From Candidatus Scalindua sp. (GTDB taxonomy: Bacteria > Planctomycetota > Brocadiia > Brocadiales > Scalinduaceae), in assembly GCA_031316235.1 (NCBI GenBank), contig JALDRA010000001.1, positions 3,660,001-3,692,000 on the forward strand: a DNA stretch of 32,000 nucleotides, in the 5' to 3' direction. Position 1 is the stretch's first letter. The number at the start of each line of letters is the position of its first letter. The translations under genes and the position numbers were made by a program. This document shows, in pieces, positions 1 to 32,000 of the stretch. Under the pieces are notes generated by a model that was given only the letters and a program-made list of their open reading frames with translations, searched no databases and had not been told where the DNA came from.

Positions 1-1
1 T

Positions 2-1111
2 TTTGATAAACAGGTAAATGCCCGTGATCTCCTGCACTCTTTGGTGGAGAACGCTGGTGATGGGATTATCGGTATAGCAAAAGATGGAACTATCTTGTCC
101 TGGAACCTATATGCTGAAAAAATTTTTGGATACAGTAAGTCAGAAGCTATAGGGAGAAATATCGATATTATCGTACCTCAGGATAAGAAGGATGAAAAAC
201 AGCGATTACTTGATAAGGTGATAGTTGAAAATGAAGTTGTAAAACGGTTTGAAACGGAGAGGATCAACAAGGATGGAGAGAAAGTTGTTATCAACGCAAC
301 AGTGTCTCCCATTAAAAACAAAACAGGTCAGATAGTGGGTACTTCAGAGATATACAGGACATTGAGTGAAGAAGAGTTTATGAGAAAGAGAATTACTCAA
401 TTTGAGAAACTCATTTCTATGGGGAAATTAGCTGCTGAGATTGCCCACCAGGTCAACAGCCCATTGGGTGCAGTCATGGGAAGGATTCAGCTGTTATTAA
501 AGAATATTGACAAATTTGACAAAAAGATATTCGTAAAAAATCTGGAACAGATGTTAGGCAGCTGTGACCATATTCGAACTACCATAGGAAGTCTTTTAGA
601 TTATACAAGAAGAATAGTGACCAAAGAACCGGTATCCATAAATGATATATTAGATGATTCCCTAAAGATGATGTCCCATAGATTAATGATTAAGAGGATT
701 ACCCTGCATAAGACTTTTTTAGAAAAACTGCCATCTATCTTGGGAATAAGCGGGGAGTTAATCCATGTTTTTGTAAATATCATATCTAATGCGATTGATG
801 CAATGGAAAATGGCGGAGAATTAAAGATTGTGACTGATTTGATAAAGGCTTCTCCTCCAATAGATCAGGACATGGTCCGGGTTTCAATAAGTGATAATGG
901 GCATGGTATTTGCGAAAAAAATGTTCAAAAAGTCTTTACTCCGTTTTTTACGACAAAGGATGTTGGTAAGGGTACAGGCCTGGGACTCTCTGTAGTAAAA
1001 AGGATTGTGAAAATGCATAAAGGTGATGTGACGGTACTGAGCAAGGAGACACAAGGGGCCCAATTTATATTTACCTTTCCCGTTTTGAATGATAGTGAAA
1101 AAACAGACTAA
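2..1111 (+). CDS. PAS-domain sensor histidine kinase (5' end cut by window edge)
   Basis: The reading frame is open from nt 2 with no upstream stop. PAS-like N-terminus (GDGIIGIAKDGTILSWN), H-box AEIAHQVNSPLG, N-box NIISNAIDAM, G-boxes DNGHGI and GTGLGL. Overlaps the downstream response regulator gene by 23 nt. Confidence 0.85.
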   Translation, partial: FDKQVNARDLLHSLVENAGDGIIGIAKDGTILSWNLYAEKIFGYSKSEAIGRNIDIIVPQDKKDEKQRLLDKVIVENEVVKRFETERINKDGEKVVINATVSPIKNKTGQIVGTSEIYRTLSEEEFMRKRITQFEKLISMGKLAAEIAHQVNSPLGAVMGRIQLLLKNIDKFDKKIFVKNLEQMLGSCDHIRTTIGSLLDYTRRIVTKEPVSINDILDDSLKMMSHRLMIKRITLHKTFLEKLPSILGISGELIHVFVNIISNAIDAMENGGELKIVTDLIKASPPIDQDMVRVSISDNGHGICEKNVQKVFTPFFTTKDVGKGTGLGLSVVKRIVKMHKGDVTVLSKETQGAQFIFTFPVLNDSEKTD

Positions 1112-2465
1112 TTTACTCATAGTAGAAGATGATTTGAGTATGAGAGAATTTCTCAACGATCTCCTTGGTAGCGATTATACTGTGGATTGTTCTGCAGATG
1201 GCGGGGATGCGAAGAAGAAACTTCTCGATAAATCATATGATTTGGTAATAACAGATGTTATCATGCCGGAAGTAAGTGGCATTGAAGTACTGAAATATGT
1301 AAAAGAGAAGTGCCCGGAAACGTCAGTAATTGTGGTAACCGGCCACTCTACGATAAAACAGGCTGTTGAACTTGTTAAACTGGGAGCTGACGATTATTTT
1401 AGTAAGCCTTTTAATATTGATGATATGCTGCTCGTAATTGAGAAGACACTCAAACACAGGGAATTTCTCAATGAAAGGAAAAAATTAAAAGAGACAGATG
1501 GAAAACCGAGTATTTTCCCAGAGATCATTGGTAAAGCAAAGGTCTTGAAATCAATATTTGAGATGATGGGAAAGGTTGCAGAGACTGACGCTACCGTTTT
1601 GATTCAAGGCGAAAGTGGAACGGGGAAGGAGCTTGTTGCAAGGGCAATTCATGAGAAAAGTCTAAGGAATGGTCGTTCTTTTATTCCGATAAATTGTGGT
1701 GCTATTCCTGAAACATTGTTGGAAAGTGAGCTGTTTGGGCACGAAAAAGGTGCCTTTACTGGTGCTTTGGTGAGAAAATACGGTCTGTTTGAGGTGGCAA
1801 ATGAGGGTACTATTTTCCTGGACGAAATTGGTGAAATGTCTCTTACGTTGCAAATAAAACTGTTGAGAGTATTAGAAACGGGAACTTTTAGACATATAGG
1901 TGACACGAAGGACATACATGTTAATGTAAGAATCGTTGCGGCTACAAACAAGAATCTGAAAGATGCCGTGGAAAATGGTGAATTCCGGGAAGATCTTTAT
2001 TATAGACTAAATGTTTTTCCCCTTACACTTCCTCCACTCAGAGAGCGTAAGGAAGATCTGAACCTGCTGGTACAGTATTTTCTCAAGAAGAACAGATTGG
2101 ATGAAAAAGACGTCAGCTTTTCAGACGACGCATTTAAGATGTTGGAAAAACACAACTGGCCAGGAAATGTAAGAGAACTGGAAAACGTTATTAAACGTGC
2201 TGGTATCCTTTGTGCCGGGAAAGAAATTAATGTCGAACACCTGCCAAGAGAAATACGGTATGCTGATAATGCTTCTTTATATGGAATTGGAATTTATGAA
2301 AAAACCTTTAAGGATGCAAAAGCAGAATTTGAAAAGAACTATCTCGAACGTCTGTTAGAAAGAACCTCGTATGATATAACCAGGGCATCAAAATTTGCTC
2401 AAGTGACAAGGGCATATGTGTATGAAATGTTAAAAAAATATAATATCGATTATAAAAGAAAATGA
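1089..2465 (+). CDS. Sigma-54-dependent two-component response regulator (NtrC/AtoC family enhancer-binding protein)
   Basis: Receiver domain (LLIVEDD, acceptor Asp context VITDVIMP). AAA+ core with Walker A GESGTGKE and the diagnostic GAFTGA loop (HEKGAFTGA). C-terminal Fis-type HTH (ITRASKFAQVTRAYVYEMLKKY). Confidence 0.9.
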   Translation: MIVKKQTNLLIVEDDLSMREFLNDLLGSDYTVDCSADGGDAKKKLLDKSYDLVITDVIMPEVSGIEVLKYVKEKCPETSVIVVTGHSTIKQAVELVKLGADDYFSKPFNIDDMLLVIEKTLKHREFLNERKKLKETDGKPSIFPEIIGKAKVLKSIFEMMGKVAETDATVLIQGESGTGKELVARAIHEKSLRNGRSFIPINCGAIPETLLESELFGHEKGAFTGALVRKYGLFEVANEGTIFLDEIGEMSLTLQIKLLRVLETGTFRHIGDTKDIHVNVRIVAATNKNLKDAVENGEFREDLYYRLNVFPLTLPPLRERKEDLNLLVQYFLKKNRLDEKDVSFSDDAFKMLEKHNWPGNVRELENVIKRAGILCAGKEINVEHLPREIRYADNASLYGIGIYEKTFKDAKAEFEKNYLERLLERTSYDITRASKFAQVTRAYVYEMLKKYNIDYKRK

Positions 2466-2530
2466 ACACGGTTTCTCTCAATTCCTGTATATTATTTAAC
2501 TTTCACTAACATCTTTTAAAAGGGTTCATT

Positions 2531-3322
2531 ATGAAAAGAAAAAATCTCCTGATGCTACTCTGCCTGGTGATGTTTGCCGGCTGTACAACTTTTGATGAGA
2601 TACAAACTGGTCCAACTGTAAACATGGAGAACAGGCTGGAGCGTCTCAATGGGCCATACAGGCTTGCAACTCCGGACGTACTTGAAATCAGTGTACAGGA
2701 TAATCCTGAAATCGGGACAAGGGCAGCTATTGCACCTGATGGAAATGTCTTCATGCCTCTATTGGGAAATGTATATGTTGAGGGGTTGACACTTTTGGAA
2801 GTGAGAAAAAAGATACATAAAGAATTAGGAAGATTCCTCAAAGACATTCCTGAAGAATCCGTCTCTGTACAGGTAATAGGATTCAACAGCAAGAAGGTCT
2901 ATGTGTATAGTTTTGGGGGTGGCAGTGTAAGGGCAGTCCCCTTTACCGGTGATCTTAAGGTACTCGATGCACTTGCTCAGTCAGGCTTCTTGACACGGAC
3001 GGATAATTTAAAAAAAATAAAGGTTGTGCGGGGGACAAATGACCCCAACAAAAATCCTCAAAGACTTGTTTTGAACCTCACCGATATCGTTAAAAACGGG
3101 CAGACAGAAAAGAACATTGTTCTCAGGCCGAACGATGTCGTGTATATCCCTCCCACATTGTTCGGATTGATTGGGTATAAGTTTAAAGATTTACTCTTCC
3201 CGACAGAACCTATTCAACGGGTGGGCATGATGTACGGCACGGCAGAAATGAATGCATTAGGTTTTAATCCACAAAAAGGGGTAGGGGGGGTTGGAGGCTC
3301 TTCGGGAGGCAATTTCCAATAA
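2531..3322 (+). CDS. Polysaccharide export outer-membrane lipoprotein (Wza/EpsB-like, Poly_export + SLBB)
   Basis: Signal peptide ending in a lipobox-like MFAGC. Poly_export-like core (ISVQDNPEIGTRAAIAPDGNVFMPLLGNVYVEGLTLLEV) and SLBB-like segment (IVLRPNDVVYIP). Gly-rich C-terminal tail. Confidence 0.85.
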   Translation: MKRKNLLMLLCLVMFAGCTTFDEIQTGPTVNMENRLERLNGPYRLATPDVLEISVQDNPEIGTRAAIAPDGNVFMPLLGNVYVEGLTLLEVRKKIHKELGRFLKDIPEESVSVQVIGFNSKKVYVYSFGGGSVRAVPFTGDLKVLDALAQSGFLTRTDNLKKIKVVRGTNDPNKNPQRLVLNLTDIVKNGQTEKNIVLRPNDVVYIPPTLFGLIGYKFKDLLFPTEPIQRVGMMYGTAEMNALGFNPQKGVGGVGGSSGGNFQ

Positions 3323-3576
3323 AAGCTAACTGCTCACCTGCTTCCCACAAGTTTCAGGTTGGTATCTGATTTTGATTTGATTCCAGACCACAGGAGAGGG
3401 TTATTACAGCAAGCTGTACCGACATACTATTGCGTTCAAAGAGGCTATGTGGTAAAATAAAGGCGTTTTGAATCAATGGGATAGGCAGTTATCTGTACAA
3501 AATAATGTAGAAAAAAGCAACAATTCGTCTTTTTTTTTGCTTGATTACTGCATTGAGGCAAAATCAGAGAATTGAA

Positions 3577-3690
3577 GTATACTAAAACCGATTTGGTTTT
3601 CGGTTTTACTGGAAACCAAATCTTGGTGAAGGTACACTCGCTCAATTTTATCTCGGATTTTATCCGGAAACCATTATAAGATGAGCATAA
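3577..3690 (+). repeat. Intergenic structured repeat, copy A (module 1 + decayed module 2)
   Basis: GTATAC at 3577-3582. Module 1 carries a perfect 10-bp stem, GATTTGGTTT (3590-3599) pairing with AAACCAAATC (3613-3622). The central hexamer is degenerate (GTACAC 3632-3637) and the right end is degenerate (GCATAA 3685-3690). Homologous to copies B-E. Boundaries are approximate. Confidence 0.85.
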
Positions 3691-3962
3691 TCCATTCAAC
3701 AAAAATTTACACCTTTCAAGTTACCATTTTTCTATCACGGTAAAAAAATAGAACAGCTACTCTTAAATCATACCAGCTGTTTGACGTTAAAGTTTGAACG
3801 TAAAATCGATCTCGCATGACGATTCCTGATTACCTTGACATTGAAGGTAGCAGCCCTGTCCTTTGTATTGCATTATTGTGCACAGGTTAAATCCTGCGAC
3901 TACCTCCTTATGTCATCTCATCATATTATGGGGTTACACTACCGGGTTTATTTGAAACTTAT

Positions 3963-3978
3963 CGGCATGCTAATTGCC
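3963..3978 (+). promoter_or_regulatory. Candidate sigma-54 (-24/-12) promoter
   Basis: cGGCATGctaaTTGCc has GG (3964-3965) and GC (3976-3977) separated by exactly 10 nt, a close match to TGGCACG-N4-TTGCW. It lies about 80 nt upstream of the HTH gene and EPS genes, and a sigma-54 activator is encoded 1.5 kb upstream. Confidence 0.5.
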
Positions 3979-4057
3979 TATATATCAGTGCCATAGATGT
4001 TCTCTGTCTAACCATGACAGTCAATAGGTAATCAATTCCAATAAACAGGTGAATTTC

Positions 4058-4246
4058 ATGAAGAGGAAATTGACTATTACACAGATAGCTGAAAAGGTTG
4101 GAGTAACAGCCCGTACCATTAAAAGATGGGAAGATTCGGGTAAAATAAAGAAGGCAAAGAGGGATTGGAGAGGTTGGAGAGTTTACGACCAAAAAGATGC
4201 AAGGGAAATAATAAAATTTCATGACAGGGTAATAATGTCAGAGTAA
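4058..4246 (+). CDS. Small MerR-superfamily HTH protein, DNA-binding domain only (BldC/excisionase-like)
   Basis: LTITQIAEKVGVTARTIKRWEDSGKI...RGWRVYDQKDAREI matches the MerR N-terminal HTH pattern, and there is no effector domain. ATG 4058 has the SD AGGTGA (4047-4052). The ORF track starts at GTG 4049. Confidence 0.6.
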   Translation: MKRKLTITQIAEKVGVTARTIKRWEDSGKIKKAKRDWRGWRVYDQKDAREIIKFHDRVIMSE

Positions 4247-4310
4247 AATCCGATAATTAAACCTGTAGTATAGAAAAATTTTATAACTCTTTGGAGTTAA
4301 TTCATTATTC

Positions 4311-5777
4311 ATGGAAGAAAAAAAAACACCATTTGATTATCATAAATTTATGCAGCTGCTTTTAAGGAAAAAGTGGTTATTGATTATCCCGACTATCCTG
4401 TTTTGTTCAGGAGCGGTCTTTTTTGCGTATCAGAAACCAGAAGTTTATGAGTCAAAGTGTGTGCTTATAGTAGAAAATTCTAAGGTATTGAGTAATGTAT
4501 TATCTGAGCGGAATGTACAATTGGATGCCGGTCAGTTACTCCAGGCAGTGAGAGAAAGAATGCTTGGCTGGCAATCAGTAACGAAAGTTGTTAAGGACGT
4601 GGGACTTGTTGATGGATTAGAGACTGATGATATGGGTGCGTTGGAAAAAGTCTACCGCACAATTCTCAAGAAAATAAACCTGCGTACAAAAAGTCATGAT
4701 TTTATAGAGATCTCTTATTGTGGAACAAATCCTGAAATAAATTTTGGAGTAGTAAACGGATTGGTTTCAAACTTCATGGAACAGAGTTTGAAATCTTCAA
4801 GAAGTGAGGCACGGGATACATTAGAGTTTATCGAGGAAGATTTAGAACGGCTGAAAGGGGTACTCGATAACTCTGAACGGAAGTTTCGGATGTTTGAAGA
4901 GGAGCATATTAATGATTTGCCTGGGAATGAAAATAGTGTTTTACCAAAGTTTTATACTGCGAAAAGTGAACTGGCCGGGGTCAATAGCGATATAGTGGCC
5001 ATTGAAGAGAAATTGAAATTTTTAGAGAATCGAAAATCGGCTGAAAATGAAAAAATAACAGGTGAAATAATTCAAATCCCTAACCCAAAAGTGGAAGAGC
5101 TGAATGAGCAGATAACAAACCTGGAAATAGAAATAACAATGTTACAATCAAAGTATTATGATGAACATCCGCGTATTGTACAGAAGCAGAATGAGCTCAC
5201 CTACTTAAAAAAACTGCTGCAGGAGGAATCGAAAGTGGTTGTTACTGAGGAAAAGATTGTAAACAACCCACGGTATGAAAGCATGGTAGAGAAAGATTTC
5301 AATTTAAGGCTTGAGTTGAGTTCTTTGAAGAGTCATCGGAAAGAAATTGAACATACACTGGATAATTTTAGACCATCTGTTGAAAATATACCGGAACTCA
5401 AACAGAAACTTTTTGAATTACAGATGGATTATGAAATTAACAAAAAACTCTATGAACAGCGGCTTATGCAAAAATCCAAGGCTGAATTGGTTCAAGAGAT
5501 GTCACTTGATTCAAAGAGTAATCCCTTTAATATAGTTGAGCCCGCCAGAATTTCTTATGAACCTCTAAAAGGTCATAAGATAAAAATAATTGTGATGGGA
5601 ACTATCCTGGGAATTGGTCTAGGGGTAGGTCTGATTTTTGGTTTAGAACAGATTGATACAAGATTTAAGAGTATAGAAGAGATGCAGGAATATTTAAATA
5701 TTCCTGCTGTCGGGATGATACCAACTATCGTTATCCAGTCTGATATGAGCAGGAAGATTGAGAGAGCGCGATTCTGA
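4311..5777 (+). CDS. Polysaccharide chain-length determinant (Wzz/GumC family, PEP-CTERM-locus type)
   Basis: N-terminal Wzz motif with a TM helix (LLRKKWLLIIPTILFCSGAVFFAY), a long coiled-coil periplasmic region, and a C-terminal TM helix (IIVMGTILGIGLGVGLIFGL). Confidence 0.85.
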   Translation: MEEKKTPFDYHKFMQLLLRKKWLLIIPTILFCSGAVFFAYQKPEVYESKCVLIVENSKVLSNVLSERNVQLDAGQLLQAVRERMLGWQSVTKVVKDVGLVDGLETDDMGALEKVYRTILKKINLRTKSHDFIEISYCGTNPEINFGVVNGLVSNFMEQSLKSSRSEARDTLEFIEEDLERLKGVLDNSERKFRMFEEEHINDLPGNENSVLPKFYTAKSELAGVNSDIVAIEEKLKFLENRKSAENEKITGEIIQIPNPKVEELNEQITNLEIEITMLQSKYYDEHPRIVQKQNELTYLKKLLQEESKVVVTEEKIVNNPRYESMVEKDFNLRLELSSLKSHRKEIEHTLDNFRPSVENIPELKQKLFELQMDYEINKKLYEQRLMQKSKAELVQEMSLDSKSNPFNIVEPARISYEPLKGHKIKIIVMGTILGIGLGVGLIFGLEQIDTRFKSIEEMQEYLNIPAVGMIPTIVIQSDMSRKIERARF

Positions 5778-5887
5778 CCTGTCTGCATACTGACATTGAG
5801 CAAATATTTTCCCGGTTTATTATGTGAAGCCCGTCCAGCTGTTTACTCTCAGGCCGGAATATCTGATAAGGAGCGAAGTCAAGTTTT

Positions 5888-6706
5888 ATGTATAAAGAAT
5901 TCTATAACTTGCAAGAAAATCCATTTAACCTCACACCGGATCCTGATTTTCTCTATTCTAGCAAGGCACACCAGAAGGCTATAGCATATTTGACCTATGG
6001 GCTTGATACTCGAAAGGGAATTATACAACTTACCGGAGAAATAGGAAGTGGCAAAACTACTATCTTAAGATCTATTCTGGCTCAGAAAAAAAATAAACTG
6101 AAATATTCATTTATTGTAAACCCTCAGGCAACATTCGAACAGCTTCTGAGAATGATGCTTCAACAATTGTCTGTAATAGATGCTGAGATTAAGGATACGA
6201 AGGATGTTTTGTTGCATAAATTCCATAATTATCTCAAGGAGCAGTTGAAACAAAATTTACCTGTTGTTCTTATTTTTGATGAAGCGCAAAATATTGAGGT
6301 TCCGGTACTTGAAGAATTACGAATGCTGTCTAATCTTGAAACTGAAAAACAAAAACTTGTTCAGATTGTTTTCGTTGGGCAACCAGAGTTAAGAGAGATA
6401 TTTTCGTTGCCAATCCTGAGACAACTAAAACAAAGGGTAGCCGTGGCGTGTCATTTAACTGCCTTAAATAGAGAGGAAACGGAGGAATACATAAATCACA
6501 GACTGAAAATTGCAGGTGCAACCGGGTTGCCGGCCTTTACAAAACAAGCGTGTGATGAAATATATGCGTATTCAAATGGAATACCACGTCTTATAAACAT
6601 AGTTTGTGATGCTACTTTATTGGCTGGTTATGTTGAAGAAAAAAAGACAATGGATGAATGCATTGTGAAGGAAGTAATAAGCGGGTTGGAAGAAGATCTC
6701 ATATAA
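5888..6706 (+). CDS. ExeA-like AAA ATPase (secretion ATPase of PEP-CTERM/EPS loci)
   Basis: N-terminus FYNLQENPFNLTPDPDFLYSSKAHQKAIAYLTYGL is typical of ExeA/GspA-type ATPases. Walker A GEIGSGKT, Walker B VLIFDEAQ. Confidence 0.85.
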   Translation: MYKEFYNLQENPFNLTPDPDFLYSSKAHQKAIAYLTYGLDTRKGIIQLTGEIGSGKTTILRSILAQKKNKLKYSFIVNPQATFEQLLRMMLQQLSVIDAEIKDTKDVLLHKFHNYLKEQLKQNLPVVLIFDEAQNIEVPVLEELRMLSNLETEKQKLVQIVFVGQPELREIFSLPILRQLKQRVAVACHLTALNREETEEYINHRLKIAGATGLPAFTKQACDEIYAYSNGIPRLINIVCDATLLAGYVEEKKTMDECIVKEVISGLEEDLI

Positions 6707-6778
6707 GGCGTTGTGAAAAAAATCTCCCTTGTTTAATTTTCATTTTGAGTTGATAATACTATTTAGCGGGGTATAGAG

Positions 6779-7837
6779 ATGTCTAAAATTGAAGGTGCGT
6801 TAAAAAAAACTAAAAGTGAATTAAAAAAAAGAAGGGAGCATGAATCCACTGCATTTGCGGTAAGAGGGAAAAAGACAGAAAATGGCGATGGAATTCAAAG
6901 GCCAGAAAGAAATAACCAGCACTTGAAAGTCGATAGTGAGATGCCCGGGTGTGAAAACCCTATTACATTGGCTCTTGCGAAGAAAGGAAAGGAAAATCTC
7001 TCAAGGTACGACTCCTTATGCAGTCAGAGCCACCACGACACCATGTCTCAAGAGGCAGAAAATATCATTCAGCAAGCAAAACCAATGGAGTTGTCAAGGG
7101 AGGCATGTTCGTTCAATCCAAAATTAAGGATCAATGGTAACTATGTGGACGAACATATAGTATCATATTATGATTTTCTTGGAAAACAAACATGGGAAGG
7201 TCCGGTGATGGTTCATTTTAGACGATTGCAGTTGTCGCTGAAGAAAATGCTGAAAAATGTTGAAAGGAGCAAGGTGCTGATCATTGCAAGCGCAACTCAA
7301 AAGGAAGGGAAGAGTACCATAGCGCTGAATACTGCAATCACATTATGCAGCAACAATAATAAAATAGTCATCATTGACTGTGATCTTCGAAAACCTTCGA
7401 TCAACAGATTGCTTGGATTTAATCCAGACAAGGGTGTTTCTGATTATCTTCTTGAAGACCTTGAGCTGGAAGAGTGTTCTGCGAGTGGGCTAATGCCGGG
7501 ACTAACCATAATCCCGGCAGGTAACAGGCAGGTGAATGTCTGTGAGCTGCTGGCTTCAGATAAGATGGGACGTTTTATCTCTGATTTGAGAGAGCAGTTT
7601 GATTATGTGATTCTTGATACTCCACCAGTCCTTGCTTTTCCTGATACTGCTATCTTGGCTCCTCTATCAGACGGAATTGTTTTTGTTGTTAATCACAAAA
7701 CAACTAAGAAGAACCTTGCAAAACGAGCAATTGAAACTCTCCATGGATGCAGGGTAATTGGCTGCGTAATGAACAGAAGTGAGATATCAGTCTCTGAATA
7801 TTATGGGTACGGTTATGAATATGGAAGTAGTTCCTGA
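6779..7837 (+). CDS. BY-type protein tyrosine autokinase (CpsD/CapB-like, cytoplasmic)
   Basis: Walker A SATQKEGKST, Walker A' IIDCDLRKP, Walker B VILDTPP, and a C-terminal Tyr cluster EYYGYGYEYG. No TM segment, consistent with a split Wzz-plus-kinase arrangement. Confidence 0.85.
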   Translation: MSKIEGALKKTKSELKKRREHESTAFAVRGKKTENGDGIQRPERNNQHLKVDSEMPGCENPITLALAKKGKENLSRYDSLCSQSHHDTMSQEAENIIQQAKPMELSREACSFNPKLRINGNYVDEHIVSYYDFLGKQTWEGPVMVHFRRLQLSLKKMLKNVERSKVLIIASATQKEGKSTIALNTAITLCSNNNKIVIIDCDLRKPSINRLLGFNPDKGVSDYLLEDLELEECSASGLMPGLTIIPAGNRQVNVCELLASDKMGRFISDLREQFDYVILDTPPVLAFPDTAILAPLSDGIVFVVNHKTTKKNLAKRAIETLHGCRVIGCVMNRSEISVSEYYGYGYEYGSSS

Positions 7838-7896
7838 TACGTATCATTTGTCACCAGGTTATAAAATAATGAAATTTTTAAAGGAGTATGAATAGT

Positions 7897-9204
7897 ATGA
7901 ATATTTGTGTAATTGGAACTGGTTATGTCGGTCTTGTTACCGGTGCCTGCTTTGCAGAATTTGGTCTCAATGTTACATGTGTTGACAAGGATGAAAACAA
8001 GATAAAATATTTGAAGGCGGGAAAGTCTCCTATTTATGAGCCAGGTCTCGAAGAATTGATCCAAAGAAATACCAAGCAGGGCAGGCTTATGTTTACTACA
8101 AATGTTGAAGAAGGGGTGAAATCGGCACTTGTTGTCTTTATTGCTGTCGGGACACCCCCAAAGCAAAATGGTGAATCTGACTTAAAGTATATAAAGGAAG
8201 TAGCAAAACAGATAGCACATACAATGGATGGTTACAAAGTAATAGTGACCAAGAGCACGGTTCCTGTCGGTACTGGGAAAATGATTTCAGATATAGTAAA
8301 GAAAAACCAGAAATCTAAGGTAAATTTTGATATAGCCTCCAACCCTGAATTTCTCAGAGAGGGATCGGCAATCGAAGATTTTTTGAGGCCAAACAGGGTC
8401 GTTATCGGGACTTCCAGCGATCAGGCCGTCGCTATTCTAAAGGATTTGTATAGACCTCTTTATCTGATTGAATCACCGTTTGTTGTTACGAATATTGAAA
8501 CTGCAGAAATGATAAAGTATGCCTCAAATGCTTTTCTTGCGACAAAGATATCGTTTATAAATGAGATTGCGAATTTATGCGAAAGAGTGGGTGCAGATGT
8601 ACATATGGTTTCTAAGGGAATGGGTTTGGATAAAAGAATTGGGTCGAAATTTTTACATCCTGGTCCAGGTTTTGGCGGCTCCTGTTTTCCGAAAGACACG
8701 AGGGCTTTAGCACAGATAGCAAAGAATAATGGTTATGAATTAAAGATTGTCAATGCGGTAATGGAAGTAAATAAAGAACAGATAAACATTATGATAGAAA
8801 AGATAAAGAGTGCAATTGATAAATTTAAAGGTAAGACAATTGGCATCCTTGGCCTCTCCTTTAAACCAAATACAGACGATATCAGAGAATCTCCTGCAAT
8901 AGAGCTGATTAAAATCCTTGAGAAGCGAGGCTCTAAAATACGGGTATACGATCCTGTTGCGTTAGATAATACGAAAGAAATGTTAAGAAATAATAAAATA
9001 ACGTACTGTAAAGATTCATATGAAGTAGCAACAGGTGCAAACGTCCTGGTCATTGCTACTGAATGGAACCAATTTAGAATGCTTGACATGAAAAAAGTCA
9101 AGAAACTACTAAAAGATCCTGTTTTGGTAGATTTGAGGAATGTGTATGATCCTGTTTATATGAAGAACCTGGGATTTTCCTATTCATCAGTGGGGAGAGT
9201 CTGA
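7897..9204 (+). CDS. ugd: UDP-glucose 6-dehydrogenase
   Basis: Rossmann motif ICVIGTGYVGLV and catalytic GGSCFPKD, with full-length family architecture. AAGGAG (7881-7886) is better spaced for ATG 7897 than for ATG 7888, which the ORF track uses. Confidence 0.9.
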   Translation: MNICVIGTGYVGLVTGACFAEFGLNVTCVDKDENKIKYLKAGKSPIYEPGLEELIQRNTKQGRLMFTTNVEEGVKSALVVFIAVGTPPKQNGESDLKYIKEVAKQIAHTMDGYKVIVTKSTVPVGTGKMISDIVKKNQKSKVNFDIASNPEFLREGSAIEDFLRPNRVVIGTSSDQAVAILKDLYRPLYLIESPFVVTNIETAEMIKYASNAFLATKISFINEIANLCERVGADVHMVSKGMGLDKRIGSKFLHPGPGFGGSCFPKDTRALAQIAKNNGYELKIVNAVMEVNKEQINIMIEKIKSAIDKFKGKTIGILGLSFKPNTDDIRESPAIELIKILEKRGSKIRVYDPVALDNTKEMLRNNKITYCKDSYEVATGANVLVIATEWNQFRMLDMKKVKKLLKDPVLVDLRNVYDPVYMKNLGFSYSSVGRV

Positions 9205-9252
9205 TTCATTACCTTAGAATTTGATAATGTTGTTATGCTATAACATTGAACA

Positions 9253-9307
9253 TTACCCGCCTGTCATTCTGGATGACCACGAATTCGAGAATGGAGAAGG
9301 CGGGTAA
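9253..9307. terminator. Long imperfect hairpin in a convergent intergenic spacer (possible bidirectional terminator)
   Basis: Outer stem TTACCCGCC (9253-9261) pairs with GGCGGGTAA (9299-9307). Inner stem CATTCT (9265-9270) pairs with AGAATG (9288-9293). No clear U-tract on either side. Confidence 0.3.
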
Positions 9308-9572
9308 AAATTGCTGGTTGCTGTATGTGTCTTACCTTTGATTTTGAAAGGGACATGTACGGCAAAAACTTTATTATCGATTTGCAGCCGTCAAACAAAG
9401 AAAAGTCTGTCCTTGTGAAGAAGAGGCGGCGGCTCAGATGTCATAAAGGAGAACTGTACCACCAACTGTGATCTCAAATTTGCCTGTTTTCCCCTGAGAT
9501 GCATCAGTAAAAGACCAATCTGCATGATAGAATAAATTGCTGTCTAATAGGGACAGTGGAATGAATGTCTCT

Positions 9573-12500
9573 TTACAATGCCTGTGTACCTTTCTTATTG
9601 TTAGACTGGCTCAGCTTTATTTCTTCTATTATCAATTTTGCTTTCTCTGATTCAGGAAGTGTTCTGCCCATTTTGAGTACCCGCTCCATTTCTGTTAATG
9701 CCATCTGGTGTAATCCTTTTTTATAAAAAAGTGTTCCCAGATGAAACCGTATAATTGGGTTCCAGGGTGCAACTTTTACTGCGATTTTCAATTCGGTTAC
9801 AGCTTTTTCGTACTCTCCATTCAAATAATATAACCATCCAAGGGTATCAATGATTTCTGCATTTTCAGGTGCAAGGGTCTTTGCTTTCTTGGCGAGTATC
9901 AAGGCATCATCTAATTTGTTCTGCATTTTTGTAGCATATAACCATGCAAGATTGTTGTAGGCTACCGGGGAAGAAGGATTCAATTCAATGACTTTTTTGT
10001 AAGCATTGACTGCATCTGTCAGTGAGCTTCTTAACTCCTGTAATACACCCAAATTCAGATAAGAACTCACATGAAGTGGATTCATTTCTACCACTTTCTT
10101 ATACTGAATTACTGCCTCCTCAGTTTGTCCATTACGATAATAGATATCTGCTAGTTTGTTGTAGGTGTCTGTTGATTGAGGATTCAATTCTAAGATTTTG
10201 TTGCAGGTTTTTATTGCTTGAACATTTTCTCCCATTTCGAATAATATATCTGCCTGGGCATCGTATGCAATAGTATTCGAAGGGATGATCTTTGCTAGCT
10301 CTTGGTATTCTCCAAGAGCAGGGCTGAGCCATTGAATATTGGTGAAAGCTATGGCACGGCCCAGATGGTAGACAACGGATTTTTCCAATTCCATATTGTG
10401 TTTGCAAAGCTCAATGAGATCAAGAAAGCTGCTTTTTAGTGAGTTGTTCAGTTTTGGTATGTCCTGCAGACAAACGCCCGCGCTCTCATGCTCACTCCGT
10501 GAGAGAAAGATGTTTACCATGCATACGTTCGAAATGATACTGTTTGGTTCTATAGTTAACGCCTGAGAACAAGCGTTTCTGGCATTTTCATATTCTCCCA
10601 GCAAAAGATGAGCAATTGCCAGATTGCACCAAAACTGAGCATTGTCGGGAAAATATTCTACTGCTTGTTTGTATAGAGCAATAGATTCCCGGTAGTTACC
10701 ATTATGAATATGAAGGACTCCAAGATTGTATGCTTCTATGAAATATTTATTATTATGTAATGCAACTTTCAGTTGGTTTAATGCCTCTGGTATATTTTCA
10801 TTAAGCAAATAAGTCCGTGCAAGTAAGGAGAGCGCTAGCAGGTTCCTGGGTTCGAGATATAACGCTTTCTTGATCATATCGCCAGCCAATTCAAACTTTT
10901 TTACCGCCAGATAACTTTTTGTTAATGCAATGTATGTCTCAACGTTATCAGGATGAGTTTTGAGAATGTTGTTAAATTCTTCTATTGCCGCTTGATGATT
11001 TCCCATCAGGTAATAGGAATTTCCTAGACCTATATGTGCTTCAAGAGTGTTGGGATTAATATTCAACACAGTCTGGTAAAGGATGTTTGCAATATTGGTT
11101 TGGTTTCGTTTCAAGGTTACTTCAGCGAGAGCAAGGTATGCAGGGATGAAATCAGCATTTACAGCTATTATTTTGTTAAATTCTGTTTCTGCTTTCCTTA
11201 ACAATCCTTTCTTCAGGAAAGCCAGCCCCAATATATTGCGGAGCTGCGTGTTTGAGGGATTTTCTTCTAATTCCATCTTGCAGTACCCAATACATTTATC
11301 GAGATCTCCTTGTTCGAACAGCACCCGGGCATTATTCAGCATCTGTGCAAATGAACCGTTATTACTTTGAGAAGTTTCTGGAAACTCGTTCTTATTCATT
11401 TTGAACTTCTCATATGCAAGGCTAACTGTTCCCAGCAAATTGTGTGCAACGGGATTTTCAGGATCGATCTCTACAGCTTTTTCAATTATATTTTTTGCTT
11501 TTTCTGAAAAACCCTGTTTGAGTAAAAGGGTTGCAAGGTTTAAACGTGCATGGACTGAGTTGTCATCCCTGCTGATGATATCTTTGAAGATTGAGATAGC
11601 TTCATGTTGTCTGTCAGCCAAAATGTAAGCCTCTCCCAAACCGTTATAAGACGAAATAAATTCAGGTCTCTGGTTTATGATATCTGTATACACCTTGATA
11701 GCTTCTTCCTTTTGATTTGAGGAGATATAGATACTGGCCAGGATTAGTTTTGGTATGAGGTTATCTGGAAGTAATGTTGCTGCTTTTCTACACTCTGCAA
11801 CAGAATGATGAAGAAAACCCTCTTGTTTAGCAATGATTGCTTTATTAAGTGCTAAGGTGACCTGTTTACCATTTTCAATATTCTGTTGACACAGCTCTAT
11901 GAAATCGAGATACTCTTTTTTTACATCTGATGTAAGTGACACGGAAGATTCTATGAGATTTTCAGCTTTAATTTTCTTGCCGCTTGATGCGTACAAATTT
12001 GTCATGATAATTTTCAAATCAGGTATATCTCCATTGAGATCAAGAGATTTCTTACCATACAAAATAGATGAGGTTCCTTTGTTCTCCTGTTGATAAGCAA
12101 CCGCAAAATATGCATGTAATAACGCGTTAGCCGGATCAAGATTTATTGCCTTATTGAATAAATTAAGAGATTTCTTGGTTTCACCTTGCAGCAAATATAA
12201 ACTCGCTAATTTGTAGGCGGGGAGATAATTTGGGTCTGATTCGATTGTCTCTTTAAGAATTGTTTCTGTTTTATCACTATCGTCTTTATAGGCGTAGAGA
12301 TCAGCCAGGAGCATTCTTGCTTCTAAATTATCCTGATTTATTGAATGAAGTGTTTCTAATGTTTTTATGGCTTCTGGATTATCCTCATTAAGGATGCAGA
12401 CTTTTGCTAAATTTATATATGCATTTACTGAGTATTTATCTAATTCAATGACCTTCTTAAATTGCATGGCACCTTTCTCTATTTCACCTTTTCTAATGTG

Positions 12501-13952
12501 TGCCATACCAAGGATATCATATGCTTTTGCCGTATTGGGGTCTTTTTTTATAATCGCTTCACACTGTTTGATGCATTTGTCGAGTTCGCCGGTTGAAAGA
12601 GTTAAATATGCCAAATTGATATCACCAAGAGATGGGTTCAGTTCAACAATTTTCCTGAAGTATTTTTCAGCAGATTTATAATCATGCATTTTAATATATG
12701 TAGAACCAATAATTTGCATGGCATCTACATTGTCAGGATACATCTCTAAAATTTGTTTGCCAATTTTAAGTGTTTCATTATTTGAACCCTCACGAGCAAA
12801 CAGTCTTGCAAGTCCTATTTGTGCTGGAAGGTACTTTGAATCATTGGTTACAGATGATTTAAATGCCGTCTTTGCTTCTTCGTATCTGCCTTTTTCTGCT
12901 AAAGCAAGAGCGAGATAATAATGTGTTTCCGGTAAAGTGGGGAGTTTTAATGCTGACTCCTGTAATAAAGCGATTGCTTCTCTATAATTCTTCTTTTTTA
13001 GAAATACGTATCCTTTAACAAAATAGATGATAGGAGGTATGTTATCCGAAGAACTTAACTTAATTGAGTGTTCCGCCTCAATCAATGCACTATCATATTG
13101 TGCTGTTTTCAAGAAGAGAACTGACAACTGAATGTGAGCATCCAAATAATCTGGTTTTTGCTCCACTATTTGTTTTAAACAATCAATGGCCGCAACAAAT
13201 CTGTCCTGATATTCATAAATTCTGGATAGAAGAAGTTGGATTTCAATATGTTCAATGTCTGTATGAGACAAGGCCCGTTTACACTGAATTTCCGCTAAAT
13301 CAAAGTTTCCATTTTGTACGTATAATCTGGCAAGAGCAATATGTGTATCGATGTTTAAATCATCGATCTTAAGTGCATCTTGAAAATCTTTTACTGCGAG
13401 GTCGTGAAAACCAAGTTCCAGGTGTATCTTGGCCAATAAGGAATAAGGTTGGGAAAGAGCCGGATTCGTTCTTATCAACGTTTTGCACGTTTCTTCAGCC
13501 AATGACAACTTATCGAGTACTAATGCTTCATCTTTACCAAGTTTTCGAAGTTCAATTGCAGTGGTCAAATATATAACTCCAAGCTGAAGACTGGCATCTG
13601 TAAAGTCTGGTTTGTTATTGAGAGCAAATTTCAATTCTGACTCAGCATGTTCATATTTTTTCAATCTGAAGTATGAAATTCCCATATGATAATGAATATT
13701 GGCATCTTCGGGATTTTTGATCAGCTCCTTTTTAAATTCTTCTAGAGCTTCGGTATGTCTATGTAATTTTGCATAAATAAGACCTTTTTCCAGACCCTCT
13801 TGGCCCGGAATACGGTCCTTTACAAGGAAAATAACGATTGCCAATAATGTGCATGCTACAATAAGAAGGGGTGTGGCAGCATAGAGTACCCAGAATTTCC
13901 ACCGTTTTGTAGTATTTTTGGTCTTATTTATTGAAAAATCCATACCAACCAA
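9573..13952 (-). CDS. Giant tetratricopeptide-repeat (TPR) protein, N-terminally membrane-anchored or lipidated (PrsT-like?)
   Basis: 1459-aa ORF with TPR-type A/Y/L periodicity throughout. The N-terminus has a basic stretch followed by hydrophobic FWVLYAATPLLIVACTLLAIVIFLV, which contains a lipobox-like IVAC. An alternative start is Met4 (13943). Confidence 0.85.
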   Translation of the reverse strand: MVGMDFSINKTKNTTKRWKFWVLYAATPLLIVACTLLAIVIFLVKDRIPGQEGLEKGLIYAKLHRHTEALEEFKKELIKNPEDANIHYHMGISYFRLKKYEHAESELKFALNNKPDFTDASLQLGVIYLTTAIELRKLGKDEALVLDKLSLAEETCKTLIRTNPALSQPYSLLAKIHLELGFHDLAVKDFQDALKIDDLNIDTHIALARLYVQNGNFDLAEIQCKRALSHTDIEHIEIQLLLSRIYEYQDRFVAAIDCLKQIVEQKPDYLDAHIQLSVLFLKTAQYDSALIEAEHSIKLSSSDNIPPIIYFVKGYVFLKKKNYREAIALLQESALKLPTLPETHYYLALALAEKGRYEEAKTAFKSSVTNDSKYLPAQIGLARLFAREGSNNETLKIGKQILEMYPDNVDAMQIIGSTYIKMHDYKSAEKYFRKIVELNPSLGDINLAYLTLSTGELDKCIKQCEAIIKKDPNTAKAYDILGMAHIRKGEIEKGAMQFKKVIELDKYSVNAYINLAKVCILNEDNPEAIKTLETLHSINQDNLEARMLLADLYAYKDDSDKTETILKETIESDPNYLPAYKLASLYLLQGETKKSLNLFNKAINLDPANALLHAYFAVAYQQENKGTSSILYGKKSLDLNGDIPDLKIIMTNLYASSGKKIKAENLIESSVSLTSDVKKEYLDFIELCQQNIENGKQVTLALNKAIIAKQEGFLHHSVAECRKAATLLPDNLIPKLILASIYISSNQKEEAIKVYTDIINQRPEFISSYNGLGEAYILADRQHEAISIFKDIISRDDNSVHARLNLATLLLKQGFSEKAKNIIEKAVEIDPENPVAHNLLGTVSLAYEKFKMNKNEFPETSQSNNGSFAQMLNNARVLFEQGDLDKCIGYCKMELEENPSNTQLRNILGLAFLKKGLLRKAETEFNKIIAVNADFIPAYLALAEVTLKRNQTNIANILYQTVLNINPNTLEAHIGLGNSYYLMGNHQAAIEEFNNILKTHPDNVETYIALTKSYLAVKKFELAGDMIKKALYLEPRNLLALSLLARTYLLNENIPEALNQLKVALHNNKYFIEAYNLGVLHIHNGNYRESIALYKQAVEYFPDNAQFWCNLAIAHLLLGEYENARNACSQALTIEPNSIISNVCMVNIFLSRSEHESAGVCLQDIPKLNNSLKSSFLDLIELCKHNMELEKSVVYHLGRAIAFTNIQWLSPALGEYQELAKIIPSNTIAYDAQADILFEMGENVQAIKTCNKILELNPQSTDTYNKLADIYYRNGQTEEAVIQYKKVVEMNPLHVSSYLNLGVLQELRSSLTDAVNAYKKVIELNPSSPVAYNNLAWLYATKMQNKLDDALILAKKAKTLAPENAEIIDTLGWLYYLNGEYEKAVTELKIAVKVAPWNPIIRFHLGTLFYKKGLHQMALTEMERVLKMGRTLPESEKAKLIIEEIKLSQSNNKKGTQAL

Positions 13953-14287
13953 AGCTCCTTTCCAGCATTGTAGCTATTTATTTGCGATGAAACTTTTCCA
14001 TTCGAAACAGTCACAATGCAATTACCTTCCTGTTTACCCAGAATAGTAAACGAAGAGATACCAGATTCATCTTCTGTACCTTCAATAGGTGTTCCGTTTG
14101 TATTTATAACAAAGGCATCTGCGTAACCAGTTTCACTCAGATCGAGAAGCAAGTTGATGGGGCTTACAATAAGCTGGAGATCATCAGAGACGGTAACAGT
14201 GTCAATTTCTTCCTGATCAGCAAATACCGTGGTGCAGAGGGCAATTATTCCAAAATGAATGAAGCTTATTGCTAGATTTTTAAACAT
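13928..14287 (-). CDS. Small secreted protein with Ig-like (Big_2-like) segment
   Basis: Starting at ATG 14287 gives a classical signal peptide, MFKNLAISFIHFGIIALCTTVFA/DQ. The segment GISSFTILGKQEGNCIVTVSNGKVSSQI resembles bacterial Ig-like domains. Overlaps the TPR gene start by 25 nt. The ORF track starts at 14335. Confidence 0.45.
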   Translation of the reverse strand: MFKNLAISFIHFGIIALCTTVFADQEEIDTVTVSDDLQLIVSPINLLLDLSETGYADAFVINTNGTPIEGTEDESGISSFTILGKQEGNCIVTVSNGKVSSQINSYNAGKELWLVWIFQ

Positions 14288-14771
14288 TTGATAAGTCAAA
14301 AATGCTGAAAATTGTTTAATTAAAGTATCTGCCATATTACACTTGGATGGCTCTATATTCAGCTGACTATGGTGAATTCAATGTACTTATCGTCATAAAT
14401 TCCTGCAAATTTAATGAAGAATTACTGATTTGAATTACACGATATTGAACAGGTAACAGCTGCTTGAAAACGTTCTCTCCCTGAACAGGCAAAGAGAATC
14501 AACAAAATTATTGGAGATATTTACTGCAATTGTATATAATGCCGGGACACGCCTGAACCATTCGGACAGGTAGCGGTCATACCGGTGCAGCCTGACCTTG
14601 GTAATGGATGCATTGGAATGTGTTACGAAGCTGGGGATTCCTGCACGAAAAGCATACAGGATAATTGAAGAACGATTCAGTATTCCTGGTCGAGATACCA
14701 GGGGGAACAATAGGGTGCGTATGCCAGAGCCCGGTATGGGGTCTGGCAGATTCTCAGTGATTTTTCTGAAA

Positions 14772-14869
14772 GTGATACTGTTATTTTTAAACCGCTTTGG
14801 TTTTAGATTCTTCTACAAACCAAAGCCTGGTTTCCGGTAAAACCGAAAACCAAATCGGTTTTAGTATAC
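14772..14869. repeat. Intergenic structured repeat, copy B (head-to-head composite of two module-1 variants)
   Basis: The left half (+) resembles copy E module 1 and has a perfect stem, GCTTTGGTTT (14794-14803) pairing with AAACCAAAGC (14817-14826). The right half (14829-14869) is the reverse complement of copy A module 1, 40/41 identical, ending in GTATAC (14864-14869). Confidence 0.8.
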
Positions 14870-14893
14870 AGAAAAACAGTTCTTGGGGAATAT

Positions 14894-15571
14894 ATGTTGT
14901 CTCATGTTTTTAGAAGAATGAAACTCTGCATTATTGGTTTTCTTGGGTCAACTCTTCTCAGATTTTTATTTAGTACGATTCGGATTGAGGAACGGCCTTA
15001 TAACCATCCCAAGCAGCAAAAAGAGCAAGGGAGGAGGGTGATTTATGCCGTATGGCATCCATTTATTCTGATACCCGGTTTTGCTTCAAGAAATCTGGGA
15101 GTAATGGTATTGATAAGCCAGCATTCTGATGGTGAATACATTGCACAGGTTATTCAGTGGCTGGGCTATTGTGTGGTCAGAGGTTCTACTACTCGGGGTG
15201 GTCCGAGAGCAATGTTATCCATCATCAAGAGAGCAAGAGAGTGGGAGATCCTGGCAATTACACCCGATGGTCCAAAGGGGCCGGTATATAAAGCACAATC
15301 GGGAATAATCTATTTGGGACAAAAAACTGGTTATCCGATAATTCCGATGTCAATTTGGAGTTCAAAGTATTGGACTCTTCCGAGTTGGGATAAATTTCGT
15401 ATTCCAAAACCGTTTTCTAAGGCTACTATTAATTATGGAAAACCGATAAAAATACCTCCTAAACTTACGAAAGATGAGATAGAAAAGTATCGTATATTGT
15501 TAGAAAAAACACTTAACGAAATGACAAGAGAGGCAGGCCACTTAGTTAAAGCACCTGGAAAATTCGCATGA
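14894..15571 (+). CDS. DUF374 domain protein (lysophospholipid acyltransferase-like)
   Basis: YAVWHPFILIPG...LISQHSDGEYIAQV...RGSTTRGG...ITPDGPKGP matches the conserved DUF374 blocks. There is an N-terminal hydrophobic segment. Confidence 0.8.
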   Translation: MLSHVFRRMKLCIIGFLGSTLLRFLFSTIRIEERPYNHPKQQKEQGRRVIYAVWHPFILIPGFASRNLGVMVLISQHSDGEYIAQVIQWLGYCVVRGSTTRGGPRAMLSIIKRAREWEILAITPDGPKGPVYKAQSGIIYLGQKTGYPIIPMSIWSSKYWTLPSWDKFRIPKPFSKATINYGKPIKIPPKLTKDEIEKYRILLEKTLNEMTREAGHLVKAPGKFA

Positions 15572-17360
15572 TGTCATTTTTTGTCGCATAAATAACGAGG
15601 GACAGTATTAAGGCTAAACCTATATAATTGGCGATAACAAGAGTTCTCTCACTGACAGGTGAACCTTTAATCTTTTCAATTCCAATGAACAGGAGATGCC
15701 CTCCATCCAAAACCGGGACGGGCAGAATATTTAGAACGGCAAGATTGATACTGATGATAGCGAGGAAATACACTAGTTTCCCGATGCCGGATTTTGCAGA
15801 TTCATAAGAAGCCTGTGCAATGAGCACAGGGCCTCCAAGTGCTTTTGTTGACAATTTCTGGGAAACAAATCCCTGCAGAGTTAAATAAATTCTCTTGATA
15901 TTTATTATTGCTTTCTGGGTGCCAACCACGCACGACAGTAACAGGCCGTATTTTCGTGTTATCTTCTTCTCTTTTAATCTTATTCCCATCCGTCCCTGAG
16001 CACTTTCTTCGCTTTTAATCGGAATAATCTGTTCTACCATTTTTTCATTACCGCGTGTCCATGCAATCTCCATTTGCTCGCCCTTACTTGCTGCAATAAC
16101 CTGTAACAGATCTTCCCATCTCGTCATCGCCTCACCATTGAGTGACACGATTTTGTCTCCCGGCTTAATACCTGCTTTTTCTGATGGAAAGCCTTCTACC
16201 GTAGCATCAACTGTGAGTCCGTAGCTTGGGGTAAACCCTTCCAGAAATTCCTGGACAGTTTCTTCACCTGATTTGTTGAACTCAATCAACTTGGTGCTGT
16301 GACTTCTGATTATCTCCAACTCAATTTTTCCATCAGGCAGACTTGTTATGGTATTCACGAATTCTGAGTACCCTGCAACAGATTGTGAATTTACTTTAAC
16401 GATTTCATCACCTTTGTTGAGTCCAATAGAATTTGCCAGACAATCATACTTTATGCTATCAATCTTTAATGTTGTGCAGGAAAGACCGATCATCCACCTG
16501 GTGTCAACTGATGGCGTAATCTTCAGGTCAAGTTTTCTGTCGTCACGTAAAACCGATAGAACCAGTTCTTTTCCCGGGTTTGAACGTTCAAGTTCTCTGA
16601 ATTCATTTTCTGTTGAAATACCTGTACCATTAACCGCAATTATGGTGTCCCCAATTTCCAAGCCGGCTTCTTGAGCCGGTGCATCTGAATCCCCAAATGA
16701 AAAAATCTTACCTACTTCCAGACTGGTTGCTGGAGCGATTCCAATGCGCTGAATACCAAGTGTTGGATCAAATCTGGGGATAATACGTACATCTTGTATC
16801 TTCCCGTCTCTTTCCAGTTCTACATTGAGACCTTCAGAAGAATTATTGAGAGCAATAGAGACAAAGACATCCTCAAAATCAGGATTAGAGATATTATTTA
16901 CCCTGGTGATTTTGTCTCCAGGTAGAATACCTGCCTCCCAGGCAGGCCATCCCGGTATGACCTGACCTATTTCTGATGTAACAAAAGGTACCCCTATCCG
17001 GAAAGCGATGATAAAGGCGACAAAGGCAAAGATTGTATTACAGGTGACACCGGCGACGAGTACGGCGGCACGCTGTCCAGGTCTCTTGGATGAAAATTCC
17101 CCTTCATCACCGGTACACGATTCATCTTTTTGCTCACCGGCAAGTTTAACGTATCCCCCCAGAGGAAAGAGAGAAAGTCGGTAGTCTGTCTCTCCTATTT
17201 TTTTCCTCAGTATGGCTGGACCAAATCCCAATGAAAATGCGAGAACCCGTACACCAATTTTTTTTGCTACCAAAAAATGACCAAGTTCATGAACAAAAAT
17301 GAGTAGCCCTATCCCAGCGATTACTAAAATAACATTAGTTGATATACCTATAAAAGGCAT
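15546..17360 (-). CDS. rseP: RIP site-2 zinc metalloprotease RseP (M50) with four PDZ-like segments
   Basis: HELGHF (HExxH) at the N-terminus and NILPVPVLDGGHL near the C-terminus. Four GDxIxxVN-type PDZ motifs: GDKITRVNN, GDTIIAVNG, GDEIVKVNS, GDKIVSLNG. Confidence 0.9.
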   Translation of the reverse strand: MPFIGISTNVILVIAGIGLLIFVHELGHFLVAKKIGVRVLAFSLGFGPAILRKKIGETDYRLSLFPLGGYVKLAGEQKDESCTGDEGEFSSKRPGQRAAVLVAGVTCNTIFAFVAFIIAFRIGVPFVTSEIGQVIPGWPAWEAGILPGDKITRVNNISNPDFEDVFVSIALNNSSEGLNVELERDGKIQDVRIIPRFDPTLGIQRIGIAPATSLEVGKIFSFGDSDAPAQEAGLEIGDTIIAVNGTGISTENEFRELERSNPGKELVLSVLRDDRKLDLKITPSVDTRWMIGLSCTTLKIDSIKYDCLANSIGLNKGDEIVKVNSQSVAGYSEFVNTITSLPDGKIELEIIRSHSTKLIEFNKSGEETVQEFLEGFTPSYGLTVDATVEGFPSEKAGIKPGDKIVSLNGEAMTRWEDLLQVIAASKGEQMEIAWTRGNEKMVEQIIPIKSEESAQGRMGIRLKEKKITRKYGLLLSCVVGTQKAIINIKRIYLTLQGFVSQKLSTKALGGPVLIAQASYESAKSGIGKLVYFLAIISINLAVLNILPVPVLDGGHLLFIGIEKIKGSPVSERTLVIANYIGLALILSLVIYATKNDIMRIFQVL

Positions 17361-18496
17361 TTTTTTGTCTCCTTACGTGCATAATCATCAGCAAGCATGA
17401 TATCTTTCATATCAGGGTCTTGGATAAAGGTATGTTTCTGCATAACCTTATCGACCAGTGTTGCGATATCTGTAAATTTAATTTTTCTGTCTAGAAACGC
17501 CTGAACGGCTATCTCATTAGCAGCATTGAGCGTAACGCCGGAGGTGCCACCTTTTTCCGCTGCTTCATATCCTAATTTTAACGCTGGGAATTTATCCATA
17601 TCAGGTTTCAAGAATGTGAGATTTGCAAGTTTGGCAAGATCAAGATTTTCAACATTACCGTTCTCCCTGTGAGGATAAGTTAATGCAAACTGGATCGGTA
17701 CTTTCATACTCGGTAGACCCATCTGGGCAATAACAGAACCATCACAAAATTCAACAAGTGAATGTATAATTGATTCGGGGTGTATGATAACGTCGATCTG
17801 TGTTGTCTCTAGATCGAAAAGCCATTTTGCCTCAATAATTTCTAATGCTTTGTTCATCAATGTGGCAGAATCTATTGTTATTTTCTGTCCCATTTTCCAG
17901 GTTGGATGCTTAAGGGCCTCTTCTAAGGTAACCTCGGAGAGATTTTCTTTGGGATAATTACAAAATGGGCCTCCGGAAGCAGTAATGATAACTCTTTTTA
18001 CCTCATTTGGTTTTCCGGCCATCAGGGCTTGGAATATTGCACTATGCTCACTGTCTACGGGAAGGATTTGCACACCTTTCTCTTTTGCCATCGACATAAT
18101 CAGGTTTCCAGCCATAACCAGCGCCTCTTTGTTTGCAAGTGCCAATGTCTTGCCCGTTCTGATTACTTCAATAGCTGCTGGGAGACCCGCTGCACCAACA
18201 ATTGCAGAAATAACAATGTCTGCATCTTCTTGTGAGATTATTTCACATACACTCTCTTTGCCTTTACGGATATGAACAGACTTTTCAGACACTTTTTTTT
18301 GTAAATCACCCAACCACTTTTCCTCGACAAGAGAAACGCTTCTTGGTTTAAATTCATTAATCTGCTCCGCCAAGATATCCCAGCGGGAGTTTGCAGACAA
18401 ACCTACAACCTTAAATTGATGGCGAAGATTCCTTATAACTTCCAAGGCACTTGTTCCTACTGAACCGGTTGATCCCAGAATAATCACATTTTTCAT
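17348..18496 (-). CDS. dxr: 1-deoxy-D-xylulose 5-phosphate reductoisomerase
   Basis: ILGSTGSVGTSALEV NADPH-binding N-terminus, LPVDSEHSAIFQ motif, full length. Overlaps the rseP start by 13 nt. Confidence 0.95.
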   Translation of the reverse strand: MKNVIILGSTGSVGTSALEVIRNLRHQFKVVGLSANSRWDILAEQINEFKPRSVSLVEEKWLGDLQKKVSEKSVHIRKGKESVCEIISQEDADIVISAIVGAAGLPAAIEVIRTGKTLALANKEALVMAGNLIMSMAKEKGVQILPVDSEHSAIFQALMAGKPNEVKRVIITASGGPFCNYPKENLSEVTLEEALKHPTWKMGQKITIDSATLMNKALEIIEAKWLFDLETTQIDVIIHPESIIHSLVEFCDGSVIAQMGLPSMKVPIQFALTYPHRENGNVENLDLAKLANLTFLKPDMDKFPALKLGYEAAEKGGTSGVTLNAANEIAVQAFLDRKIKFTDIATLVDKVMQKHTFIQDPDMKDIMLADDYARKETKKCLL

Positions 18497-18514
18497 TTTT
18501 CTCGATTTTGCCCG

Positions 18515-19570
18515 TTATGACTGTAAAGACTCTATCTCTTCAAGCAGTGTGGAAACCATCTCGCTTTCAGGAATTTTTCGTATTTTTTCTCCTTTTCGAA
18601 ACAGAAAACCAAACCCGTTTCCTCCAGCAATCCCGATATCTGCGTCCATTGCCTCTCCCGGACCATTAACAACGCAACCCATAACGGCAATTTGCATAGA
18701 TTGCTTATTTGATGGAAGACGTCTTTTTACTTCGTCAACAATCTTCACGAGATCTATTTCACAACGTCCACACGTAGGACATGATAGAATTTCAGCTTGG
18801 TTACTTTTCGCCAGACCGATGGCCCTCAATATCTTATATCCATCTATTACTTCTTGATGCGGAGAGCCTGTGTATGATACTCTTAGCGTATCACCAATCC
18901 CTTCTGAAAGAAGTCCTCCAATGCCAACTGCTGATTTTATGACGGCGTCTTCAGGAGCGCCTGCAGCTGTTACACCGAGATGCAAAGGATAATCACATTG
19001 CCCCGCTATAGATCGATATGCCTGCATGGTCTTTTGGACATCCGATGCCTTCAGAGAAATTATAATATCTTTAAAGCCTAATGATTCAAAATGTTCACAA
19101 TATCGTAATGTTGTATTAACCATTAATTCGACCAGATCTGCCCCCTCTTCTCTCTGGTCTCTGATTGAACCTGAATTAACACCTATTCGAATAGGTGTTC
19201 GTTTCTTTTTTGCCAAACGCACAATTTCTTCCAGCTTATCCTTTTTTTTCATATTTCCAGGGTTGATCCGTATTTTATCAACTCCCTGATTAATTGCTTC
19301 CAGGGCAAGATTGTGTCCAAAATGGATATCTGCAACTAGTGGAATATGGATCCTCTTTTTTATTTCTCCCAGGCACTTGACCGCTTTGATATCTGGTACG
19401 GCAACCCTTATAATATGGCATTTGAGGGTCTCTAATTCATGGATCTGATGTACGGTTGATTCGATATTGTCTGTATGAGTCTTTGCCATTGATTGAATAG
19501 AGACAGGAGCATTTGCACCGATTTCTACTGAACCAACGGAGACTAATCTTGATTTGCGGCGTGTTATCAC
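18515..19570 (-). CDS. ispG: 4-hydroxy-3-methylbut-2-en-1-yl diphosphate synthase (IspG/GcpE)
   Basis: RRKSRLVSVGSVEIGANAPVSIQSM N-terminal block, CPTCGRC cluster motif and GCVVNGPGE. The longest ORF uses TTG 19660 and adds 30 non-conserved residues. GTG 19570 gives a canonical N-terminus. The start remains uncertain. Confidence 0.9.
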   Translation of the reverse strand: MITRRKSRLVSVGSVEIGANAPVSIQSMAKTHTDNIESTVHQIHELETLKCHIIRVAVPDIKAVKCLGEIKKRIHIPLVADIHFGHNLALEAINQGVDKIRINPGNMKKKDKLEEIVRLAKKKRTPIRIGVNSGSIRDQREEGADLVELMVNTTLRYCEHFESLGFKDIIISLKASDVQKTMQAYRSIAGQCDYPLHLGVTAAGAPEDAVIKSAVGIGGLLSEGIGDTLRVSYTGSPHQEVIDGYKILRAIGLAKSNQAEILSCPTCGRCEIDLVKIVDEVKRRLPSNKQSMQIAVMGCVVNGPGEAMDADIGIAGGNGFGFLFRKGEKIRKIPESEMVSTLLEEIESLQS

Positions 19571-19755
19571 GTATTCAAAAACCCTTAAAAGGACTATTCC
19601 GAGAAAATACAAAGATTTACGATTAACGATTATATAGTGCAGATGGTTCCAGTCAAACAAAAATATTTACTGAATTTATTATAACAGTGAGAGATTCTTC
19701 CTCAAGAGATAACAATACAAAAACACTTGACACTTTTGGATCGGTATTTATGATA

Positions 19756-20018
19756 ATATACTGAAAGCGTTTTGGTTTTAGATTTTTCTGAAACCAGAGC
19801 CTGGTTGCTGGTATCCCCGGACAAAAACGCCGAGAACTTTACTCGCTCCGGTTTTTCCCGGATTTTTCCGAAAACCATTGCGGAGTTGAGGAGCAACATT
19901 GAAAATGGATGTCTGTTCAAACTCCTTGTTCGCCCCGTCTGTGGCGGCACAAACCGTTGTTCCTCAACTCCGCATTCGCACCGCCGCAGGCGGGGCGAAT
20001 ATTATGATTAGTATATAC
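19756..20018 (+). repeat. Intergenic structured repeat, copy E (long variant with two extra modules)
   Basis: Left end ATATAC (19756-19761). Module-1 stem GTTTTGGTTT (19769-19778) pairs with AAACCAGAGC (19791-19800). The central hexamer is split by a 26-nt insert (19815-19840). A diverged module 2 is followed by an additional GC-rich module of about 118 nt. Right end GTATATAC (20011-20018). Confidence 0.8.
19880..19997 (+). other. GC-rich module with two interleaved long inverted repeats (candidate structured RNA or switch), nested in copy E
   Basis: Stem 1 pairs 19880-19897 with 19956-19973 (18 bp, one G-T). Stem 2 pairs 19931-19947 with 19981-19997 (17 bp, two G-T). The arms are interleaved in the order S1-5', S2-5', S1-3', S2-3'. 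All non-Watson-Crick positions are G-U compatible on the + strand only. Confidence 0.45.
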
Positions 20019-20078
20019 AGATGAATAATTCAGTACTCTGACAGATTTTAATTTTATCAAACAGATTGGAGAAATGTA

Positions 20079-21419
20079 TTGGCTGCACACAGAATTGATA
20101 CCCCTGTTGAAGCTTCAGCTGGAAGTTCCCAATTGCAGGCAGAGGGTGCATCAAGACAGAAAAGGGAACAGAAAAATAAACCGTGGATGAATCCTACTCG
20201 GTTCAGGTGGATTTCTCAGATCATTTTTATGATTGTTGTAATATATATAGGATGTCAGTTCTATTTTTTTGTACGTTACTGTGAAAGTGGTGGTACCACC
20301 ACTTTTTTTTCAAGGCCACCAGGGATAGAGGCCTTTTTACCCATAGGTGCCTTTATGAGTCTCAAGTATTTCTTAGGGATGGGGAAAGTTGATCCTGTAC
20401 ATCCTGCGGGTTTTATAATCTTTGCCTCGATATTACTTACATCATTCATGTTTCAAAGGGGTTTCTGCAGCTGGATATGTCCGGTAGGCACCATATCTGA
20501 ATGGGCATGGAGATTGGGAGATCGGATAAAATCAAAATTCAATAAGACCGTCAGGTATTGGATCGAGATGTTTCCGGTTAAACTCACATGCGGTTTAAGC
20601 ATGATAACAACTCCTATCATCATATTGATGATCCTTGAAGTTATCAGCTTCAGCTCTTTCAAATCTCTTTACATCACCTCTCACACTTTATTTTATGTCA
20701 TGATCTCTTTTATGGGTATAGCCCTGATCGCACCCTTTGCTCTTCCAAGGAAACTATGGCCGGCCCGCCTTGAAGATTCTATTGCACGAGCCTGGAAATA
20801 TTCTATTTTCGCTTTTTTCGCAGTCTCTATTTTAATCAAGATACCGGCAAAACAGCTTGAGGCTATCTTTACTCGTGCACCATACATGAAGGTTGCAGAG
20901 GTTATGATGTTAAATTTTTTCCGTAACCTTTCACTGCTTGCCATAATCGTCTTGTCACTACTTTTTCTCTTTACTCTATTCAATAAGAATTACTGGTGCC
21001 GTTATTTTTGTCCTTATGGTGCAATCGTCGGTGTCCTGGGGTGGGCGAGTTCTTTTAGAATTGTAAGAGACAGTAAATTGTGTATAGATTGTGGTAAGTG
21101 TACAAAGGCGTGTCCTGTTTTTATTGAGGTTGACAAGAAGCGGACTGTATATAGCCAGGAGTGTTGGGCCTGTTACGACTGCGTTGAGGTATGTCCGGTA
21201 AGCGGTGCTCTTGATATGAAGATTGTGGGGATTGGTAAGAAGGTGCACTATGCTGTTTACGCAGCTCTTTCAGTTGGGTTATTCGTTATTTTTATGAATA
21301 CGGCACGTTTTACCGGATATTGGTATAATAGTGTAACGTTAGACGAATACATGTACCGGATTTCCGAAATCGATGACCCGAAGTATAAACATAAGCAGGG
21401 GAAATTTGAAATTGAATAA
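20079..21419 (+). CDS. Integral-membrane polyferredoxin (NapH/MauN/NosH-like, 2x CX3CP + 2x [4Fe-4S] motifs)
   Basis: CSWICPVG and CRYFCPYG motifs, several TM helices, and C-terminal CIDCGKCTKACP and CWACYDCVEVCP. TTG 20079 lies 7 nt after GGAG (20068-20071). An alternative start is ATG 20187. Confidence 0.8.
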   Translation: MAAHRIDTPVEASAGSSQLQAEGASRQKREQKNKPWMNPTRFRWISQIIFMIVVIYIGCQFYFFVRYCESGGTTTFFSRPPGIEAFLPIGAFMSLKYFLGMGKVDPVHPAGFIIFASILLTSFMFQRGFCSWICPVGTISEWAWRLGDRIKSKFNKTVRYWIEMFPVKLTCGLSMITTPIIILMILEVISFSSFKSLYITSHTLFYVMISFMGIALIAPFALPRKLWPARLEDSIARAWKYSIFAFFAVSILIKIPAKQLEAIFTRAPYMKVAEVMMLNFFRNLSLLAIIVLSLLFLFTLFNKNYWCRYFCPYGAIVGVLGWASSFRIVRDSKLCIDCGKCTKACPVFIEVDKKRTVYSQECWACYDCVEVCPVSGALDMKIVGIGKKVHYAVYAALSVGLFVIFMNTARFTGYWYNSVTLDEYMYRISEIDDPKYKHKQGKFEIE

Positions 21420-21732
21420 TCCATTTCATAATTTTTGTTATTGGTATTGCAGATGAACCTGTTAAGGAAATTGCAGATAATGTTCATATCCTGACTGAAA
21501 ATGCAGATGTTATACGCGGAAATTGGATATCGATTGTCACAAATACGGCAATCCATATTTCCCTGATTGCCGAAGAGATTCCTTCCCGGAAACAGCATGA
21601 AAGATATGTTGGGTTCTACATAAACAGCAGGGCGGTAACCGAAAGAGCCATAGGGATTTTGAGAAGTAATAATGTGTTGAGCCGTGAAATAGCATTTGGC
21701 AAACAAACTTTTTTTGACATCTAATGCATTAA

Positions 21733-22431
21733 ATGACCGATTCCAAATTTACTGTCCTTGCCGTAAGCCCGCATCCTGACGATGTTGAGTGTGGAATGGG
21801 TGGCAGCGTCATCAAACTTCTCAGGCTTGGCCACAAAGTTCATGTTGTTGATCTTACAAATGGCGAACCGACACCACATGGCGAGCCGGAATTGAGGAGG
21901 AAAGAATGTGAAATGGCTACCAATTTATTGAGTTTAACCAGCAGAATTACTTTAAACTTTCCCAACCGCTACTTGTTTGATAATGTTGAAGCGAGAAAAA
22001 AAGTTGCTGAGATTATCCGGAAGATAAAGCCCGAGATACTATTTCTCCCATATTGGGAAGATGCTCACCCTGATCATGTACAGGCGGCACTGATAGGTGA
22101 GGCTGCAAGGTTTTATGCCAAGCTCACCAAGACTGATATGGCTGGAGATCCCTGGTACCCGAGGCGTATTTTTTATTATCAATCGACCCATTTAAAAGTT
22201 CAGTTTACTCCCGCATTCATTCTTGATATCAGTGATGATTTTGAAAAAAAGGTTGAAGTAGTCAAATTGTATACGTCTCAATTTGCATTCTCTGATGATA
22301 AATGGGACGGTGTGAGTGGTTTGCTTCATGCGTACGGAAACTATTACGGTGAACTCATTGGAACTCGGTATGGAGAACCCTTTGCCTGCCGGGAAAAGAT
22401 AGGCTTAAGAGATATTGGAGGAATACTATAA
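21733..22431 (+). CDS. PIG-L/LmbE family N-acetylglucosaminyl deacetylase (BshB1-like size)
   Basis: LAVSPHPDDVECGMGG and HPDH zinc-binding motifs. 232 aa. Confidence 0.85.
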   Translation: MTDSKFTVLAVSPHPDDVECGMGGSVIKLLRLGHKVHVVDLTNGEPTPHGEPELRRKECEMATNLLSLTSRITLNFPNRYLFDNVEARKKVAEIIRKIKPEILFLPYWEDAHPDHVQAALIGEAARFYAKLTKTDMAGDPWYPRRIFYYQSTHLKVQFTPAFILDISDDFEKKVEVVKLYTSQFAFSDDKWDGVSGLLHAYGNYYGELIGTRYGEPFACREKIGLRDIGGIL

Positions 22432-22628
22432 ATAGATGCTTCCCTTGAATGTGGGTAAATTACCCGCTCCGCTCCCTGGAGATTTAATCCGGTCTATTAC
22501 GTGCAGTGACGCAGTTTGGTAGTTTCTGTTCTCCAACCAGGTAGTGTCTTCTATGGAATTATCTGGGATTTATGCCTTCAACTGTTTTTTTCTCTTGAAC
22601 GCAGCACAATATCCATCAGACTTTTACC

Positions 22629-22657
22629 TTGACATAACGTCGTGTTATCTTTAAGAT
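22629..22657 (+). promoter_or_regulatory. Candidate sigma-70 promoter (TTGACA-17 nt-TAAGAT)
   Basis: TTGACA at 22629-22634, an exact 17-nt spacer, then TAAGAT at 22652-22657. It sits about 290 nt upstream of the hflK start, inside a 519-bp stretch with no credible ORF. Confidence 0.3.
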
Positions 22658-22950
22658 CCGTAAAAGAAACGGAGGATGCTTTGCGAGGGATTTATAAAGT
22701 ATTCCTTAATAAGGCCTGTTTTTATATGCATGCTGGTAAAATAAACATTGAAGTACCGCTGTCAATCTGTTATAGTGAATAGCGTCCAATCGAAGCGGAC
22801 TCAGGTTTTATGGGTGAGAGTAAGGGATAGACATCTACTGTTGGCTTGAACAGGCGCAAGGGGCATCGGGAGCATGATGAATTTGGGTAAAGAGAGGCAG
22901 ATGTATTTATTATTACTTACCTTTGTTTTTGAAGTATAACTGCAATTATT

Positions 22951-23952
22951 ATGAGTGACGACTATAACAGAAGGCAACCAGATTTCAAATTTGATAACTT
23001 GCAGCTTGAACCCTTCAAGAAGTATTTAATTCCTGCTGCGATTATACTTGTTGCTGTCATCATAGGATTTTCTTCATTCTATACCATAAAGGCGAATCAG
23101 GAGGCAGCGATATTAAGGTTTGGCCGGTATGTGAAAACTGTTGGCCCGGGATTACATGGTAAGTTGCCATTTGGTATTGACAGGGTATACATCGGTGAGG
23201 TAAAGCGGATTTATAATGAAGAATTTGGTTACAGGACCTTGCGGTCTGGTAAGGAAACTGTAATAGATTATGATTTCAGAGGTGCTAAAGATGTTTCCCT
23301 GATGCTGACGGGTGACAGGAACTGTTCAGTAGTCAATTGGGTTGTAAGGTACAAAATTAAGGACTTAAGGGCCTTTCTTTTCAATGTAAGAAATGTAAAG
23401 GACACCATAAGAGATGTTTCTGAGTCAGTAATGAGAACAACCATAGGTGATAGGTCAATAGATGAGGTCCTTACGATAGGAAGAAGGGAAATTGAAGATA
23501 TTGCCAGAGAAGAGATGGAGCATCTCCTTGATTCATATGGTTGCGGTATAGATATACAGGTGGTCAATTTAAAGGGCGTTGATCCTCCAGCCCAGGTAAA
23601 AGACGCATTCGATGCTGTTAATAAAGCTGTTCAGATGAGAGAACAGATTATTAATGAAGCTGAAGGGAAAAAGAATAAGGTGATACCCGCTGCCAGAGGT
23701 AAGAAAGAGCAGGTGATTATGGAAGCTGAGGGGTATAAAGTTAAGAGAATAAATGAGGCAACCGGTGACACCAAGGCATTTCTTGCGGTCTTGAGAGAGT
23801 ACGAAAAGGACAAAGATGTGACAAGGCGAAGGCTTTATCTTGAAACGATGTCAAAAGTGATCCCGGAATGTGAGGAGATCTATATTATTGATAAGGACCA
23901 GAAAGGTATTCTGCCGTTTCTTAACCTGGGAGAAAGAAAATTATCACAATGA
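22951..23952 (+). CDS. hflK: FtsH protease modulator HflK (SPFH/band-7)
   Basis: N-terminal TM helix, SPFH core (AAILRFGRYVKTVGPGLHGKLPFGIDRVY), and a C-terminal coiled coil. Coupled to hflC by a 4-nt overlap. Confidence 0.9.
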   Translation: MSDDYNRRQPDFKFDNLQLEPFKKYLIPAAIILVAVIIGFSSFYTIKANQEAAILRFGRYVKTVGPGLHGKLPFGIDRVYIGEVKRIYNEEFGYRTLRSGKETVIDYDFRGAKDVSLMLTGDRNCSVVNWVVRYKIKDLRAFLFNVRNVKDTIRDVSESVMRTTIGDRSIDEVLTIGRREIEDIAREEMEHLLDSYGCGIDIQVVNLKGVDPPAQVKDAFDAVNKAVQMREQIINEAEGKKNKVIPAARGKKEQVIMEAEGYKVKRINEATGDTKAFLAVLREYEKDKDVTRRRLYLETMSKVIPECEEIYIIDKDQKGILPFLNLGERKLSQ

Positions 23953-24923
23953 AACCACGTGTACAAATTCTGGTAATGACTGTGCTTATAGTTGTTGTGG
24001 TAGCTGTGATCATAGGTGCCAACGCATGCTACATAGTAGACGTGAAAACGCAGGCGGTAGTAACTCAATTCGGTAAACCTGTGAGAACAGTGAAAGAAGC
24101 CGGTTTGCATCTAAAAGCCCCATTTATACAAGTAGTGAAATATTTTGACAATAGGATTATAGAGTGGGATGGAGAACGGAACGATATTTTAACAAGAGAC
24201 AAGGAAAATATTGGAGTCAGCACGTGGGCAAGATGGAGGATCGTAGACCCACTGATATTTTATACATCTCTGGGTTTCGAAGACCGAGGGCAGGGAATGC
24301 TCGATGAAGTTATAGAGTCAGCAGTAAAAAACGTTGTCAGTGAATACCCCTTAGACGAGATCCTCAGGGATACAAATCGAAAACTTACCTATACTACAGA
24401 AGAGCTGGAGAAGGCTGAGCTGCAAAAGAAAATCTATATCAATAAGGGGAGAACAAACCTGGTCGAAAAGATTCTAGCGATGGCAGATGAGAGCTTAAAG
24501 GAGAGATATGGATTGGAACTGCTCGATGTAAGGATTAAGTACATTAACTATGTGTCGGCAGTCATACCCAAGATTTTCGATAGGATGCGTTCTGAAAGGA
24601 TGAGAATAGCGAGCAAATACGAATCTGAAGGCAGGAGGGAAGAAGCAGAAATATTAGGTCAGATGAAGAAAGAGCTGGAGGGAATCGAATCTGAAGGCTA
24701 CAAGGTTGCTGTAGAAACCAAGGGTGTGGCGGATGCTGAAGCAATCAGGATTTATGCTGACGCATACAAAAAAGCTCCTGAATTCTATACTTTTGCAAAG
24801 ACCCTTGAGACATATGAGAAAACAATCAACAAAAAGACCCGTTTGATTTTGAGCACTGACAGCGATTATTTTCAGTTTCTAAAGGGCTCTCAGGGAACCG
24901 AGAGCAATGAGAAGACTGAATGA
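23949..24923 (+). CDS. hflC: FtsH protease modulator HflC (SPFH/band-7)
   Basis: TM helix, then VVTQFGKPVRTVKEAGLHLKAPFIQVVKYFDNR, typical of HflC. The ATGA overlap with hflK is also typical. Confidence 0.9.
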   Translation: MKPRVQILVMTVLIVVVVAVIIGANACYIVDVKTQAVVTQFGKPVRTVKEAGLHLKAPFIQVVKYFDNRIIEWDGERNDILTRDKENIGVSTWARWRIVDPLIFYTSLGFEDRGQGMLDEVIESAVKNVVSEYPLDEILRDTNRKLTYTTEELEKAELQKKIYINKGRTNLVEKILAMADESLKERYGLELLDVRIKYINYVSAVIPKIFDRMRSERMRIASKYESEGRREEAEILGQMKKELEGIESEGYKVAVETKGVADAEAIRIYADAYKKAPEFYTFAKTLETYEKTINKKTRLILSTDSDYFQFLKGSQGTESNEKTE

Positions 24924-25164
24924 CATCTTCTCAGCAGACAGTTGAGGAAAAGACAGCTTCAAAATCAGGAGTTCTTTCTTTTACTGCAGGTCTTGGCAGT
25001 TAGTATTCATGAAGCTGACCTTACCTCTAACCCGCATACACTTCACAGCAGCTTCGAAATAGATCATTTCTAAATAAGTAGTGTAATAACACTTTCAATC
25101 CACTGATATTACGGCTTTCTTTCTGGAGCAGGAAGACCTGATATGCCTATCATTCATAAACAAT

Positions 25165-26595
25165 ATGTACCTAAGATCACCCTTTGAATATGAAACGAAA
25201 AGTATTTTTTTTTATTTCCTGGCTATATCCTGCATTCTGCACCTGATCTTTATCTTTACTTCTGCAAATTTGAGTCAATCTTTCAAAACTAAGCTTGATT
25301 TTATAGATGATAGCTCCAAAAAGGACGATTACGTAGTTGAGGTGTCATTTGAAACCATCAAAGAAGAAGATGAAGACGATAAAAGTCAGGAAATCGTACA
25401 AGAAGAAGAAATTGAAGAAGAGGTGAAAGAAGAAGAGAGAGAGGTGTTTGTTGATAGTTCTGACAAGGTTACTGATGAGACTCCCCAGTCCGATACTGAG
25501 AAAATAGGAGAAGTGGGTTCGACTGCTAAGGATATGCATGCGGAACAGGAAAATATGAATAATGAACCAAGATTAACTGGTGAGAGTCTTGCCATGGATC
25601 CAGAGTACCGGACAGCCCTTGCACCCCAGCTGGCTGATGTACAGGTTGAACCTCAAGTAAAAACGCTACCTCCCATTCAAGAGAAACTAGAGAATAGTTT
25701 GCAGGAAGAAAATGTCTATGAAGAAGCTGTGGAAAGTATTACAGTTGAAACTTCGCAGGAGCCAGGAGAGAAGAGCGGTGTGCCGGAAAAGGATGAGACC
25801 GACACAAGCATGATTGCAGGTGAAGCAGGAGAAAAGAGTGTTGAAAACTTAAGAGAAGGGATCGCTACTGCTGATCAAAATGGCCAGAATGAAGAAATGG
25901 ACATTGAGACCTCTTCATTTGATTCAGATGTGGTTGTTCCTGTTAACATACCGGTTCAGGAGAATGTGAAAGGAGCGGAAAATTCCGATGAGGAAATAGT
26001 TGCGAAGGATGGCGAGGAAGTGTTTGAAGAACAGGAAGAGCACGTATCACCGCAGGAAGGATCGGGAACTCTCCCTGATGAAGAACATACGAAGTTGGTA
26101 TCCATACCGAAAGACATGATGGACCATATTGTTAAAGATCCTCATGAAGAGAAGAAGGAAAGCATGCCGGAAAACGTGGTGAACCCGGAAGAACAGTTGA
26201 CTACTGTTACGCCCAGTGACAATGTTCAGGCTCCTTTTTTTGAAGACGACATTTCAAATGCTCCAATTCAAGGTAGCGAGTCATTTAATATAAAAAAGCA
26301 TGAATATGCACCCTATTATAAACACATACGAGATAAGATAAGATTATTTTGGTTAGTACAATACGGTACAGATGCATCGATTAATCTGGTCACCAAAGAT
26401 TATAAACCGGTAGTGGTAGAGTTTAAGGTCTTACCTTCTGGTAAGATTACTGATGTTGTTATTTCGAAACCAGCGGGTAATGATCTGCTGGCATCCAAGG
26501 TGCAAAAGTCAGTCCAAAATACAATGTTGAATAAATTTCCCGATTACGTTAATGAAAAGTTTATTAACGTAAGATTTAATTTTTACTTTTTTTAA
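25165..26595 (+). CDS. TonB/TolA-like energy-transducer protein with a long acidic linker
   Basis: N-terminal TM anchor (IFFYFLAISCILHLIFIFTSA) and a Glu/Asp-rich low-complexity region of about 300 aa. The C-terminal TonB_C/TolA-III-like domain reads VVVEFKVLPSGKITDVVISKPAGNDLLASKVQKSV. Located directly upstream of exbB. Confidence 0.65.
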   Translation: MYLRSPFEYETKSIFFYFLAISCILHLIFIFTSANLSQSFKTKLDFIDDSSKKDDYVVEVSFETIKEEDEDDKSQEIVQEEEIEEEVKEEEREVFVDSSDKVTDETPQSDTEKIGEVGSTAKDMHAEQENMNNEPRLTGESLAMDPEYRTALAPQLADVQVEPQVKTLPPIQEKLENSLQEENVYEEAVESITVETSQEPGEKSGVPEKDETDTSMIAGEAGEKSVENLREGIATADQNGQNEEMDIETSSFDSDVVVPVNIPVQENVKGAENSDEEIVAKDGEEVFEEQEEHVSPQEGSGTLPDEEHTKLVSIPKDMMDHIVKDPHEEKKESMPENVVNPEEQLTTVTPSDNVQAPFFEDDISNAPIQGSESFNIKKHEYAPYYKHIRDKIRLFWLVQYGTDASINLVTKDYKPVVVEFKVLPSGKITDVVISKPAGNDLLASKVQKSVQNTMLNKFPDYVNEKFINVRFNFYFF

Positions 26596-26612
26596 GGCTT
26601 GGAGGTGATCAA

Positions 26613-27293
26613 GTGGAGTGGTTAGCGGGTGGTGGCCCGATAATGATACCTTTGTTTATTTGTTCGGTGTTAGCGCTTGCCGTAATTCTGGAACGTGCGA
26701 TAAATCTGAGAAGAAATAACATCATAAGACCGGAATTAGTTGAACTGATACATTCATATAAACGCTCGGAAGACATCCAGAAAATCTTCTCAAAATGTAA
26801 TCTGATAAAGTGTCCGTTTTCCAACATTATCAAACGAGCAATCATAAACGAACATTTAACCCGGGAAGAAAAGGTATTAGACATTCAGGCTGTAGGAAGA
26901 CAGGAAGCGAGATCATTGGATCGTATGTTGATAGTACTGGAAATTATTACGGCAATAACGCCGATTCTCGGACTACTGGGAACGGTACTTGGCATGAGCC
27001 AGGTCTTTGATGTTATATCTGAGATCGGCTTAGGACAAACAAAGGCATTCTCTGGGGGTATTGCACAAGCTCTCAGGACAACCATTATCGGACTGTCTGT
27101 AGCAATACCATCCTTGATTGCGTTTAGCAGTTTTGATAGAAAAGTAGACAATCTGATACTTGAAATGGAAAAATATTCGATGGTACTTATCAACAAACTC
27201 TATTCTGAGGGAAAGCAAGACGAAGAAAGCCTGCGGGGAATAAAAAAGAGGGAATCGGGAAAGCCGGATAAGGAGTATGGTTTGATACAATGA
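26613..27293 (+). CDS. exbB: MotA/TolQ/ExbB proton-channel protein
   Basis: GTG start 4 nt after GGAGGTGA (26601-26608). Contains the LGLLGTVLGM signature and TM helices. Confidence 0.85.
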   Translation: MEWLAGGGPIMIPLFICSVLALAVILERAINLRRNNIIRPELVELIHSYKRSEDIQKIFSKCNLIKCPFSNIIKRAIINEHLTREEKVLDIQAVGRQEARSLDRMLIVLEIITAITPILGLLGTVLGMSQVFDVISEIGLGQTKAFSGGIAQALRTTIIGLSVAIPSLIAFSSFDRKVDNLILEMEKYSMVLINKLYSEGKQDEESLRGIKKRESGKPDKEYGLIQ

Positions 27294-27295
27294 GA

Positions 27296-27435
27296 GTATA
27301 CTCATCTCATACTGGATTTCGGATAAAATCCGAGATAAAATTGAGCGAGTAAAGTCCTCGGCGCTTTTTGTCCGGGGATACCTTCACCAGGATTTGGTTT
27401 CCGGTAAAACCAAAAACCAAATCGGTTTTCGTATA
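27296..27435 (-). repeat. Intergenic structured repeat, copy C (full length, with 27-nt insert) between exbB and exbD
   Basis: GTATAC at 27296-27301. Module 2 (27296-27350) is 55/55 identical to copy D in inverted orientation. A 27-nt insert (27351-27377) splits the central GTATAC. Module 1 carries the stem 27391-27400 pairing with 27414-27423. The end is GTATA (27431-27435). Confidence 0.9.
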
Positions 27436-27549
27436 ATTCTTTTTCGTTTCACACGAAAGAGTGATTTTTGACCATACGAGGTAAGAAGATGGCACGCGAG
27501 AGTATTTTCTATAAAAAATATTAGTTTAACCCTTTTACATGGAATTAAT

Positions 27550-27963
27550 GTGCAATTTCGGGCAAAACGATTCATAAAACCAATAATAAACATTGCGCCA
27601 CTGATCGACGTTCTCTTTTTACTGCTGATATTTTTTATGGTTACGTCAACATTTATTGAGCAACCAAATATCAAGCTGGAATTGCCTTCTACGAAACATA
27701 CTGAAACAAGCAGGACAGAGGAGATAGTATTGATGCTCACCCGGGATGGGAAATTGTATCTCAAAGAAAAACTTATCGATACGAACGATCTTGAAAAAGT
27801 CCTGAGGAGATTGATCCTGGATACTGGAGAAGACGTACTTGTTTTAAAGGCAGATAAGTTTGTCCCTTACGGTGCTGTCGTTGATGTTATGGATGTTGCC
27901 AGAGGTGCTGGATTTAAAAAGGTAATAGCTCCAACTATTACGGAAAATGAAGTGAAACAGTAG
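27550..27963 (+). CDS. exbD: ExbD/TolR biopolymer transport protein
   Basis: IINIAPLIDVLFLLLIFFMV N-terminal TM signature and a periplasmic domain ending VPYGAVVDVMDVARGAG. GTG start. Confidence 0.85.
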   Translation: MQFRAKRFIKPIINIAPLIDVLFLLLIFFMVTSTFIEQPNIKLELPSTKHTETSRTEEIVLMLTRDGKLYLKEKLIDTNDLEKVLRRLILDTGEDVLVLKADKFVPYGAVVDVMDVARGAGFKKVIAPTITENEVKQ

Positions 27964-27971
27964 GAAAACTT

Positions 27972-28784
27972 TTGCACCGGAAAGGCGAGGTTAATTTGTA
28001 TACGAAAAATTTTAAAAATTTGACAGATCTCATGAAGAGACTCAGGGGTAAAGATGGCTGCCCCTGGGATAAAGAGCAGACACATGACACATTGAAGTCG
28101 TGCTTGATAGAAGAAGTCTATGAAGTGGTTGATGCGGTAGATTCAGGAAATCCTGAAAATTTACAAGAGGAGCTTGCAGATCTCTTTTTTCTCATACTAT
28201 TTTATTGTCAAATATCTGATGACAGTGGTATCTTTGATCTTAATAACGTCATGGAAGTCTGTTTTGAAAAGATGACGAGGAGGCATCCTCATGTTTTTGG
28301 TGGAGAAACTGTCAAGAATGCAGTAGACGCACTGTCGCAGTGGAACGACATAAAGAGGAAAGAGGCGGAAGATAAGGGGAAAAGCACGGGAACCCAATCG
28401 ATCATCGGCAATATACCGAAACACTTACCAGCTTTACAAAAAGCTCAAAAGGTGCAGAAGAAGGTTGCACGTGCAGGTTTTGATTGGAAAATGATAGATG
28501 ATGTTGTTGCGAAAGTTCAGGAAGAGTTGGACGAAGTGAAGGAGGCCATTAGAGAGAAGAAGGAAGAACAAATTGCTGAGGAAATAGGTGACTTACTCTT
28601 TGCAACAGTGAATCTTTCAAGATTTCTTAAAATGGACACCGAAGGATTATTACGAAAAAGTATTGCTAAATTTATTGATAGATTTGAGAAGGTAGAAACA
28701 CAGCTTGCCGCTGCAGGGAAAAACATAGAAGAGTGTACATTAGCAGAAATGGATTCTATGTGGAAGCAAGTGAAATCAGGGTAA
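27972..28784 (+). CDS. mazG: Nucleoside triphosphate pyrophosphohydrolase MazG (tandem MazG domains)
   Basis: LRGKDGCPWDKEQTH, EEVYEVVDAV...EELADLFF and a second EExxE/EEIGDLLF motif. The start is uncertain: TTG 27972, or TTG 27996 which follows GAGG (27987-27990). Confidence 0.85.
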   Translation: MHRKGEVNLYTKNFKNLTDLMKRLRGKDGCPWDKEQTHDTLKSCLIEEVYEVVDAVDSGNPENLQEELADLFFLILFYCQISDDSGIFDLNNVMEVCFEKMTRRHPHVFGGETVKNAVDALSQWNDIKRKEAEDKGKSTGTQSIIGNIPKHLPALQKAQKVQKKVARAGFDWKMIDDVVAKVQEELDEVKEAIREKKEEQIAEEIGDLLFATVNLSRFLKMDTEGLLRKSIAKFIDRFEKVETQLAAAGKNIEECTLAEMDSMWKQVKSG

Positions 28785-28791
28785 GGATTCA

Positions 28792-28812
28792 GGGAAAAGA
28801 GTGCTTTTTCCC
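28792..28812 (+). terminator. Weak intrinsic-terminator-like hairpin after mazG
   Basis: GGGAAAA (28792-28798) pairs with TTTTCCC (28806-28812), followed by GATTTTCG. The stem is short and the T-tract poor. Confidence 0.3.
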
Positions 28813-28825
28813 GATTTTCGAACCG

Positions 28826-28905
28826 ATATACCAAATCTTGGTGAAGGTATACTCGCTCAATTTTATCTCGGATTTTATCCGAAATCCAGTATGAGATGAG
28901 TATAC
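28826..28905 (+). repeat. Intergenic structured repeat, copy D (module 1 internally deleted, module 2 intact)
   Basis: ATATAC (28826-28831), then CAAATCTTGGTGAAG, GTATAC (28847-28852), module 2, and GTATAC (28900-28905). Identical to the reverse complement of copy C over 12 + 55 nt. Confidence 0.9.
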
Positions 28906-28946
28906 AATTATATGAAAATTACGGTAGAAAAATAGAGTAATTTTAG

Positions 28947-30188
28947 ATGGAGAGACGGCATATGTTGAAAAGAAGCAAAACCATTTTGTGTTTTATGTTA
29001 CTATTTTCATGTTTTGTTTTGCCTTGCCTGAGCGTGGTTGGTGAGGAAAAAGAAACAGCACCCCAATTTGTAGAAAATGATATAGTTCACAATCCTACGG
29101 GTATTACAATTTCTGAAGACGATTTAATGAATTTAATCAGGGATTATCGGATTGTTTTTGTCGGAGAGACACATGATAATTACCGAGCGCATCAGGTGCA
29201 ATTGAAAATTATTAAAGGCCTGTTTGACGTCTCGGGGGGTAGTATTGCAATAGGCATGGAGATGTTCCAGAGAAGATCTCAGAAAAAACTGGATGAATTC
29301 ATTTCTGGGGAAATGGATGAAAAGCAGTTTCTCAAGGATGTATGGCTTCCAGATTGGGGTTATGATTATGACTATTACAAAGAGATTTTTGATTTTGCAA
29401 AAACGAATAAAATAAAACTGATAGCCTTAAATGCAAACAATGAGCTCAGGGAGGAAATTAATGCAAAAGGCTTTGAGAATTTGTCAGATGAGAAAAAAAA
29501 AGAGCTCCCAGAGATAGATATGAGTGATGAACACCATAGAAAACGTATAAAATCTATTTATGATGTCCACGGTGTTAGCACATTAGATGATTTTGAAAAG
29601 TTTTATCGAATTCAGTGCTTGTGGGATGAGACTATGGCAGATACTGCAAGCAATTATCTGAAAGGCAGTGAGGGGAAAGGGAAGAAGTTGATCGTTTTAG
29701 CTGGGAAAGGCCACATCCGATACGGATTAGGTATTCCAAAGAGATTATTCCGTAGGTTGAAGGAGACCTATTGTACTATTCTTCCTATAGAAATAGAGAT
29801 ACCTGAAAACAAGAAGCACAATGTCATGAAGATAGAAGATGTTCAAATTCCATTGCTGGAGAGTGATTTCTCCTGGATGGTAGACTATTGTGATCCTGAT
29901 ACGGTAAAGGTAAGATTAGGTCTTATCGTGATGAAATCAGAAGAAGGGGTGCAGATCCATACCGTAGAGGAGGGTTCGACGGCAGAAATTGCGGGAATGA
30001 AAAAAGGGGACGTCGTCGTAGATCTTGATGGTGTTCCTATTGAAGATCCGTTTGATCTTGTGTATGAGATGAGAAACAAAACTCCAGGGAAAAATGGGGA
30101 GATTGTTATTCTTCGTGACGGAAATGAGATGAGCTTTGATATTATGTATCAAACATTCAAACCGGAAGAGAAGGCACACGCAAAATAG
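28947..30188 (+). CDS. ChaN/Tiki-superfamily (haem-binding-uptake-like) protein fused to a C-terminal PDZ domain, secreted or lipoprotein
   Basis: Signal peptide. FVGETHDNYRAHQ (GxxH) and IGMEMFQRRSQKKLDEF blocks are typical of ChaN/PF04187. The C-terminal PDZ reads VEEGSTAEIAGMKKGDVVVDLDGVPIED. An alternative start is Met6 (28962). Confidence 0.75.
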   Translation: MERRHMLKRSKTILCFMLLFSCFVLPCLSVVGEEKETAPQFVENDIVHNPTGITISEDDLMNLIRDYRIVFVGETHDNYRAHQVQLKIIKGLFDVSGGSIAIGMEMFQRRSQKKLDEFISGEMDEKQFLKDVWLPDWGYDYDYYKEIFDFAKTNKIKLIALNANNELREEINAKGFENLSDEKKKELPEIDMSDEHHRKRIKSIYDVHGVSTLDDFEKFYRIQCLWDETMADTASNYLKGSEGKGKKLIVLAGKGHIRYGLGIPKRLFRRLKETYCTILPIEIEIPENKKHNVMKIEDVQIPLLESDFSWMVDYCDPDTVKVRLGLIVMKSEEGVQIHTVEEGSTAEIAGMKKGDVVVDLDGVPIEDPFDLVYEMRNKTPGKNGEIVILRDGNEMSFDIMYQTFKPEEKAHAK

Positions 30189-30250
30189 GATACTGTCAGT
30201 TTCCTCTTTATGAAGAGCATAGCTACCCAAATTAATGAAGGAGATAGTAT

Positions 30251-30823
30251 ATGGGAAATGATACTAAAGTATTTGGAATGTTTCATCGCATTCTCTTTTT
30301 CTGGCTGGCAGGAGCCTTCTTTCTTTCCACAATACTGTTTGGAGATGAGTCTGCGGGTAAAGCTGAAACTGCTGTTGAGAACAAATCAGGTTTTGCTTTG
30401 GCAGCAGATGAGGGATTGTTGACTCTTCACGCACAGAATGCATCATTATATGAAATCATTGAGGAGCTGGGCAAATTGATGAAGATTGAAGTGGTTGGTA
30501 ATATCCATGAGAAAGAGAAGGTCAGTGCAGACTTTGACAAGGTTTCTTTAAAAGAGGCTTTGGAAAAGCTCAGCATAAACTATGGATATCAGATGGATTC
30601 AGATGATGACGGAGACGACAATAACGGTCATTCATCTCTCATAACGAAAATCATTATCCTGCCGAAGGGGAGAGAAAAGGAATTGTCAGAAATCACTTCC
30701 AAAGATCAGGATATTCAAGAAAAACAGACAGAGGAGCCGAAACGGCCAGAACCATTTATATTTGAGTTCGATCCCCGTATCTTTATGGAAGAGGAGCAAA
30801 ACAGCAATAAAGACAGGCCCTGA
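30251..30823 (+). CDS. Hypothetical secreted protein with a secretin/TonB-N-terminal (STN)-like beta-alpha-beta segment and an acidic tail
   Basis: Hydrophobic N-terminus (ILFFWLAGAFFLSTILFG). LTLHAQNASLYEIIEELGKLMKIEVV...VSADFDKVSLKEALEKLS resembles STN/secretin-N0-like domains. The assignment is by eye only. Confidence 0.45.
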   Translation: MGNDTKVFGMFHRILFFWLAGAFFLSTILFGDESAGKAETAVENKSGFALAADEGLLTLHAQNASLYEIIEELGKLMKIEVVGNIHEKEKVSADFDKVSLKEALEKLSINYGYQMDSDDDGDDNNGHSSLITKIIILPKGREKELSEITSKDQDIQEKQTEEPKRPEPFIFEFDPRIFMEEEQNSNKDRP

Positions 30824-31060
30824 TTCACTCATAGTAAAACCATCACACCATAAGAGCTGCTTTTAATGCCGCAATAACGCCGTACCTTCATAGAGCAGCT
30901 ACGTGGAGATAAACAGGAGAAGAGAACGGAACTTGCTTTGGAAGGCTATCTGCGGTTGTTTATCGTCCGGGCATAAAACAGGGGGGAAGTAACCGGTGAG
31001 ATGGATAATTGGTACTGAAATAGGAAAATAACGTGTCTATTATCCTGTATCGTCTCTCTA

Positions 31061-32000
31061 TTACGGCACTCCCTCTATCCTTTTTCTTATCATAAAGTAT
31101 TTTTCAATGGATCGTTCGGGGATGATAAATACTCTCTGTCCAGGATTGGCCTTTTGAATCGGTCTCATATCCTGATCTACTATCTCCATCACCGTCTGCC
31201 TAAAATCTTGCTCCATCTGCTTGCCCATTATTTCAATTTCATCACCGATCTCTATCTTGTTTTTTGCCAGGACCTCAGCATATTTCCCTTTTTGGTTATT
31301 TTCAAACAGACCGAGAAATTTATAGGGCTGTGCATAACCATTTCCGGAGTCCACCACCTGACCGTTCCTGCCCGGCTTTCCCAAGAAGAAGCCTGTGCAA
31401 TAATCTCTATGGCTGATTTTCCTCAGCTCTTCCAGCCACTGGGAATGATACTCATAGCCTTCATGATAGTAAAAACTGTCGATTGCTTCACGATAAATTC
31501 TCGTAACGGCAGCGACATAATATTGGCTCTTCATCCTACCTTCAATTTTAAAAGCGCTGATGCCTGCCTGTAGCAACTCGGGAATGTGCTGAATCATACA
31601 CAAATCACGCGAACTCATAACTGACGTAATACCGTTCTCCTCATAAACCTCAAAGTATTCACCTGGCCGTTTCTCTTCAACTATAGCATACTTCCATCGA
31701 CACGACTGAGCACAATCCCCTAAATTTGCACCACGATCCGCCATGTATGAGCTGAGATAACACCTGCCGGAATAAGAGATACACATTGCACCATGAATAA
31801 AGACTTCTGTTTCGCAATCACTATTGGTGTTGATTTGAGATATCTCTTCAAGTGACAGCTCTCTTGCTAAAACAATCCGTTTTACTCCCTGATGGTGCCA
31901 GAAATTGGCGGATTGATAATTAGTACAGTTGGCCTGTGTACTGAGATGAATGGGAACTTCCGGCAAAAGCTCTTTTATCAGAACAATAATTCCAGGATCA
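31061..32000 (-). CDS. Peptidase U32 family protein (5' end beyond window)
   Basis: EVFIHGAMCISYSGRCYLSS matches the U32 signature. The frame stays open to nt 31999, with upstream residues DPGIIVLIKELLPEVPIHLSTQ. Confidence 0.85.
   Translation of the reverse strand, partial: DPGIIVLIKELLPEVPIHLSTQANCTNYQSANFWHHQGVKRIVLARELSLEEISQINTNSDCETEVFIHGAMCISYSGRCYLSSYMADRGANLGDCAQSCRWKYAIVEEKRPGEYFEVYEENGITSVMSSRDLCMIQHIPELLQAGISAFKIEGRMKSQYYVAAVTRIYREAIDSFYYHEGYEYHSQWLEELRKISHRDYCTGFFLGKPGRNGQVVDSGNGYAQPYKFLGLFENNQKGKYAEVLAKNKIEIGDEIEIMGKQMEQDFRQTVMEIVDQDMRPIQKANPGQRVFIIPERSIEKYFMIRKRIEGVP

Follow-up and report, generated by a model that had tools for sequence, protein, structure and literature searches.

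Small modular elements that duplicate TA on insertion form a probable MITE family in Candidatus Scalindua

Five intergenic loci on a single contig of Candidatus Scalindua sp. share hairpin-forming sequence modules, which raises the question of whether they are mobile DNA, a mosaic of palindromic repeats or a family of structured RNAs. The window analysed here is a stretch of 32,000 nucleotides (contig JALDRA010000001.1) and is an ordinary chromosomal segment according to Pfam annotation. Its first part encodes a PAS histidine kinase, a sigma-54 activator, Wza/Wzz, a TPR protein and a DUF374 protein; its middle part an RseP-like protease, Dxr, GcpE, a Fer4 protein, PIG-L and two Band_7 proteins; and its last part TonB-ExbB-ExbD, MazG, a ChaN-like protein and a U32 peptidase. 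The first-pass annotation of this DNA had grouped the five loci by two shared modules. An unbiased scan for repeats in the window ranked their families first among both inverted and direct repeats, and nhmmer matched them as well; the loci were thus found again, with their borders refined to those in Table 1. Both modules are present, while a further 27-nt hairpin (V2) and several nested GC-rich hairpins had not been recognised as such. The ORF list and the Pfam gene annotation place all five copies between genes, in agreement with the earlier description; the lack of any transposase among the Pfam annotations of the window agrees with it as well. The ORFs that cross the copies had rightly been taken for artefacts, being short and antisense to or overlapping real genes.

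Table 1. Copies of the repeat element in the window, their parts and a neighbouring site
Feature	Position	Strand	Description
Copy A	3578..3689	+	Two-module element without V2; nhmmer full-length match, E=5e-31
Copy A, module 1	3578-3634
Copy A, module 2	3635-3689
Copy B	14782..14868	. (composite)	Sequence and nhmmer match
Copy B, plus-strand part	14782-14832	+	Degenerate module 1 of the 'TAGATT-loop' subfamily
Copy B, minus-strand part	~14819-14868	-	Left end of the standard element
Promoter-like site	19727..19754	+	TTGACA-16-TATGAT, 11/12 matches; context, outside the element
Copy E	19757..20015	+	Diverged full-length element: module 1, V2 and module 2
Secondary insertion in copy E	19880..20003	+	124-nt long GC-rich hairpin module in the right-end segment
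Copy C	27297..27435	-	Canonical 139-nt element: module 1, 27-nt V2 hairpin and module 2; E=1e-45
Copy D	28827..28904	+	Internal 5' deletion: TA-TAC joined to CAAATCTTGGTGAAGG, then module 2

The copies differ in build and in setting. Copy A lies between wza (end 3322) and wzz (start 4311); a flanking TA is counted at both of its ends, and its 3' end is mutated to GCATA. In copy B the left end of a standard element is joined head-to-head to the degenerate module 1, and the DUF374 gene starts 25 nt downstream of the right end. The match between copy A and the reversed half of copy B, 40 of 41 positions, was confirmed when re-read from the sequence. Copy C starts 3 nt past the exbB stop codon within the tonB-exbB-exbD cluster, and copy D lies between mazG and the chaN-like gene, so that the two form an inverted pair flanking exbD-mazG. 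They do share an identical terminal stretch, but the window repeat scan gives its length as 56 nt and not the 67 nt claimed before. That copies C and D might act as a composite transposon carrying exbD-mazG was considered and rejected, as these genes are syntenic in all relatives lacking these MITEs. The secondary insertion in copy E has a GC content of 54% and a fold energy of -55 kcal/mol, and its 3' arm recurs in two other retrieved regions (L063 and L034; blastn-short). The promoter-like site ends 2 nt before copy E, and its flank is conserved in the relatives L124 and L125. In scans for promoters and terminators, typical copies showed no signal of their own; in copy E, a T-run follows a terminator-like hairpin.

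Further copies, which the first-pass annotation had proposed to look for, occur well beyond the window. A 25-nt module-1 pattern was searched against one genome per species, and at least 117 8-kb stretches match it. Among the matches listed, all belong to four Ca. Scalindua/Scalinduaceae MAGs: RBC_AMX3 (64), SCAELEC01 (34), CBDCUS (18) and CAVPVY (1). Being retrieved by the module-1 pattern, these family members are a biased sample. Iterative nhmmer over 0.95 Mb of the retrieved DNA gave 186 matches, 137 of which cover the whole model of about 140 nt. A collection of viral contigs held no match to the element. There is an intergenic bias: 138 of 147 complete copies (94%) are intergenic, set against about 72% coding sequence. 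Orientation relative to genes shows no bias. Complete copies between tandem genes are co-directional in 37 cases and antisense in 33; a further 30 lie between divergent and 13 between convergent gene pairs. The scaffold diverges by about 6% within and between genomes alike, and copies cluster only weakly by genome. The element family is older than the species compared.

Alignment of 129 full copies with their flanks reveals sharp element borders within AT-rich, unconserved surroundings. The ends TATACT...AGTATA are conserved in approximately 116-118 of 119 full copies (about 97%). The element proper is TACT...AGTA, and copies read TA-TACT...AGTA-TA. Parsing anchored on the nhmmer matches resolved a scaffold of four segments, S1 (TATACTAAAACCGATTTGGTTTTCGGTTTTA), S2 (GGAAACCAAATCTTGGT), S3 (ACTCGCTCAATTTTATCTCGGATTTTA) and S4 (CCGAAAACCATTATGAGATGAGTATA), with three variable sites, V1, V2 and V3, between them. 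Of 178 regions parsed, 125 have the order S1-S2-S3-S4 and 14 consist of S1-S4, the remainder being truncated or composite. The loops of the module hairpins form V1 and V3, which may be empty or occupied by GC-rich hairpins. Between the modules lies V2, a 27-nt hairpin (CCCCGGACAAAAGGCGCCGAGGACTTT) present in 0, 1 or rarely 2 units per copy. The common two-module form accordingly measures 112-140 nt, about 112 without V2 and, as is usual, about 139 with it. Its outer ends share TACT and TGGTTTTCGG at positions 15-24, the left and right ends matching at 17 of 24 positions. A symmetric, palindromic form of 57 nt (TATACTAAAACCGATTTGGTTT-TCGGTTTTACTGG-AAACCAAATCGGTTTTAGTATA; L048, L049) has perfect 22-nt terminal inverted repeats, and the 10-bp stem described in the first-pass annotation, GATTTGGTTT/AAACCAAATC, is the inner part of this repeat. 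Across all forms the element spans 57 to about 245 nt and is non-coding, which lies within the size range of MITEs (<300 bp).

Some copies depart from this plan. An IS110-family element sits within a V2 hairpin in one region (L104). Copy D and a similar copy in L079 both lack most of the left end, yet they occupy different loci; such copies must have arisen by repeated deletion or else have moved by means of the ends of module 2 itself. The junctions of module 1, V2 and module 2 were also considered as serial TA insertions or excision footprints; the assignment of TA is ambiguous there and no claim is made.

How the element arrived at its sites can be read from comparisons of filled and empty sites, which were available where a copy interrupts a member of another repeat family or a stretch with an orthologue in a second MAG. 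In the clear cases (e82, e109, e121, e104, e126 and e11) the empty site has a single TA and the filled site has TA on both sides. The uninterrupted host repeat of e82, e109 and e121 reads ...CGCGCCTTG-TA-CCTGGGC..., and the filled one ...CTTTG-TA[TACT...AGTA]TA-CCTGGGC.... The same pattern is found for e104 (SCAELEC01 versus CBDCUS), e126 (SCAELEC01 versus RBC_AMX3) and e11. In two more diverged paralogous comparisons (e81 and e13) the dinucleotide of the empty copy is TG or AA.

The sites of the window itself were compared with syntenic regions of four relatives, retrieved through their ExbB homologues (identity to the window protein 94% in L124, 90% in L125, 81% in Ca. S. japonica L121 and 78% in L122). 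Site D is empty in L124, where GAACCGA-TA-CTATTTTATGA corresponds to GAACCGA-TA[TACC...GAGTA]TA-CAATTATATGA in the window. At site C, exbB and exbD are 2 nt apart in Ca. S. japonica, 12 nt apart in L122 and 256 nt apart in the window, where the spacer includes the 139-nt element; the MITE is absent from this site in L119/L124 and L120/L125. At site E, gcpE and the Fer4 gene are separated by 250 nt in L124, 263 nt in L125 and about 508 nt in the window, with flanks conserved up to the insertion. Among the relatives compared, sites C, D and E are occupied in the window genome only, while L125 carries independent insertions of its own in the exbD-mazG and dxr-gcpE spacers. Taken together, the filled and empty sites, the window sites C to E and the insertions in L125 show that the element inserts at TA and duplicates it, giving a 2-bp target-site duplication, and that it has been active since these species diverged.

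Bacterial MITEs are small and have terminal inverted repeats, terminal TA and a target-site duplication (Delihas review, PMC2229807). The repeats described here have terminal inverted repeats, a TA duplication demonstrated at empty sites, many copies and insertion polymorphism between relatives. We conclude that the five loci are very probably copies of a family of non-autonomous DNA transposons (MITEs) of Ca. Scalindua/Scalinduaceae, which would be moved in trans. The first-pass annotation had offered three readings; the MITE-like one is upheld by these features together with the intergenic bias, and the REP/BIME-like and structured-RNA readings discussed below fare poorly. The element would be moved by a transposase supplied from elsewhere. 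Target choice is strictly TA with a 2-bp duplication, as in IS630/Tc1-mariner elements, and this, along with the precedent of RUP and IS630-Spn1, points to a putative DDE enzyme of the IS630/Tc1-mariner type. The family assignment is tentative, since some IS5-family (IS427-group) elements also make 2-bp TA duplications.

An autonomous partner was sought by several routes. Neither the window, nor 1.03 Mb of Scalindua DNA, nor a single targeted scan of metagenomes yielded an autonomous element whose ends match, and one may lie elsewhere in the genomes. Inverted TATAC...GTATA pairs 0.6-3.5 kb apart were only pairs of MITE copies around ordinary genes, and a megablast self-comparison detected no IS-like repeat common to many loci. 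A six-frame search of the 1.03 Mb for the IS630/Tc1 motif (YSPxLNPIE-type) gave 0 matches. The metagenome scan for a left end followed by a non-MITE (non-T) base returned two matches, both ordinary MITE variants. Several points count against the MITE reading: no autonomous partner was found in these searches, the sample of family members is biased, the ends of the common form match at only 17 of 24 positions, and most of the left end is missing from copy D and its counterpart in L079.

The hairpins would be a consequence of inverted-repeat DNA and not a selected RNA fold. Deletion and recombination between repeated modules best account for the truncated and composite copies, among them copies B and D and the S1-hpA-S4 forms, the last being the form expected if the stretch between an hpA at V1 and another at V3 is deleted. 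Effects on neighbouring genes would be side effects of the landing place.

The most unusual feature of the family is that tiny GC-rich hairpins are recursively nested in the loops of an AT-rich element. These units, hpA to hpD, are 25-33 nt long and lie in loops, in either orientation, against an AT-richer background. The unit hpA (CCTGTCTGCGTGC..GCACAGGCAGG) is found at both V1 and V3, and hpB (CCCGTCCGAACGGCTGACAGGCCGGGCGGG) is found at V1. Further nesting places hpC in hpB, a reverse-complemented hpB in hpC, and hpD within this again, yielding elements of up to about 245 nt. The inserts show no obvious duplication and often lie directly after TTTTA. Nesting in both orientations indicates mobile or recombining DNA, unlike RNA expansion segments. 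Units resembling hpA and hpB also occur outside the scaffold, including within another repeat family. For hpA, the roughly 25 kb of MITE sequence contain 38 copies and the other DNA, about 1 Mb in all, about 7; chance would account for about 1 of the latter (totals and expectation are estimates). Presence at two or more scaffold sites and at about six places outside suggests that the GC-rich hairpins may be independently mobile, but their spread could be largely hitch-hiking on the MITE.

We regard it as possible, if rather doubtful, that hpA to hpD and the 124-nt module of copy E make up an independent class of ultra-small mobile DNA that inserts recursively into hairpin loops in either orientation, often after TTTTA and without target duplication. 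Were this so, a single-strand or hairpin-targeting mechanism (HUH-type or template-switch) would be implied, not yet described in Planctomycetota, and the TA-MITE would be both preferred landing pad and vehicle. The nested hairpins provide a natural data set on the spread of very small palindromic repeats.

These hairpins also bear on a second reading, in which the loci are a REP/BIME-like (REPIN-type) mosaic moved by a RAYT (Y1 HUH) transposase, or a palindromic element derived from IS200/IS605. The element is an intergenic, modular mosaic of palindromic units in both orientations, and hpA to hpD are REP-like in lacking an obvious duplication, in occurring either way round and in often following TTTTA. 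REP/REPIN and IS200/IS605 elements are not known to make a target duplication, however, whereas the scaffold, which is AT-rich, is bounded by terminal inverted repeats and duplicates TA, as the empty sites demonstrate. No Y1 transposase was seen adjoining the copies inspected, and no association with RAYT is known. The IS110-family element within the V2 hairpin of L104 recalls the targeting of REPs by IS elements, for which PMC3116915 cites Tobes and Pareja 2006. As an account of the whole element this reading is very unlikely. A REP/RAYT-type explanation may apply to the nested GC-rich hairpins, not to the MITE scaffold.

It is equally improbable that the loci form a dispersed structured RNA family whose pairing is under selection, be it as sRNAs or as cis-regulatory, terminator or processing elements. 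The 139-nt consensus does fold well on both strands (-45 and -42 kcal/mol), copy E has its terminator-like hairpin and T-run, and some MITEs are RNase III substrates, as works listed in a review (PMC2229807) indicate. The changes quoted earlier for the module-1 stem are also real: copy B has GCTTTGG/CCAAAGC, a compensatory C-G, and copy E has two G-T pairs, which would be G-U in RNA. The stem covariation claimed from them, however, is unsupported in larger, unbiased alignments. Module 2 lies outside the search pattern, so its 88 distinct copies are unbiased; they contain 1 double change in 1316 cells, a number reached by 344 of 500 shuffles, and many broken pairs, for example 31 unpaired cells at C8-G44. 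The 26 unbiased copies of module 1 came from by-catch, the window, syntenic regions and metagenomes. They show double changes at a single pair, in copies B (C-G) and E (U-G), and three other copies are unpaired there; plain mismatches are common in the stem. The module-1 covariation score of 0.058 compares with 0.041 for shuffles (13 of 500 reach 0.058) and 0.065-0.071 for slid-partner controls, and is thus indistinguishable from controls.

Other evidence points away from RNA as well. Since the stem coincides with the terminal inverted repeat, constraints on the DNA would likewise lead one to expect changes that match between its arms. Pairs of the G-T type are biased towards the minus strand in V2 and towards the plus strand in hpB, so that no single transcribed strand is implied. 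The absence of orientation bias between tandem genes argues in the same direction, and the TA duplications show that the element spread via DNA insertion. A scan of Rfam, proposed with the first description, gave 0 matches at gathering score, and at E<=1 the best match reached 15.7 bits against a gathering score of 43.

Least credible is the proposal that modules are cut and rejoined at GTATAC, the hexamer serving for example as a target of restriction, recombination or a site-specific nuclease: GTATAC is indeed enriched in the window (10 observed versus 3.4 expected) and present at several module borders of the window copies, with the V2 insert and the junction of modules 1 and 2 falling between GGTA and TAC, but 5 of the 10 window sites are inside genes and unrelated to the element, the GC-rich inserts lie elsewhere, after TTTTA or in hairpin loops, and the outer bases vary, the base 5' of the element being G in only 18 of 119 full copies and the 3' base C in 20 of 119. 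The enrichment of the hexamer stands, the conservation of its outer bases does not, and its suggested role as a recombination or cleavage point is unsupported in that form. Because these bases are unconserved, the apparent GTATAC, like the conserved TATAC...GTATA, is explained by the duplicated TA and the element's terminal TAC/GTA, with a chance outer neighbour.

Read as MITEs, the Scalindua elements have close counterparts in other bacteria. Correia/NEMIS of Neisseria and RUP of Streptococcus pneumoniae are non-coding elements of about 100-160 bp that duplicate their target site and are bounded by terminal inverted repeats and 5'-TA-3'; they occur in about a hundred or more copies, mostly intergenic, and have long stem-loops and size variants that differ by internal segments, such as the 107 and 155 bp forms of Correia (PMC2229807). 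RUP has been linked to IS630-Spn1 by similar inverted repeats and the TA target (PMC2229807). The Scalindua element resembles both: its ends are TATACT/AGTATA, it duplicates TA, its variants measure 57, 112 and 139 nt, and 94% of its complete copies are intergenic. It has no sequence similarity to either, its host belongs to another phylum, the Planctomycetota (anammox), and, unlike for RUP, no cognate IS was identified. To our knowledge, neither the two-module build nor multiply nested GC-rich hairpin inserts have been described for Correia or RUP.

Modularity is shared with ERIC/IRU and BOX. BOX elements are built as boxA-boxB(n)-boxC, and in ERIC insertions occur at set positions within the element; in the Scalindua element, likewise, length classes arise from internal blocks at fixed positions (V2 present 0, 1 or 2 times, V1 and V3 optional). 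Sequence and hosts are unrelated, and here, unlike for ERIC/IRU and BOX, the ends and the TA duplication are shown directly by empty sites. The nested 25-33-nt palindromic units in both orientations are comparable, by analogy only, to the cyanobacterial small dispersed repeats that Elhai et al. reportedly described in 2008, a work cited by PMC3116915, and to yeast mitochondrial GC clusters, which are very small mobile repeats. Structurally and functionally, the element belongs with TA-MITEs of the Correia/RUP type, and its modular length variants recall ERIC and BOX. It is an ordinary kind of element. As far as we have checked, it has no previous description for the Scalindua lineage or its phylum: the earlier remark that it matched no described family agrees with a full-text literature search, which found no account of a MITE or intergenic repeat for Scalindua. 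The finding is well supported and useful, and unsurprising to specialists in mobile DNA. It records active transposition of DNA in an uncultured lineage of global importance to the nitrogen cycle.

By landing in operons (copy C, exbB-exbD) or beside promoters (copy E), the elements may modulate expression. Copy C would place a hairpin-rich segment of about 140 nt between two genes that all but adjoin each other in other Scalindua species. If the strong promoter-like site upstream of it, which relatives conserve, is functional, copy E would lie in the 5' leader of the Fer4-domain gene (start 20079). Insertion patterns differ between close relatives and are possible strain or species markers. 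The copies also give rise to spurious ORFs, and Scalindua assemblies from short reads break at this family and at its sister repeats: by gene-offset arithmetic, a public 1.47-kb short-read contig ends inside copies C and D.

The TA-MITE, a small non-coding Scalindua element that duplicates TA on insertion, is itself recurrently inserted into a second repeat family, palindromic and about 150 nt long, each time at the same TA. This family is unrelated to the TA-MITE, has its own inverted termini (TAGTGTTTGAACGAAAAC...GTTTTCGTTTAGACACTA) and has 44 matches across the Scalindua loci, none of them within the window. A third, AT-rich family, which contains ...CAAACAGGGGTTAATAAATTACAAATCTCAATTTACAAA... 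and has 23 matches, is host both to TA-MITE insertions and to insertions of hpA, the GC-rich hairpin nested in MITE loops; the hpA insertion point is directly 3' of AATTA. A sister repeat with ends TATACCCATCACAAATTGGTTTTC has TATAC and the subterminal TGGTTTTC in common with the right end of the MITE, and because of these common ends the MITE's transposase may serve this repeat too, as a second family.

The MITE is also a site of insertion. In the RBC_AMX3 MAG (contig JALDRB010000017.1), V2, the 27-nt hairpin between modules 1 and 2, is interrupted in one copy by about 1.6 kb of DNA whose product is an IS110-family transposase (PF01548 DEDD_Tnp_IS110, E=5e-20). Palindromic repeats are known targets of the IS110 family. 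In the relative L125, genes for an IS91-family (Y2_Tnp) transposase and a group II intron reverse transcriptase follow a few kb downstream of the syntenic region; the MITE ends are unrelated to either.

In the window, exbD-mazG is flanked by copies C and D, which are inverted relative to each other and identical over their terminal 56 nucleotides. Public Logan contig SRR28338161 (1473 nt) both starts and ends within these copies; the repeats are therefore evidently where assembly broke. Immediately outside copy C, the exbB-exbD spacer carries a hairpin resembling a terminator, with a T-run after it. Since the relative L124 seems to have a similar hairpin, an exbB-exbD attenuator independent of the MITE may exist in this clade.

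In the relatives L124 and L125, genes for a DICT-domain protein and an AIRS/AIRS_C protein lie between the Fer4, PIG-L and Band_7 genes. At the corresponding positions the window shows nothing but short non-coding gaps, a difference that suggests loss or gain of the two genes between close Scalindua species. The mechanical ORF of gcpE exceeds its orthologues, which have 351 and 348 aa, by about 30 codons; the actual start codon probably lies near 19570, and the gcpE-Fer4 spacer would therefore be about 508 nt.

Coordinates of the repeats, insertions and genes discussed
Feature	Location	Strand	Remark
Sister repeat	L059:390-450, 2480-2506; L069:3264-3290; L009:2545-2570		
Second repeat family	L090:453-610		example
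AT-rich third family	L114:5836-6068; L058:5813-5985		examples
IS110 insertion	L104:3250-4950		
IS91 transposase, intron reverse transcriptase	L125:16523-17728, 19018-20256		
exbD-mazG with copies C, D	window 27297-28904		
Spacer hairpin	window 27439-27461		
DICT, AIRS/AIRS_C difference sites	window 21420-21732, 22432-22950		vs L124:3434-4042, 4754-5767
gcpE mechanical ORF	window 18515-19660	-	381 aa, TTG start

Follow-up and report, generated by a model that had tools for sequence, protein, structure and literature searches.

A spacer in the genome of this Candidatus Scalindua, between ispG (GcpE) and a gene for a NapH-like polyferredoxin (20079-21419, + strand; Pfam Fer4_5 and Fer4), holds a GC-rich module whose two long stems cross each other. 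An earlier note on this DNA had read the module as an RNA pseudoknot or switch dedicated to the polyferredoxin gene. We asked what this module is, where it comes from, and whether it belongs to the gene in whose leader it stands. Unless a locus elsewhere is named, coordinates refer to the window, which is the whole 32-kb stretch of DNA that was analysed; a slash within a motif marks a crossover or insertion point.

A folded module nested in a dispersed repeat

The GC fraction is 0.545 at 19800-19999, compared to 0.30-0.43 alongside and a window-wide mean of 0.394, which bears out the GC richness described earlier. An unbiased inverted-repeat search returned both stems with the coordinates and sequences of the earlier note and lengthened each of them to 19 nt. 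Stem 1 joins 19879-19897 to 19956-19974 (95% complementary) and stem 2 joins 19929-19947 to 19981-19999 (89% complementary); their arms interleave, as had been seen, and the two stems belong to competing folds. All three positions that depart from Watson-Crick pairing were again found to be G.T on the + strand. We also observed a local GC hairpin, TTCGC-A-CCGCC-GCA-GGCGG-G-GCGAA (19975-19999; arms 19974-19985 and 19989-20000 in the inverted-repeat search), which competes with stem 2.

When folded as RNA, the + strand of the module reaches -62.2 kcal/mol (z = -6.81) and the minus strand -62.5 kcal/mol (z = -6.60), and in neither case was this matched by any of 200 shuffles. The minimum-energy fold combines stem 1 with the local GC hairpin and leaves out stem 2, and the hairpin is part of the minimum-energy folds of both strands, both as RNA and as DNA.

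The module interrupts one copy of a dispersed repeat of ~120-150 nt with GTATAC-like ends, as the earlier note had recognized. Copies of this host repeat lie at 3576-3692, 14782-14869, 27294-27439, and 28830-28905, and a further one (copy E) starts at 19757. The left part of copy E (19757-19878, + strand) and its right end, TATTATGATTAGTATATAC (20000-20019, + strand), which matches the ends of uninterrupted copies at 3673-3692 and 27294-27312, are separated by exactly 121 nt of inserted DNA (19879-19999). Uninterrupted copies run ...CCATTATAAGATGAG... or ...CCAGTATGAGATGAG..., while the copy at 19757 reads ...CCAT, then the 121 nt, then TATTATGATTAG..., which makes the module a nested insertion. 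Neither the module nor its motifs were found a second time in the window, and rseP, dxr, ispG, the polyferredoxin gene, PIG-L, and Band_7, which lie near the site, are all core genes.

The module as a cassette in a complete integron

A search for homologous modules, which the earlier note had suggested, found copies that are 82 to 96% identical in other genomes and MAGs. In a pattern scan of representative genomes, homologues were detected in Scalinduaceae MAGs (L012 and, as a degenerate copy, L011), in Scalindua sp. SCAELEC01 (L017 and L019), in S. rubra (L018), in a RIFCSP Planctomycetes MAG (L021), and in a MAG labelled Desulfobacteraceae (L005). Most other matches of the genome scan were unrelated low-complexity GGAGTTGAGG palindromes (in Haliscomenobacter, Saprospiraceae, and Prevotella) and were discarded. 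When metagenomes were scanned with one stem arm, 85 loci were returned, five of which were true relatives: L061 and L096 (from the same organism as L021), L109, L099, and L105. Both matches of a viral scan were due to chance. Compared to the window copy, L012 is 95.8% identical, L021 90.4%, L018 88.4%, L019 87.7%, L109 87.6%, and L005 81.8%. A literature search on Scalindua repeats, MITEs, or integrons found nothing specific.

The copies come from at least five other genomes or MAGs, with 1 to 3 copies detected per genome, and their flanks differ at every locus. The genes that adjoin them show no relation to each other. The end equivalent to window position 19879 lies, in nearly all copies, 8 to 50 nt upstream of the start of a gene read away from the module, and the strand that faces the nearest gene start is the opposite of the one that faces the polyferredoxin gene here. 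The window copy matches the others up to 19879 and 19999 and no further. Seven complete copies lie outside the window, and each has a G before its start and CTCCGC(A/G)/TT at its end; the base that precedes this crossover is mostly A, and is G in L012 and L005.

These boundaries coincide with those of an integron cassette array. At L012, nine co-oriented small genes follow one another in a run, and the intergenic sites are integron-like, for example GGCTAAC...G/TTGGCC and, at an array neighbour, GCCTAAC...G/TTATAT, both of which have the canonical attC form. Extending this locus yielded L120, in which a 439-aa tyrosine recombinase, IntI (full-length match to TIGR02249 at 390.8 bits, cut-off 265), is divergently transcribed from at least 17 co-oriented cassettes, and in which attI ends ...ACTATAGAATAACTTG/TTAGGC (AACTTG/TTAGGC). 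The module lies in this array at L120 positions 17218-17338, in register and co-oriented with the other cassettes, and is bounded by G/TTCGCC and CTCCGCG/TT. Thus, the module occurs as a cassette in a complete integron, and its edges are crossover points.

We also found that the start of a cassette in these arrays complements the R'' box of its own attC. Such matches were counted only when anchored at ORF ends, as a blanket search is too noisy in AT-rich DNA. In L120, the complement extends over 7 of 7 positions in four cassettes neighbouring the module: cassette 1 (TTAGGC with GCCTAAC), cassette 2 (TTATAT with ATATAAC), the cassette with a 121-aa ORF (TTATAT with ATATAAC), and the cassette with a 108-aa ORF (TTCTGCC with GGCAGAAC). 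The rule does not hold throughout L120, where the 186-aa cassette complements at 3 of 7 positions only. The rule is seen again in L018 (TTATAT with ATATAAC; the attC ends G/TTGAAC) and in L105 (TTAGCT with AGCTAAC). Several unrelated attC families share one array.

An AT-rich unit beside several copies (L105, L018, and L021) belongs to the attI family. We had considered it as a promoter cassette or an inverted attC, and both assignments were ruled out by L120, where attI stands next to intI. In the S. rubra locus (L018), the order is attI, then cassettes, then the module; an attempt to extend this locus by way of a neighbouring protein returned only a 2.4-kb contig and an unrelated locus.

At two metagenome loci, the parts of the module are found separately. 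In L105 the module is split, with the half that corresponds to 19879-19930 behind two different gene units and the GC hairpin standing alone upstream of a third. The 55- to 60-nt attC sequence follows ORF-carrying cassettes twice in L105, and in L099 its 3' part stands ahead of a gene start where the contig is cut.

A natural test of the boundaries is provided by SCAELEC01, in which the copy at L017 interrupts a dak (dihydroxyacetone-kinase) gene. In-silico deletion of L017 positions 908-1026 (TTCGCC...CTCCGCA, 119 nt) joins ...GGCAKGDKTM to LDALYPVYD... in frame and extends the Dak2 match, which with the insert in place covers profile positions 2-100 of 174 (69 bits), to positions 2-172 (139 bits). 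Since this deletion restores Dak2, the insertion unit is exactly the predicted cassette. The target at L017 was G/TT, with no target duplication. The module therefore inserts precisely and with no target duplication, both in a gene and, in the window, in another repeat.

Predicted attC anatomy and the proposed origin of the folds

We conclude with high confidence that the module is a gene-less integron cassette of 121 nt (19879-19999, minus strand; top strand TTCGCCCCGCC...CTCAACTCCGCA) that has strayed outside any integron. No intI was found within the 32-kb window, and the syntenic region of L115, a related Scalinduaceae genome, likewise shows no integrase, so the site is a lone attC, or more fully a lone gene-less cassette. 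The earlier note had allowed for the module turning out to be the terminal part of a known IS element; a mobile element is essentially what we find, in the form of an integron cassette.

The minus strand of the window is the top strand of the cassette and the + strand is its bottom strand. Published descriptions of attC sites (PMC4889954, Cury 2016) name an R box, spacers that stay unpaired, an L box carrying an extrahelical base, and a terminal structure that varies. We compared the module with the pattern RYYYAAC...G/TTRRRY and with a total length of 57 to 141 nt. The predicted attC, whose layout would follow the published scheme, occupies 19879-19934 on the minus strand; the same sequence stands behind ORF-carrying cassettes, and its L boxes pair fully or in part. 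On this strand it would consist of R'' GGCGAAC (19934-19928; extended R'', CCGCCACAGACGGGGCGAAC), a spacer AA (19927-19926), L'' GGAGTTTGA (19925-19917; GGAGTT(T)GA, with one bulged base), a variable terminal part (19916-19890), and L' TCAACTCC (19889-19882), followed by GCA up to the crossover (19881-19879). The start of the cassette on the minus strand, TTCGCCCCGCCTGCGGCGG, would be its R' side, followed by cargo.

The core of this predicted attC measures about 56 nt, or about 95 nt in a circle. By inspection, the 8-bp L box with one bulge pairs fully in 4 of 8 copies and at 6 of 8 positions in the other 4, and a small terminal hairpin, CAACATT..AATGTTG, is present in most copies. The cassette starts with TTCGCC..., and this start pairs with its own R'', ...GGCGAA, over 19 nt, which is stem 2. 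R'' GGCGAAC keeps the AAC of the RYYYAAC consensus, but its YYY positions are not all pyrimidines. On the cassette strand, the window junctions read A/TTCGCC and CTCCGCA/AT, corresponding to a target A/AT. The identification of this half of the module as an attC rests on anatomy and context, and several points fit it poorly: the R'' that departs from RYYYAAC, the A before the crossover, the A/AT target in the window, and an attC fold that is not the one of minimum energy. A likeness to the 59-base element of aadA1 was taken as a lead only.

In this anatomy, the cassette would be made of ~56 nt of attC and ~65 nt of inverted copies of the ends of that attC, and it would belong to the cassette pool of Scalinduaceae integrons. 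An integron integrase of the Scalinduaceae may have excised it as a small circle, and its insertion at a non-classical genomic site, in an event of the attG type, would have left a lone attC with no nearby integrase (SALIN).

Such an origin would also account for the two stems. Stem 2, whose 5' arm (19929-19947) would be the extended R'' side of the attC and whose 3' arm (19981-19999) would be the first bases of the cassette (R' side), is then the R'/R'' complementarity of the cassette, stretched to 19 bp; in the circle, its arms would flank the attC and close the hairpin. It would cross stem 1, and so look like a pseudoknot, because linear reinsertion puts the start arm beyond the cargo. Stem 1 would be the 3' side of the attC, including L' (19879-19897, read on the minus strand), paired with an inverted copy of itself in the non-attC cargo (19956-19974). 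Stem 1 would stack with the GC hairpin into one long palindrome that spans the junction of the circle and would compete with the attC fold, and the two competing folds would then be those of a recombination substrate. This palindrome gives the DNA fold of lowest energy, at -42.1 kcal/mol for the permuted (circle) form compared to -37.5 kcal/mol for the linear form. Since the attC fold is not the minimum-energy fold, the cassette may recombine poorly or in a non-standard way.

Both stems are kept across eight copies of the module, with 96.7% of cells paired for stem 1 and 94.7% for stem 2, and the local GC hairpin is paired in 98.8% of cells across copies. The pairings that the earlier note had wished to see in homologues are thus present, but covariation has no power here: within the family we found one compensatory pair, the outermost pair of stem 1, and shuffles were not exceeded. 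As sequence variation in the family is almost nil (copies 82 to 96% identical), covariation is silent for or against either stem. Among non-Watson-Crick cells of stem 2 across the copies, 10 are G.T and 2 are A.C on the window + strand, or about 5 and 2, respectively, when changes are counted as independent events. The earlier note had taken its G.T positions as a sign of an RNA read toward the polyferredoxin gene. This asymmetry is explained otherwise, since the window + strand is the bottom strand of the cassette, which would fold as single-stranded DNA in recombination. Integron recombination is known to use the folded bottom strand (PMC8876359; bioRxiv 10.1101/2022.09.11.507474).

Other readings of the module and its biological meaning

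One further reading builds on the cassette identity. We regard it as possible, and on the doubtful side, that the module propagates itself as a minimal cassette and parasitizes the integron machinery, much as MITEs do with transposases. Being hardly more than a palindromic attC, it would offer crossover-like sites on both strands, and near identity across Scalinduaceae species would fit such a life, as would repeated insertion outside integrons, in the SCAELEC01 gene, in the 5' leader here, and in the degenerate L011 copy.

A competing reading is that the module is a functional non-coding cassette whose cargo is an sRNA, a promoter, or an RNA-processing site, with the window copy displaced from its place of action. 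We consider this unlikely, although several observations are in its favour. Promoter and sRNA activity have been documented for ORF-less cassettes (PMC8876359, PMC6557892, bioRxiv 10.1101/2023.11.21.568050). The module is 82 to 96% identical across species whose core proteins are only 69 to 88% identical. In addition, two further GC-rich mini-cassettes, at L012 1165-1345 and in the unit downstream of the L005 copy, have the same layout with a different sequence, which suggests that the cassette architecture itself is maintained. However, no convincing pair of sigma-70-like hexamers was found in the module by eye, and the G.T bias favours the strand that is the non-transcribed bottom strand of arrays.

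It is considerably less likely that the module is a miniature element moved by a transposase (a MITE, a REPIN, or a derivative of IS91 or IS200/IS605) that tends to land in arrays. The module is indeed dispersed, highly structured, GC-rich, and palindromic. An IS91-family element lies ~0.9 kb from the S. rubra copy (tyrosine recombinase and Y2 transposase, 432 bits), and the junction motif GAAC/AAG recalls the targets of IS91, which are GAAC/CAAG. However, its two termini, TTCGCC... and ...CTCCGCA, do not form an inverted repeat, the dak insertion has no target duplication, the copies detected per genome are few, and IS91 adjoins only 1 of about ten loci. Moreover, the ends coincide with integron crossover points, and the module stands in register and co-oriented with cassettes beside intI and attI. 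With these ends, register, and context, which are those of an integron cassette, REP/RAYT, IS200/IS605, and IS91 rolling-circle origins were dropped.

The spacer itself speaks to the reading of the earlier note. A sigma-70-type promoter, TTGACA-16 nt-TATGAT (19727-19754, + strand; 11 of 12 matches), faces the polyferredoxin gene; its TTGACA (19727-19732) is the one noted before, and TATGAT (19749-19754), at a 16-nt spacing, is a better partner for it than the -10 element then proposed. Three related Scalinduaceae genomes encode orthologues of the polyferredoxin with 88% (L115), 80% (L116), and 69% (L117) protein identity, and all three contigs keep the dxr-ispG/polyferredoxin synteny. Their ispG/polyferredoxin spacers are 250, 263, and 464 nt long, compared to about 508 nt here. 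The -35 box and the promoter spacing are kept in all three, as is a 21-nt motif in the alignment. The module is absent from the orthologous leader in 3 of 3 of these genomes; the host repeat is also missing from the spacer in the two closest relatives, L115 and L116, and L117 carries another insertion at this position. From this distribution, the module does not qualify as a conserved control element of the polyferredoxin gene. With a conserved promoter upstream of it, the module probably does lie within the polyferredoxin mRNA leader, so this part of the earlier proposal stands.

That the module acts in cis as an RNA pseudoknot or two-state switch controlling the polyferredoxin gene is thus hardly credible: the conserved promoter, the start codon ~80 nt beyond the end of the module, the very stable RNA fold, and G.T positions that RNA tolerates on the + strand would suit it, but the same leader does without the module in three relatives, the other copies stand beside unrelated genes in the reverse orientation or lie within a gene, the two strands fold with equal stability, the module is nested in another mobile repeat, and in Rfam it matched no family at the gathering threshold and gave weak miRNA-like hairpin matches at the E-value threshold. 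For the stray cassette that we favour, a position immediately after a promoter means that its bottom strand would probably become part of the polyferredoxin mRNA leader. This transcription would be a by-product, and any effect on expression a side effect.

Published work reports integrons in Planctomycetes and has catalogued single attC sites (PMC4889954). ORF-less cassettes have also been documented (PMC8876359, PMC6557892, bioRxiv 10.1101/2023.11.21.568050). The module shares with the oral-metagenome cassettes of Treponema, the gene-less cassettes of the Vibrionaceae superintegron, and the sRNA cassettes of Xanthomonas the crossover bounds, a predicted 3' attC, and the lack of an ORF, and like them it occurs in an array of co-oriented cassettes that adjoins intI and attI (L120). 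Unlike them, it is much smaller (119 to 121 nt), consists almost entirely of attC and inverted attC parts, and is conserved across several species, also outside integrons.

SALINs and integrase-driven attG insertions, with a GWT consensus for IntI1 and often near promoters, have been described (bioRxiv 10.1101/2022.09.11.507474). The module has in common with them a lone cassette in core DNA with no nearby intI or other attC, precise junctions with no duplication, a resident promoter just upstream, and, at L017, a G/TT target. However, SALINs were defined in that study as a CDS plus an attC, and the module has no CDS; its window target is A/AT instead of the GWT of attG insertions, and its host is an anammox planctomycete and not E. 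coli or Vibrio.

With the conserved, species-specific attC families of sedentary chromosomal integrons (such as the Vibrio cholerae repeats), the module shares the occurrence of the same attC behind different cassettes (L105, L099, and L120) and across related species, but the copy number here is low and several unrelated attC families occur per array. Like the palindromic repeats of the REPIN/MITE type, the module is short and GC-rich, folds strongly, and is scattered through intergenic DNA, with one copy nested in a repeat. In contrast to them, it has no terminal inverted repeats, target duplication, or conserved GTAG head, and it is bounded and situated like an integron cassette. Thus, cassettes without a gene and lone cassettes are kinds already known; less ordinary here are the tiny size and self-mirroring design of the module, its conservation across species, and its repeated occurrence outside integrons.

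These results strike a riboswitch-like RNA from the list of candidates and put a concrete, testable identity in its place. For uncultured anammox bacteria, they provide a natural example of a cassette that has landed outside an integron beside a promoter and of a cassette that carries no gene, both of which are phenomena only recently described in model organisms. Interleaved stems may also serve as a diagnostic, in that a cassette which leaves as a circle and is put back in linear form would always pair its first bases across its own attC. If the reading as a self-propagating minimal cassette is true, integrons would have miniature hitch-hikers of their own.

Module copies and their neighbors

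We found that in Scalindua sp. SCAELEC01 the module breaks a dak (Dak1/Dak2) gene (L017, 2-1245), and that removal of 119 nt puts the gene back in frame and recovers a complete Dak2 domain. In S. rubra, an IS91-family element (L018, 2370-4417) lies directly after the cassette that comes behind the module; it encodes a Y2 transposase (432 bits) and a 280-aa tyrosine recombinase without the integron-integrase insert, which scores 220.8 bits against TIGR02249, below the cut-off of 265. A further copy, 82 to 84% identical to the Scalindua copies, is on a contig binned as Desulfobacteraceae (L005, JAUWOH010000077.1; GC fraction of 0.40), where its neighbors are an IS110 transposase and defence-type genes. 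Either cassettes were transferred horizontally or the contig was binned wrongly.

The pattern scan of representative genomes also returned long palindromes formed by GGAGTTGAGG-type heptamer runs, a common feature of genomes from Haliscomenobacter, Saprospiraceae, and Prevotellaceae (L002-L004, L006-L010, L013-L016, L020, and L022-L027). We rejected these as relatives of the module, with which they have only the 11-nt seed in common.

An integron array and other mini-cassettes

A complete sedentary-type integron, in which intI and attI are followed by at least 17 cassettes, occupies positions 5683-18400 of L120, the extended L012 locus of a Scalinduaceae metagenome-assembled genome (CBDCUS010000013.1). 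Its cassettes carry, among others, DUF3800, T5orf172, and deaminase genes, several attC families occur together in the array, and an IS66 transposase is found at the array end. We also identified GC-rich gene-less mini-cassettes at L012 1165-1345 (about 16623-16803 of L120) and at L005 5430-5590, which have the layout of the module but a different sequence. In all three, a GTTCG...CGAA hairpin comes first, a long arm is paired with the attC 3' end, R''-AAC|AA(A/G) is present, and the terminus is ...CGCA|TT. The L012 mini-cassette folds at -87.7 kcal/mol (z of -7.7).

The interrupted host repeat

The repeat that the module interrupts is dispersed in the window, at 3576-3692, 14782-14869, 19757-19878 with 20000-20019, 27294-27439, and 28830-28905. 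The repeat is intergenic and about 120 to 150 nt long, with GTATAC-like ends and internal palindromes, and it matched no Rfam family. Other Scalinduaceae genomes carry copies with 77 to 94% identity (L017 3325-3434, L115 4844-4953, and L116 3414-3612), and the L115 copy seems to be the orthologue of the one near 14782 in the window. A terminator-like hairpin on the + strand at 19847-19872, TCCGGTTTTTCCCGGA followed by TTTTTCC, is inside the host repeat and therefore within the presumed polyferredoxin leader.

The ispG/polyferredoxin spacer

The mechanical ispG open reading frame (18515-19660, 381 aa, with a TTG start at 19660) is probably too long; the orthologues have 348 to 351 aa, which would place the real start near 19570. 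On the minus strand, promoter-like sites are seen at 19656-19629 and 19705-19678. The divergent spacer also contains the motif CAGTCAAACAAAAATATTTAC (19650-19670), which is invariant in 4 genomes, partially duplicated in the related contig L116, and a candidate operator or regulator-binding site. In L117, whose polyferredoxin is 69% identical, an independent insertion of ~210 nt (~4790-5000) occupies the corresponding position of the polyferredoxin leader, directly after the -10 box. This suggests a hot spot for insertion. Within this stretch, the aligner placed a weak match to the 5' arm of the module.
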